Assembly (NCBI GenBank): GCA_031972475.1
Contig: DALYEP010000001.1
Span: forward strand, 670,567-734,566
Direction of reading: 5' to 3'
Length of the DNA stretch: 64,000 nucleotides
From: Candidatus Babeliales bacterium
Lineage (GTDB): Bacteria; Babelota; Babeliae; Babelales; CAIQNR01
The notes under the pieces are model-generated. The model was not told the origin of the DNA. It did not search any database and saw nothing but the letters and a program-made list of their open reading frames with translations. The translations under genes were made by a program, and so were the position numbers. Positions 1 to 64,000 of the stretch are shown piece after piece; position 1 is the first letter of the stretch; each line of letters begins with the position of its first letter.

Positions 1-624
1 AATTTCTTGTGAGTTTATTTCTGCATGAGGATATGACTGAACCAATGGCTCTTTGTGATGATTGCTTTCATTATTATCATTTGATTGCTTTTGATTTCGT
101 CGTCCATGATTTCTGCGATCAGATGTTTTTTCGTATCTGTTTTCATTTCTTTTGTTAGTTTCTCTGTTTTTTTCTCTAACATAGCGACCACTGTCATTTT
201 TATTGTCATGACGATTTTCTGGATTACTTTCTGCTCGAGTTTCGATTATTTCTGAGCGTTCTTCTGTTGGACGATTCATCTTTTGATTTTGACGATGAGG
301 GGTGCGATTTTCTTGAGATGTATTTTTTGTTGATCGCTCAGAGTTTTCTGCGCTACGTTCTAATCTATTGGTATAAGAATTAGAATGATTTTTTTGAGGT
401 CGATTATTTGTGTGATTTTGAGCATAAGGACGACGGTCATTTGTTCGTGTAAATTCTTCTTCAAAGAAAATACCAACCTTTGCAGGTTTTTTTGTGAACC
501 CTAAGAAGTTTTTTTCACCTGTTTCATAAATTTTAACAGAGAATGATTGTGGTTTTCCAGCTCGTTCCCATGCTTTTTCTATTGCTTTAGCGATAGATGA
601 TGCTTCTTCAACCAATGATTTCAT
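1..624 (-). CDS. Partial CDS (5' part, continues past the left edge): Jag/KhpB-like N-terminal domain followed by a long N/R/E/S/H-rich low-complexity linker
   Basis: My own minus-strand translation from ATG 624-622 gives MKSLVEEASSIAKAIEKAWERAGKPQSFSVKIYETGEKNFLGFTKKPAKVGIFFEEE, which fits the Jag_N pattern. I checked all 208 codons down to position 1 and found no stop. It is absent from the ORF track because it has no stop inside the window. Confidence 0.55.
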   Translation of the reverse strand, partial: MKSLVEEASSIAKAIEKAWERAGKPQSFSVKIYETGEKNFLGFTKKPAKVGIFFEEEFTRTNDRRPYAQNHTNNRPQKNHSNSYTNRLERSAENSERSTKNTSQENRTPHRQNQKMNRPTEERSEIIETRAESNPENRHDNKNDSGRYVREKNRETNKRNENRYEKTSDRRNHGRRNQKQSNDNNESNHHKEPLVQSYPHAEINSQEI

Positions 625-853
625 TTTTCAATTAGCCTTTCGTTTCTCTCAAATTTAACGTATTTTGAGTCATTCATCGTGTTAGTAGTATAACAAAATG
701 GTAGATATATAGTAAATAAAGTATGGATTAGATGATTTTTAAGCTTATCTTAAAACTTTCTTTGTGTTGTTTCGAAAAGGGTATTCCATTTGGAAGCCCT
801 GTTTCTTTCTGTCAAGATTGTACAGAAAGAAAACCAAATTGCTTTAAGCAATC

Positions 854-929
854 TGGAGCGGAAGACGGGATTCGAACCCGCGACCTTTGCCATGGCAAGG
901 CAACGCTCTACCAGCTGAGCTACTTCCGC
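854..929 (-). tRNA. tRNA-Gly (anticodon GCC), CCA encoded
   Basis: The reverse complement GCGGAAGTAGCTCAGCTGGTAGAGCGTTGCCTTGCCATGGCAAAGGTCGCGGGTTCGAATCCCGTCTTCCGCTCCA folds as a cloverleaf. It has a 7-bp acceptor stem, anticodon stem TTGCC/GGCAA, loop TTGCCAT (anticodon GCC) and a TTCGAAT T-loop. Confidence 0.93.
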
Positions 930-946
930 ATGCAAATATGTGCTTA

Positions 947-974
947 AAACTATCATATGGCACGTATTTGTCAA
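947..974 (-). promoter_or_regulatory. Candidate sigma70-type promoter for tRNA-Gly
   Basis: On the minus strand there is a perfect TTGACA (974-969), a 16-nt spacer, then TAGTTT (952-947). This lies about 20 nt upstream of the mature tRNA 5' end. The -10 element is weak. Confidence 0.3.
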
Positions 975-1043
975 CGTTTTGAAATAGTTGTGTATAGTAA
1001 AAGCTAGAAATCATAAAAAATATAAAAAAGTTTAGGAGTTTAT

Positions 1044-1646
1044 ATGTTTTCATATGTAACGGGAAAAATTGCTTTTATAACTGAAGGTGCTATTACAATT
1101 GATATTTTTGGTCTTGGAATGCAATTTTCAGTGCCAAATGAATCTATTTTTAAGGTTAAAGAACCTGTTCAGCTTTATGCTTATATGCATTGGAATTCTG
1201 AAAGTGGACCCTCTTTGTTTGGATTTTCATCGGAATTGGAAAAGAAGATATTTTTATTACTTATAAGCTGTTCTGGGATTGGTCCTAAGATGGCTTTAGC
1301 TGTTCTTGCTCATCTGCCTCCGGCTTTGCTTATTAAAGTAATACAGGAAAATGATGAAAAAGCATTAAGTGGAGTTAGTGGTATTGGCGCTAAAAAGGCA
1401 GAGCAAATTATTGTACAATTGCGTCATAAACTTCCTAAACTTCTTGAATCAGGGATTGTTGTTGATGATTCTCAATTAGCAAGTATTCATGAGTGGAAAA
1501 ACATTACTCAGGTTCTTGAGTCCTTACATTATTCGAAAACTGAAATCGATATGGCGCTTGGTCATCTGAAAAAACAAAGCTCTAAAGGTGATAATTTTGA
1601 CCTACTTGTTAGAAAGGCATTATCATTTTTAGCAAAGCGTGTATAA
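1044..1646 (+). CDS. ruvA: Holliday junction branch migration complex subunit RuvA
   Basis: 200 aa with an N-terminal OB-like region and two helix-hairpin-helix motifs (SCSGIGPKMALAVL, VSGIGAKKAEQII). AGGAG lies 7 nt upstream of the ATG. Confidence 0.9.
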   Translation: MFSYVTGKIAFITEGAITIDIFGLGMQFSVPNESIFKVKEPVQLYAYMHWNSESGPSLFGFSSELEKKIFLLLISCSGIGPKMALAVLAHLPPALLIKVIQENDEKALSGVSGIGAKKAEQIIVQLRHKLPKLLESGIVVDDSQLASIHEWKNITQVLESLHYSKTEIDMALGHLKKQSSKGDNFDLLVRKALSFLAKRV

Positions 1647-1694
1647 CTAAAATGAAATTTTAATATGTTTGATATATAAAAAGGGCTAAAAGTA

Positions 1695-3008
1695 ATGTTT
1701 TCTGATCTTCTTTATAATCTTTGTTCTAATATCGATGAATTTTTTATACTTCCATCTCTGTTTATGTTTTTAAGTATTGGGATTTTTCTCACCTTAAAAA
1801 CAAAATTTATTCAATTGAGAGCTTTTTCTCATTTTTTACATTTACTTTCAAAAGGAGTTAAGCATAAACATTCTAATAATGAAAAATCTATTAATCCTTT
1901 TCATGCGCTTTTAACTTCGATGGCAACAACAATAGGAATGGGTAATATTGTAGGCCCAACAATTGCGATAAGCACAGGTGGCCCAGGAGCGCTTTTTTGG
2001 TTATTAAGCTATTCTTTTTTTGGTGCAGTTATAAAATATACAGAAGTTTCCTTTGCTATAAAATTTAGAACTCGTCTTGCATCGGGCGTTTTAATTGGAG
2101 GTCCAACACAGTATCTTAGACAAGTGAGTAATTTTTTAGCATCGTGGTATGGATTTATAACAGTATTTTTATTTGCTGGATGGTCAGGGTTGCAAGCAAA
2201 CACGCTGGCAACTATATTCGCTCTTGAATCGGTCCCAAAAAGTATCACAGGTCTTGTTTTAGCAACAATTGTATTTTTAGTTGTTAGAGGGGGCATAGTT
2301 CGTATTGGTGAAATTGCAAGTAAACTAGTTCCTTTGATGTTTGTTATGTATGTTACATTCACTCTTAGTATTATACTGACAAACATTTCTTCTTTATGGG
2401 ATTCTCTTTGTTTAGTTTTTTCATCTGCGTTTTCTCCAAGCGCTGCGGTTGGAGGATTTGCTGGAGCATCTGTTATTTCTGCAATGCGTCAAGGAATTAA
2501 TAGAAATATTTATATCACAGAAGCTGGGCTTGGCACTTCAAGCATTGCGCATTCAATGGCTGATGCAGAGCATGGATCGGATCAAGCAATTTTAGCTATG
2601 TATTCTATTATAGCCGATACATTTTTAATGGCACTTTCTGGGCTTTTAATTTTAGTTACTGGAGTGTGGAGTCGCGGTGCATTTAGCAATACGCTTGTTT
2701 ATGAAATTTTTAAAACATACTCGCCAGGAATTGGAAAATGGGTTTTGCTTTTAAGTGTTATGTTGTTTGTTCTTACTACGGTAATAGGCAATAGTTTTAA
2801 TGCGAGTCAAAGCTTTGCGTCTTTAACGCGGTATCGTTTTATGAATTGGTACTATTTATTTTTAGCAACAGTTGTTGTTTTTGGAGCACATGCACAAGTA
2901 CCACTTGTTTGGAAAATTATGGATGTTATGCAAATTATGGTTGCAATTCCTCATATTATCGGTCTTTTTATTTTAAGTATTAAACGAAATGATGTTTTAA
3001 AATTGTAA
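1695..3008 (+). CDS. Alanine/glycine:cation symporter (AGCS family)
   Basis: 437-aa polytopic membrane protein with the AGCS signature INPFHALLTSMATTIGMGNIVGPTIAISTGGPGALFW. Confidence 0.85.
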   Translation: MFSDLLYNLCSNIDEFFILPSLFMFLSIGIFLTLKTKFIQLRAFSHFLHLLSKGVKHKHSNNEKSINPFHALLTSMATTIGMGNIVGPTIAISTGGPGALFWLLSYSFFGAVIKYTEVSFAIKFRTRLASGVLIGGPTQYLRQVSNFLASWYGFITVFLFAGWSGLQANTLATIFALESVPKSITGLVLATIVFLVVRGGIVRIGEIASKLVPLMFVMYVTFTLSIILTNISSLWDSLCLVFSSAFSPSAAVGGFAGASVISAMRQGINRNIYITEAGLGTSSIAHSMADAEHGSDQAILAMYSIIADTFLMALSGLLILVTGVWSRGAFSNTLVYEIFKTYSPGIGKWVLLLSVMLFVLTTVIGNSFNASQSFASLTRYRFMNWYYLFLATVVVFGAHAQVPLVWKIMDVMQIMVAIPHIIGLFILSIKRNDVLKL

Positions 3009-3374
3009 TTATTGTTCTTGAATAATAATTACAGTAGGTCTACTTGTTTCATGATTTGAATTTTTCTCTCCCTCAAGTGTTGTTTTTAAAAACATTCGAT
3101 CCAGGGTGTTTTGACTAGCGCGCCCTGAGGCGAGCGCTTCTTTTCGGGCATTTTCTTTACTAGTTTCATCTTGCTCTAATGCTTCATTTAACTTTCCTAC
3201 AGCTTCTAAAATTTTCTGAGTATGATCATCAAATTTTTTTATTAATGAATGATTTGCGCTTTTTATATTAATGGTAATGCTCAAAGGTATGATAAATTTT
3301 ATATATATCATCCGAGACGAAATCTTTTTTATGGTTTTTTTTAAAAAAATTATAAAAAATTTTTTAATATTCAT
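3009..3374 (-). CDS. Hypothetical small protein with a hydrophobic N-terminus
   Basis: 121-aa ORF lying tail-to-tail with the symporter. It has a basic/hydrophobic N-terminus and a charged C-terminal half. I recognise no family. Confidence 0.4.
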   Translation of the reverse strand: MNIKKFFIIFLKKTIKKISSRMIYIKFIIPLSITINIKSANHSLIKKFDDHTQKILEAVGKLNEALEQDETSKENARKEALASGRASQNTLDRMFLKTTLEGEKNSNHETSRPTVIIIQEQ

Positions 3375-3453
3375 CTTTAATTACCTTTTTTAATATATCG
3401 ATAATAAAGTTGATTATCTTATAAAAGATCAAAAAAAGTATAGAGATTAAAAG

Positions 3454-5655
3454 TTATATATTTTCAAATTCTTGCAATTGATTTTTTGTGATATAAGAAT
3501 TTTTTCTATGTTTCTCAATTCCAAGATTTACGATTTTATCAATTAGTTCCATTGGTTTGATTCCGACCTCCGCTGCTTGATGAAATAAACATGTTGCGGG
3601 AGTGAGTGCTGGAAGTGAATTAATTTCTAAAATAACAATACGATCATTTTTTGTAGGGCTTTCTTCTGCTTTTTGATAAAAACAGTCGATACGTGCATAC
3701 CCAGAACATCCAACGGCAATATAAACTTGTTCAATTATTTTTTTAATAAATATTAAGACATCGTTTGAAAGTGGCGCCGGCGTTTGATTTTCTCCAGCCC
3801 CTGGTAAAAATTTTTCTTCAATGCTTAATATACCATTACTTGCAACAGCTTGACTTGGAGGAAGAGCTTGTACTTTGTTTTCATTTCCTATTACCCCTAC
3901 CGTAAGCTCCATTCCTATAATGCATTCTTCTATAAGCGCATAGTCTTTATTATTAGAAAATATTAATTCAATCGCATCTGAAAGTTCACTTTCATCTTTA
4001 GCTTTTGAAACCATGACGCTACATCCATCATCATGAGGTTTTATAATAATAGGAAAAGAAATTAAATTTTGAATTTCTTTTAATTTTTGATTTTTATTAA
4101 TGTTCCATTCATTTTTTTTAAGCAAGATTCCTTTTGGAACATCAAATCCTTCTGTTTTTAAAAAAGTATTTGTTTCATATTTATTCATAGCAAGGGCGCT
4201 TGCAAGGACGGAAGATCCATTATAAGGCATTTTAAGCATTTCTAGCATGCCTTGAACAGCTCCATTTTCACCAAAGCCTCCATGGAGCGCAATAAAAATA
4301 AAATCAAACTTTTCTGGTAATGAAGACCAGGTTATTTTTTTTGATCTATCAAGATCATATTCAATTTCTGATGTAGTGTTATGAACAAGTAGTTTTTGAT
4401 CAAGTGGATAGATGTCCATTTTAGAGTCAAGAAATAAAGGAGTTACTTCATACTTTTCTGGAGAGAGTTTGTAACAAACATTTCTTCCTGAGTTTAGCGA
4501 TGTTTCTTTTTCATTAGAATTTCCTCCTAGAAGGACTCCAATTCGTATTTTTTTATTAAGAGAGATGTTCATATTTTCTTTAGTATTTTTAGAACTAGTA
4601 ACGTTATAATTTTTAAATTCACTCTCAATTAAATAGTTGATAATTTCTGTGTGGCTCATATTTAATTGCGCAGCTTGGTTAAAAAAGAAGCTTGAAGGAG
4701 CCATTCCGCAAAGAGTATTAGGATCAATAATAACTATTGATCCATCTTTTTTTAAAAAACCATCAATACGAGATATTGTTGAAAAGTGAAGTGCATTCAT
4801 AACCGCAAGGCAGGTTTCTTGAATTTTTAAAGAATCTTTTTCTGAGCAGCGTGCAGGGGTGAATTTTTGCGCATATCCAGGCATGTATTTATGTTCAAAA
4901 TCAAGAATATGCGAGCCTTGATTAAGTGTTAATTCTGTTGGTGGTAACGCAAGGATATTTCCTGTTTTAGGGTTTATGAGAGTTACACAAGTAAATTCCA
5001 TCCCTTCTATTTTTTCTTCTATTAAAACTGGTTGTTCGCTGTGAGGATCTATTTTCATTGCATATTCTATGCCAGAAATAAGTTGCTCTTTGTTTAGTGC
5101 TATACGAACGCCTAGGCTTGAACCTTCTTGTGCTGGCTTTATTACAAGAGGGTAATCGAGGTTGTTTTCTTCTAATAGTTTTAAGATGATTGATTCTGAA
5201 AGTTGCTCTGAAGTTATAGTTACTGATTTGGGGGTTGTAATGTTATGGGATTGAAGTATTTTTTTTTGAATTGATTTATTCATTCCTAAAGCGCTTCCAA
5301 GAATTTTTGAACCTAGATAAGGAATGTTTAAAACCTCAAGAGTTCCTTGTAGGCATCCATCTTCTGCATAACGTCCATGTTGGGCAATGTATATAAAATC
5401 AACATATTTTTTAAGATCGTCCCAAGTTATTAATGTTGCTTCTTTATGCAGTCTATGTTCAAAGTCTTTTATCTTTCCTCGATATAAAAAACTCCATGGT
5501 AATAAATAAAGCTTGTTGTTTTGAGATTGAAAAAGTGGAATTGCATTATAGCGATTTGTATCAAGATGATCACAAATAGTTCGACCAGAACTTAACGAAA
5601 CTTCTTTTTCAATTGACATTCCACCCATCAAAACGCCGATTTTTGCTATATGCAT
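3454..5655 (-). CDS. ddl: Tandem D-alanine--D-alanine ligase fusion (two complete Ddl/ATP-grasp modules in one polypeptide)
   Basis: 733 aa. Module 1 (aa 1-345) starts KIGVLMGGMSIEKEVSLSSG. Module 2 (aa 369-733) starts KIRIGVLLGGNSNEKETSLNSG. Each has the HG..GEDG-type motif (AQHGRYAEDG / ALHGGFGENG), an ATP-grasp core and an RID...N C-terminal motif. Confidence 0.85.
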   Translation of the reverse strand: MHIAKIGVLMGGMSIEKEVSLSSGRTICDHLDTNRYNAIPLFQSQNNKLYLLPWSFLYRGKIKDFEHRLHKEATLITWDDLKKYVDFIYIAQHGRYAEDGCLQGTLEVLNIPYLGSKILGSALGMNKSIQKKILQSHNITTPKSVTITSEQLSESIILKLLEENNLDYPLVIKPAQEGSSLGVRIALNKEQLISGIEYAMKIDPHSEQPVLIEEKIEGMEFTCVTLINPKTGNILALPPTELTLNQGSHILDFEHKYMPGYAQKFTPARCSEKDSLKIQETCLAVMNALHFSTISRIDGFLKKDGSIVIIDPNTLCGMAPSSFFFNQAAQLNMSHTEIINYLIESEFKNYNVTSSKNTKENMNISLNKKIRIGVLLGGNSNEKETSLNSGRNVCYKLSPEKYEVTPLFLDSKMDIYPLDQKLLVHNTTSEIEYDLDRSKKITWSSLPEKFDFIFIALHGGFGENGAVQGMLEMLKMPYNGSSVLASALAMNKYETNTFLKTEGFDVPKGILLKKNEWNINKNQKLKEIQNLISFPIIIKPHDDGCSVMVSKAKDESELSDAIELIFSNNKDYALIEECIIGMELTVGVIGNENKVQALPPSQAVASNGILSIEEKFLPGAGENQTPAPLSNDVLIFIKKIIEQVYIAVGCSGYARIDCFYQKAEESPTKNDRIVILEINSLPALTPATCLFHQAAEVGIKPMELIDKIVNLGIEKHRKNSYITKNQLQEFENI

Positions 5656-5840
5656 ATAATGACAACCCCGTAAAATATAAATTATAGAAGTTATAGTATA
5701 GCTAAAAAATCAATAGATTTTAAAATTTATCTTATTATCAAAAGCGAAATTAAGGGGAATTTATAAAAAAACTTTACAATTGGTGATTTTATAAATTCTA
5801 ATTTTATTAGAAATCGTATTTCAAAAGGGCCTTGTTTTTT

Positions 5841-6200
5841 ATGAATAAAAAATGGATAGGTTTTTTTATTTTTTTAAAAATTTTTTCAAATTCTTATGAA
5901 GACAGAGTAGCTCGCTTATGTCAAAAAAATGAAGAAGTAAAAAAAAATTTCTTTAAGGTTTTTAATCAATATTCATTAAATCTTAAAAACCATACCAACG
6001 GTTTCACGCTTGAAGATTCTTCTGATAAAACATTTCAACTTAAGGAAAGACCTTCTTTTAGGCATAAAGATTATTCTATTGCCCAAGATAGTAATTTAAC
6101 TAAATTCTCAAAAATGTTAGCAGTTTCTCGTAAATCATTTTTAACTTTTCTAGGTAAGACTGGCCCATCTTTGTATTTTTTAATTCAAGAAAAGAAATAA
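5841..6200 (+). CDS. Hypothetical exported protein
   Basis: The ORF-track ORF is trimmed to its first ATG (MNKKWIGFFIFLKIFSNSYE...). The N-terminus is signal-peptide-like. No family recognised. Confidence 0.45.
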   Translation: MNKKWIGFFIFLKIFSNSYEDRVARLCQKNEEVKKNFFKVFNQYSLNLKNHTNGFTLEDSSDKTFQLKERPSFRHKDYSIAQDSNLTKFSKMLAVSRKSFLTFLGKTGPSLYFLIQEKK

Positions 6201-6363
6201 GTCCTAAGATTTAGTTTGATTTATTAAATAAATAATAAAGTTTTAAAATCAATTTTTGATACTTTTTCATTTTCTTCAAGCTTAATTTAATTAGATTTGC
6301 ACTATTATTATTATATAATCAATATTTGTAATTATTTTTAATTTTTATAAATAGAGGTTTTAT

Positions 6364-6723
6364 ATGAATAATAAAATGAACAGTCAATTACTTATGCTTT
6401 CTTTAAGTATATTTTTCGTAAAAGAATCTTGTGCGCAAGATCCTTTATTTAAAGGACAAGTCCCTTGTTCTGCGGTCGATAGATCTAGTAGAGATTTTTT
6501 AATCCTTAATTCTAATGCTAATAATCCATTATCAAGGTCTTCGGTTTATGGGTATCTTGCAACTGCTAGAGGGAGTGAGCTTGCGCTGCCTAATGGCATA
6601 GTTTTTAATAACGCTTCTTTGCAAGATCCGCATCGAAAATTTTCTGATCAAAAAGAAAGGCTTCTAGTTGAACTTGCAAGAAGAAAAGCCGCTAAAGCTG
6701 CAGACCAATCTGTCGCTCAATAA
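6364..6723 (+). CDS. Hypothetical exported protein
   Basis: 119 aa with the signal-like N-terminus MNSQLLMLSLSIFFVKESCAQD. No family recognised. Confidence 0.5.
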   Translation: MNNKMNSQLLMLSLSIFFVKESCAQDPLFKGQVPCSAVDRSSRDFLILNSNANNPLSRSSVYGYLATARGSELALPNGIVFNNASLQDPHRKFSDQKERLLVELARRKAAKAADQSVAQ

Positions 6724-6824
6724 TAATTTATTTATTAATTGAAGAGTAAAAGATTTTTTCTATACATATTTTTTAAAAAATATAATTTTTGTTTTATATA
6801 AATAAAATTTTTAAGAAAGAGAAA

Positions 6825-7367
6825 ATGTTAAGAAATGATCTTTTAGTTTGGATTGATCTTGAAATGACGGGCCTTAAGCCACAATCTGATGTTATACTTG
6901 AAATAGCAGTTATTATTACAGACAATAATTTAGATATTATAGCGCAAGGCCCTCATGTTATTATTCATCAATCTGATGATGTAATGAGCAAAATGCAAGA
7001 TTATGTAAAGAATATGCATTCTAAGTCAGGATTATACAATCAAGTGCTTTCTTCAAAAGTTTCTATTTCCGATGCTCAGCAAGAGGTTCTTAATTTTCTG
7101 AAAAAATATTGTACCCCAGGAACGGCTTTATTGTGTGGTAATTCTGTTTGGATGGATAAGGCTTTTTTAGCAGTATATATGCCAGAGCTTTATAATTTTT
7201 TTCATTATAGAATTATTGATGTTAGCACGCTTAAAGAGCTTGTAAAACGTTGGTATCCTGATAGGCAATTGAATAGCGTAAGTAAGAGTGAAAATCATCG
7301 AGCATTAGAAGACATTTTAGAGTCTCTTGAAGAAATGAAGCATTATAAAAAAACTATATTTAAATAA
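6825..7367 (+). CDS. orn: Oligoribonuclease (DEDDh 3'-5' exoribonuclease)
   Basis: LVWIDLEMTGL (ExoI), CGNSVWMDKAFL (ExoII) and HRALEDILES (ExoIII with His). The start is set at the internal Met (MLRNDLLVWIDLE), which matches the usual Orn N-terminus. The ORF-track start at 6789 is probably too early. Confidence 0.85.
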   Translation: MLRNDLLVWIDLEMTGLKPQSDVILEIAVIITDNNLDIIAQGPHVIIHQSDDVMSKMQDYVKNMHSKSGLYNQVLSSKVSISDAQQEVLNFLKKYCTPGTALLCGNSVWMDKAFLAVYMPELYNFFHYRIIDVSTLKELVKRWYPDRQLNSVSKSENHRALEDILESLEEMKHYKKTIFK

Positions 7368-7371
7368 TTTC

Positions 7372-9378
7372 TTATGACAATGGTTGTGGTGTGAAATATA
7401 ATTCGCTTTTAATATTTTTGTTTTTAATTGATTTAAAAGCAGCAATTAATTGATCAAATCGATCTGCCTTGATATAAATTTTTCGGCTAAAAACTTGTTT
7501 TATTTTTGATACCGGTGGCTGTGCGGGGCCAAGTACACGTAAAGATTCTTCTTTAAGAAGAAGTGATGCAATTAAAAAAGACTCTTGTTCGACAACTTCT
7601 TCTTTTTTATGTTTTAATTCTATCTCTGCAAATCGAATGATCGGAGGGTATCCTATTAATTTTCGATTAATTATTTCATGATTATAAAAGTTTAGATAAT
7701 CAATTTCATTGATGTAAGAAAAAATTGGATTATCTACCATGCTTTGTATGATAACGCGACCATTGTTTGTTGACCTACCCGCTCTTCCAGCTACTTGAAT
7801 TAATTGTTGTAGAACAACTTCTTTTGCATTGTAAATGGGGAAATTTAAATTTACATCTGCCCAAATAACACCAACAAGAGTAACTTTTGGAAAATGAAAA
7901 CCCTTTGTTATTGTTTGGGTTCCTACTAAAATATCAACAGTTCCTGTTTCAAAATCATGAATTGTTTTTTGCCATATCTTTTTATTTGTTGTTGTATCCA
8001 TATCTGCTCGCGCAATAGAAGCTGTTGGAAATAGTTTTTGTAAAATTGTGACGATTTGTTGGGTTCCAATTCCTTTTTTTAAAAAATCTTCTTTATTACA
8101 TGTTGGGCATGCAGTAGGAGCTTGTTGCCAGTGGCCACAATAGTGGCATTTAAGGATGTTATTATCGTGTAGTGTTAAACTTACGGAGCATTTTTTACAT
8201 TCAAATACATATGCACATTCTTTACATTGTAAAAAAAAACAAACACCTCTTCTATTTAAAAAAATAATTGTTTGCTCTTTTTTTAATAGTTGATTTTTAA
8301 TTGCTTGATGCAACTCTGTGCTAATCCAAAAATTTTTACGTTTTTTTTGATTGGTTAAAAGAACAGATTCTATTTTTGGAAATGTGCCGCCAAATCGTGT
8401 TGTAAGTTTAAAAAGCTTCCAGTTTCTATGCTGTACATTATATAAAGAGCTTATGGATGGTGTTGCAGACCCCATTAATATAGGAATGTTATATTCTTGA
8501 GCTCTCATAATTGCTGCTGATTTGGTATTTATTTTAGGATGTTTTTTTTCTTGAAATCCTATTTCATGCTCTTCATCAATTATAATCAATCCTAAATTTT
8601 TTATTGGTAACAAAATTGGTAAATGAACGCCAATTATAAGAAGAGGCGTACCTTCTTGAAGAGATTTCCATAGCATTCGTTTTGTTTGAGCGGGTGATGC
8701 GCTATGAAAAGCTATTAATGGGATATCTGGGATTTGAGATTTAAGTAATTTTTCAAATTGGGTGGCAAGGGTTACTTCTGGAAGAAGAAACAATGACGTT
8801 TTGCCCTCTTTATATGCGTGTTCAATTAATTTTTTATATACTTCTGTTTTTCCAGATCCAGTTACGCCATGCAATAGAATTGGAGAATATGATTTTTCGG
8901 TAATTTTTTTTGTTGTATAATCTACCACTTCTTGCTGTTCTGCTGTCAGTTTAACTATAGAAGAAGTGTAATTTTCTGTTTGTTCTATAACAGATTCATT
9001 TTCTTTTTGTTCAATAAAGCTTCTTATTCGACTAATAAAATAAATAGGGTCTGTTATGTGATAATAAGCAAGAGCAGTAATAAATTTTAAATAGATTGGA
9101 TCTTTAGGGAAATGTTCGATACTAAAAATTTCTTTAACAATAAAAGTGGATTCTTTTTTTTCAGAATAGCATGCAACTACAAGTGCTGAGACTGTTGTAT
9201 TTCTTACCGGGACTTTTACAATATCTCCTACGGCAACTGAATTTAAAAGAGAGGGTACATGATAGGTTAGTGGCTTGGAAAAGCCAGACAATAATTTTAC
9301 ATCTACAAACATAATTTTATTAGTATAGTCTATTGTATTTTTTATAAAAGAATTGTTTAAAAATATTGACCTAATCAT
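7372..9378 (-). CDS. priA: Primosomal protein N' (replication restart helicase PriA)
   Basis: Walker A GVTGSGKT, a DEEH box and the PriA Cys-rich zinc insert CKECAYVFECKKCSVSLTLH...CHYCGH...CPTC. An alternative start at 9312 (MFVDVKLLSGFSKPLTYHVP) fits canonical PriA N-termini better. Confidence 0.9.
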   Translation of the reverse strand: MIRSIFLNNSFIKNTIDYTNKIMFVDVKLLSGFSKPLTYHVPSLLNSVAVGDIVKVPVRNTTVSALVVACYSEKKESTFIVKEIFSIEHFPKDPIYLKFITALAYYHITDPIYFISRIRSFIEQKENESVIEQTENYTSSIVKLTAEQQEVVDYTTKKITEKSYSPILLHGVTGSGKTEVYKKLIEHAYKEGKTSLFLLPEVTLATQFEKLLKSQIPDIPLIAFHSASPAQTKRMLWKSLQEGTPLLIIGVHLPILLPIKNLGLIIIDEEHEIGFQEKKHPKINTKSAAIMRAQEYNIPILMGSATPSISSLYNVQHRNWKLFKLTTRFGGTFPKIESVLLTNQKKRKNFWISTELHQAIKNQLLKKEQTIIFLNRRGVCFFLQCKECAYVFECKKCSVSLTLHDNNILKCHYCGHWQQAPTACPTCNKEDFLKKGIGTQQIVTILQKLFPTASIARADMDTTTNKKIWQKTIHDFETGTVDILVGTQTITKGFHFPKVTLVGVIWADVNLNFPIYNAKEVVLQQLIQVAGRAGRSTNNGRVIIQSMVDNPIFSYINEIDYLNFYNHEIINRKLIGYPPIIRFAEIELKHKKEEVVEQESFLIASLLLKEESLRVLGPAQPPVSKIKQVFSRKIYIKADRFDQLIAAFKSIKNKNIKSELYFTPQPLS

Positions 9379-9429
9379 TATTTTTTACGTAAAAACAATA
9401 ATTATTATTTTTTTATAAAAGGAGTTCTT

Positions 9430-10362
9430 GTGAATAAAAAAAGATATTTTTTATGTGGGATAGTTTTAATAAGTCAGGCTTTTGGAACTTCTAGTTTTGT
9501 TACAGAGTCTTACTCTACAAGCTCTTCTTTTAAAGAAGATATGGTGAATGGAAAATTAATAAAATCTGAAAAATTACATAAAAGTAGTAATAATAAAACA
9601 GCAGGTAAGGATGGCAAAATTATTTATCAAAAATTTGATAATAATAAAGATGAGCAAGTGCAAGATCCTTTTTTAGGTATAAAAACTTCTGGAGAAGATT
9701 ATTTTAATTACAACACCCAATCTTCTATTGATAAAAAAATGATAAAATTAGTTACAGGCTCATGTTCAATTACCGACTTTGGAAGTGGTTTTACCGATCG
9801 TCAAGTTGCTATTGTAAAAAAGAATGCGGCAAAAAATGTTTCAGGAGATTTTTTGTTTGGAATTTTTAATTCTTCAAATGATGCAGTTACTATGAATGCA
9901 GAAAGTGCATTAATTCAAGCTTTTCATCAAGGAGACAATAAGCCTGATATAGAAATCATGATTGATGCTTTAGAGAATATTAAAGAATTTAGTGAAGATA
10001 ATAATTATAAAGATTTTTTTGGTGTAGGAATGGCTATTTTACGCGATCTTACTTCTAGAAAAGAGCTGACTGTTTGGTGCCCTTTTAATTGTAAGGCAGC
10101 TGTTTTTTCTAAAAGAAATATTAGTGATTGTGATGATATGGTCTGTTTTAAAAGCATATCAAAAGGAGATATTATTATTTTTGGAACAAATAACTTTTGG
10201 GAAAAAATTGATTCAAATGAAGCAATAAAGATTGCAAAAAAAGATTTTAAAAAAGTTTCATATGCAAAATCTGCTATTGATGTAGCAGAAAAATTAGTGA
10301 TTACAGCTCGGACAAGAGGTTGTAACGAGGCAATGAATGTACTTGTTGTTTATATTTTGTAA
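9430..10362 (+). CDS. Exported PP2C/PPM-like protein with substituted metal-binding residues (putative pseudophosphatase)
   Basis: GTG start 6 nt after AAGGAG, with signal peptide MNKKRYFLCGIVLISQAFG. The PP2C motif order is conserved: FLFGIFNSSNDA (compare FGVFDGHGG), LTVWCPFNCKAAVF (compare VANVGDSRAVL), GDIIIFGTNNFWEKI (compare LILASDGLWD) and RGCNEAMNVLVVYI (compare GSKDNITVIVV). Confidence 0.5.
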   Translation: MNKKRYFLCGIVLISQAFGTSSFVTESYSTSSSFKEDMVNGKLIKSEKLHKSSNNKTAGKDGKIIYQKFDNNKDEQVQDPFLGIKTSGEDYFNYNTQSSIDKKMIKLVTGSCSITDFGSGFTDRQVAIVKKNAAKNVSGDFLFGIFNSSNDAVTMNAESALIQAFHQGDNKPDIEIMIDALENIKEFSEDNNYKDFFGVGMAILRDLTSRKELTVWCPFNCKAAVFSKRNISDCDDMVCFKSISKGDIIIFGTNNFWEKIDSNEAIKIAKKDFKKVSYAKSAIDVAEKLVITARTRGCNEAMNVLVVYIL

Positions 10363-10434
10363 AAAATATCTTTTTAAAATCCTTATACTTGGCTAAGCTT
10401 CATGATTAATTTTACATAGGTATAAGGATTTTTT

Positions 10435-13152
10435 GTGAATACATACGATAAAAATACATTATTTTTAATAGACGGCTCATCTTTTTTATATCGTGCATAT
10501 TACGGGCTTCGCCCTTTACATACTCCTCAAGGAGCTCCTGTTCAAGCTGTCTATGGTTTTTGTCGTATGATAAAAAAATTAATAGAAAAATTCGATGCTC
10601 ACAATGTTGTTCTTATTTGGGATAGTAAAGGTAAAACAGATCGTCATCAGTTGTTTCCTGATTATAAAGGAAACAGACAAGAACCTCCTTCTGATCTGTT
10701 TGAACAAAAAGAATTAATTGTAGCATTTGCTAATGCTATTGGTCTTAAACAATATTCTAAGGTTGGGATAGAAGCAGATGATTTGATGTATTCATTTGCG
10801 CAATGGTGGTCAAAAAGTGGTAATAAGTCGATAATTATAACATCAGATAAAGACATGGGACAGGCGATTGATGATAATATTGTAATATATGACTCATTTA
10901 AAGACCTTATTATTGATAAGGATGTGTTTAACGAAAGAATGGGCTTTGATCCATCTAAAACAGTTTTTTATTTTTCTCTTGTCGGAGATTCTTCTGATAA
11001 CATTCCAGGTGTAAAAGGAATAGGCGCTAAGGGCGCTTTAGAACTTGTTTCATCATATGATTCTTTACAAGATGTTTATTTAAAAATTGATACTGTTGTG
11101 AGTAAGCGTTTAAAAACTGCACTGGAAGAGCATAAAGAGGATGCTTTTTTAAGTGAAAAATTATTTACGCTTACTTGTTATTCAATAGAAAAAAAAGATT
11201 ATAATGTGCAATTTGATAAAAGTTGTTGGAGTGGTGCAAGGACGCTTTTTGAAGAGCTTAATTTTATAAGTCTGCTTAAAGAGATACCAGCTCCAGCAAT
11301 ACAACAAAGTTTTTTTGATATATCTAAAACAAGTAAAGATTATGGTTATAGTTTTATTTTGATTACTAATCTTATTGATTTAGAAAATCTTATAGAAAAA
11401 ATTAAATATAAAAAAAAGTTTGCTTATGATACTGAGACTGATTCTTTAACTTCTTTGCAATGCAATCTTGTTGGAATATCTATCTGTGTAGAAGAAAATT
11501 TTTCTTATTATATTCCATGCGGTCATAATACAAAAGAAGAACAGCTACCGATTGATATTGTTATTCAAAAAATGAAAAATATTTTTGAAGATAAAGATAT
11601 TTATAAAATTGCACATAATTCAAAATTTGATCAGTTAGTTCTTTCTCAATATGGCATTTATTTAGAAGGGCTTTTTTTTGATACAATGATAGCTGCTTCT
11701 TTAGTTAAAGAAGATTGGCAAAAGGCAGGGCTTAAAGAACTTTCTGAAGTTTATTTACACGAGAAAATGCTTACTTTTAAAGAAGTAGTAGAAGATAAAA
11801 AATATAAAAACTTTTCTTATGTACCATTATCCGAAGCTCTTGAATACGCTGCTGCAGATGCACATCAAACATTTAAATTACAGTCAATTTTAGAACATTC
11901 GCTAGAAGCAAAAGAGCAAAAAAATTTGTTTTATACTATTGAAATGCCACTGGTTTTAGTTCTTTTTGATATGGAAAGATTAGGAATTTATTGTGATATA
12001 GATGTGCTTAAATCTTTATATCAAACAGTTGTAGAAAAACTTGATCAGATTAATAAAACTATTCTTGGATTGATTGATCCGTCTTATGCTTCTATTAATT
12101 TAAATTCTCCTAAGCAAGTTGAGGATCTCTTATTTAATGGTCTTAAATTAACTCGTCAAAAAAAGAGTGTGAAGAGTAATACCTATTCAACAGATAATGA
12201 AGTTTTATTAGAATTAAGTAAAGATCATCCTGTTCCTTCATATATCGTTCAATATAGAGAGCTTTATAAGTTGAAAAGTACTTATATTGATGCATTGCCA
12301 ACATATATTAGTTCAAAAGACAATAGAATTCATACAACATATAGTCAAAATCGTGTAGCAACAGGACGACTTGCAAGTTCAGATCCAAACTTGCAAAATA
12401 TTCCTGTTCAGGGATTGGGTTCTATTGTAAGAATGGCTTTTAAGCCAGAAAGTGAAAATAGAGTTTTTATATCTGCAGACTACTCTCAAATTGAACTTCG
12501 CATTCTTGCTCAAGTAACTCAAGACCCTGTATTGATTAACGCATTTAAAAATAATGAAGATATTCATGCTCAAACAGCAGCAGGTATTTTTGATGTTTCA
12601 TTGACTGATGTTACTTTAGAGCAGCGTGCAATTGGAAAAAGAATTAATTTTAGTATTTTATATGGCCTTACTCCTTACGGTTTATCTAAAGATTTAGATA
12701 TTTCTCTTAAAGAGGCAAAGCATTTTATTGATACTTATTTTTCTCATTATAAAAATGTTCGTCCTTGGATGAATAATGTTATAGAAGATGCAAAAAGAAC
12801 AGGTTATGTAAAAACTATCTTTGGTAGACGTCGTTATATTCCTGGTCTTAAAGAAAAAAATAAAAATCTTTATGATCTTGCATGTCGAATTGCAGTTAAT
12901 ACAATCCCTCAAGGAACAAGCGCTGAAATTATGAAAATAGGCATGATTCGCGTTCATTCATTATTAAAAGATAAATATCATAATGCATATATTTTACTTC
13001 AAATTCACGATGAAATACTTATTGAGTGTGATCAAGAAGATGCTACTTTGATAGAAATAGATATTAAAAAAGAATTAGAGTCGGTTGTTTTGTGGGATAT
13101 TCCTTTGGCAGTTTCTACTAAAATCGGAAGGAATTGGAGAGATGCTGAATGA
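10435..13152 (+). CDS. polA: DNA polymerase I (5' nuclease, 3'-5' exonuclease-like and polymerase domains)
   Basis: 905 aa. N-terminal 5'-3' exonuclease (LIDGSSFLYRAYY, GVKGIGAKGALEL), a central exonuclease domain (FAYDTETDSL), and polymerase motifs A (SADYSQIELRILA), B (RAIGKRINFSILYG) and C (LQIHDEILIE). Confidence 0.95.
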   Translation: MNTYDKNTLFLIDGSSFLYRAYYGLRPLHTPQGAPVQAVYGFCRMIKKLIEKFDAHNVVLIWDSKGKTDRHQLFPDYKGNRQEPPSDLFEQKELIVAFANAIGLKQYSKVGIEADDLMYSFAQWWSKSGNKSIIITSDKDMGQAIDDNIVIYDSFKDLIIDKDVFNERMGFDPSKTVFYFSLVGDSSDNIPGVKGIGAKGALELVSSYDSLQDVYLKIDTVVSKRLKTALEEHKEDAFLSEKLFTLTCYSIEKKDYNVQFDKSCWSGARTLFEELNFISLLKEIPAPAIQQSFFDISKTSKDYGYSFILITNLIDLENLIEKIKYKKKFAYDTETDSLTSLQCNLVGISICVEENFSYYIPCGHNTKEEQLPIDIVIQKMKNIFEDKDIYKIAHNSKFDQLVLSQYGIYLEGLFFDTMIAASLVKEDWQKAGLKELSEVYLHEKMLTFKEVVEDKKYKNFSYVPLSEALEYAAADAHQTFKLQSILEHSLEAKEQKNLFYTIEMPLVLVLFDMERLGIYCDIDVLKSLYQTVVEKLDQINKTILGLIDPSYASINLNSPKQVEDLLFNGLKLTRQKKSVKSNTYSTDNEVLLELSKDHPVPSYIVQYRELYKLKSTYIDALPTYISSKDNRIHTTYSQNRVATGRLASSDPNLQNIPVQGLGSIVRMAFKPESENRVFISADYSQIELRILAQVTQDPVLINAFKNNEDIHAQTAAGIFDVSLTDVTLEQRAIGKRINFSILYGLTPYGLSKDLDISLKEAKHFIDTYFSHYKNVRPWMNNVIEDAKRTGYVKTIFGRRRYIPGLKEKNKNLYDLACRIAVNTIPQGTSAEIMKIGMIRVHSLLKDKYHNAYILLQIHDEILIECDQEDATLIEIDIKKELESVVLWDIPLAVSTKIGRNWRDAE

Positions 13153-13474
13153 AAAAATAATATTGAATTTAGTAGCAATGTTGTTGATATCAACAACATT
13201 AGCATCTGGTCAAAAAAAAGTTAGATTTGCATTGTTCAAATCAGTCTTATGTTGTTGTAAGGCTCGTGAGTCTAATGAGGCTACTTTTTTATGGCATCCT
13301 GATGCAGCCCCTGCTTTTTGTTTGCCAGCAAAAGATCATTTAGATAAAACAAGTCTTTCGGCTTTTTCAACATCAAGTAGTAGTTTTGAATATGTTAGTT
13401 TGGGTTCAAAGCTTTCAACTTCTTCTTTACATACTCATTCAAGGTCACTGGTGAATTTAAAACATGATGAATGA
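13142..13474 (+). CDS. Small exported Cys/Ser-rich hypothetical protein
   Basis: The start is moved to the ATG at 13142 (MLNEKIILNLVAMLLISTTLASG), which lies inside the last codons of polA. It contains an LCCCK cluster and a Ser-rich tail. The ORF-track start at 13085 would sit deep inside polA. Confidence 0.45.
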   Translation: MLNEKIILNLVAMLLISTTLASGQKKVRFALFKSVLCCCKARESNEATFLWHPDAAPAFCLPAKDHLDKTSLSAFSTSSSSFEYVSLGSKLSTSSLHTHSRSLVNLKHDE

Positions 13475-13528
13475 TAGATGACAGAATATTATGATGAAAA
13501 CTAAATTAAAATTAATTATAGGAGAAAA

Positions 13529-14275
13529 ATGGAAAATTTAATAAAAACAGATTCTTTGCTTATTGATCCTCTTAAAGATGGAATTAGTTCAGTTGAATTA
13601 TTACGTATTTCTGGCTCAGATCTTGATATAGCAAATGCTGCTCGTGTCTCTTATGGTCGTATCTCTCATGAAATTAGCGAAAGAGATAAGACCTTGATTC
13701 AATTTTTAATGGATCATGAACATACAAGTCCTTTTGAACACAACCAATTATCTTTTCGCATTAAAGCCCCAATTTTTATAGCTCGACAATGGATGCGACA
13801 TAGAATGAATTCTTATAATGAAATTAGCTATCGCTATGTCAAAGTTAAAACAGAATTTTATATACCATCATCATTTAGATTACAAGATACACAAAATAAG
13901 CAATCATCTCTTGGCTCGTTTCAAAACGACACTGCTTTACAAGCATATAAAAGCGCATTAGAAGTAGCATATAATACTTACACATCAATGATTGAAGCTG
14001 GGGTTTGTCGTGAACAAGCTCGTGCAATATTACCTGTTGCTACCTATACAGAATTTATTTTCACATGCAATCTTCATTCATTGATGCATTTTTTAAAGTT
14101 ACGTTTAGGTTCTGGAGCGCAACAAGAAATTCGTTCATATGCTCAAGCGCTTTTAGAGTTAGTTATTCCACATTTTCCAATTACCTTAGATGCATGGCGT
14201 AAGAAATATTTACCAGAAGAAAATTGGGTGTATAATGATGCCGTTGTTAATACATGGACAAAGCAATTAGGGTAA
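13529..14275 (+). CDS. thyX: Flavin-dependent thymidylate synthase ThyX
   Basis: ThyX signature QWMRHRMNSYNEISYRY (RHR...S.....S.RY). 248 aa. GGAG lies upstream of the ATG. Confidence 0.92.
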   Translation: MENLIKTDSLLIDPLKDGISSVELLRISGSDLDIANAARVSYGRISHEISERDKTLIQFLMDHEHTSPFEHNQLSFRIKAPIFIARQWMRHRMNSYNEISYRYVKVKTEFYIPSSFRLQDTQNKQSSLGSFQNDTALQAYKSALEVAYNTYTSMIEAGVCREQARAILPVATYTEFIFTCNLHSLMHFLKLRLGSGAQQEIRSYAQALLELVIPHFPITLDAWRKKYLPEENWVYNDAVVNTWTKQLG

Positions 14276-14288
14276 AAAGGGTAAGTCG

Positions 14289-14651
14289 TTGTTTAAATTT
14301 TTACTATTAGGTTTTATTTTTTCTTTTAATTTATATTCATCAGCTAATTTTCCTTCTGATACTAGTAGATCAACTCAACCTTTAGTTGAGGTATTAGAGA
14401 GACCTACTGAGTGGCAGTTGCGTGCTGGGCAAGGAGTAGTTTCTGCAGAAAATATAGTTTCTATGGATGACTATTTTTTTTCCGAACAGGAAAGAAGATC
14501 TTGCTGTAAAGTTTCTTCCTGTAAAAAAGAATCTTGTGGGGCATTCCCAGTTCGTTTTTGTTGTTTAGTTACTCTTCCGTTTACTGCTGTTACTGCAGCT
14601 GCAATGACAGCTTTTTGGTATGTAATTCAACAGTCAAATAAAAATGATTAA
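14289..14651 (+). CDS. Small signal-peptide protein with juxtamembrane Cys cluster and C-terminal TM anchor (family member 1)
   Basis: TTG start. N-terminus MFKFLLLGFIFSFNLYSS. C-terminus SCCKVSSCKKESCGAFPVRFCCLVTLPFTAVTAAAMTAFWYVIQQSNKND, which aligns with the C-terminus of the protein encoded at 15211-15759. Confidence 0.6.
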   Translation: MFKFLLLGFIFSFNLYSSANFPSDTSRSTQPLVEVLERPTEWQLRAGQGVVSAENIVSMDDYFFSEQERRSCCKVSSCKKESCGAFPVRFCCLVTLPFTAVTAAAMTAFWYVIQQSNKND

Positions 14652-14688
14652 TATCATCTTTTGTTAATTTTTTTAAAAAGGAGTTGTA

Positions 14689-14958
14689 ATGAAAAAGTAT
14701 TTTTATTTATTTTTTATAATAAACAACCTTTATTCTTCTAATCAAAAAGCAGCTATTAATCAAAGGCCTGATAGTCATATTATTGATATGGAAAGAATTA
14801 ATCGACCATTACTCAACAGCCGTTTTCAAGATAAAGAAACACAGGCAGTTGTTCAAGATGATGATTGTATAATAAGTATATGTTCTTATACAGCGCTTTT
14901 AGCATGTGGTCTTATTGCAGCAAAATTTTTTAATTGTATTAAATATAAAGAAGATTAA
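14689..14958 (+). CDS. Small signal-peptide protein with C-terminal hydrophobic anchor (family member 2)
   Basis: AAGGAG upstream of the start. N-terminus MKKYFYLFFIINNLYSS. C-terminal segment CIISICSYTALLACGLIAAKFFNC. Confidence 0.55.
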   Translation: MKKYFYLFFIINNLYSSNQKAAINQRPDSHIIDMERINRPLLNSRFQDKETQAVVQDDDCIISICSYTALLACGLIAAKFFNCIKYKED

Positions 14959-14984
14959 TGAGTGCTTTTTGAAAGGATATTTCT

Positions 14985-15227
14985 ATGAAGTATTTAGCTA
15001 TTTTTTTATTTTTTTTAACTAATCAATTATTTTCTTCTGAAAATGCTGATAAGCCAGATTTTGTTATAACAAATATAGAACCTAATATGCTTTCAGGTGA
15101 ATCAAAAGAGGCAGATATTGTTAAAGAAGGTAGCAAAGTGTCAGAAGTTAGTTGTAAAGACAGTTCATATTTTGATAATAAGATATCTTCTTTTTGTATG
15201 GCGGGTCTTTATGTACTCCTTATTTGA
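14985..15227 (+). CDS. Small signal-peptide protein with C-terminal hydrophobic anchor (family member 3)
   Basis: N-terminus MKYLAIFLFFLTNQLFSSE. C-terminus SSFCMAGLYVLLI. It overlaps the next gene by 17 nt. Confidence 0.5.
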   Translation: MKYLAIFLFFLTNQLFSSENADKPDFVITNIEPNMLSGESKEADIVKEGSKVSEVSCKDSSYFDNKISSFCMAGLYVLLI

Positions 15228-15759
15228 TTTATTAAAAGCAAAAGCTTTTAATAAAAAATACAATTTTTTTATATCACCCTTGCTCGGTTTAATTATTTTT
15301 GCAAATTTATATGCATCAGAGCCTTTGTTATCTCAAAAAAATTTGAGCGTGAATAGAGATGAATTTAGAGACCTTGCGATTGCAAGATATGCAGCTTATT
15401 CTAAAGAAGGTTATATTCAAGGTACAAATGAAGAATACCCTACAAATCAAGTTGTAGCAGAAGTTGAAAATCAGTCTTCATTAAATGAACGAGCTGTTCA
15501 TAAAAGTTATGAAACATTTTCTAAAAGCAGGCAAGGTTATACTGAGGGAACATATTCTTTAAGAAGAAATGCAACTTCAGAAGACTCCCAAATAGAAGCG
15601 CTTGAAGTAGGAGGAAATAGTTGTTGTAATAGAAAAAAAGAGATCTGCTCGTTTGGTCGTATTTATTGTATTGCAATAATAGGCATCCCTCTTTTTTTAG
15701 TATCAAGTGCCGCAGGAATTGGATTGTGGTATGCAAATCAACAGTCAAATTCAAATTAA
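15211..15759 (+). CDS. Signal-peptide protein with juxtamembrane Cys cluster and C-terminal TM anchor (family member 4)
   Basis: The start is moved to ATG 15211 (MYSLFDLL...LLGLIIFANLYAS). C-terminus SCCNRKKEICSFGRIYCIAIIGIPLFLVSSAAGIGLWYANQQSNSN shares SCC, KKE.C, a TM segment and WY..QQSN with the protein encoded at 14289-14651. Confidence 0.6.
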   Translation: MYSLFDLLKAKAFNKKYNFFISPLLGLIIFANLYASEPLLSQKNLSVNRDEFRDLAIARYAAYSKEGYIQGTNEEYPTNQVVAEVENQSSLNERAVHKSYETFSKSRQGYTEGTYSLRRNATSEDSQIEALEVGGNSCCNRKKEICSFGRIYCIAIIGIPLFLVSSAAGIGLWYANQQSNSN

Positions 15760-15958
15760 AAATCAAAGCTTTAGGGTTGTCTTTATGAAAAACAGCTTTA
15801 ATTTAGACTTTTAAAAAAAGAGAACTTTTTATTTTTTAAAGATTTGCTGATAAATAACTGCCTTGTTGATTTTAGGAATTTAAGCGAGCAAGCCTTTTCC
15901 AGATAGGGTTAATTTAAGGCTTATTTTTGGCAATTTATTTAATTACAATATGCTCGAT

Positions 15959-15986
15959 TTGACTTTCGAAGCGGTATTGTCATACT
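15959..15986 (+). promoter_or_regulatory. Candidate promoter upstream of rpmA
   Basis: TTGACT (15959-15964), a 16-nt spacer, then CATACT (15981-15986), about 70 nt upstream of the rpmA ATG. Confidence 0.3.
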
Positions 15987-16055
15987 TATAGAAACTTTTT
16001 TCAGTTTAATCGCTTAAAAAATCAAAAATTCTTTTTAAAATCAAAGGATAAGTCG

Positions 16056-16316
16056 ATGGCAACGAGTAAATCTGGTGGCTCAACATCAAACGGTCGTGAT
16101 AGTATTGGTAGAAGACTTGGTACTAAAAAGTACGCAGGTGAAGTAGTTCAACCTGGCGATATCATTATTCGTCAAAGAGGAACAAAGTTTCATGCTGGTG
16201 ATCACGTTGGTATGGGTAAAGATCATACATTATATGCACTTGGTGCTGGAACAGTAAGATTCCATTATCGTAGTGGTGGTCGCAAGTATGTATCTATAGA
16301 TTCAGTTTCTGAGTAA
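16056..16316 (+). CDS. rpmA: 50S ribosomal protein L27
   Basis: 86 aa: [59 protein letters not shown] is a canonical L27 sequence. Confidence 0.95.
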
Positions 16317-16417
16317 GTTTTTTATTAAGCTTGTAAATTTTGCTTTAAACAATAAAACATGGTAAGACTTTCTCTATCGAGTAATGGAAAAACTTTTTAT
16401 TCATCGGAGAGCCATAA

Positions 16418-17296
16418 ATGACTGCGCGTTCTTTTAATTTTCTTAAATACAAATTTCATGCTGCATTTTTATCTTTAACTTTTATGTGTGCTGGTATTGC
16501 TGGATATATTTATAATGGTGGATTTAGATACAGCGTAGATTTTACAGGTGGAACGCAGGTTTTGTTTAAATTTAGCAATCCTGTTGGCTCTGAAGAGTTA
16601 AAGAGAATTTTATCTCACGCTGGATGGGAAGATGCTGTCACTCGTGAGTTTAGCGAAACTGAAGTTGTTGTAAGGGTAAAAGAATTTGCCAATAATGCTC
16701 AGGGCTTAGCGTTGGCTATACAACAAACCCTTGAAACTAATTTGCCAAATAAAACAACAGCAACAATTTTAGAAGCTAATGGCGTTGGTCCTGGAACTGG
16801 GCAAGAATTACGTTGGAATTTTTTATTGATGTTAATTGCTGGTTTTGCGCTTATGTTTGCCTATATTGTAATGAGATTTTGGTCTTTTTCTTACGGTATT
16901 GGAACGGTAATTGCATTGCTTCACGATCCTCTTGCGATACTTGCGGTTATTGCGATTACTAAAACAGAGATTTCTCCTAATGTTATTTGTGCAATTATTG
17001 CTGCTTTAGGTTATTCTATTAATGATACTATTGTTATTTTTGCCCGCATTAGAGAGCGATTTGCAGTTGCAAAACAGGGTGAAAGTCCGACAGCGATAGT
17101 TAATGAAAGTTTAAATCATACACTTACAAGAACAATTCTTACGAGCTTGGCAACTTTTTTGACAGTGCTAGCTCTTTTTGTTTTTGGTGGTGAATCTTTA
17201 CGTGATTTATCTTTGTCATTCATCGTTGGAATTTTAGTTGGAACTTATTCATCTATATTTGTTGCAAGTCCAATTATGTTGTATTTTAGACGTTAA
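16418..17296 (+). CDS. secF: Protein translocase subunit SecF
   Basis: 292 aa and six predicted TM segments. It has the SecF N-terminal motif (GGFRYSVDFTGGTQV) and the SecD/F C-terminal core (GYSINDTIVIFARIRE). Confidence 0.9.
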   Translation: MTARSFNFLKYKFHAAFLSLTFMCAGIAGYIYNGGFRYSVDFTGGTQVLFKFSNPVGSEELKRILSHAGWEDAVTREFSETEVVVRVKEFANNAQGLALAIQQTLETNLPNKTTATILEANGVGPGTGQELRWNFLLMLIAGFALMFAYIVMRFWSFSYGIGTVIALLHDPLAILAVIAITKTEISPNVICAIIAALGYSINDTIVIFARIRERFAVAKQGESPTAIVNESLNHTLTRTILTSLATFLTVLALFVFGGESLRDLSLSFIVGILVGTYSSIFVASPIMLYFRR

Positions 17297-17434
17297 TTAT
17301 TGATGTTTTTAGCTCTGTAAGACATGAATTTATCCATGAAATATCTATTCTTTAATTAAGATGGTGCATCATTATATATATGCGCTTGTTTATCTTTAGG
17401 ATCATTCGTAATTACATTTAGGAGGGATTTTGAT

Positions 17435-19165
17435 ATGAAAGATGATAAAATGACTAATCCTGTTGCGCCAAAAAGGAAAACAGTTGTTCGTAAAAAAGAG
17501 CCAAAAGTAGTAGTAGAACAAGTAATAGATCAACAGCCAGCTCAAGCAGTAACCGTTTCGGTTCCTACTCCTGTTTTAACTTCTCCTGTACAACAGCCTA
17601 TTGCGGTTGTTTCTCAAACAGAGCAGCCTCAAAAATTGGTGCGCGAAACTGTAAAGAAACAGTATGTTTCGCGAAGTCATAATTCATCTCGTAATCAAAA
17701 TCAATCTACAGCACAGCGTCAAGAAAATTATCCAAATATTCAAAGTGGGAATCAAAATCAATCGCAACCACAATATCCATATCAGCAGCCACAGCAGCAA
17801 TCTCAGCAGAACTATCATCATCATCAAAGACAACAAGATGTTTCTCCTAAGGTTTTGATGCGTGAACAAATGGAAGAGCTTTCTGTTCAAGAGCTTAATA
17901 TTCATGCCCGCCGTTGGGGTATTATAGGCTCAAGTTTAATGCTGCATAGGGAGTTGGTGGAAAAAATACTTGAAGCTCAACAGCACCCAGACAGAGAAAT
18001 TGCAGTTGAAGGTTTGCTTGAAAAACTTCCAGATGGTTTTGGTTTTTTGCGTTCACAAAAATTTGATTACATTTCAAGTCCTGATGACGTATATGTTTCT
18101 CCATCTCAAATTCGCCGTTTTGGTTTGCGTACTGGAGATACTGTTACAGGGACTATTCGTAAGCCAAAAGAGGGTGAAAAATATTTTGCATTACTTAAAG
18201 TTGATAAAGTTAATTTTCAAGATCCGGTAAAGCTTAATGAACGACCAACTTTTGATCGTTTATCTCCAATGCATCCGGATAAAAAATTTACACTTGAATC
18301 TGATCCTCTTAAAATATCAACTCGTTTAATGGATATTTTTACACCAGTAGGTCGAGGGCAAAGAGGATTGATTGTTGCTCCTCCAAAAGCTGGTAAAACA
18401 ATGCTCCTTAAGGAGATTGCCCAAAGTTTAATTTCTAACCATCCAGATGTTTATTTAATGGTTCTTCTTATTGATGAGCGGCCTGAAGAAGTTGCAGATA
18501 TGAGAAGATTTGTTAAAGGTGCTCACGCTGAGGTTATTAGTTCAACTTTTGATGAATCAGCAGAACGACATGTTCAAGTTGCGGAAATAGTACTTGAAAA
18601 GGCAAAAAGATTTGTAGAATCAGGTAAAGATGTTGTCATTCTTCTTGACGCAATTACTCGATTGGCACGTGCTTACAATACAACGGCTCCTGCTTCTGGA
18701 AAAGTTTTAACTGGTGGTATTGATGCAAATGCTCTTCAAAGGCCAAAACGCTTCTTTGGCGCTGCTCGTAGTATGGAAGAAGGTGGTTCTCTTACTATAA
18801 TAGCAACGGCTCTTGTTGAAACTGGATCTCGCATGGATGAAGTAATCTATGAAGAGTTTAAAGGTACAGGTAATATGGAGATGCATTTAAGTAGAAAACT
18901 TGCAAATCGTCGTATTTATCCTGCGTATGATTTACTTATGTCATCAACTCGTCGAGATGATTTGTTATTCTCAGAGGAAGAGCAAAAGCGTTCTTGGGTT
19001 CTTCAAAAATTCTTAGCAAACATGAATCCTATAGAAGGAATGGAGTTTATGATTGACAAGATGAAGAAATTCAAAACAAACGAAGAGTTTTTTGACTCTA
19101 TGAATAAACAGCGTCCAGTTAGTGGTTCTAATGGCAATGGCAATGGTTCTTCTGAATTAAAATAA
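17435..19165 (+). CDS. rho: Transcription termination factor Rho with ~140-aa N-terminal extension containing a Q/N-rich tract
   Basis: Rho_N helix bundle ([15 protein letters not shown]), cold-shock-like RNA-binding domain (GFGFLR), Walker A PPKAGKT and the C-terminal RecA-like domain. The extension is aa 1-141, including [55 protein letters not shown] lies upstream of the ATG. Confidence 0.92.
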
Positions 19166-19173
19166 GATAGTAC

Positions 19174-19491
19174 ATGAAAGTATTTATTAATATTTTAATA
19201 AGGCTATTTTTTGTTTATTCTTTTTTTCCTGTTTTTTGTTCAGAAAATCAAGAACTATCTCCACTTCAAAAGCAACTTCAAGATTCTGTTTCAAGGGGTA
19301 TGGTTGTTTTTTTTTCAGCAGCTATTATTTCTGGTATTGAGCAAGCTGCAAGATTGTACGAAGAAGAAAATAATCAAAATCATTTTTTAAGTAATACTTT
19401 AAAGACATATAAAATGTTTTTGCTTATTAAAGCCACTAGTATAGGAATTGCTTCACCTTTATATCACTATTTTTTTAAAAAAAATAATTAA
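19174..19491 (+). CDS. Small membrane/exported hypothetical protein
   Basis: 105 aa, starting 9 nt after the rho stop. N-terminus MKVFINILIRLFFVYSFFPVFCSEN, plus two further hydrophobic segments. Confidence 0.5.
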   Translation: MKVFINILIRLFFVYSFFPVFCSENQELSPLQKQLQDSVSRGMVVFFSAAIISGIEQAARLYEEENNQNHFLSNTLKTYKMFLLIKATSIGIASPLYHYFFKKNN

Positions 19492-19499
19492 TAATTCTT

Positions 19500-19529
19500 T
19501 AGAAGCTTCAATTTTTTTTGAAGCTTCTA
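19500..19529. terminator. Perfect 11-bp hairpin between convergent genes (bidirectional terminator candidate)
   Basis: TAGAAGCTTCA (19500-19510), loop ATTTTTTT, then TGAAGCTTCTA (19519-19529). It lies between the 19174-19491 gene (+) and tsaD (-). Confidence 0.5.
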
Positions 19530-19550
19530 ATAAGACTTGTGAAGATTATT

Positions 19551-20573
19551 TTATAATATATCAAAATCTAATGAGTTAAACTCTTCTTTTTGTGCTTTAT
19601 AATGCCCAACAAATGCAATCATTCCCGCATTATCAGTACAATATTTAGGTGATGGGAAAAAGAAAGATATTCCATTTTTATCAGCTATTTTTTGCAATCT
19701 TGAACGAATATATTTATTACATGCAACACCACCAACAAATGCTAATGATTTATATTTATTAGGTTCAAGGCTTAAAGCTTTTTCTACTTTTTGCACAAAA
19801 ATATCAGCTACGCAAACTAAAAATGAACTGGCCATTTTATGTTTAAATTCTAATGAATGATCAAGTAGTATTTTGTTTTGTAAGTCGTATGCACCTTGTT
19901 TTACAGCATCATACAAAACGGCTGTTTTAAGTCCAGAAAAGCTAAACATAAGGTCGGAAGTTTTATTGCGAGGGTATTTAAAAAAATCTTCAAAATTAAC
20001 CTCGCTTGCAAGTTTTTCTATGATTGGTCCGCCGGGATAACCTAGTTGTAAAAGTTTTGCAACTTTATCAAAAGCTTCTCCTGCAGCATCATCAAGAGTG
20101 GTTCCTATGGTTGTATATTTACCATAATCTTCTATGGAATATATGCTGGTATGTCCTCCTGATGCAGTGATGCATAAAAATGGGAAAGGTATTGGGTTTT
20201 CTATGCATGCAGAAAACGCATGCCCTTCAAGATGATTAATTGCTATAATTTTTTTATTTAAAGACCCTGAAAGAGCTTTTGCAAAAGCAACTCCTATAAG
20301 CAGTGATCCTGGAAGTCCTGGCTTGCTGGTGACGGCAATTGCATCAATATCATTAAGAGTTATACCAGCTTTATCAAATGCTTCTTGTGTAATTTGGTTT
20401 ATTTTTTTTATATGTTCGCGAGATGCAATTTCAGGAACAACTCCGCCATATTTTTTGTGCATTTCTGTTTGAGAAAATAAAGTACTTGAAAGCATGCCAT
20501 TATCTGTAGTGTAAATTGCAGCAGCTACTTCATCGCATGAAGATTCAAGGCCAAGAATTGTATATTTTTTCAT
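19551..20573 (-). CDS. tsaD: tRNA N6-adenosine threonylcarbamoyltransferase TsaD
   Basis: 340 aa. ILGLESSCDEVAAAIY, the metal-binding HLEGH motif, and GGVACN near the C-terminus. Confidence 0.92.
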   Translation of the reverse strand: MKKYTILGLESSCDEVAAAIYTTDNGMLSSTLFSQTEMHKKYGGVVPEIASREHIKKINQITQEAFDKAGITLNDIDAIAVTSKPGLPGSLLIGVAFAKALSGSLNKKIIAINHLEGHAFSACIENPIPFPFLCITASGGHTSIYSIEDYGKYTTIGTTLDDAAGEAFDKVAKLLQLGYPGGPIIEKLASEVNFEDFFKYPRNKTSDLMFSFSGLKTAVLYDAVKQGAYDLQNKILLDHSLEFKHKMASSFLVCVADIFVQKVEKALSLEPNKYKSLAFVGGVACNKYIRSRLQKIADKNGISFFFPSPKYCTDNAGMIAFVGHYKAQKEEFNSLDFDIL

Positions 20574-21304
20574 GATATCCGTGTTTTAAATATTTGATTT
20601 TTAGGTAATTGTAGAATAACCCATTCTTCTTTTTTATGGAATCCATCAGTGTCTAAAGATGCAAATAAAGCAATATTATGAACGTATTCAAAAAGTTCTT
20701 TTTCTACATCAAGGTATATAATTGTTGGAAGTAAGACAGAAAATCCATTACTGTTCCAATTTATTTCTTTTTTTATTCCTTTAATAAGGTCTGCATCTTC
20801 TACAATTAAAACAGCAGATGATGGTATAGTAAATGGACCAACTCCTCTTGTTTCTTTAATATTCCAGAAGCATTCTTCTTTTGAAGATGGTGCCATTTCT
20901 CGTTTGAGCTCATAATGAATATAATTGCAGCCTAAAGGAACTTTAAGATTTTCAATAGTGTTATTTTCTGGCGTTGCTATTAAAGCTATAACAATATCAA
21001 ATGTTGAAATATGAAAATCATAACAGCATGTGTAGCTAAAAAATGGCACCTGGTCATTATCATAATTTTTTAAAAGTGTGATGAGATTTCCTTGGTGATA
21101 AACACGGGGGAGAGGGCATTTAGTTAAAGGAATGTTTTTTAAGGAAGATGGGAATCTTATTGATCCTATATATGAAATTGATTTTTTAACATTTTCTTTT
21201 TTAAATGTAATTGGTATTGAAGCAGCCTTATTTTGACCTAAAATGTCTTTTGCTAAAATCATCAAAGGTATTGCAATTAAGGATAGATATTTTTCTTTAA
21301 TCAT
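20570..21304 (-). CDS. Hypothetical exported/membrane protein translationally coupled to tsaD
   Basis: 244 aa with a hydrophobic N-terminus (LSLIAIPLMILA). Its TGA overlaps the tsaD ATG (ATGA). No family recognised. Confidence 0.55.
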   Translation of the reverse strand: MIKEKYLSLIAIPLMILAKDILGQNKAASIPITFKKENVKKSISYIGSIRFPSSLKNIPLTKCPLPRVYHQGNLITLLKNYDNDQVPFFSYTCCYDFHISTFDIVIALIATPENNTIENLKVPLGCNYIHYELKREMAPSSKEECFWNIKETRGVGPFTIPSSAVLIVEDADLIKGIKKEINWNSNGFSVLLPTIIYLDVEKELFEYVHNIALFASLDTDGFHKKEEWVILQLPKNQIFKTRIS

Positions 21305-21444
21305 GAAACATCCCTTTTTTAAAAGCTTGTTGTGTTTATTATGATTTGTTAAAATATATTCTATTATCTAAATTTTTAATATTACAAATCCGTAACTCAC
21401 TTTAAGTTTTTTATAACAAAAATAAATAGTAAATAAGGGGCAGT

Positions 21445-21906
21445 ATGTATGCACGTGCTAAAGCAGTTTTTAAAAGTTTTATAACAAAAGACGCTTCGCC
21501 TTTAAAATTAGCACTTGCAGTGAGTGTTGCTATGTATATAGCATGGTCGCCATTTTTAGGCTTTCATACGCTTATGCTTATTGCAGCAGGATGGCTTTTA
21601 AACTTAAATATTCCTTTTTTGATTGCTACTGGTTACATCATTAATAATCCATGGACAATGATTCCTATTTATATGGGTGGCTATATTTTTGGATATTGGT
21701 TCTTGCATTCCTTTTTGGGTGTTTCCGTAGAAGGATTAAATCCTGGTTGGATGGAATGGTTTAATCATAAAATAGTAGATTTTTTACATATTCAAGAGAT
21801 ATCATTTTGGGCATTTATGATAGGTGGAAATATATTAGGTATTATTTTTGCTTTTATTGTTTATCCAATTGCGTTGCGATTTATTAAAAAAATGGTCAGG
21901 GACTAA
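21445..21906 (+). CDS. DUF2062-like small membrane protein
   Basis: 153 aa with the pattern SPLKLALAVSVAMYIAWSPFLGFHTLMLIAAGWLLNLN...NNPWTMIPIY, typical of DUF2062 proteins. Confidence 0.6.
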   Translation: MYARAKAVFKSFITKDASPLKLALAVSVAMYIAWSPFLGFHTLMLIAAGWLLNLNIPFLIATGYIINNPWTMIPIYMGGYIFGYWFLHSFLGVSVEGLNPGWMEWFNHKIVDFLHIQEISFWAFMIGGNILGIIFAFIVYPIALRFIKKMVRD

Positions 21907-21916
21907 AGGATTTATT

Positions 21917-22372
21917 GTGAAAATAATTAGTAAAAACAAAAAAGCTTTTCATGATTATGAAATTATAGAAAAAATAGAAGTTGGCCTTGTTTTAAATGGA
22001 GATGAGGTTAAATCGCTTAGAGCGGGGCACGTTAATATGACAGGTGCCTTTGCAACAACTCATAATGGAGAGTTTTTTATGATTAATTGTCATATTTCTC
22101 CTTATGAAAAAGCATATATAAAGACAGATGATAATGCCAAAAGAAGTCGAAAATTATTACTTCATAAGCGAGAAATCAATCGCCTTATAGGTGATATTTC
22201 TTGTAAGGGGATAACACTGATTCCTTTATGCTTGTATTTTAATGATCGTAGCAAGATTAAGCTTGAGCTTGGTATTTGTAAGCATCGTAACGCTGCGGGT
22301 AAAAAGCAAGTTCTTAAAGAGCGTGATATTAAACGTGAAACCTCGCGTGAAATGCGTGATTATAAATCATAG
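21917..22372 (+). CDS. smpB: SsrA-binding protein SmpB
   Basis: The start is moved to GTG 21917 (VKIISKNKKAFHDYEIIEKIEVGLVLNGDEVKSLR), a canonical SmpB N-terminus. It has a C-terminal basic tail and lies directly upstream of the tmRNA. Confidence 0.9.
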   Translation: MKIISKNKKAFHDYEIIEKIEVGLVLNGDEVKSLRAGHVNMTGAFATTHNGEFFMINCHISPYEKAYIKTDDNAKRSRKLLLHKREINRLIGDISCKGITLIPLCLYFNDRSKIKLELGICKHRNAAGKKQVLKERDIKRETSREMRDYKS

Positions 22373-22429
22373 TAATTGTAAATCAATCTAAATTCATTTA
22401 AACTAAAATAATTAATCTTTGAAATGTTT

Positions 22430-22807
22430 GGGGGCGCACTGGTTTCGACGTGTTATTAAAGTTTGCAGAAGCATGCCGAGCTTTTATTGAGTGCTCGTAA
22501 AACAAACAGTAAAAACATAAATGCAAACAATGTATTTGCAAACCAAGCGGTTGCCGCTGCTTAACTTTAATAGTTAAACAGTCTTGTCTGATTAAACATG
22601 CTCATATGTTGAAAAAGACTCGTATAATAAAAAAAATGAGACTGCTGTAGTAGGTTATACCCGTTTGTAGTGCAGCAGGATACCAACGTGTCTTAAAGTA
22701 TCTTCCCGTTTTCCAGGTAATATTTTAAGAATTTTTGGAAACTAAGCATGTAGCGTCTGTTTTCGGTAATTTTACGGACATGGGTTCGATTCCCATCGCC
22801 TCCACCA
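22430..22807 (+). ncRNA. ssrA: tmRNA (SsrA), one-piece; predicted tag ANNVFANQAVAAA
   Basis: 5' GGGGGCG pairs with 3' CGCCTCC followed by ACCA, and includes the G3:U alanine identity pair. GGTTCGATTCCC forms the T-arm. The tag reading frame GCA AAC AAT GTA TTT GCA AAC CAA GCG GTT GCC GCT GCT TAA occupies 22523-22564. Confidence 0.9.
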
Positions 22808-23648
22808 TTCCCATATGTTCCATTAAAACATTTTTATCTAAGTAAAAATTTAATTTGTAGTCAGAGTGCTCTGCACAAATATCACGTAATATAGTGTCAA
22901 ATTTTTTATCAAAAAAATTCATATAAATTCTTATAATTTTTTTAAAATTTTCTGATAAATTGATTTTTTCATACATTTTTCTTTCTGGATAATACTTATA
23001 ATGTTGTAAATAAATATCGCAACCAGAAGTAGTTATCACTATTTGCTTTAAAAAAAATTCTTGGTCTATGAGTCTTTTATTAGAATGTTTTTCATACGCT
23101 AATAAAGATTTTTCTAGCTGCATTATATCACAAAAAAAACTTGCAAAGTCATCATCTATAGAGCTTTCGTTTATTAAATTATCATCATAATCATCATCTA
23201 CATTAGCTGGCGAGTTTAATCTTAGAAGTTCTTTTTCGCTAAATAATTCTGGATAAGGGCACTCTTCCTCTTCGCTTAATTCTAAATATTCACCTGCAAG
23301 ATTAAATCTCTCTTCAAAATTAAAATCTGTATCATTTATAGTTGAAGGTTTAAAAAACTTACTCATTTTAATTGCTAATTCTTTAATAAGAGATTCTCTA
23401 TCGGGGGTGCTTTTGGTTATTTCTTTTTTTAGTAATTGGCTGAAAATTGTATTTCTTGAAGAAGATTTGGATCTTATTGCTTGAGTTATAAGATCTCCAA
23501 GAAATTCTTCTCTTAATGATAATGATTGGTTTATTTCTTGAAATTCTAATTCGGGGTTTTGATCAAGGCAAAGGCGTTTTGGTTCAAAAGAAGATTCTTG
23601 TGCAAAACAATTATGTAATGCTAATAAAAATATTAATCTATAAAACAT
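22725..23648 (-). CDS. Hypothetical exported acidic protein; its 3' end runs antisense into the tmRNA gene
   Basis: 307 aa with signal peptide MFYRLIFLLALHNCFAQES and a D/E-rich middle. The last ~27 codons (22725-22807) are complementary to the tmRNA 3' domain. Confidence 0.5.
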   Translation of the reverse strand: MFYRLIFLLALHNCFAQESSFEPKRLCLDQNPELEFQEINQSLSLREEFLGDLITQAIRSKSSSRNTIFSQLLKKEITKSTPDRESLIKELAIKMSKFFKPSTINDTDFNFEERFNLAGEYLELSEEEECPYPELFSEKELLRLNSPANVDDDYDDNLINESSIDDDFASFFCDIMQLEKSLLAYEKHSNKRLIDQEFFLKQIVITTSGCDIYLQHYKYYPERKMYEKINLSENFKKIIRIYMNFFDKKFDTILRDICAEHSDYKLNFYLDKNVLMEHMGMVEAMGIEPMSVKLPKTDATCLVSKNS

Positions 23649-23856
23649 TTTTTATTTTTTTAAAGTTTAATTGTTATATTAATAATATTAGTAAATTTAA
23701 ACGACGTATTTTTTATGTAAAGATTTATATAAAAATAATTTCTATAAAGATCTATTAATTAAAATTAACAAATAAATCCTGGATTTAGGAGATGCTTTTA
23801 TTGTATTTTATAATCTTCAGATATGAATTATTATCGATAGAAAGTTTAGGGGAGTT

Positions 23857-26538
23857 ATGAATTACAATAATCAGTCAATTTCAGATTTAGAAAAAAAATT
23901 TAAAACTTCAGCAACTCGTGGACTTACTCAAGAACAAGCAGAAGAGTCATTAAAAATATATGGTAAAAATATACTGAGTAAAAAGAAATCTATCTCTATT
24001 CCTCATATTATTCTTCAGCAATTTATAAATCCACTTGTTTATATATTACTTGTTAGTTCTGCTGTTATTTCTATAACGGGCACTTATATTGATGCATGTA
24101 TAGTGCTTTTTATTGTTTTGCTTAATTGTACTATTGGGGCAATACAAGAACTTAGACTTGCTTATATTATAGGCCATTTAAATACATTGCAAAAGCGAGA
24201 TTATATTGTTATTCGCGATGGAAAAAAAGTTATTATCCCTGAAGACTCTATTGTTCCTGGAGATATTGTTAGTTTGCAGGATGGCCAAAAAGTTCCAGCA
24301 GATGGTCGCCTAGTAACAGCATTTGACCTTGTAGTTGATGAAAGTATGTTAACTGGGGAAAGTAAGCCTGTTAATAAAGTTGCGGAAATACTTAATGAAT
24401 ATGTTTCAGAAAGGCTTGATGCTCAACATGCAATGTTATTTTCTGGGACTTCTTTAATTAGTGGCTATGGAGAAATACTTGTTGTTGCTATTGGTAAGTC
24501 TACTGAAAGTGGAAAAATTCAAGCGTATATTCCAGAAATTGTGACCGATCTTCCTTTGCAAAAAGATTTAACTCGATTAATTAGAGTTGTTCTTATAACT
24601 ATAATAATAATTTGTACGACGCTTTTAATTTTAGGATTACTTGATGGAAAACCATTTGGCGAATTATTTGCTGCTCTTCTTGCTCTTTTTATGTGCGCAG
24701 TTCCTCAAGGTCTTCCTGTTATCATGACACTTATTTTGGCTGTTGGTTCTTATCGCCTTGCAAAACACCATATTTTGGCAAAACGATTACATGCTGTTGA
24801 AGCTTTAGGAAGGGCAGATGTTTTAGTTGTTGATAAAACAGGAACTTTAACAGGTAATCAATTGATGGTTAGTTCAATTGTAGCAGATGATAGGGTTTAT
24901 ACCCTTACAGGTTCTGGCTATGATCCAAAAGGTTCAATTTTGCTTAATAATGAAGTTGTGTTTTATGGTCATAAAGATTCATCTTTTGAAAAAATGTTAG
25001 AAGGTTCGTATTTGCTTAATAGATCACAAGTAACATTCAATCAAGAAGCACAAAGATTTGTTGTTAAAGGCAATCCTAATGAGGCTGCTCTTGGTATATG
25101 TGCAAAAAAAGCTGGCATTCCTGATGGAAGCTTAGAAGAAAGGTTTTTGCTTGTTTACGAGATACCTTTTCATGCAGATACGCAATTTCATGCATGTTTT
25201 TATAAAGATATGCAGCTTAATAAATTAGTAGTCTATACAACAGGCTCATTTGAAGGTTTTTATAAACAGGATATTAACTCAGAAAAGTTTTCTCAGGATT
25301 TGCTTGATCAGGCTTTGGCAGAAGGTAAACGTATTATGGCATTTGGTTATGGACAAAATGAAGTTTCATTGTTAGATGATATGCCAGAAAAGCATGATGA
25401 TAGAAAGCAATTTTTTTTAAAAATATTTAAACAATCAGTAACATCTTTAGGTTTTTTTGAAGTAGAAGATGCTCTTAGAAAAGATATTGATCTTACAGTT
25501 AAAGCTATTTCTGACGCAGGGATTCGTATTATTATGGCAACAGGAGATCATGTTATAACAGCAGAGCATATAGCAGAATCTGCTGGTATTTTTAAATCTC
25601 AAGGAATTGCAAAAGGAGCTTTTGAGATGACTGATGTTACTGATGGAGATTTAAAAGCTAACTTAAAGATTTGTTCAGTCTATGGTCGTTGTTTGCCTGC
25701 AGATAAACTCCGCATTATTACTTTTTTGCAAGAGCAAGGTCTTCGTGTTGCAATGGTAGGTGATGGCGTTAACGACGTTCCTTCTCTTGCAATGTCAGAT
25801 TTAGGTGTTGCAATGGGTATTTCTGGAACTGATAGCGCAAAAGAAGCAGCGGATATTGTTTTATTACAAGATTCTTTTGGGTCTATACCTTATGGGATAG
25901 CAGAAGGTCGTCATATTTTTTACACATTTAAACGTGTCATTTTTTATTTTCTTACTTCAAATTTTACAGAAGTTCTTGTTATGACTGTTGCTTTTATAGG
26001 ATTTCCACTTCCGCTTTTAGCATCGCATGTTTTATGGCTTAATCTTGTAACAGATGGCTTTTTAGATGCATCGCTTTCTTTAGAAGAACCAGAAAATAAC
26101 TTGTTGAATGTTTCATTTAAAAAACATATTCAAAGCCTTATTTCTTTTTCATCTATTTTGCATATTGTTTTTTTGGCAGCAATAAGTGCAAGTATAACAG
26201 GGATTGTTTTTATTTATTATTTAGATTGGCTAGGGATTGAGCGTGCTCGAACTATGTGTATGGCAACATTAACAGGATGCCAAATGATTAATGCTATTAA
26301 TGCCCGATCTCTGCATAAGTCTATTTTTAAACTTCCATTATGGGGAAACAGATGGCTTTACGCTGCTTTAGCGGCTATTTTTTTGATACTTTTTTCAATT
26401 ATTTATATACCAACACTGCAAATTGTTTTTAAAACAGTAACGCTTAGCTTTTTTGATTGGATCGTTGTTTTTTTAGTTGCATTCATTTTGTTTTGTATAG
26501 AAGAAGTAAGAAAAAAAATGCTCTCATTTTTTAATTAA
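23857..26538 (+). CDS. P-type cation-transporting ATPase (P2-like, Ca2+/Mg2+-type)
   Basis: 893 aa. N-terminal cation-ATPase domain (GLTQEQAEESLKIYGKN), TGES, phosphorylation site DKTGTLT, the GDGVNDVPSL hinge, and about 10 TM segments. Confidence 0.9.
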   Translation: MNYNNQSISDLEKKFKTSATRGLTQEQAEESLKIYGKNILSKKKSISIPHIILQQFINPLVYILLVSSAVISITGTYIDACIVLFIVLLNCTIGAIQELRLAYIIGHLNTLQKRDYIVIRDGKKVIIPEDSIVPGDIVSLQDGQKVPADGRLVTAFDLVVDESMLTGESKPVNKVAEILNEYVSERLDAQHAMLFSGTSLISGYGEILVVAIGKSTESGKIQAYIPEIVTDLPLQKDLTRLIRVVLITIIIICTTLLILGLLDGKPFGELFAALLALFMCAVPQGLPVIMTLILAVGSYRLAKHHILAKRLHAVEALGRADVLVVDKTGTLTGNQLMVSSIVADDRVYTLTGSGYDPKGSILLNNEVVFYGHKDSSFEKMLEGSYLLNRSQVTFNQEAQRFVVKGNPNEAALGICAKKAGIPDGSLEERFLLVYEIPFHADTQFHACFYKDMQLNKLVVYTTGSFEGFYKQDINSEKFSQDLLDQALAEGKRIMAFGYGQNEVSLLDDMPEKHDDRKQFFLKIFKQSVTSLGFFEVEDALRKDIDLTVKAISDAGIRIIMATGDHVITAEHIAESAGIFKSQGIAKGAFEMTDVTDGDLKANLKICSVYGRCLPADKLRIITFLQEQGLRVAMVGDGVNDVPSLAMSDLGVAMGISGTDSAKEAADIVLLQDSFGSIPYGIAEGRHIFYTFKRVIFYFLTSNFTEVLVMTVAFIGFPLPLLASHVLWLNLVTDGFLDASLSLEEPENNLLNVSFKKHIQSLISFSSILHIVFLAAISASITGIVFIYYLDWLGIERARTMCMATLTGCQMINAINARSLHKSIFKLPLWGNRWLYAALAAIFLILFSIIYIPTLQIVFKTVTLSFFDWIVVFLVAFILFCIEEVRKKMLSFFN

Positions 26539-26579
26539 ATAAAACATGAAAGCATTTTTTAATTCTTATAAAAGAAGAA

Positions 26580-26879
26580 TTATTTCTTAAAAAGAAGATA
26601 TAGAGCAAGTGATTGAGTATCTGGAGGAAATGGTTGAGCATTTCCGCTGTTAAAATTTTCAATAGGGGTTGTTCTTAACCTTTCAAATTTTTTATTTTCT
26701 TTTCTTTGCTCTTCTAGCCATTTTTTAAAATGGGATGCTTTGCCACATATTAAAGAATGTTTTTCTATTTGTGGTTTAGTGATACGACCATTATTGATAT
26801 GGTTTTGGCTGGATTCTTTTTCTGAGCAAAAAACAAAATTTGTGTAAAAAGAAAGTAAGAGTAATAACTTTTTGAACAT
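26580..26879 (-). CDS. Small exported protein, shared-signal-peptide array member C
   Basis: MFKKLLLLLSFYTNFVFCSEKE. Its signal peptide is nearly identical to that of the adjacent 26901-27545 gene, and it shares a PIEN motif near the C-terminus. Confidence 0.5.
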   Translation of the reverse strand: MFKKLLLLLSFYTNFVFCSEKESSQNHINNGRITKPQIEKHSLICGKASHFKKWLEEQRKENKKFERLRTTPIENFNSGNAQPFPPDTQSLALYLLFKK

Positions 26880-26900
26880 AAAGTGCCTTTAATTTTCTTA

Positions 26901-27545
26901 TTATTTTTTTGGAGATTTAAATGAAGCCAATATTCCTGCTGCAGAAGAAATATCTTCGGGGTTTTCAATAGGAGGCTTTCTTTTTACTGCAAAAGAAATT
27001 TGTATCTCTTCAGTTCTAATTTCAGACTCATCAAACTTAGAGGAATTTCTTTTAGAGGGAGTTATTTTGAAGAATTCTTGTTGTTGAGTAAGGAAATTTT
27101 TTAATGTTTTAAATTGTGTTTCTAGTTCATTTATTGTTTCTTCTTTATCATTCCTTCCTATTGCTAAAACAAGCCTTTCACGAATTGTTTTAAATGCTAG
27201 AAATAATGGATCTTTTAAAAGTATTGTTTTAGAGTCGTTAAAAAGCTCTTGAATTAGTTTTTTTTGCAATTCAGACGCTTCTTTAACAAGGCGTTCAGTT
27301 GGAAAAGATTCGTCTTCTTGCGCTGATTGTTTGAGTTTGTTGCAGGCATCTTGTAGTGCTTCTACTCTTAAAATTAATGCTTGTTGTTTTGGAGTTAGTT
27401 CACTAACTCTATATTCAAGCGATCCATGTGAGTTTTCATAACACAAAGAGGCAGATTCTATTGTAGGGTCATATAGAGTTAAATGTTCAGAGCAAAAAAG
27501 TGAATTTGAATAAAAAGAGAGAAAAAGTAATAGTTTTTTTAACAT
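26901..27545 (-). CDS. Exported coiled-coil protein, shared-signal-peptide array member B
   Basis: MLKKLLLFLSFYSNSLFCSEHL, followed by a helical heptad-like E/K/Q/L-rich body. 214 aa. Confidence 0.55.
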   Translation of the reverse strand: MLKKLLLFLSFYSNSLFCSEHLTLYDPTIESASLCYENSHGSLEYRVSELTPKQQALILRVEALQDACNKLKQSAQEDESFPTERLVKEASELQKKLIQELFNDSKTILLKDPLFLAFKTIRERLVLAIGRNDKEETINELETQFKTLKNFLTQQQEFFKITPSKRNSSKFDESEIRTEEIQISFAVKRKPPIENPEDISSAAGILASFKSPKK

Positions 27546-27554
27546 AAAAGATCC

Positions 27555-28031
27555 TTAATCATTTGTTTGTTTTTTAAAATTTTGAATTAATTCTTTAATT
27601 TTATCTAAATTTAATTCTGTTATTTCTTTATATCTTTTTTCATTTTCTTCTAATTGTGATAAAAGCTCAGGAGAAATGTTTTCTAAGTTTTGAATGGACC
27701 ATTCTTTTTCTTTTTGCGCTCTTTCAAGCAATAGTTCATTCTGAAACAAGATGTTTGCGCTTTCTCCAAGAGCACGGGCATCTTTATTTATTTCTTTTAA
27801 ATAATCTAAAAGTAAAAATACTCCATCTTTGATTGCGGCCTGTCTTAGATAAAAAAAATGGAAAGTTGCTTTTTGCCGCTCTGTTAACTTTGCTTCTGGA
27901 TACATGTAGTGTTTCTGGTCCTTGCTTAAATAATAAAATCTTTCCTCATTATTCATTCCGAGCAATACTATTCTTTCATTGCAAAATAAATTTATACAGG
28001 AAAGAAATAATAAAAATAATATTTTTTTCAC
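27555..28031 (-). CDS. Exported coiled-coil protein, shared-signal-peptide array member A
   Basis: MKKILFLLFLSCINLFCNER, followed by an E/K/L-rich helical body. 158 aa. Confidence 0.55.
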   Translation of the reverse strand: MKKILFLLFLSCINLFCNERIVLLGMNNEERFYYLSKDQKHYMYPEAKLTERQKATFHFFYLRQAAIKDGVFLLLDYLKEINKDARALGESANILFQNELLLERAQKEKEWSIQNLENISPELLSQLEENEKRYKEITELNLDKIKELIQNFKKQTND

Positions 28032-28189
28032 GAGTTCATTTTTCTTTTACAGAGATGTTTTTATGAATAATTATTACAGTTTAGAATATTTTATCAGTGA
28101 TGGGTTTTATTACAATTTTTTATTAGCATAACTTACTCTTTTTAAACTTTATATTTTATAAAAATATATCTAAACTTTATATTGTTTAA

Positions 28190-29899
<1,710 letters not shown>

Positions 29900-29907
<8 letters not shown>

Positions 29908-49663: not shown

Positions 49664-50034
49664 ATGAAAAATAAAAAGTTTCTTATCGTAATTAATGCTT
49701 TGTATGTATGCTTTATTTCTAGTGCGGCTAGAAAAGGCTCGCTATTTGATGCAAAAGTTCCACCACCAATAGCTCCCCAAAGCCAAATTTAAATATTCCT
49801 GCTCAAGTATTTGTAGCTGCTAAAAAAACGCTACCACCAATACCGCCAAAGCCAACAAAAGAAGAGGTAACAATAAAAGAACTTGCGCAATATGCTACAT
49901 TACCTCCTACTAGAATTAAAACACAATTTGCACGGCAGAAAAAGCCGCTAGACAAAATCAAAAATATCATTTCAATGACAGGTGGAGATTTAGTGTTAAT
50001 GAGACGGACCAGTAAAAAAGATAGAAGTTTCTAG
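49664..50034 (+). pseudogene. Frameshift-split gene for a small exported proline-rich protein
   Basis: AAGGGG lies 7-12 nt upstream of ATG 49664. Frame A encodes MKNKKFLIVINALYVCFISSAARKGSLFDAKVPPPIAPQSQI and stops at 49790-49792. A second frame is open from 49750 and continues NIPAQVFVAAKKTLPPIPPKPTKEE... to a TAG at 50032-50034. The junction lies in AAATTTAAA. Confidence 0.45.
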
Positions 50035-50084
50035 AGATAATTATCGTCGTTGGTAATCACTGTTCAAGTCTTTATATTTAATAT

Positions 50085-50113
50085 TTGCAACTGTTTATGG
50101 GATAGAATATGAT
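50085..50113 (+). promoter_or_regulatory. Candidate sigma70-type promoter for the 50142-50399 gene
   Basis: TTGCAA (50085-50090), a 17-nt spacer, then TATGAT (50108-50113), 29 nt upstream of the ATG. Confidence 0.4.
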
Positions 50114-50141
50114 TTCATAAAATTTTTAAAAAAGGATTTCT

Positions 50142-50399
50142 ATGAAAAATAATATTCTTTTCTCTTTTTTGTTCATAAATTTTTTAGCTTCTGGACTAGA
50201 AAAAGATCATGATTTTACATCATCATCATCTCGTCAAAATTCTGATTCTTCTCTTAAATGCTCAAAACGTGAAATGGCATCATTAATAGCAGCATATAGA
50301 GATTCTTTTTTAAGAGGGGATCTTTCAGAAAGAGAATTTTTATTAAAATTACAAGGCTTGCAAAATGATTCTAAAAAAACATTAAAAATGGATAAGTAG
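50142..50399 (+). CDS. Small exported hypothetical protein
   Basis: 85 aa: MKNNILFSFLFINFLASGLE followed by a Ser-rich and then helical body. It overlaps the HIT gene 3' end convergently by 18 nt. Confidence 0.5.
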   Translation: MKNNILFSFLFINFLASGLEKDHDFTSSSSRQNSDSSLKCSKREMASLIAAYRDSFLRGDLSEREFLLKLQGLQNDSKKTLKMDK

Positions 50400-50888
50400 T
50401 TTTTTATAAAGTGCGTTAAGATCGCTAGAGATTGTCTTTACTGCAGCAATAGTTGGTAAAAAATTAGTATCTCCAAACCAGCGGGGTAAAATGTGCCAAT
50501 GTAGGTGTGAGGGTATTCCAGCTCCTGCTGCTTTTCCCATATTAAGTCCAATGTTAATACCTTGGCATTCAAGTTGATCTTGCAAAATTTGTATTGTTTT
50601 ATTGAGGACAATCATTATTTCTTTGCGCGCCTCTTCTTCAAGCTCGGTTAGCATTTTTTTGTGAGCGTAGGGTATTACTAAAAGGTGTCCAGGGTTATAA
50701 GGAAATCGATTTAAAATAACATAGCAATAATGATATCTTTTAAGAATTAAGGATTGTTCGTCTAGACTTTTATCTTTTTGTAATGTGCAGAAAACGCAAA
50801 TATCTTCTGTTGCATCTTCTTGTCCTTTTGCTCCTTGAGCTGTGTTTGTTGCGTAGTCTTGTCTCCATGGTGCATAAAGTATATCCAT
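50382..50888 (-). CDS. HIT-family nucleotide hydrolase/transferase (Ap4A phosphorylase-like branch)
   Basis: 168 aa. N-terminal YAPWRQDY, CVFC, LNRFPYNPGHLLVIP, histidine triad PSHLHWHILPRW, and GDTNF. Confidence 0.85.
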   Translation of the reverse strand: MDILYAPWRQDYATNTAQGAKGQEDATEDICVFCTLQKDKSLDEQSLILKRYHYCYVILNRFPYNPGHLLVIPYAHKKMLTELEEEARKEIMIVLNKTIQILQDQLECQGINIGLNMGKAAGAGIPSHLHWHILPRWFGDTNFLPTIAAVKTISSDLNALYKKLLIHF

Positions 50889-50988
50889 ATTGTTCTCCGT
50901 ATAATTTAAATACGTATGATGTACTATAAAAAATGTAGTCTACTTTTTTTGACTTAATTTTTAAACGTTTATTCTTGCCTTGCTAACA

Positions 50989-51002
50989 ATCAGATATCTG
51001 AT
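50989..51002. promoter_or_regulatory. Perfect 14-bp palindrome upstream of the glycan operon (operator candidate)
   Basis: ATCAGATATCTGAT is its own reverse complement. It lies about 60 nt upstream of the wecB start and falls within the spacer of a possible TTGCTA(50980)/TATTGT(51002) promoter. Confidence 0.3.
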
Positions 51003-51062
51003 ATTGTATCTTCAATATATAAAAATAGGTAGAGAAAGTGGACAAAAAAAGGTAAGGAGTTT

Positions 51063-52256
51063 GTGTGTATGCGTCCAGTTATGGTAGTTGTAGGCACAAG
51101 GCCAGAAGGTATTAAAATGATGCCTGTATATTTTGCATTAAAACAAGCAAATATACCTACTATTTTATGCGCTACTTCTCAACACAATTCGTTATTATCT
51201 GACATTTTTTCTGTTTTTGGCGTTACCCCTGATATTGATTTAAAAATAATGAGACATAATCAGGATTTATTTTATATAACAACTATTGTTTTGAATGAAA
51301 TGCAAAGTCTCTTTAAAGATCATCAACCTTCATTGATTTTTGTTCAAGGAGATACTACTACAGTAATGGCTACTGGAATGGCTGCTTTTTATAGTCATAT
51401 TCCTGTTGCGCATGTAGAAGCAGGTTTGCGTACCGGAGATTTTAATGCTCCTTATCCAGAAGAGTTTAACAGGGTTGTTTTGAGCCTTATGAGTACATAT
51501 CATTTTGCCCCTACAGCACAATCCTGTGCACATTTAATGACTGAAGGGCGAAAAAGAGAAAATATTTTTTGTGTGGGAAATACAGTAGTTGATGCATTGA
51601 GAATTATTGAAAATAAAATTTTAAATAAAGAGTTATTGATAGATTCTTCTGTACAAAATTTTTTTAAAAATGCTCATGAGTCTGGTTGTAATACATTGTT
51701 ATTTACCATGCACAGAAGAGAGTCTTTTAGTTATGGTCTATATATCATGCTTCAAGCTCTTAAAGATTTTGCTTTAACTCATCCTAATGTTGCAATTTTG
51801 TATCCATACCATCCTAATCCAGAAGTGCTTGAAGCTATAAAAAAGATTAATTTTACTTCTGTTAAAAATATTATGTTAATGGAGCCTTTATCTTATAAAG
51901 ATTTAGCTTATGTTTTGCTTACTGTTGATATAGTTGCAACTGACTCTGGAGGTATTCAAGAGGAAGCTGTAAGCCTAGGAAAACAGGTTTTAGTGTTGCG
52001 AGAAAAAAGTGAAAGAATGGAGGGGGTATGGGAGGGTCTTGCAGTTATTATTGGATTTAACCCTGAAAAGTTTTTATTAACTCTTGAAAAGTTTTTAAAT
52101 AACATTTCACTAGTTTTTGTAAGAAAAAATATTTACGGTGATGGTTTTGCATCGGAAAAAATTGTGAAAATTATTCAAAATCAGTGTTTAGATTATTTAG
52201 AAAAATCTACATCAGGATTGAAGAATGTACATCGTGTACATGAGGAGATGCGATAA
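51063..52256 (+). CDS. wecB: UDP-N-acetylglucosamine 2-epimerase (non-hydrolysing)
   Basis: VVVGTRPEGIKMMPV, VQGDTTTVMATGMAAFY..IPVAHVEAGLRT and TDSGGIQEEA are canonical WecB/MnaA motifs. The likely start is ATG 51069. Confidence 0.9.
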   Translation: MCMRPVMVVVGTRPEGIKMMPVYFALKQANIPTILCATSQHNSLLSDIFSVFGVTPDIDLKIMRHNQDLFYITTIVLNEMQSLFKDHQPSLIFVQGDTTTVMATGMAAFYSHIPVAHVEAGLRTGDFNAPYPEEFNRVVLSLMSTYHFAPTAQSCAHLMTEGRKRENIFCVGNTVVDALRIIENKILNKELLIDSSVQNFFKNAHESGCNTLLFTMHRRESFSYGLYIMLQALKDFALTHPNVAILYPYHPNPEVLEAIKKINFTSVKNIMLMEPLSYKDLAYVLLTVDIVATDSGGIQEEAVSLGKQVLVLREKSERMEGVWEGLAVIIGFNPEKFLLTLEKFLNNISLVFVRKNIYGDGFASEKIVKIIQNQCLDYLEKSTSGLKNVHRVHEEMR

Positions 52257-53623
52257 TGAAAAAAGTATGTGTAGTAGGGATGGGATATATAGGTCTTCCT
52301 ACTGCTATTTTAGCAGCGCAATCAGGCTTTATGGTGGTAGGAATTGATGTTGATGTAAAAAAAATTAAAAGTATTAATTCTATGAAGTCCCCAATAGAAG
52401 AGCCAGGAATAGAGAAAAGATTAATACATGTTGTTTCAAGTGGACATTTAAAAGCTCAAGATTATTATGAATCGGCTGATTATTATATAATTGCTGTACC
52501 TACTCCTTTTACTTCTGATAAAAAAGCTGATCTTTCATATGTTTTTGATGCAGCTCGTTCTGTTGCAAAAGTTCTTAAAAAGGGCGATACCGTTATTTTA
52601 GAATCAACCGTTCCAGTTAAAACTACAAAAATATTAGCAGAGCTTTTAGGACAAGAATCAAAATTGCAATTTGGAGCAGATTTTTTTGTTGCTCACTGTC
52701 CAGAACGTGTTCTTCCTGGAAATATTTTTCATGAACTTCAAGTAAATGATCGTATCATAGGCGGTATTGATCGAGGTTCTACTCATCATGTTGCAACATT
52801 TTATAAAAATTTTGTTAGTGGTGATTTGTATCTTACTTCAGCAGAAGCTGCAGAGATGATAAAACTTGTTGAAAATGCATATCGTGATGTTAACATTGCC
52901 ATATCGCATCAAGTAGCTTCTATGGCTCATGAAATGGCGCTTGATCCTTATGAAATTATTGAACTTGCAAATAAGCATCCTAGAGTACAACTTTTAAAAC
53001 CTACATGTGGAGTTGGAGGTCATTGTTTAGCGGTTGATCCTTGGTTTTTAATTGAATCATTTCCACAACATACAGGACTTCTTAAGGCTGCACGTAATGT
53101 TAATGATGCAAGGCCATTTGAGCTGGTTGATCGGATTGAAAAAAAAGTTAAAGATTGGAAGAGTCTTCATGAAAAAGACTCTTGTTCGGTGTTGATTTTA
53201 GGACTTACTTATAAAGCAAATGTTGATGATATTCGTGAATCACCGGCTCTTACTATTGCAAAAGAATTAGTAAGTAAAAAAGATTTTGATCTTTTAATAT
53301 GTGATCCACATGTTGAATCAAGTCGAATTGATAGCGTTCTTGCAAATTGCAAAATAGCCCTTGCTGAAGGTCTTGAAAAGGCTGATATAATAGTATCGCT
53401 TGTTGCGCACGATGAATTTAAAGGTATAGATAAAAAAATTATTACACACAAAAAAGTTTTAGATTTTTGTGGAGTATTTCATTTAGGGCGAAAGCATTCA
53501 TGCAATCAAGAACAATTTTTTTGGCCTGCTGAAGTCTTTAATACGTCTTATTCTGATGATGAAATTTCATCATATAAATTACAAGAATTTGGAGCATCAA
53601 GAGATAGGAGTAAAATCCAATGA
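52256..53623 (+). CDS. wecC: UDP-N-acetyl-D-mannosamine dehydrogenase-like (UDP-glucose/GDP-mannose dehydrogenase family)
   Basis: N-terminal Rossmann VCVVGMGYIGLPTA, catalytic-Cys region GVGGHCLAVDP, and a C-terminal UDP-binding domain. It overlaps the wecB stop by 1 nt. Confidence 0.85.
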   Translation: MKKVCVVGMGYIGLPTAILAAQSGFMVVGIDVDVKKIKSINSMKSPIEEPGIEKRLIHVVSSGHLKAQDYYESADYYIIAVPTPFTSDKKADLSYVFDAARSVAKVLKKGDTVILESTVPVKTTKILAELLGQESKLQFGADFFVAHCPERVLPGNIFHELQVNDRIIGGIDRGSTHHVATFYKNFVSGDLYLTSAEAAEMIKLVENAYRDVNIAISHQVASMAHEMALDPYEIIELANKHPRVQLLKPTCGVGGHCLAVDPWFLIESFPQHTGLLKAARNVNDARPFELVDRIEKKVKDWKSLHEKDSCSVLILGLTYKANVDDIRESPALTIAKELVSKKDFDLLICDPHVESSRIDSVLANCKIALAEGLEKADIIVSLVAHDEFKGIDKKIITHKKVLDFCGVFHLGRKHSCNQEQFFWPAEVFNTSYSDDEISSYKLQEFGASRDRSKIQ

Positions 53624-55785
53624 GACAAATTTTTTTAGAAAACGGAGCACTTGTTGTTCATAATGTAGCTCAACCTTCTTTGGAAGAGCGTTCAATTTTG
53701 GTTTCTGTTCATTATTCATTTATTAGTTCAGGAACAGAAGCTGCAACAATATCTAATGCTCAACAAAGTCCTTTGTTCTCTAATATTCCTCATAAAATTA
53801 AAGCTGTTTTAAAATCTCTTGCTCAAAATGGTGTAGAAGGCACTCAAGCTCTTATCAGTAGTCGACTTAAAGGAACTTTACAGCCACTGGGTTATTCATG
53901 TTCCGGAAAAGTAATTGCTGTTGGTAAAAAAGTTACAAAATTTAGATTGGGTGATTTTGTTGCATGTGCAGGAGCTGGATGGGCAAATCATGCCGATGTT
54001 GTTTGTATTCCAGAAAATTTAGCTGTAGCAATTCCAGATGAGTCTATAGTTAAGCATGCAAGTGTTACGACTATTGGAGCTATTGCTTTGCAAGGTGTAA
54101 GGCGAGCTCAAGTACAACTGGGTGAAATTGTAGCAGTTGTTGGCTTAGGACTTCTTGGTCAAATAACTGTTGAGTTATTAAAAAATGCAGGCTGCACGGT
54201 AATAGGAATTGATTTTTTAGAAGATCGTTTGAATCTAGCAAAAGAACTTGGTGCTGATTATGTTTTTGCAAATTCAGATCAAGTGCAAAAAGAGATTGAA
54301 TTTTTAACAAAACATAAAGGTGTTGATTGTACTTTGATTACTGCTGCAACAGAAAGTAGTCAAGTAGTTCAAACAGCAATGGAGTATACTCGTAGAAAAG
54401 GGCGGGTTGTTGTTGTTGGAGATGTTGGTCTTAATTTGCAAAGAAACCCTCTTTATAAAAAAGAAATTGATTTTTTAATTTCATGTTCTTATGGTCCTGG
54501 TCGTTACGACACAGCGTATGAAATAGATGGATGTGATTATCCTTATGAATATGTAAGATGGACAGAAAATAGAAATATGGAAGCTATAGTTTCTTTGATT
54601 AAAAGTAAAAAGCTTTCGGTAGGAAAGTTTGCATCTCAAGAATTTCATATAGAAGATGTCGCTCAAGCGTATGAAAAAATAAAATCAAAAGAGGCTTTGG
54701 GGATTATTTTAAAATATACCCCAAAGAGTGATATTGCATTTGTTCCTGCAATTAAAAGTGCTTCAAAAGAAAAATTTATAAAATTCCCTCATTTTACTGA
54801 AAGTCAGAATATTAGAGTTGGATTTATAGGTGTTGGGGGTTTTGCTCAAGTAAAATTATTGCCAGTAGTTTCTAAAGTTAAAAATGTTAAAATAGCAGCA
54901 ATTGTTGATGCAAATATTGCTAATGCAGAAAATACAAGCCGTACTTATGGCGCGGCTGTTTCGTTGGTTAATGATACAGAGCTTTTTGAAAAAGATTTAG
55001 TGGATGCTGTTGTTATTGCATCGCCTCATAGTTTTCATTGTGATCAAATTATTGAAGCATTGCAGCATGGTAAAGCGGTTTTTGTAGAAAAGCCTATGGT
55101 AACAACTTTTGATCAGCATCAAAAATTAAGCGCTTTCTTAAACAAGCATCCAGAAGTGCCTTTTTGTGTTGATTACAATCGATCATTTGCCCCTTTTATT
55201 CAAAAAATAAAGCATGAAATAGTGGGGAGAAAAACTCCTGTAATTATTAGATATCGTATGAATTCTGGTTATATTCCAGGAAGCCACTGGGTTCAAACTG
55301 ATATGGGAGCAGGAAGATTAATAGGTGAGGCTTGTCATATATTTGATCTATTTTGTTTTTTAACAGGATCAGAAGTTGCAAGCGTTTCTGCAGAAGCAAT
55401 TAAGCCTTTAAGTGATAATCTTTTTCCAACAGATAATTTTTCTGTTCAAATTTCTTTTAAAGATGGATCTTTATGTTCTTTGCTTTATACAGCATTAGGT
55501 CATAGTGGACTTGGTAAAGAGCATATGGAAGTTTTTTATGATGGAAAATCTATAGTTATGGATGATTATAAAAAATTAGAAGGATATGGGGTTTCAAAAA
55601 GCTTTAATGAAGTTATGACATTTCAAGATAAAGGGCATAACTTCATTATTAATAAATTTTTTAATGGATTGCGCACGGAAAATAAAACTATGCCAATTTC
55701 TATAGAACGATTGAATGCTGTTTCTGAGCTTACTTTAATTATTGATAAACTTGTATGCCAAGGTGGTGGCGAACAACAATTTTAA
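53620..55785 (+). CDS. Bi-domain oxidoreductase (N-terminal MDR/alcohol-dehydrogenase-like, C-terminal Gfo/Idh/MocA-like)
   Basis: 721 aa. An MDR-type Rossmann (VAVVGLGLLGQITVELLK) sits in the first half. A second Rossmann (IRVGFIGVGGFAQVKLLP) and EKPM, typical of Gfo/Idh/MocA, sit in the second half. ATGA overlap with wecC. Confidence 0.8.
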   Translation: MRQIFLENGALVVHNVAQPSLEERSILVSVHYSFISSGTEAATISNAQQSPLFSNIPHKIKAVLKSLAQNGVEGTQALISSRLKGTLQPLGYSCSGKVIAVGKKVTKFRLGDFVACAGAGWANHADVVCIPENLAVAIPDESIVKHASVTTIGAIALQGVRRAQVQLGEIVAVVGLGLLGQITVELLKNAGCTVIGIDFLEDRLNLAKELGADYVFANSDQVQKEIEFLTKHKGVDCTLITAATESSQVVQTAMEYTRRKGRVVVVGDVGLNLQRNPLYKKEIDFLISCSYGPGRYDTAYEIDGCDYPYEYVRWTENRNMEAIVSLIKSKKLSVGKFASQEFHIEDVAQAYEKIKSKEALGIILKYTPKSDIAFVPAIKSASKEKFIKFPHFTESQNIRVGFIGVGGFAQVKLLPVVSKVKNVKIAAIVDANIANAENTSRTYGAAVSLVNDTELFEKDLVDAVVIASPHSFHCDQIIEALQHGKAVFVEKPMVTTFDQHQKLSAFLNKHPEVPFCVDYNRSFAPFIQKIKHEIVGRKTPVIIRYRMNSGYIPGSHWVQTDMGAGRLIGEACHIFDLFCFLTGSEVASVSAEAIKPLSDNLFPTDNFSVQISFKDGSLCSLLYTALGHSGLGKEHMEVFYDGKSIVMDDYKKLEGYGVSKSFNEVMTFQDKGHNFIINKFFNGLRTENKTMPISIERLNAVSELTLIIDKLVCQGGGEQQF

Positions 55786-56007
55786 TAAATGACATTGTTT
55801 ATATATGAATATAAAAAATATTTTTATGAACAGTATTTTTTTGTTTTTTATTTGATCCATAATGTTTTAGAAGTATGTAGTTTATCTAAATTTATTAGAT
55901 TATACAGCTCACCTATTAAGCTTCTTGCTTATTTCTATAGCCAAGAGTATCGTTTAAAGCTGCATTTTATTCAAACTATTTTGCTGTAGTAATAAAAAGG
56001 GAAGCAT

Positions 56008-57030
56008 ATGAAAGATGTTCGAGTGCATGCAGTTATTTTGGCTGGTGAAAAAGGTGAGCTTCTATGGCCATTGAGTAGAAAAAATCATCCTAAGCAGACA
56101 TTGCCTTTTATTGAAGATACATCACTTCTTGAACAAACTATTGAAAGAATAGCTTTTCATATTCCAAAGCAGCGTCGTTGGATTGTAACTAATGTGGAAT
56201 ATCAAGATTTTATTATAGAAAAATTAGATCATTTGGTTGCTGGTATTATTGTAGAGCCAGAGTTTAGAGATACTGCTTCTGCTATGATGCTTGCAGCATC
56301 ATTAATTACTCAACAAGATCCTGATGCCTTATTGCTTTTTTTGCCATCAGATCATTATATTCCTCAAAAAGATCTTTTTTGGGAATTTGTTCATCATGCT
56401 GTAGATTATGTTTCTACTTATCAAAAAATTACGCTTTTTGCTTTGCCTGCTTTATATCCTTCAACTGATTATGGTTATATAGAATGCGCTTCTCAAGAAG
56501 ATTATCCTTCTCTTATTAAAAATTTTTATAAAAATCCTACTTTAGAGTCTGCGCATAAATATTTTAATTTAGGTTATATGTGGAATACAGGAATAGCTGT
56601 TGTTGAGGCAAAAGTTTTTATTGATATAGTAAAAAAACTTTCAATAGAGGTTTTTGAAGCAGTTTCTAGTTATGTTGAAGGATGTGGTAATTACTCTGAA
56701 TCTCCCTCTCTTTCTTTTGAGTCTCTTTTTGTAAGCGGTATTAATTATATTACCGCATTACCATTTAATTTTATTTGGCAAGATATTGGTAATTTAGAAA
56801 GATTTTTGTCTTTAAAGAATGCATTAAAACCTGATGAAAATTTTATACAAATTGATGCGAAAGATAATTTGGTAGAAGCTGAAGGATCATTGGTTGCCGT
56901 TGTTGGCGTTGACAATCTTTGTATCATAAAAAAAGATGATATTTTATTAATAGTACATCGCGATCAGGTTGAAAAAGTAAAACAAATTATAGATACCCTC
57001 AAAAAGGGTCATAAAGAGGAATATTTATAA
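56008..57030 (+). CDS. Sugar-1-phosphate nucleotidyltransferase (mannose-1-phosphate guanylyltransferase-like, no cupin/PMI domain)
   Basis: HAVILAGEKGELLWPLSRKNHPKQ matches the ManC-type G.G.RLWPLSR..PKQ motif. 340 aa. Confidence 0.75.
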   Translation: MKDVRVHAVILAGEKGELLWPLSRKNHPKQTLPFIEDTSLLEQTIERIAFHIPKQRRWIVTNVEYQDFIIEKLDHLVAGIIVEPEFRDTASAMMLAASLITQQDPDALLLFLPSDHYIPQKDLFWEFVHHAVDYVSTYQKITLFALPALYPSTDYGYIECASQEDYPSLIKNFYKNPTLESAHKYFNLGYMWNTGIAVVEAKVFIDIVKKLSIEVFEAVSSYVEGCGNYSESPSLSFESLFVSGINYITALPFNFIWQDIGNLERFLSLKNALKPDENFIQIDAKDNLVEAEGSLVAVVGVDNLCIIKKDDILLIVHRDQVEKVKQIIDTLKKGHKEEYL

Positions 57031-57031
57031 T

Positions 57032-58987
57032 ATGTGTGGATTTGCTGGTTATATAAAAACAACATCTAAAGAATTTTTAATTGATGAAAAGCTTTTTCAT
57101 TCTCTTCATACGCGCATTTCTCATAGAGGACCTGATGCTTATAAAGTATGGTTTGATAAAGATCTTGAGATTGCACTTATTCATAGAAGATTAAGTATTG
57201 TTGATTTAAGCGATGCTGGGATTCAGCCTATGTTTGACAAGCAACAATCTGTAGTGATTTGTTTTAATGGAGAAATTTATAATTACAAAGCATTGCGGAT
57301 TGAACTTGAAGGTCTTGGGTATCAGTTTGTATCAAAATCTGATACAGAAGTTTTTTTATATGCATTTAAACAATGGGGTATTGCGTGCCTTGATAAATTA
57401 GAAGGTATGTTTTCTGGTCTTTTGGGTAATTTAAAAACAGAAGAATGGTACTTGTTTCGGGATCGTATGGGAATCAAACCTTTATATTTCTCTCTTAAAG
57501 GTGGTTATATAAGTTTTGCTTCAGAGATTAAATCCCTAGTAGAGCTTCCTTGGATTACAAAAAAACTTAATGAGCGAGCGATGTATCATTATTTAACATA
57601 TATGGTAACGCCAGCTCCATTAACTCTTTATGAAGGTATTTATAAATTACCAGCTGCTCATTATATTAAAATTGATCCCTATAAAAATGTAACATTTCAT
57701 GAATGGTATTCATTTTTAAAGCCGAGTATTGTCTATGATAAAAAAGATTTAAATAATGAAGAATTCTGTATTGCAACAATTCGAACATTATTAAAAGAAG
57801 CTGTTCAAAAGCGTATGATAGCAGATGTCCCTTTTGGTGTTTTTTTGTCAGGTGGTATTGATTCTAGTTTGAATGTAGCTTTAATGTCTGAATTTACAGA
57901 TAAAGTTAAAACATTTAATGTTTCTTTTTCTGATGGCCAAGAGTATTCAGAAATTGCTTGGGCACGTAAAGTATCAAAAATTTATAATACAGAACATTAT
58001 GAAATTACCATTTCAGAGAAAGAGGCATTTCAGTTTTTTGAAAAAATGGTTGATTATCAAGATGAGCCGCTGGCTGATTGTGTTTGTATTCCATTGTATT
58101 ATGTATCAAAATTATTAAAAGATTCAGGTGTTACAGTGGTTCAAGTTGGGGAAGGCTCAGATGAACTTTATTGTGGCTATCAAAATTATGTTAATTATGT
58201 AGATGCTTATAAAAAATATTATCAACCTGCTCGTTATATACCTCAATCAGTAAAACAGGCAGGCGTTTGGCTTGCTGCACAAATTTTCCCTTCTAAGACT
58301 TATCATAGATCGCTTCTTGAGCAGTGGGCTTCGGGGCGTCATTTGTTTTGGAGTGGTGCAATGGCGTTTCAAGAATTACAAAAAAAGACTTTTTATACAA
58401 AAATTAATCAATCAGAATATGATCCTGTTCTTGAAAAAATTTATCCTGGATTTGATCAATCATTTGATAGTTATGCAGTTGTTGATTATCACTTAAAAAA
58501 GTTGTACCAAGAAGACCCATCGGCAGATTTTTTGAAGTCGATTACTTATTTAGAACTTAAGCAACGATTACCAGAGCTTCTTTTAATGCGCGTTGATAAA
58601 ATGACGATGGCAACTTCTGTAGAAGGGCGTGTTCCTTTTTTAGATCATAAGCATGTTGAATTTGCTCTTCAGATTCCTAGCCATTTAAAATATAAAAATG
58701 GTCAAGCTAAATATATTTTAAAAAAAGCGTGCGAAGGCATTTTGCCACATGATGTTATTTATCGTAAAAAGGTTGGATTTGCAGCTCCTATAACGCGGTG
58801 GTTTAAGGAGGGTGTTTATTTTAAACCCTATTTTAAAGAGATTATGAAAAAGAAACTGAATAACCATTCATCGTTTTTAAATGAATTTGAAATAGAAACT
58901 ATGCTTAGCAAAACAGAGCTTGGACTTGTCGATCATTCTGTTCATTTATGGGTAACTCAAAATCTTCTATCTCATGAATTAATATAA
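57032..58987 (+). CDS. Asparagine synthase (glutamine-hydrolysing)-family amidotransferase (WbpS-like)
   Basis: N-terminal nucleophile MCGFAGY (Ntn glutaminase) and PP-loop FLSGGIDSS. 651 aa. It is embedded in the glycan operon. Confidence 0.85.
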   Translation: MCGFAGYIKTTSKEFLIDEKLFHSLHTRISHRGPDAYKVWFDKDLEIALIHRRLSIVDLSDAGIQPMFDKQQSVVICFNGEIYNYKALRIELEGLGYQFVSKSDTEVFLYAFKQWGIACLDKLEGMFSGLLGNLKTEEWYLFRDRMGIKPLYFSLKGGYISFASEIKSLVELPWITKKLNERAMYHYLTYMVTPAPLTLYEGIYKLPAAHYIKIDPYKNVTFHEWYSFLKPSIVYDKKDLNNEEFCIATIRTLLKEAVQKRMIADVPFGVFLSGGIDSSLNVALMSEFTDKVKTFNVSFSDGQEYSEIAWARKVSKIYNTEHYEITISEKEAFQFFEKMVDYQDEPLADCVCIPLYYVSKLLKDSGVTVVQVGEGSDELYCGYQNYVNYVDAYKKYYQPARYIPQSVKQAGVWLAAQIFPSKTYHRSLLEQWASGRHLFWSGAMAFQELQKKTFYTKINQSEYDPVLEKIYPGFDQSFDSYAVVDYHLKKLYQEDPSADFLKSITYLELKQRLPELLLMRVDKMTMATSVEGRVPFLDHKHVEFALQIPSHLKYKNGQAKYILKKACEGILPHDVIYRKKVGFAAPITRWFKEGVYFKPYFKEIMKKKLNNHSSFLNEFEIETMLSKTELGLVDHSVHLWVTQNLLSHELI

Positions 58988-58988
58988 T

Positions 58989-64000: not shown

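What the first reader, a model, noticed from the sequence alone, without database searches (positions are those of the whole stretch)
3454..5655. Two complete D-Ala-D-Ala ligase modules fused in one polypeptide, each with a different active-site deviation
Ddl normally works as a homodimer of ~300-360-aa subunits. Here one 733-aa ORF encodes two full modules joined by a ~20-aa S/N/K-rich linker (aa 346-368).

A by-eye alignment to E. coli DdlB shows two differences. Module 1 keeps the omega-loop Lys-Tyr (FEHKYMPG) but has D-P-N (VIIDPN) where the Mg-binding E-x-N normally sits. Module 2 keeps E-I-N (ILEINS) but has Lys-Phe (IEEKFLPG) at the Tyr216 position.

Phe at that position is the established hallmark of D-Ala-D-lactate-forming ligases in intrinsically glycopeptide-resistant lactic acid bacteria. 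The fusion could therefore be a covalent pseudo-dimer with divided labour. Alternatively it may carry two specificities, dipeptide versus depsipeptide or another D-amino acid.
Basis: partly seen in the sequence, partly recalled or inferred. Interest (0 to 1): 0.6.

Follow-up and report, generated by a model that had tools for sequence, protein, structure and literature searches.

The report
Conserved two-module D-Ala-D-Ala ligase fusion
This gene is a real, widely conserved fusion of two different D-alanine–D-alanine ligase (cell-wall enzyme) modules that differ at exactly four active-site positions, a bacterial enzyme class that has apparently not been described and probably includes the 'double DDL' of plants.

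Summary
ORF 3454-5655 (-) encodes 733 aa with two complete Ddl modules and a ~20-aa linker. Aligned to PDB-verified DdlB, VanA and LmDdl2, module 1 has D311-P-N313 at E270-x-N272.

It is not an artefact or recent duplication. At least 120 full-length homologues (Dependentiae/Babeliales) keep every one of these residues. Of the 150 best 50%-identity clusters, 119 are tandem Ddl-Ddl proteins, including Bacteroidota such as Pontibacter. N modules and C modules form separate clades, apart from seven characterised ligases.

Across 351 aligned columns, the two types differ in a fixed way at only four positions (150, 216, 270, 281), all in the active site.

A split lineage carries N-type then C-type genes, with alr directly upstream in the three loci examined. 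Other proteins fuse the pair to MurF, or to MurF plus alanine racemase.

Best reading: an ancient covalent heterodimeric peptidoglycan D-Ala-D-Ala ligase with both sites catalytic and functionally asymmetric. A physiological D-Ala-D-lactate role is possible but lacks contextual support. A new variant of a known kind; the biochemistry is untested.

The parts
3454..5655 (-). Complete tandem ddl-ddl ORF (733 aa plus stop codon)
   Evidence: ORF listing and translation. It is the only Ddl-like ORF in the 64-kb window. An identical protein, P0001, comes from a 790-kb contig.
4606..5655 (-). N-type Ddl module (aa 1-350). It has the canonical E16/S179/Y257 triad, K256, R296, D298 and S322. D311-P-N313 replaces E270-x-N272, and F323 sits at L282.
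   Evidence: Pfam and NCBIfam matches. Alignment to DdlB. D at the E270 position occurs in 120/120 Dependentiae homologues and in 98% of 119 N modules across all groups.
4552..4605 (-). Linker (aa ~351-368; S/N/K-rich, poorly conserved)
   Evidence: Residues 356-363 have pLDDT below 50. Mean pairwise identity is 34% in the linker, against 62-66% in the modules. Its length is 19-29 aa in 120 homologues.
3457..4551 (-). C-type Ddl module (aa 369-733). It has E382, K615, R655, D657 and E677-I-N679. C545 sits at S150, F616 at Y216, T688 at S281 and C689 at L282.
   Evidence: Pfam and NCBIfam matches. Alignment. C, F and T occur in 120/120 Dependentiae homologues and in 96-99% of 119 C modules.
4723..4725 (-). 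Codon GAT = D311, at the Mg-ligand position E270 of DdlB
3808..3810 (-). Codon TTT = F616, at the omega-loop position Y216 of DdlB
4021..4023 (-). Codon TGT = C545, at the position of S150 of DdlB
3592..3594 (-). Codon ACA = T688, at the position of S281 of DdlB
1695..3008 (+). Neighbouring sodium:alanine symporter (AGCS family), convergent with ddl-ddl. It may supply alanine; no functional link is shown.
   Evidence: Pfam Na_Ala_symp, E 7e-81. It lies downstream of ddl-ddl in 12 of about 42 Dependentiae loci.

Best explanation
The gene encodes the peptidoglycan D-alanine-D-alanine ligase of a Dependentiae (TM6/Babeliales) bacterium, in an ancient heteromeric form. An 'N-type' and a 'C-type' Ddl paralogue are joined by a short flexible linker.

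Inferred: the two modules pack against each other as an intramolecular equivalent of the usual Ddl homodimer. Each module keeps a full ATP-grasp catalytic set, so each should bind ATP and Mg2+, phosphorylate one D-Ala and couple it to a second substrate. The dipeptide then goes to MurF.

Shown: the two active sites are deliberately different. The N-type site keeps the canonical substrate pocket (E15/S150/Y216, S281) but has Asp instead of Glu at Mg-ligand position 270. The C-type site keeps Glu270 but has C150, F216 and T281 in the substrate pocket.

Inferred: this asymmetry reflects some division of labour, in kinetics or substrate range, whose nature is unknown. The main product is D-Ala-D-Ala.
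For: Shown:
- Both modules are complete Ddl domains.
- The catalytic residues K97, K144, E187, K215, R255, D257 and N272 are conserved at 97% or more in both module types, across 238 modules that are only 22-46% identical between classes.
- The fusion is a single ORF in 77 of 80 species-level loci and in 119 of the 150 best 50%-identity clusters. These span Dependentiae, Bacteroidota and a third group.
- N modules form one clade (74% bootstrap) and C modules another (99%). Both are separate from seven characterised ligases, which group at 91%.
- Of 351 aligned columns, only positions 150, 216, 270 and 281 carry a different residue conserved at 90% or more in each type.
- A split lineage has an N-type gene upstream of a C-type gene in all 30 loci that hold two full ORFs. 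Alanine racemase lies directly upstream.
- Natural fusions exist: DdlN-DdlC-MurF, and DdlN-DdlC-MurF-Alr. The MurF parts score 323 and 357 bits against TIGR01143, above its 288.6 cut-off.
- The AlphaFold model has pLDDT 90.5 and pTM 0.87, with only the linker disordered.
- Both halves are about equally conserved, at 62% and 66% mean identity.

From the literature:
- A cultured Dependentiae species has a complete mur pathway (PMC6561590).
- Plant DDL is also a two-DDL fusion (PMC9954125). Loss of the moss gene blocks D-Ala dimerisation for peptidoglycan (PMC9954125). The moss precursor pentapeptide matches that of typical Gram-negative bacteria (PMC9434261).
Against: - No enzymology exists for any member of this family.
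- The pseudo-dimer packing rests on pTM alone. I had no coordinates or PAE to compare with a Ddl homodimer.
- I could not check whether this genome also carries an ordinary ddl.
- Each module on its own scores just under the NCBIfam subfamily cut-offs. The N module scores 236 bits (cut-off 243) and 231 (cut-off 245.65). The C module scores 225.6 (cut-off 245.65) and 224.5 (cut-off 243).
- Glu270-to-Asp might weaken Mg2+ binding in the N module.
- F216 is the change that gives DdlB depsipeptide activity (PMC3378904). I recall that S150A does the same, and the C-type module is also changed at position 150. D-Ala-D-Ala as the sole product is therefore not assured.
- The tree is neighbour-joining with only seven outside references.
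- Plant membership in the N/C-type family was not tested.
Confidence: 0.72

Rival explanations
1. Dual-product enzyme. The N-type module makes D-Ala-D-Ala. The C-type module (F216, C150) physiologically makes D-Ala-D-lactate or another D-Ala-D-X product, giving mixed or switchable peptidoglycan termini.
For: - F616 sits exactly at Y216, and C545 replaces S150.
- Phe versus Tyr at this position decides depsipeptide versus dipeptide activity in lactic acid bacteria, and Y216F gives DdlB depsipeptide activity (PMC5996685, PMC3378904).
- Three of the four type-defining positions lie in the substrate pocket of the C-type module.
Against: - C-type modules are a separate clade from the only lactic acid bacterial reference, LmDdl2, and from VanA.
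- VanA-type and D-Ala-D-Lac NCBIfam models score 105-147 bits for either module, far below their cut-offs of 550-775.
- The partners are alanine racemase and MurF. I saw no D-lactate dehydrogenase or VanX-like gene among the ORFs I annotated.
- The signature is universal in Bacteroidota and Dependentiae.
- The moss pentapeptide is reported as typical of Gram-negative bacteria (PMC9434261). Plant membership in this family is only inferred.
Confidence: 0.15
2. One module is a catalytically weak or inert partner. The leading candidate is the N-type with Asp at the Mg site; the alternative is the C-type without the H-bond triad. That module would be kept only as the structural or regulatory second subunit of the dimer.
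For: - Glu270 is invariant in all seven characterised references but is Asp in 98% of N modules.
- The E15-S150-Y216 triad is lost in the C module.
- Each module alone scores slightly under the curated family cut-offs.
Against: - All other ATP, Mg and catalytic residues are conserved at 97% or more in both types, despite only 22-46% overall identity between classes.
- Both halves evolve at similar rates.
- Asp keeps the carboxylate.
- Y216F DdlB is an active enzyme whose structure has been solved (1iow; PMC3378904).
Confidence: 0.1
3. The fusion is a frameshift, gene-calling or assembly artefact joining two adjacent ddl genes, or it is a recent tandem duplication.
For: Split adjacent N-type and C-type genes do exist in another lineage.
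Against: - The reading frame is continuous in the window.
- The same architecture, at 56-100% identity and 97-100% coverage, appears in at least 120 proteins from independent assemblies, including Mb-scale contigs and complete chromosomes.
- 77 of 80 loci hold a single ORF.
- The halves are only 35% identical and fall in different clades.
Confidence: 0.01

Closest known systems
E. coli DdlB (PDB 2DLN/1IOV) and other single-module, homodimeric D-Ala-D-Ala ligases
   Same: - Both modules have the same fold and domains. Foldseek target-normalised TM-scores are 0.79-0.92.
- The ATP-grasp catalytic residues are shared.
- The N module keeps the E15/S150/Y216 triad and S281.
   Different: - Two diverged modules sit in one chain, instead of two identical subunits.
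- The N module has Asp at E270.
- The C module has C150, F216, T281 and C282.
- Both modules are only 32-33% identical to DdlB, and they lie outside the clade of seven characterised enzymes.
Leuconostoc mesenteroides LmDdl2 (PDB 1EHI) and other Phe-type D-Ala-D-lactate ligases of lactic acid bacteria
   Same: Phe sits at the Y216 position of the omega loop in the C module.
   Different: - LmDdl2 keeps S150, S281 and L282, whereas the C module has C, T and C.
- Identity to LmDdl2 is only 27%.
- The C module falls in a different clade.
- Here the Phe-type site is always paired with a Tyr-type module.
Plant plastid DDL (Arabidopsis At3g08840, Physcomitrium PpDDL BAE45860, rice BAF22630)
   Same: - It is a fusion of two putative DDL enzymes in one polypeptide, found throughout the plant lineage (PMC9954125).
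- Its nearest bacterial relatives are reported as the FCB/CFB group (PMC9434261, PMC3493653). That is the group in which I found 840-950-aa tandem proteins of this family.
   Different: - The plant protein is eukaryotic, nuclear-encoded and plastid-targeted.
- I could not obtain a plant sequence, so it is untested whether plants share the N-type/C-type signature.
- No plant protein appeared among the 150 best clusters.
Chlamydial MurC-Ddl fusion protein (NCBIfam PRK14573)
   Same: It is a Ddl module fused to another enzyme of the same pathway. JGI names many tandem proteins 'UDP-N-acetylmuramate--alanine ligase', presumably by similarity to this fusion.
   Different: The window protein has no Mur-ligase domain. 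PRK14573 matches only its Ddl part, at 242.6 bits against a cut-off of 1015.

Membership tests
[quoted passage not shown] | Dala_Dala_lig_N plus Dala_Dala_lig_C domain pair | tested here: met
   Both Pfam domains are found twice, above the gathering scores. Each module superposes on solved Ddl chains with target-normalised TM-scores of 0.79-0.92.
[quoted passage not shown] | Score above the curated NCBIfam Ddl cut-offs | tested here: inconclusive
   The whole protein passes, at 455.7 bits against 243 and 451.8 against 245.65. Each module alone falls just short: N at 236 and 231, C at 224.5 and 225.6.
[quoted passage not shown] | ATP/Mg and catalytic residues K97, K144, E180, E187, K215, R255, D257, E270, N272 | tested here: inconclusive
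   The C module has all nine. The N module has eight, with Asp311 in place of E270. This is invariant in the family.
[quoted passage not shown] | Substrate-pocket residues E15-S150-Y216 and S281 | tested here: inconclusive
   The N module has E16, S179, Y257 and S322, so the feature is met. The C module has E382, C545, F616 and T688, so it is not met.
[quoted passage not shown] | ATP-dependent formation of D-Ala-D-Ala | not testable with these tools
   The only support is by association: operon linkage to alr, and natural fusions to MurF and Alr.
Phe-type D-Ala-D-lactate ligases of lactic acid bacteria (LmDdl2 type) | Phe at the DdlB Y216 position | tested here: met
   F616 in the C module aligns with F261 of 1EHI.
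Phe-type D-Ala-D-lactate ligases of lactic acid bacteria (LmDdl2 type) | Rest of the pocket as in DdlA-type enzymes (S150, S281, L282), and phylogenetic placement with them | tested here: not met
   The C module has C545, T688 and C689. C modules form their own clade (99% bootstrap), apart from the reference clade that holds LmDdl2.
Phe-type D-Ala-D-lactate ligases of lactic acid bacteria (LmDdl2 type) | D-Ala-D-lactate as the physiological product | not testable with these tools
I saw no D-lactate-related gene among the ORFs I annotated in the window or in related loci.
VanA/VanB/VanD-type D-Ala-D-lactate and VanC/E/G-type D-Ala-D-Ser ligases | Score above the NCBIfam 'exception' or equivalog cut-offs for Van ligases | tested here: not met
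   For single modules the best scores are VanG 194.7 bits (cut-off 495), D_ala_D_lac 147.8 (cut-off 550) and VanA 120 (cut-off 775).
Plant-type tandem DDL | Two complete Ddl modules in one polypeptide | tested here: met
   The plant architecture is taken from PMC9954125.
Plant-type tandem DDL | Common descent of the fusion (same N-type/C-type signature in plant proteins) | not tested
   No plant sequence could be retrieved. The literature places plant DDL nearest to FCB/CFB bacteria (PMC9434261, PMC3493653).
MurC-Ddl fusion (Chlamydia) | N-terminal Mur ligase (MurC) domain | tested here: not met
   No Mur_ligase domain is present. PRK14573 scores 242.6 bits against a cut-off of 1015 and covers only its Ddl part.

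The most novel reading that the evidence does not exclude
Ddl exists in a second, ancient and so far unrecognised form: an obligate N-type/C-type heteromer. It may be fused, as here and in Bacteroidota, or encoded by paired genes next to alr, and it probably gave rise to the plant double DDL. Its two active sites would have distinct and complementary specificities or kinetic roles, for example a canonical D-Ala-D-Ala site plus a relaxed D-Ala-D-X or depsipeptide site. That asymmetry would be fixed by just four active-site substitutions: S150C, Y216F, S281T and E270D.
Probability: 0.3. Interest if true: 0.75.

Novelty: new variant of a known kind. Interest (0 to 1): 0.58.

Why it matters
Ddl is a textbook homodimeric enzyme. 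It is a validated antibiotic target (D-cycloserine), and it determines which peptidoglycan terminus vancomycin recognises.

A large, ancient family turns out to be built from two unlike modules. They differ only at four active-site positions, one of them the Tyr/Phe switch linked to vancomycin resistance. This suggests an unstudied mode of operation for the enzyme.

It also gives a concrete bacterial counterpart, and a candidate source, for the unexplained 'double DDL' retained by all land plants. That includes angiosperms that lack most of the pathway.

Finally, it supplies cultured, tractable carriers (Pontibacter, Hymenobacter) in which the question can be tested directly.

Tried and rejected
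- **Artefact or frameshift:** rejected.
- **Recent duplication:** rejected.
- **Fetching a plant DDL sequence to test the signature:** this failed. The Hirano 2016 and Machida 2006 papers are not held. The supplement of PMC9954125 holds the sequence only as an image. The AlphaFold-database fold libraries were not available.
- **Broad C-module profile search:** it returned only Dependentiae tandems, because both modules add to the score. Its one useful result was to show the gene in Candidatus Chromulinivorax.
- **Looking up the window protein's contig:** nothing is on record. Cluster look-ups gave no organism names for the closest homologues. The Dependentiae assignment therefore rests on named homologues at 54-60% identity and on shared gene order.
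- **Promoter and terminator scan around the gene:** not above chance.
- **L079:** I first read it as a fused relative of the split lineage. Its ORFs show a split alr-ddlN-ddlC arrangement with a frame-broken ddlC.
- **Literature search for bacterial tandem Ddl:** it found only MurC-Ddl papers. The library is limited to open-access texts.
Full report
**1. Observation**

The window holds one ORF at 3454..5655 on the minus strand: 733 aa, ATG start, no internal stop. Pfam finds the Ddl N-terminal and C-terminal domains twice. NCBIfam Ddl models cover aa 5-345 and aa 367-718. Solved Ddl chains match both halves at E about 1e-38 to 1e-41. It is the only Ddl-like reading frame in the 64 kb.

I wrote out DdlB, VanA and LmDdl2 from memory and checked them against PDB chains 1iov, 1e4e and 1ehi, correcting the few differences. 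I then aligned them with both halves.
- Module 1 has E16, S179, K256, Y257, R296, D298 and S322, all canonical. D311-P312-N313 replaces E270-x-N272, and F323 sits at L282.
- Module 2 has E382, K615, R655, D657 and E677-I-N679. F616 sits at Y216.

The codons are unambiguous: GAT, TTT, TGT and ACA. The linker is aa ~350-368.

**2. Not an artefact, not a recent duplication**

A search of 5.8 billion protein clusters returned at least 120 full-length homologues. They are 725-796 aa long, 56-100% identical and cover 97-100% of the query. The named ones are Candidatus Babeliales, Dependentiae and Chromulinivorax. All 120 carry D at position 270 in module 1, and C150, F216 and T281 in module 2.

In a scan of one genome per species, the C-module motif [LM]T[PA][AS]T[VC][LI][FY][HQ]Q matched at least 600 stretches, and 597 were confirmed as relatives. 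Of the 80 best loci, 77 hold both modules in a single uninterrupted ORF. These include complete chromosomes.

The two halves of the query are 35% identical to each other. Each is 32-33% identical to DdlB.

**3. A large family with two fixed module types**

An exhaustive HMMER search of 1.84 billion cluster representatives gave 150 best hits. Of these, 119 are complete tandem Ddl-Ddl proteins. They fall into three size classes:
- about 705-755 aa, like the Dependentiae proteins;
- 839-946 aa, plus a few longer proteins that carry extra C-terminal parts. Named members are Bacteroidota: MED-G17, Cytophagales, Pontibacter, Hymenobacter, Saprospiraceae and Chitinophagales;
- mostly about 760-830 aa, from unidentified taxa whose members that I inspected look high in G+C.

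All three classes show the same signatures. N modules have S150, Y216, D270, S281 and mostly F282. C modules have C150, F216, E270, T281 and C or V at 282.

In a neighbour-joining tree of 90 sequences with 100 bootstraps, N modules form one clade (74%) and C modules another (99%). Seven characterised ligases form a third clade (91%): DdlB, Salmonella DdlA, S. aureus Ddl, B. anthracis Ddl, VanA, VanG and LmDdl2.

The strongest single result is an unbiased column scan. It covered 351 aligned columns in 119 N modules and 119 C modules. Only four DdlB-mapped positions carry a different residue, conserved at 90% or more, in each type: 150, 216, 270 and 281. All four are active-site residues: two members of the E15-S150-Y216 triad, the Mg ligand, and the ligand of the D-Ala2 carboxylate. 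All seven references have S150, E270 and S281.

Meanwhile K97, E187, K215, R255, D257 and N272 are conserved at 97% or more in both types, and K144 at 97% in N modules and 100% in C modules. The two halves are about equally conserved, at 62% and 66% mean identity among the 120 homologues, against 34% in the linker. This pattern argues that both sites are catalytic and that their difference is selected.

**4. Pathway context**

A single-module C-type protein (P0198) led to 80 metagenome loci. Thirty of them contain two full-length Ddl ORFs. In all 30, the upstream ORF is N-type and the downstream one C-type. Both lie on the same strand, from overlapping by 87 bp (L160) to about 4 kb apart. The pair in L136 is 44% identical.

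Alanine racemase lies directly upstream of the N-type gene in L082, L136 and L079.

Natural 'Rosetta-stone' fusions also exist:
- P0245 is DdlN-DdlC-MurF.
- P0240 (1638 aa) is DdlN-DdlC-MurF-alanine racemase.

Their MurF parts score above the TIGR01143 cut-off.

The pair therefore belongs to the D-Ala branch of peptidoglycan synthesis: Alr, then Ddl, then MurF. A cultured Dependentiae species is reported to have a complete mur pathway (PMC6561590).

In the window itself the neighbours are housekeeping genes. These include orn, priA, ruvA and a convergent sodium:alanine symporter. That symporter recurs next to the gene in 12 of about 42 Dependentiae loci.

**5. Structure**

AlphaFold2, run with a 32-sequence family alignment, gives mean pLDDT 90.5 and pTM 0.87 for the whole 733-aa chain. 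Only residues 356-363 fall below pLDDT 50, with dips at both omega loops.

A pTM this high for a two-module chain implies a confidently fixed arrangement of the two modules. I infer an intramolecular counterpart of the Ddl dimer. I had no coordinates to verify this.

Foldseek against the PDB finds only single-module Ddl chains. Query-normalised TM-scores are about 0.4 and target-normalised scores 0.79-0.92. No tandem Ddl has been solved.

**6. How it most likely works**

Each module is a complete ATP-grasp ligase. The fused protein, or the split pair, acts as a heterodimeric D-Ala-D-Ala ligase that feeds MurF. This rests on the context and conservation shown above; the activity itself is inferred.

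The N site looks canonical for D-Ala-D-Ala but uses Asp rather than Glu as the bridging Mg ligand. The C site has a normal metal site but a more hydrophobic pocket that lacks the H-bond triad.

What this asymmetry achieves is unknown. It could be different substrate ranges, different affinities, or a half-site mechanism.

**7. The D-lactate reading**

The Phe/Tyr rule is well documented for lactic acid bacteria, and Y216F gives DdlB depsipeptide activity (PMC5996685, PMC3378904). From memory, S150A does the same (Park, Lin and Walsh 1996). In-vitro depsipeptide activity of the C site is therefore plausible.

Four points argue against a physiological role:
- C-type modules are a different clade from the one lactic acid bacterial reference, LmDdl2, and differ from it in other pocket residues.
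- Van-type models score far below their cut-offs.
- The conserved partners are Alr and MurF, not D-lactate enzymes.
- The signature is universal in free-living Bacteroidota.

In moss, whose DDL is probably of this family, loss of DDL blocks D-Ala dimerisation (PMC9954125). Its precursor pentapeptide is like that of typical Gram-negative bacteria (PMC9434261). I give this rival about 0.15.

**8. Comparison with what is known**

[quoted passage not shown] Plant DDL has been assigned a Chlamydiae/CFB or FCB origin (PMC3493653, PMC9434261). That is the group where I find the 840-950-aa bacterial tandems.

I could not obtain a plant sequence, so shared descent of the fusion is inferred, not tested.

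In the open-access library I found no description of bacterial tandem Ddl or of the N-type/C-type distinction. The only 'Ddl fusion' papers concern MurC-Ddl. Databases label these proteins Ddl, 'ATP-grasp domain-containing protein' or, wrongly, 'UDP-N-acetylmuramate--alanine ligase'.

**9. Verdict**

The gene is an ordinary member of an extraordinary but unrecognised family. It is a new variant of a known kind of enzyme.

The pseudo-dimer and divided-labour idea is supported in outline. The depsipeptide idea remains a minority possibility.

The main limits are:
- no enzymology;
- no coordinates for the model;
- only seven outside references in a distance tree;
- no check for a second ddl in the genome;
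- no plant sequence.

Noticed in passing
window 1695-3008 (+): A sodium:alanine symporter (AGCS family, Pfam E 7e-81) lies convergent with the ddl-ddl gene. The same symporter plus ruvA lies downstream of ddl-ddl in 12 of about 42 Dependentiae loci. It may be a supply route for alanine in a host-dependent bacterium.
   Followed up: partly
L082 1079-3028, L136 1630-3639, L079 6038-7996: In the split-gene lineage, the alanine racemase directly upstream of the N-type ddl is 649-669 aa long. Residues ~1-375 match Alr. The C-terminal ~280 aa match no Pfam or NCBIfam family.
   Followed up: partly
proteins P0139, and probably P0152, P0165 and P0236 (1224-1285 aa): P0139, a member of the 839-946-aa (Bacteroidota-type) size class, carries a C-terminal extension with a PASTA domain (E 2.7e-16) after a hydrophobic stretch. 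The other three are about the same length, but their extensions were not examined. A cytoplasmic ligase joined to a normally extracytoplasmic peptidoglycan-binding domain is odd.
   Followed up: partly
proteins P0245 (1262 aa) and P0240 (1638 aa): These are natural multi-enzyme fusions: DdlN-DdlC-MurF, and DdlN-DdlC-MurF-alanine racemase. The second places the whole D-Ala branch of peptidoglycan synthesis in one polypeptide.
   Followed up: yes
window 854-929 (-) and 22430-22807 (+): A tRNA-Gly(GCC) gene and a tmRNA gene with tag peptide ANNVFANQAVAAA. The ORFs listed at 732-1053 overlap the tRNA and are spurious.
   Followed up: no
window 51063-63217 (+): A cluster of sugar-nucleotide and polysaccharide genes. 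It includes wecB, UDP-ManNAc dehydrogenase, a 721-aa double oxidoreductase, a mannose-1-phosphate guanylyltransferase-like gene, an AsnB-like amidotransferase, a methyltransferase and a TagH/Wzt-like ABC ATPase. This is notable because a cultured Dependentiae species was reported to lack LPS genes (PMC6561590).
   Followed up: no
window 40079-43261 (-), 22725-23648 (-), 47663-49550 (-), 9430-10362 (+): Several sizeable ORFs match no Pfam or NCBIfam family. They are 1060, 307, 291, 343 and 310 aa long.
   Followed up: no
window 3009-3374 (-): A 121-aa ORF lies 80 bp downstream of ddl-ddl on the same strand. It matches no family and has no tblastn match in any of the 80 related loci. It is either lineage-specific or not a gene.
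   Followed up: partly
loci L002, L004, L007, L008, L010 and others; L020, L046; L063, L077: The record titles of many loci disagree with their content. TM6-like contigs, with 54-59% identical tandem Ddl and shared orn/priA gene order, are titled 'uncultured Pseudomonadota' or 'Saccharimonadales'. Loci with Bacteroidota-type tandems are titled 'Agrobacterium sp.' or 'Sphingomonadales'. These are probably binning or labelling errors.
   Followed up: no
window 32872-36450 (+) and 29900-31525 (+): A 1192-aa protein has only a C-terminal MscS/MscK-like channel domain. A 541-aa protein is a HerA/VirB4-like ATPase.
   Followed up: no

Follow-up and report, generated by a model that had tools for sequence, protein, structure and literature searches.

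Small, putatively exported proteins with cysteine clusters encoded around thyX in a genome of the Dependentiae

The few cultured Dependentiae are obligate parasites of protists. In Chromulinavorax destructans, signal peptides are found on 44% of the coding sequences and are enriched among ORFans (PMC6561590). In the cultured Babela massiliensis, type II secretion is the sole secretion route reported (PMC4378268), a system with components shared across TM6 genomes (PMC4378268, PMC4776705). Here we analysed five small genes, A to E, located around thyX in a 64-kb stretch of DNA (the window) from the same phylum. The ORFans of these two species offer the nearest comparison, being plentiful domainless signal-peptide proteins that often form expanded or tandem families or lie in variable islands (PMC6561590, PMC4378268), and orphan exported proteins of this kind are common in the phylum. 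However, a class with a cysteine cluster and a C-terminal helix, or a hotspot adjacent to thyX, is not described in either paper (PMC6561590, PMC4378268), and a full-text literature search pairing Dependentiae with cysteine-rich returned nothing relevant.

The sequence-only reading knew of no described bacterial family with a cleavable signal, a variable domain, a cysteine cluster, a membrane segment and a short polar tail. [quoted passage not shown] JDVT-CTERM, Synerg-CTERM and CGP-CTERM are relatives that also contain cysteine (PMC11980579; bioRxiv 10.1101/2023.06.07.544157). Eukaryotic CYSTM proteins (PF12734) and S-acylated tail-anchored or polybasic proteins are likewise short, with a C-terminal hydrophobic segment and clustered cysteines, and the likeness is strongest for the relatives at locus L011, which carry 12-13 Cys in the last 45 residues. 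The eukaryotic proteins differ in lacking a signal peptide and in being inserted from the cytosol, and no Pfam match at E<=1, to CYSTM or to eukaryotic-like domains, was obtained for the window proteins or 10 relatives. A looser comparison is with OmcA/CrpA and OmcB of Chlamydia, which are small, Sec-exported, Cys-rich proteins of a bacterium that is obligately intracellular and has an extracellular infectious stage; the disulfide role in the window proteins is only putative. Disulfide cross-linking of the small cysteine-rich envelope proteins stiffens the chlamydial envelope. OmcA, however, lacks a C-terminal helix, is an outer-membrane lipoprotein lipidated at its N-terminus, and is dissimilar in sequence to A to E.

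Five genes at the polA-rpmA junction

All five ORFs lie on the plus strand, tightly packed around thyX in the interval between polA and rpmA, and the coordinates given for them by the sequence-only reading were reproduced (Table 1). Gene A begins, as it had also stated, inside the last codons of polA, with its ATG at 13142 and the end of polA at 13152, an 11-nt overlap at the polA stop. The neighbouring genes were identified by Pfam as polA, thyX, L27, SecF and Rho. From polA through E, neighbouring genes are separated by -17 to +54 nt, and rpmA is preceded by a gap of 296 nt that contains promoter-like sites; from this layout we infer an operon, in which polA and thyX are probably transcribed together with A to E.

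Table 1. Features of the thyX region, in window positions (L002 and L003, two related MAGs)
Feature	Position	Strand	Description
Gene A	13142..13474	+	110 aa; ATG start; supported by ORF call, public protein collection and L002/L003 orthologs
CCC triplet of A	13250..13258	+	TGT TGT TGT, Cys37-39, after the N-terminal signal region
thyX	13529..14275	+	flavin-dependent thymidylate synthase; PF02511 Thy1; landmark within the array, not an array member
Gene B	14289..14651	+	120 aa; TTG start 13 nt past the thyX stop; L002 ortholog P0008
C-terminal module of B	14499..14648	+	aa 71-120: SCCKVSSCKKESC, helix of ~24 aa ending FWY, tail QQSNKND
Gene C	14689..14958	+	89 aa; AAGGAG Shine-Dalgarno upstream; ortholog at L002 11312-11569
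Gene D	14985..15227	+	80 aa; positional counterpart only in related MAGs
Gene E	15211..15759	+	182 aa; first 17 nt overlap D
C-terminal module of E	15619..15756	+	aa 137-182: SCCNRKKEIC, helix of ~24 aa ending LWY, tail ANQQSNSN

The boundaries of A to E are identical in the ORF list and in a public protein collection, where each is an unannotated singleton at 90% identity. In-frame codon scores range from 0.31 to 0.50 per codon (A 0.35, B 0.36, C 0.387, D 0.50, E 0.31), compared with means of 0.50 for real genes and -0.08 for shadow ORFs. Only D exceeds the 95th percentile of the shadow-ORF null (0.39), so A, B, C and E cannot be judged on codon score alone. These four scores, the singleton status, and the state of D, whose ortholog is undetectable by sequence, whose hydrophobic end is truncated and whose 3' end is overlapped by E, would fit the view that some or all of the genes are non-functional, whether as remnants in decay or as chance ORFs that gene callers pick up in an AT-rich spacer. 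We regard this as very improbable, since the score of every ORF is far lower in the five alternative frames, A to D each follow a Shine-Dalgarno-like sequence, the packing is tight and operon-like, open frames with signal peptides are retained in three genomes despite many indels and 38-43% identity in alignable stretches, and the C-terminal module of B and E is conserved (E=1e-8 to 1e-28). The lack of homologs elsewhere, which the sequence-only reading would have taken as a mark of spurious ORFs, is not what we found: homologs exist, although only in two closely related MAGs. We conclude from these sequence features that A to E are genuine protein-coding genes.

The source genome is assigned to the Dependentiae (TM6, Babeliales-like). 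The best 80 of 97 thyX loci in a genome-contig scan carry Dependentiae, Babeliales or TM6 titles or belong to unclassified MAG bins, and thyX is 59-88% identical to these 80. Inspection of the relatives revealed that the gene order polA-thyX-rpmA-secF recurs, with thyX and rpmA separated by 44 bp to 5.5 kb. Both related MAGs carry orthologs of A, B/E and C at the same position. Identity to L002 is 38% for A (9620-9937; the L003 ortholog lies at 9484-9981), 43% for B and 34% for C (over 59 aa), with D undetectable, whereas it is 74% for the PP2C-like ORF upstream of polA and 84-99% for polA, thyX, L27, SecF and Rho. This difference argues that A to E are rapidly evolving, clade-restricted genes. 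At seven further loci (L004, L006, L008, L009, L011, L075, L079), in more distant Babeliales, the same position encodes small proteins of like design with no sequence homology. On such comparisons the junction between polA-thyX and rpmA-secF-rho is a variable hotspot in Dependentiae, which in the lineage of the window would have gathered genes for small, fast-evolving exported proteins.

Sequence families among the five proteins

Pairwise similarity was expressed as z-scores from composition-preserving shuffles (3000 for B versus E). The C-termini of B and E are 37% identical over 49 aa (E=2e-7; z=13.5), and none of the 3000 shuffles reached the observed score. Their ectodomains, in contrast, show no detectable similarity (z=0.2), and ectodomain comparisons are non-significant even among orthologs. 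Both the paralogy and the unrelated ectodomains had been noticed in the sequence-only reading. DNA repeats connect the two genes at their 5' and 3' ends, the 3' ends being 76% identical over 49 nt, and the nearest MAG, L002, has one B/E-type gene. Taken together with the C-terminal z-score, the repeats and this single copy indicate that B and E are duplicates of one ancestral gene. Conservation in the B/E family is limited to the signal peptide and the last ~50 residues, with Cys146 and W173 of E invariant across all four members. Between these ends B has a non-conserved stalk of ~50 aa; E has a long n-region before its signal peptide and a stalk of ~100 aa.

The other genes do not belong to this family. 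C and D resemble each other (z=5.2) and B (z=3.7) in the signal region only, which in the C/D pair is 74% identical over 38 nt of DNA, and their C-termini score z<=1.3 against B/E and against each other. C consists of a signal peptide ending NNLYSS, a polar stretch, a hydrophobic segment (aa 60-82) with four Cys, and the tail IKYKED. In D, a signal peptide with the ending NQLFSS leads into an acidic polar stretch and then a hydrophobic stub of 13-14 aa, SSFCMAGLYVLLI, at the extreme C-terminus; no ortholog is detectable by sequence in L002 or L003, and D may be a decaying or truncated C-like copy. A scores z<=0.3 against B to E. Its signal-like region (aa 1-23) is followed by a basic and amphipathic stretch ending in the CCC triplet and an S/T-rich polar tail, with no C-terminal hydrophobic segment. 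In the A-type alignment, no column is invariant except those of the Met-Leu start and of Cys37, C38 and C39, and A-type relatives end in LLSLLCCCCLKKSKK, which is kept in five metagenomic clusters. A would be a soluble exported protein, distinct from the rest, and what it conserves is the amphipathic stretch with CCC and basic residues after it. A to E thus fall into at least three unrelated sequence families by these scores, and the single paralogous family that the sequence-only reading had proposed was rejected, both for all five and for four of them.

The signal-peptide ends of B (NLYSS), C (NLYSS), D (QLFSS) and E (NLYAS) are near-identical, as had been noted, and [NQ]L[YF][AS]S does not occur again in the six frames of the whole 64-kb window. 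A relaxed ending, N-x-[LV]-F-C-[SN], recurs in a second tandem array at 26580-28031 on the minus strand, so the N-terminal likeness is partly a genome-wide signal-peptide style.

The C-terminal module as a candidate sorting signal

When 1.84 billion representative proteins were searched exhaustively with HMMER, the B/E module turned up in only four of them, from three genomes. This search for phyletic spread, which had been suggested earlier, confines the module to closely related genomes with one or two copies each. No match to the small proteins of the window was obtained in the Pfam, NCBIfam or PDB families.

We considered whether the B/E module, and perhaps also the Cys-rich tails of relatives at the locus, is a sorting signal of the MYXO-CTERM type, by which, after Sec export, the helix would hold the protein in the inner membrane until an intramembrane protease cleaves near the invariant Cys, with possible lipidation, followed by surface display or release towards the host through type II secretion. 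The order of parts is equal to that of MYXO-CTERM, and the invariant C146 of E lies in K-x-x-C (PMC11980579). Both systems occur in bacteria relying on type II secretion; no other secretion system is reported for Babela, and the components of this one are kept across TM6 genomes (PMC4378268, PMC4776705). MYXO-CTERM and GlyGly-CTERM cargo are known precedents for helix-bearing type II cargo (PMC11980579; 10.64898/2026.02.05.703148). Conserved ends with an unconstrained passenger would also suit a tag. However, the B and E tails are polar, rich in Gln, Ser and Asn (QQSNKND, QQSNSN), and lack the defining Arg-rich cluster. Genuine sorting tags are found on dozens of diverse, unrelated passengers per genome, whereas each genome with the B/E module has it on just one or two proteins, which are tiny and probably disordered. 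At E<=10 in NCBIfam, a library that presumably contains the CTERM sorting-domain models, B and E match only the unrelated LptC, and a scan of 10 membrane or unassigned ORFs in the window revealed no CPBP, rhomboid or exosortase gene. Membership of B and E in the MYXO-CTERM family itself was rejected on tail, copy number and HMM search, and a sorting signal of this type is improbable.

Predicted membrane topology and the putative role of the cysteines

Cleavage and topology were judged from anatomy and simple hydrophobicity scales. The hydrophobic stretches of B, C and E reach the length needed to cross a membrane, with Hessa dG values of +2.1, -0.4 and +1.2, compared with +2.5 for the bona fide TM1 of SecF on the same crude scale. 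The stretch of D does not (dG +8 for a 19-mer). Four hydrophobic ends had been proposed in the sequence-only reading, and three of these are of membrane-spanning length; likewise, its exported proteins with C-terminal anchors do have Sec-type signal regions, but A is anchorless and D has only a stub. Short ends also occur in the C-like protein of L002 and in the L008 protein, so a single anchor explanation fails for the whole class. The helices of B and E are marginally hydrophobic and contain Pro, and might escape arrest in the Sec translocon.

The reading that we prefer, at a rough probability of 0.45, is that A to E are small Sec-exported proteins, of which B, C and E are anchored in the envelope and combine a C-terminal helix, a flexible stalk and a Cys cluster. 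After Sec translocation and signal-peptide cleavage, the helix would act as a stop-transfer anchor, giving a type I single-pass protein in the cytoplasmic membrane of the parasite, with the short polar tail in the cytoplasm, the stalk in the periplasm and the Cys cluster close to the membrane. These small proteins have 2-6 Cys in the last ~50 aa, compared with a mean of 0.6 in the last 45 aa of the long proteins of the compared loci, 4.7% of which have at least three. Since the number of cysteines varies while their position beside the helix is kept, we take the cluster as the working part, most likely one that binds metal or forms intermolecular disulfides at the membrane surface of the envelope. 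The fallback of the sequence-only reading, an envelope module with disulfides or bound metal, is plausible and close to this. Neither a Dsb-type oxidase nor a partner protein was detected within the window. The variable Cys number is equally compatible with lipidation or cross-linking as with disulfides.

In the effector idea of the sequence-only reading, the hydrophobic tail and Cys cluster would instead mimic eukaryotic membrane-targeting signals, on proteins delivered into the host and S-acylated there; B, C and E would then be tail-anchored-like, with cytosolic juxtamembrane cysteines, and A and L011-type proteins would resemble palmitoylated polybasic peripheral proteins. A variable Cys count with clustering kept beside hydrophobic or basic residues, as observed here, is typical of degenerate acylation sites, and the only moderate hydrophobicity of the B and E helices is a property reported for translocated membrane effectors. 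The Dependentiae live as parasites inside cells, and secretion of their signal-peptide proteins into the host has been proposed (PMC4378268, PMC6561590). The LLSLLCCCCLKKSKK ends of A-type relatives resemble eukaryotic anchors of Cys plus polybasic residues. A bacterial precedent is reportedly SifA of Salmonella, with a lipidated CLCCFL tail. The predicted topology nevertheless suits this reading poorly, because a cleaved signal peptide and a C-terminal helix would arrest B, C and E in the inner membrane with their cysteines non-cytosolic (periplasmic or exoplasmic), whereas DHHC-type S-acylation requires cysteines facing the cytosol. We know of no route by which a helix-bearing protein leaves through type II secretion without removal of the helix. 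Such a protein is an unobvious cargo for Sec plus type II (PMC4378268), neither CYSTM nor any eukaryotic-like domain was matched in Pfam, and the relatives share no consistent CaaX or CC terminus. We consider host S-acylation unlikely.

The envelope-anchored reading includes a flexible stalk. In the AlphaFold2 model of E, the one B/E member modelled, the only helices are two terminal ones, the C-terminal of which covers residues 147-181; pLDDT is below 50 at residues 66-149, and the middle of E is predicted to be disordered.

Small genes packed around thyX

The ORF list between 9 and 18 kb, together with inspection of the sequence, revealed seven tightly packed genes on the + strand from polA to E, among them the five small ORFs A to E around thyX (see table). 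Neighbouring genes of this block are spaced −17 to +54 nt apart. The last 17 nt of D are shared with E, and A overlaps the polA stop by 11 nt, so the first small gene does begin inside the end of polA, as had been noticed earlier. The positions proposed for the five ORFs were confirmed by the ORF list and by a public protein collection, in which all of A-E are called as genes with identical ends and each forms a singleton cluster at 90% identity. A gap of 296 nt separates E from rpmA. The operon-like packing suggests that A-E are co-transcribed with polA and thyX; a promoter scan gave results no better than shuffles, and a terminator scan detected none after E. Gene E is framed almost precisely by the two copies of an imperfect 18-nt direct repeat (83% identical, at 15231-15248 and 15755-15772), which may reflect the junctions at which a duplication produced E and truncated D; alternatively, the match may have arisen by chance in AT-rich DNA. 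The G+C content of the window is ~31%.

Genes of the polA-rho region: positions, identity to the related locus L002, and Hessa-scale dG of the best 19-residue C-terminal window (simple version of the scan)
Gene	Position	Strand	Product	Identity to L002 (%)	dG (kcal/mol)
PP2C-like ORF	9430-10362		310 aa	74	
polA	10435-13152	+	905 aa; DNA_pol_A and exonuclease domains (Pfam)	84-99 (range for polA, thyX, L27, SecF and Rho)	
A	13142-13474	+	110 aa	38	
thyX	13529-14275	+	248 aa; Thy1 (Pfam)	84-99 (same range)	
B	14289-14651	+	120 aa, TTG start	43	+2.1
C	14689-14958	+	89 aa	34	−0.4
D	14985-15227	+	80 aa	none detectable	+8
E	15211-15759	+	182 aa		+1.2
rpmA	16056-16316		Ribosomal_L27 (Pfam)	84-99 (same range)	
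secF	after rpmA		SecD_SecF_C (Pfam)	84-99 (same range)	+2.5 (TM1, control)
rho	17435-19165		Rho (Pfam)	84-99 (same range)	

A codon model was trained on 21 long genes of the window. Each of A-E scored clearly best in its own frame, at 0.31-0.50 per codon; real 100-codon chunks gave a mean of 0.50 (5th percentile 0.32), and shadow ORFs a mean of −0.08 (95th percentile 0.39). Shine-Dalgarno-like sequences are present upstream of A, B, C (AAGGAG) and D. What we regard as the strongest argument for A-E as genes is the presence of positional counterparts in L002 and L003, the thyX loci of two related metagenome-assembled genomes (MAGs), where open, signal-peptide-bearing frames occupy equivalent positions. 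In both loci an A-type gene overlaps the polA stop and a single B/E-type gene stands immediately 3′ of thyX (encoding P0008, 171 aa, in L002 and P0007, 105 aa, in L003); a C-type gene was found in L002. These counterpart loci also encode one more small signal-peptide protein with a Cys-containing hydrophobic tail. The sequence-only reading had taken a lack of homologs elsewhere as the sign of spurious ORFs; homologs were found at the same positions in L002 and L003, and we consider it very improbable that A-E as a whole are spurious or decaying ORFs, less so for D alone. The identities to L002 (see table) indicate that A-E evolve very fast, and synonymous sites are saturated at 34-43% protein identity. 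With its orphan, fast-evolving small signal-peptide proteins lodged between housekeeping operons, the region is a typical piece of a Dependentiae genome.

Sequence comparison of the five proteins and their relatives

B and E share 37% identity over their last ~50 residues (E=2e-7, database of five sequences), and the score of the two C-termini (z=13.5) was reached in none of 3000 composition-preserving shuffles. Their DNA is 76% identical over 49 nt at the 3′ ends and 79% identical over 34 nt at the signal-peptide ends. These C-termini and DNA repeats bear out the proposed paralogy of B and E, and the view that their ectodomains are unrelated also stood (middle regions, z=0.2). The signal-peptide ends noticed before, NLYSS in B and C, QLFSS in D and NLYAS in E, are indeed present, and the pattern [NQ]L[YF][AS]S is limited to these four proteins in the six frames of the window. 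The further idea of one five-member paralogous family had to be given up. Likeness of C to D, and of C and D to B, is confined to the signal region (z=5.2 and 3.7, respectively; DNA 74% identical over 38 nt), the C-termini of C and D are dissimilar to those of B/E and to each other (z≤1.3), and A is similar to none of B-E (z≤0.3). D looks like a truncated C-like duplicate. A second tandem array, on the − strand, comprises three small signal-peptide ORFan paralogs (26580-26879, 26901-27545 and 27555-28031); all three lack a C-terminal hydrophobic segment and a Pfam match. Their signal peptides end in NFVFCS, NSLFCS and NLFCN, a looser style (N-x-[LV]-F-C-[SN]), and because this looser ending recurs there, the N-terminal likeness of B-E is partly the signal-peptide style of this genome.

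Alignment of the four B/E-type proteins, B, E, P0007 and P0008, shows one signal-peptide Leu, one Glu, one Cys, two helix Ala and the helix-ending Trp to be invariant. The invariant Cys, C146 of E, lies within K-x-x-C with the helix directly after it; the remaining cysteines vary in number from 2 to 6. The tails (QQSNKND, QQSNSN, HESNKND and HQDGQGQVGNLGN) contain at most one Lys and no Arg. A 175-residue alignment of E and P0008 was at one point read as ectodomain homology; shuffle tests confined to the ectodomains were not significant (E versus P0008, z=1.8; B versus P0008, z=−0.6), and the reading was withdrawn because the alignment is carried by both ends. In the B/E family, the signal peptide and the C-terminal module are the parts under selection; the middle is not.

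Copy number and spread of the family were obtained with a profile of the conserved C-terminal ~50 aa, searched exhaustively with HMMER against 1.84 billion representative proteins; B, E, P0007 and P0008 were the only true members. A fifth match, P0009 (E=4e-4), proved spurious, being a repetitive eukaryotic SNF2 helicase with no matching stretch. Word-indexed searches with B and with the B/E C-terminal alignment returned only the queries and the L002/L003 orthologs. Sequence searches of Pfam, NCBIfam and PDB with A-E and 10 relatives gave no meaningful match, and the C-terminal motif matched no characterised family in these three databases. Since L002 has one B/E-type gene, either B and E were duplicated in the lineage of the window or one copy was lost in L002. 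We conclude that B/E represents a new family, very narrow and familiar in kind, in a phylum where signal-peptide proteins account for almost half of the genes and ORFans are numerous.

An A-type profile matched only the L002/L003 orthologs and a group of 63-81-aa proteins related to ORF 3074-3316 of another thyX locus, L011. Homology of this group to A is uncertain because the common features are only a Cys run and a start forced by the polA overlap. The group (L011 3074-3316 and P0012-P0016), found between polA and thyX of a more distant Babeliales MAG, is conserved in five metagenomic clusters; its full-length members combine a signal peptide with the stretch GPFFDVDLxSPDGDE and the C-terminus LLSLLCCCCL[KQ]KSKK, whose sequence resembles eukaryotic acylation-plus-polybasic membrane anchors. 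Two further small signal-peptide proteins flank thyX in L011 (3939-4247 and 5181-5588). Their last 45 residues contain 12 and 13 Cys, more extreme than any other Cys-rich tail of the class (e.g. KSCCTGCCKKTGQVCNCCLKCC), and neither protein has a Pfam match. Ends of CaaX or Rab prenylation type (CLTL, GCC and CCK in L011 and L003) were considered and rejected, because they are not consistent within the class and do not occur in the window.

A ThyX probe gave 97 relatives; the best 80 (59-88% identity) were retained, and the window's own genome is not among them. Named taxa among these best 80 of 97 loci are Dependentiae, Babeliales and TM6, the others being unclassified or generically labelled MAG bins, and the nearest loci are L002 (88%) and L003 (79%). 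The gene order polA-thyX-rpmA-secF is widely recurrent, with a thyX-rpmA gap of 44 bp to 5.5 kb. Five more distant loci of the same clade (L004, L006, L008, L009 and L011; thyX 68-75% identical) have, between thyX and rpmA or between polA and thyX, small ORFs that repeat the design without being homologous: the N-terminus is strongly signal-like, the middle polar, and the hydrophobic end rich in Cys. A stricter scan of the best 80 of 97 loci yielded 17 ORFs of this design, ~12 of them credible within ~1.4 kb of thyX and non-independent as observations. As background, Cys accounts for 1.35% of long proteins of these loci; their last 45 residues hold 0.6 Cys on average, with at least 3 in 4.7% of the proteins. 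That the same design is kept at one locus in Babeliales relatives despite complete sequence turnover points to selection on the C-terminal end. Other loci have the gap filled by LRR or ankyrin-type signal-peptide proteins instead. We conclude that Dependentiae have a general exported-protein island around thyX. Another expanded family lies on the − strand between thyX and rpmA in two loci (L038 10766-15990 and L042 10766-11303); its members combine a signal peptide and a ~150-aa domain with a C-terminal helix whose last residues are GYQFKKN or GYVISKI. Upstream of thyX, these loci encode LRR-like signal-peptide proteins.

Cultured members of the phylum are few and are obligate parasites of protists. 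Because the design recurs, these genes are candidates for a role in the envelope or at the host interface, in a phylum whose biology has hardly been studied by experiment. This recurrence and the CCCC-polybasic relatives are noteworthy; nothing here is surprising to a specialist, and no open question is resolved.

Predicted topology and candidate roles

B, C, D and E each have a Lys-containing n-region, a 10-14-aa hydrophobic core and a small-residue end, which by anatomy predict a Sec signal peptide. The earlier statement that a hydrophobic segment ends all four held for B, C and E and failed for D, where it comprises only 13-14 residues (dG +8). A has no C-terminal hydrophobic segment, and its CCC (13250-13258) is placed after the N-terminal signal region. 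AlphaFold2, run on E with a 4-sequence alignment, gave a mean pLDDT of 53 and modelled helices only for the signal peptide and residues 147-181 (pLDDT 66-79 for the latter); the values below 50 for residues 66-149 are consistent with a disordered stalk. Membership among bacterial lipoproteins (Lgt/LspA substrates) was rejected because there is no lipobox: [LVI][ASTVI][GAS]C is absent, and no Cys stands at the end of the signal region of A-E (TLASG in A).

We propose, at a probability of roughly 45%, that B, C and E are Sec-exported, membrane-anchored envelope proteins whose Cys clusters cross-link or bind metal. As Sec substrates they would lose the signal peptide, and the C-terminal helix would stop transfer to give a type I single-pass protein of the parasite inner membrane. 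A flexible stalk would lie on the periplasmic side, with the Cys cluster close to the membrane, and a short polar tail would reach into the cytoplasm. The cluster would serve in intermolecular cross-linking or metal binding at the membrane surface, which we favour over a precise disulfide-bonded fold because the helix-adjacent position is conserved and the Cys number is not. A would be a separate soluble exported protein. Weak points of this proposal are that the B/E helices contain proline and have marginal hydrophobicity, and that D and some relatives end in short stubs. By analogy, not homology, the closest biological counterpart of these proteins may be OmcA, a small Cys-rich envelope protein of Chlamydia.

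The sequence-only reading had stated that no described bacterial family has this architecture. This was incorrect, because Cys-containing C-terminal sorting signals share it (PMC11980579), and a bacterial precedent exists. In MYXO-CTERM, a tripartite signal is cleaved by a CPBP protease, and type II secretion then leads to surface placement (PMC11980579). The layout of B/E is that of this tripartite design: B, C, D and E carry a Sec-type signal peptide on the same protein (by anatomy), and in B/E the invariant Cys stands just before the single C-terminal helix (alignment; AlphaFold2 147-181). In Babela, moreover, no secretion system other than type II has been reported, and the type II components are conserved among TM6 genomes (PMC4378268, PMC4776705). 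However, MYXO-CTERM has an Arg-rich cytoplasmic cluster after the helix, which the Arg-free B/E tails lack, and its tag occurs on many unrelated passengers per genome, whereas the B/E module is found on one or two tiny proteins per genome and on four in total. An NCBIfam scan of A-E at E≤10 returned three unrelated weak matches (LptC for B; DPH2 and YiaB for C) and no sorting-domain model. B/E thus departs from MYXO-CTERM in three tested respects, namely basic tail, HMM match and many passengers per genome. The window also offers no candidate protease, as no CPBP or rhomboid domain was found in the 10 membrane or unassigned ORFs scanned there, a scan that is uninformative for the whole genome. 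It is improbable, in our judgement, that the B/E module is a Cys-dependent sorting signal of the MYXO-CTERM type. The CYSTM domain (PF12734) gave no Pfam match at E≤1 in A-E and 10 relatives, including the most Cys-rich; CYSTM proteins are without a signal peptide, whereas A-E and these relatives carry signal-like N-termini.

The earlier suggestion that the cysteines of these proteins are S-acylated in the host fits a parasitic lifestyle: secretion of signal-peptide proteins into the host is presumed for Dependentiae (PMC4378268), and in C. destructans signal peptides are carried by 44% of the CDS, with enrichment in ORFans (PMC6561590). Degenerate Cys clustering fits as well, and the idea is most attractive for the Cys-plus-polybasic ends of A-type and L011-type proteins. 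The predicted type I topology, however, would put the cysteines of B, C and E on the non-cytosolic side, and no export route is known for a helix-bearing protein, so that host acylation appears unlikely to us. A broader scenario, which we hold to be a decidedly long shot, is that Babeliales parasites maintain tiny secreted proteins, a set under constant renewal, at a recombination-prone spot near thyX, with a eukaryote-style membrane-targeting end (a Cys cluster plus a hydrophobic tail or a polybasic stretch, e.g. LLSLLCCCCLKKSKK) as the sole conserved feature. Such proteins would reach the host through Sec and type II secretion, possibly after clipping of the helix. There, acylation by host palmitoyltransferases would fix them to host membranes such as the mitochondrial one that wraps Chromulinavorax. 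If true, they would be a new class of lipidation-dependent mini-effectors and would reveal a new type II cargo route to host membranes. Should the cysteines be lipidated or direct sorting, the locus would make a compact test case of how parasites with type II secretion only place proteins on membranes.

Other features of the window

Directly 3′ of rho, a 105-aa ORF (19174-19491, +) starts with a signal-like region that ends in VFCSEN; close to its C-terminus, a hydrophobic segment precedes the basic tail YHYFFKKNN. This is a B/C/E-like design without the Cys cluster, and the ORF has no Pfam match. Rho itself bears a Gln/Pro-rich N-terminal extension of ~190 aa before the RNA-binding domain (Pfam match from residue 191), which is also present, and variable, in related MAGs. 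The protein encoded just upstream of polA has a signal-like N-terminus, and its sole match, below threshold, is to PP2C phosphatase at the C-terminus (E=0.089); it may be a secreted PP2C-like protein. An Rfam scan of the window returned only a tmRNA (22430-22807, +, 159 bits) and a tRNA (857-929, −), both outside the A-E block. The mechanically called ORF at 22725-23648 (−) overlaps the 3′ part of the tmRNA, and its true start therefore probably lies further downstream.
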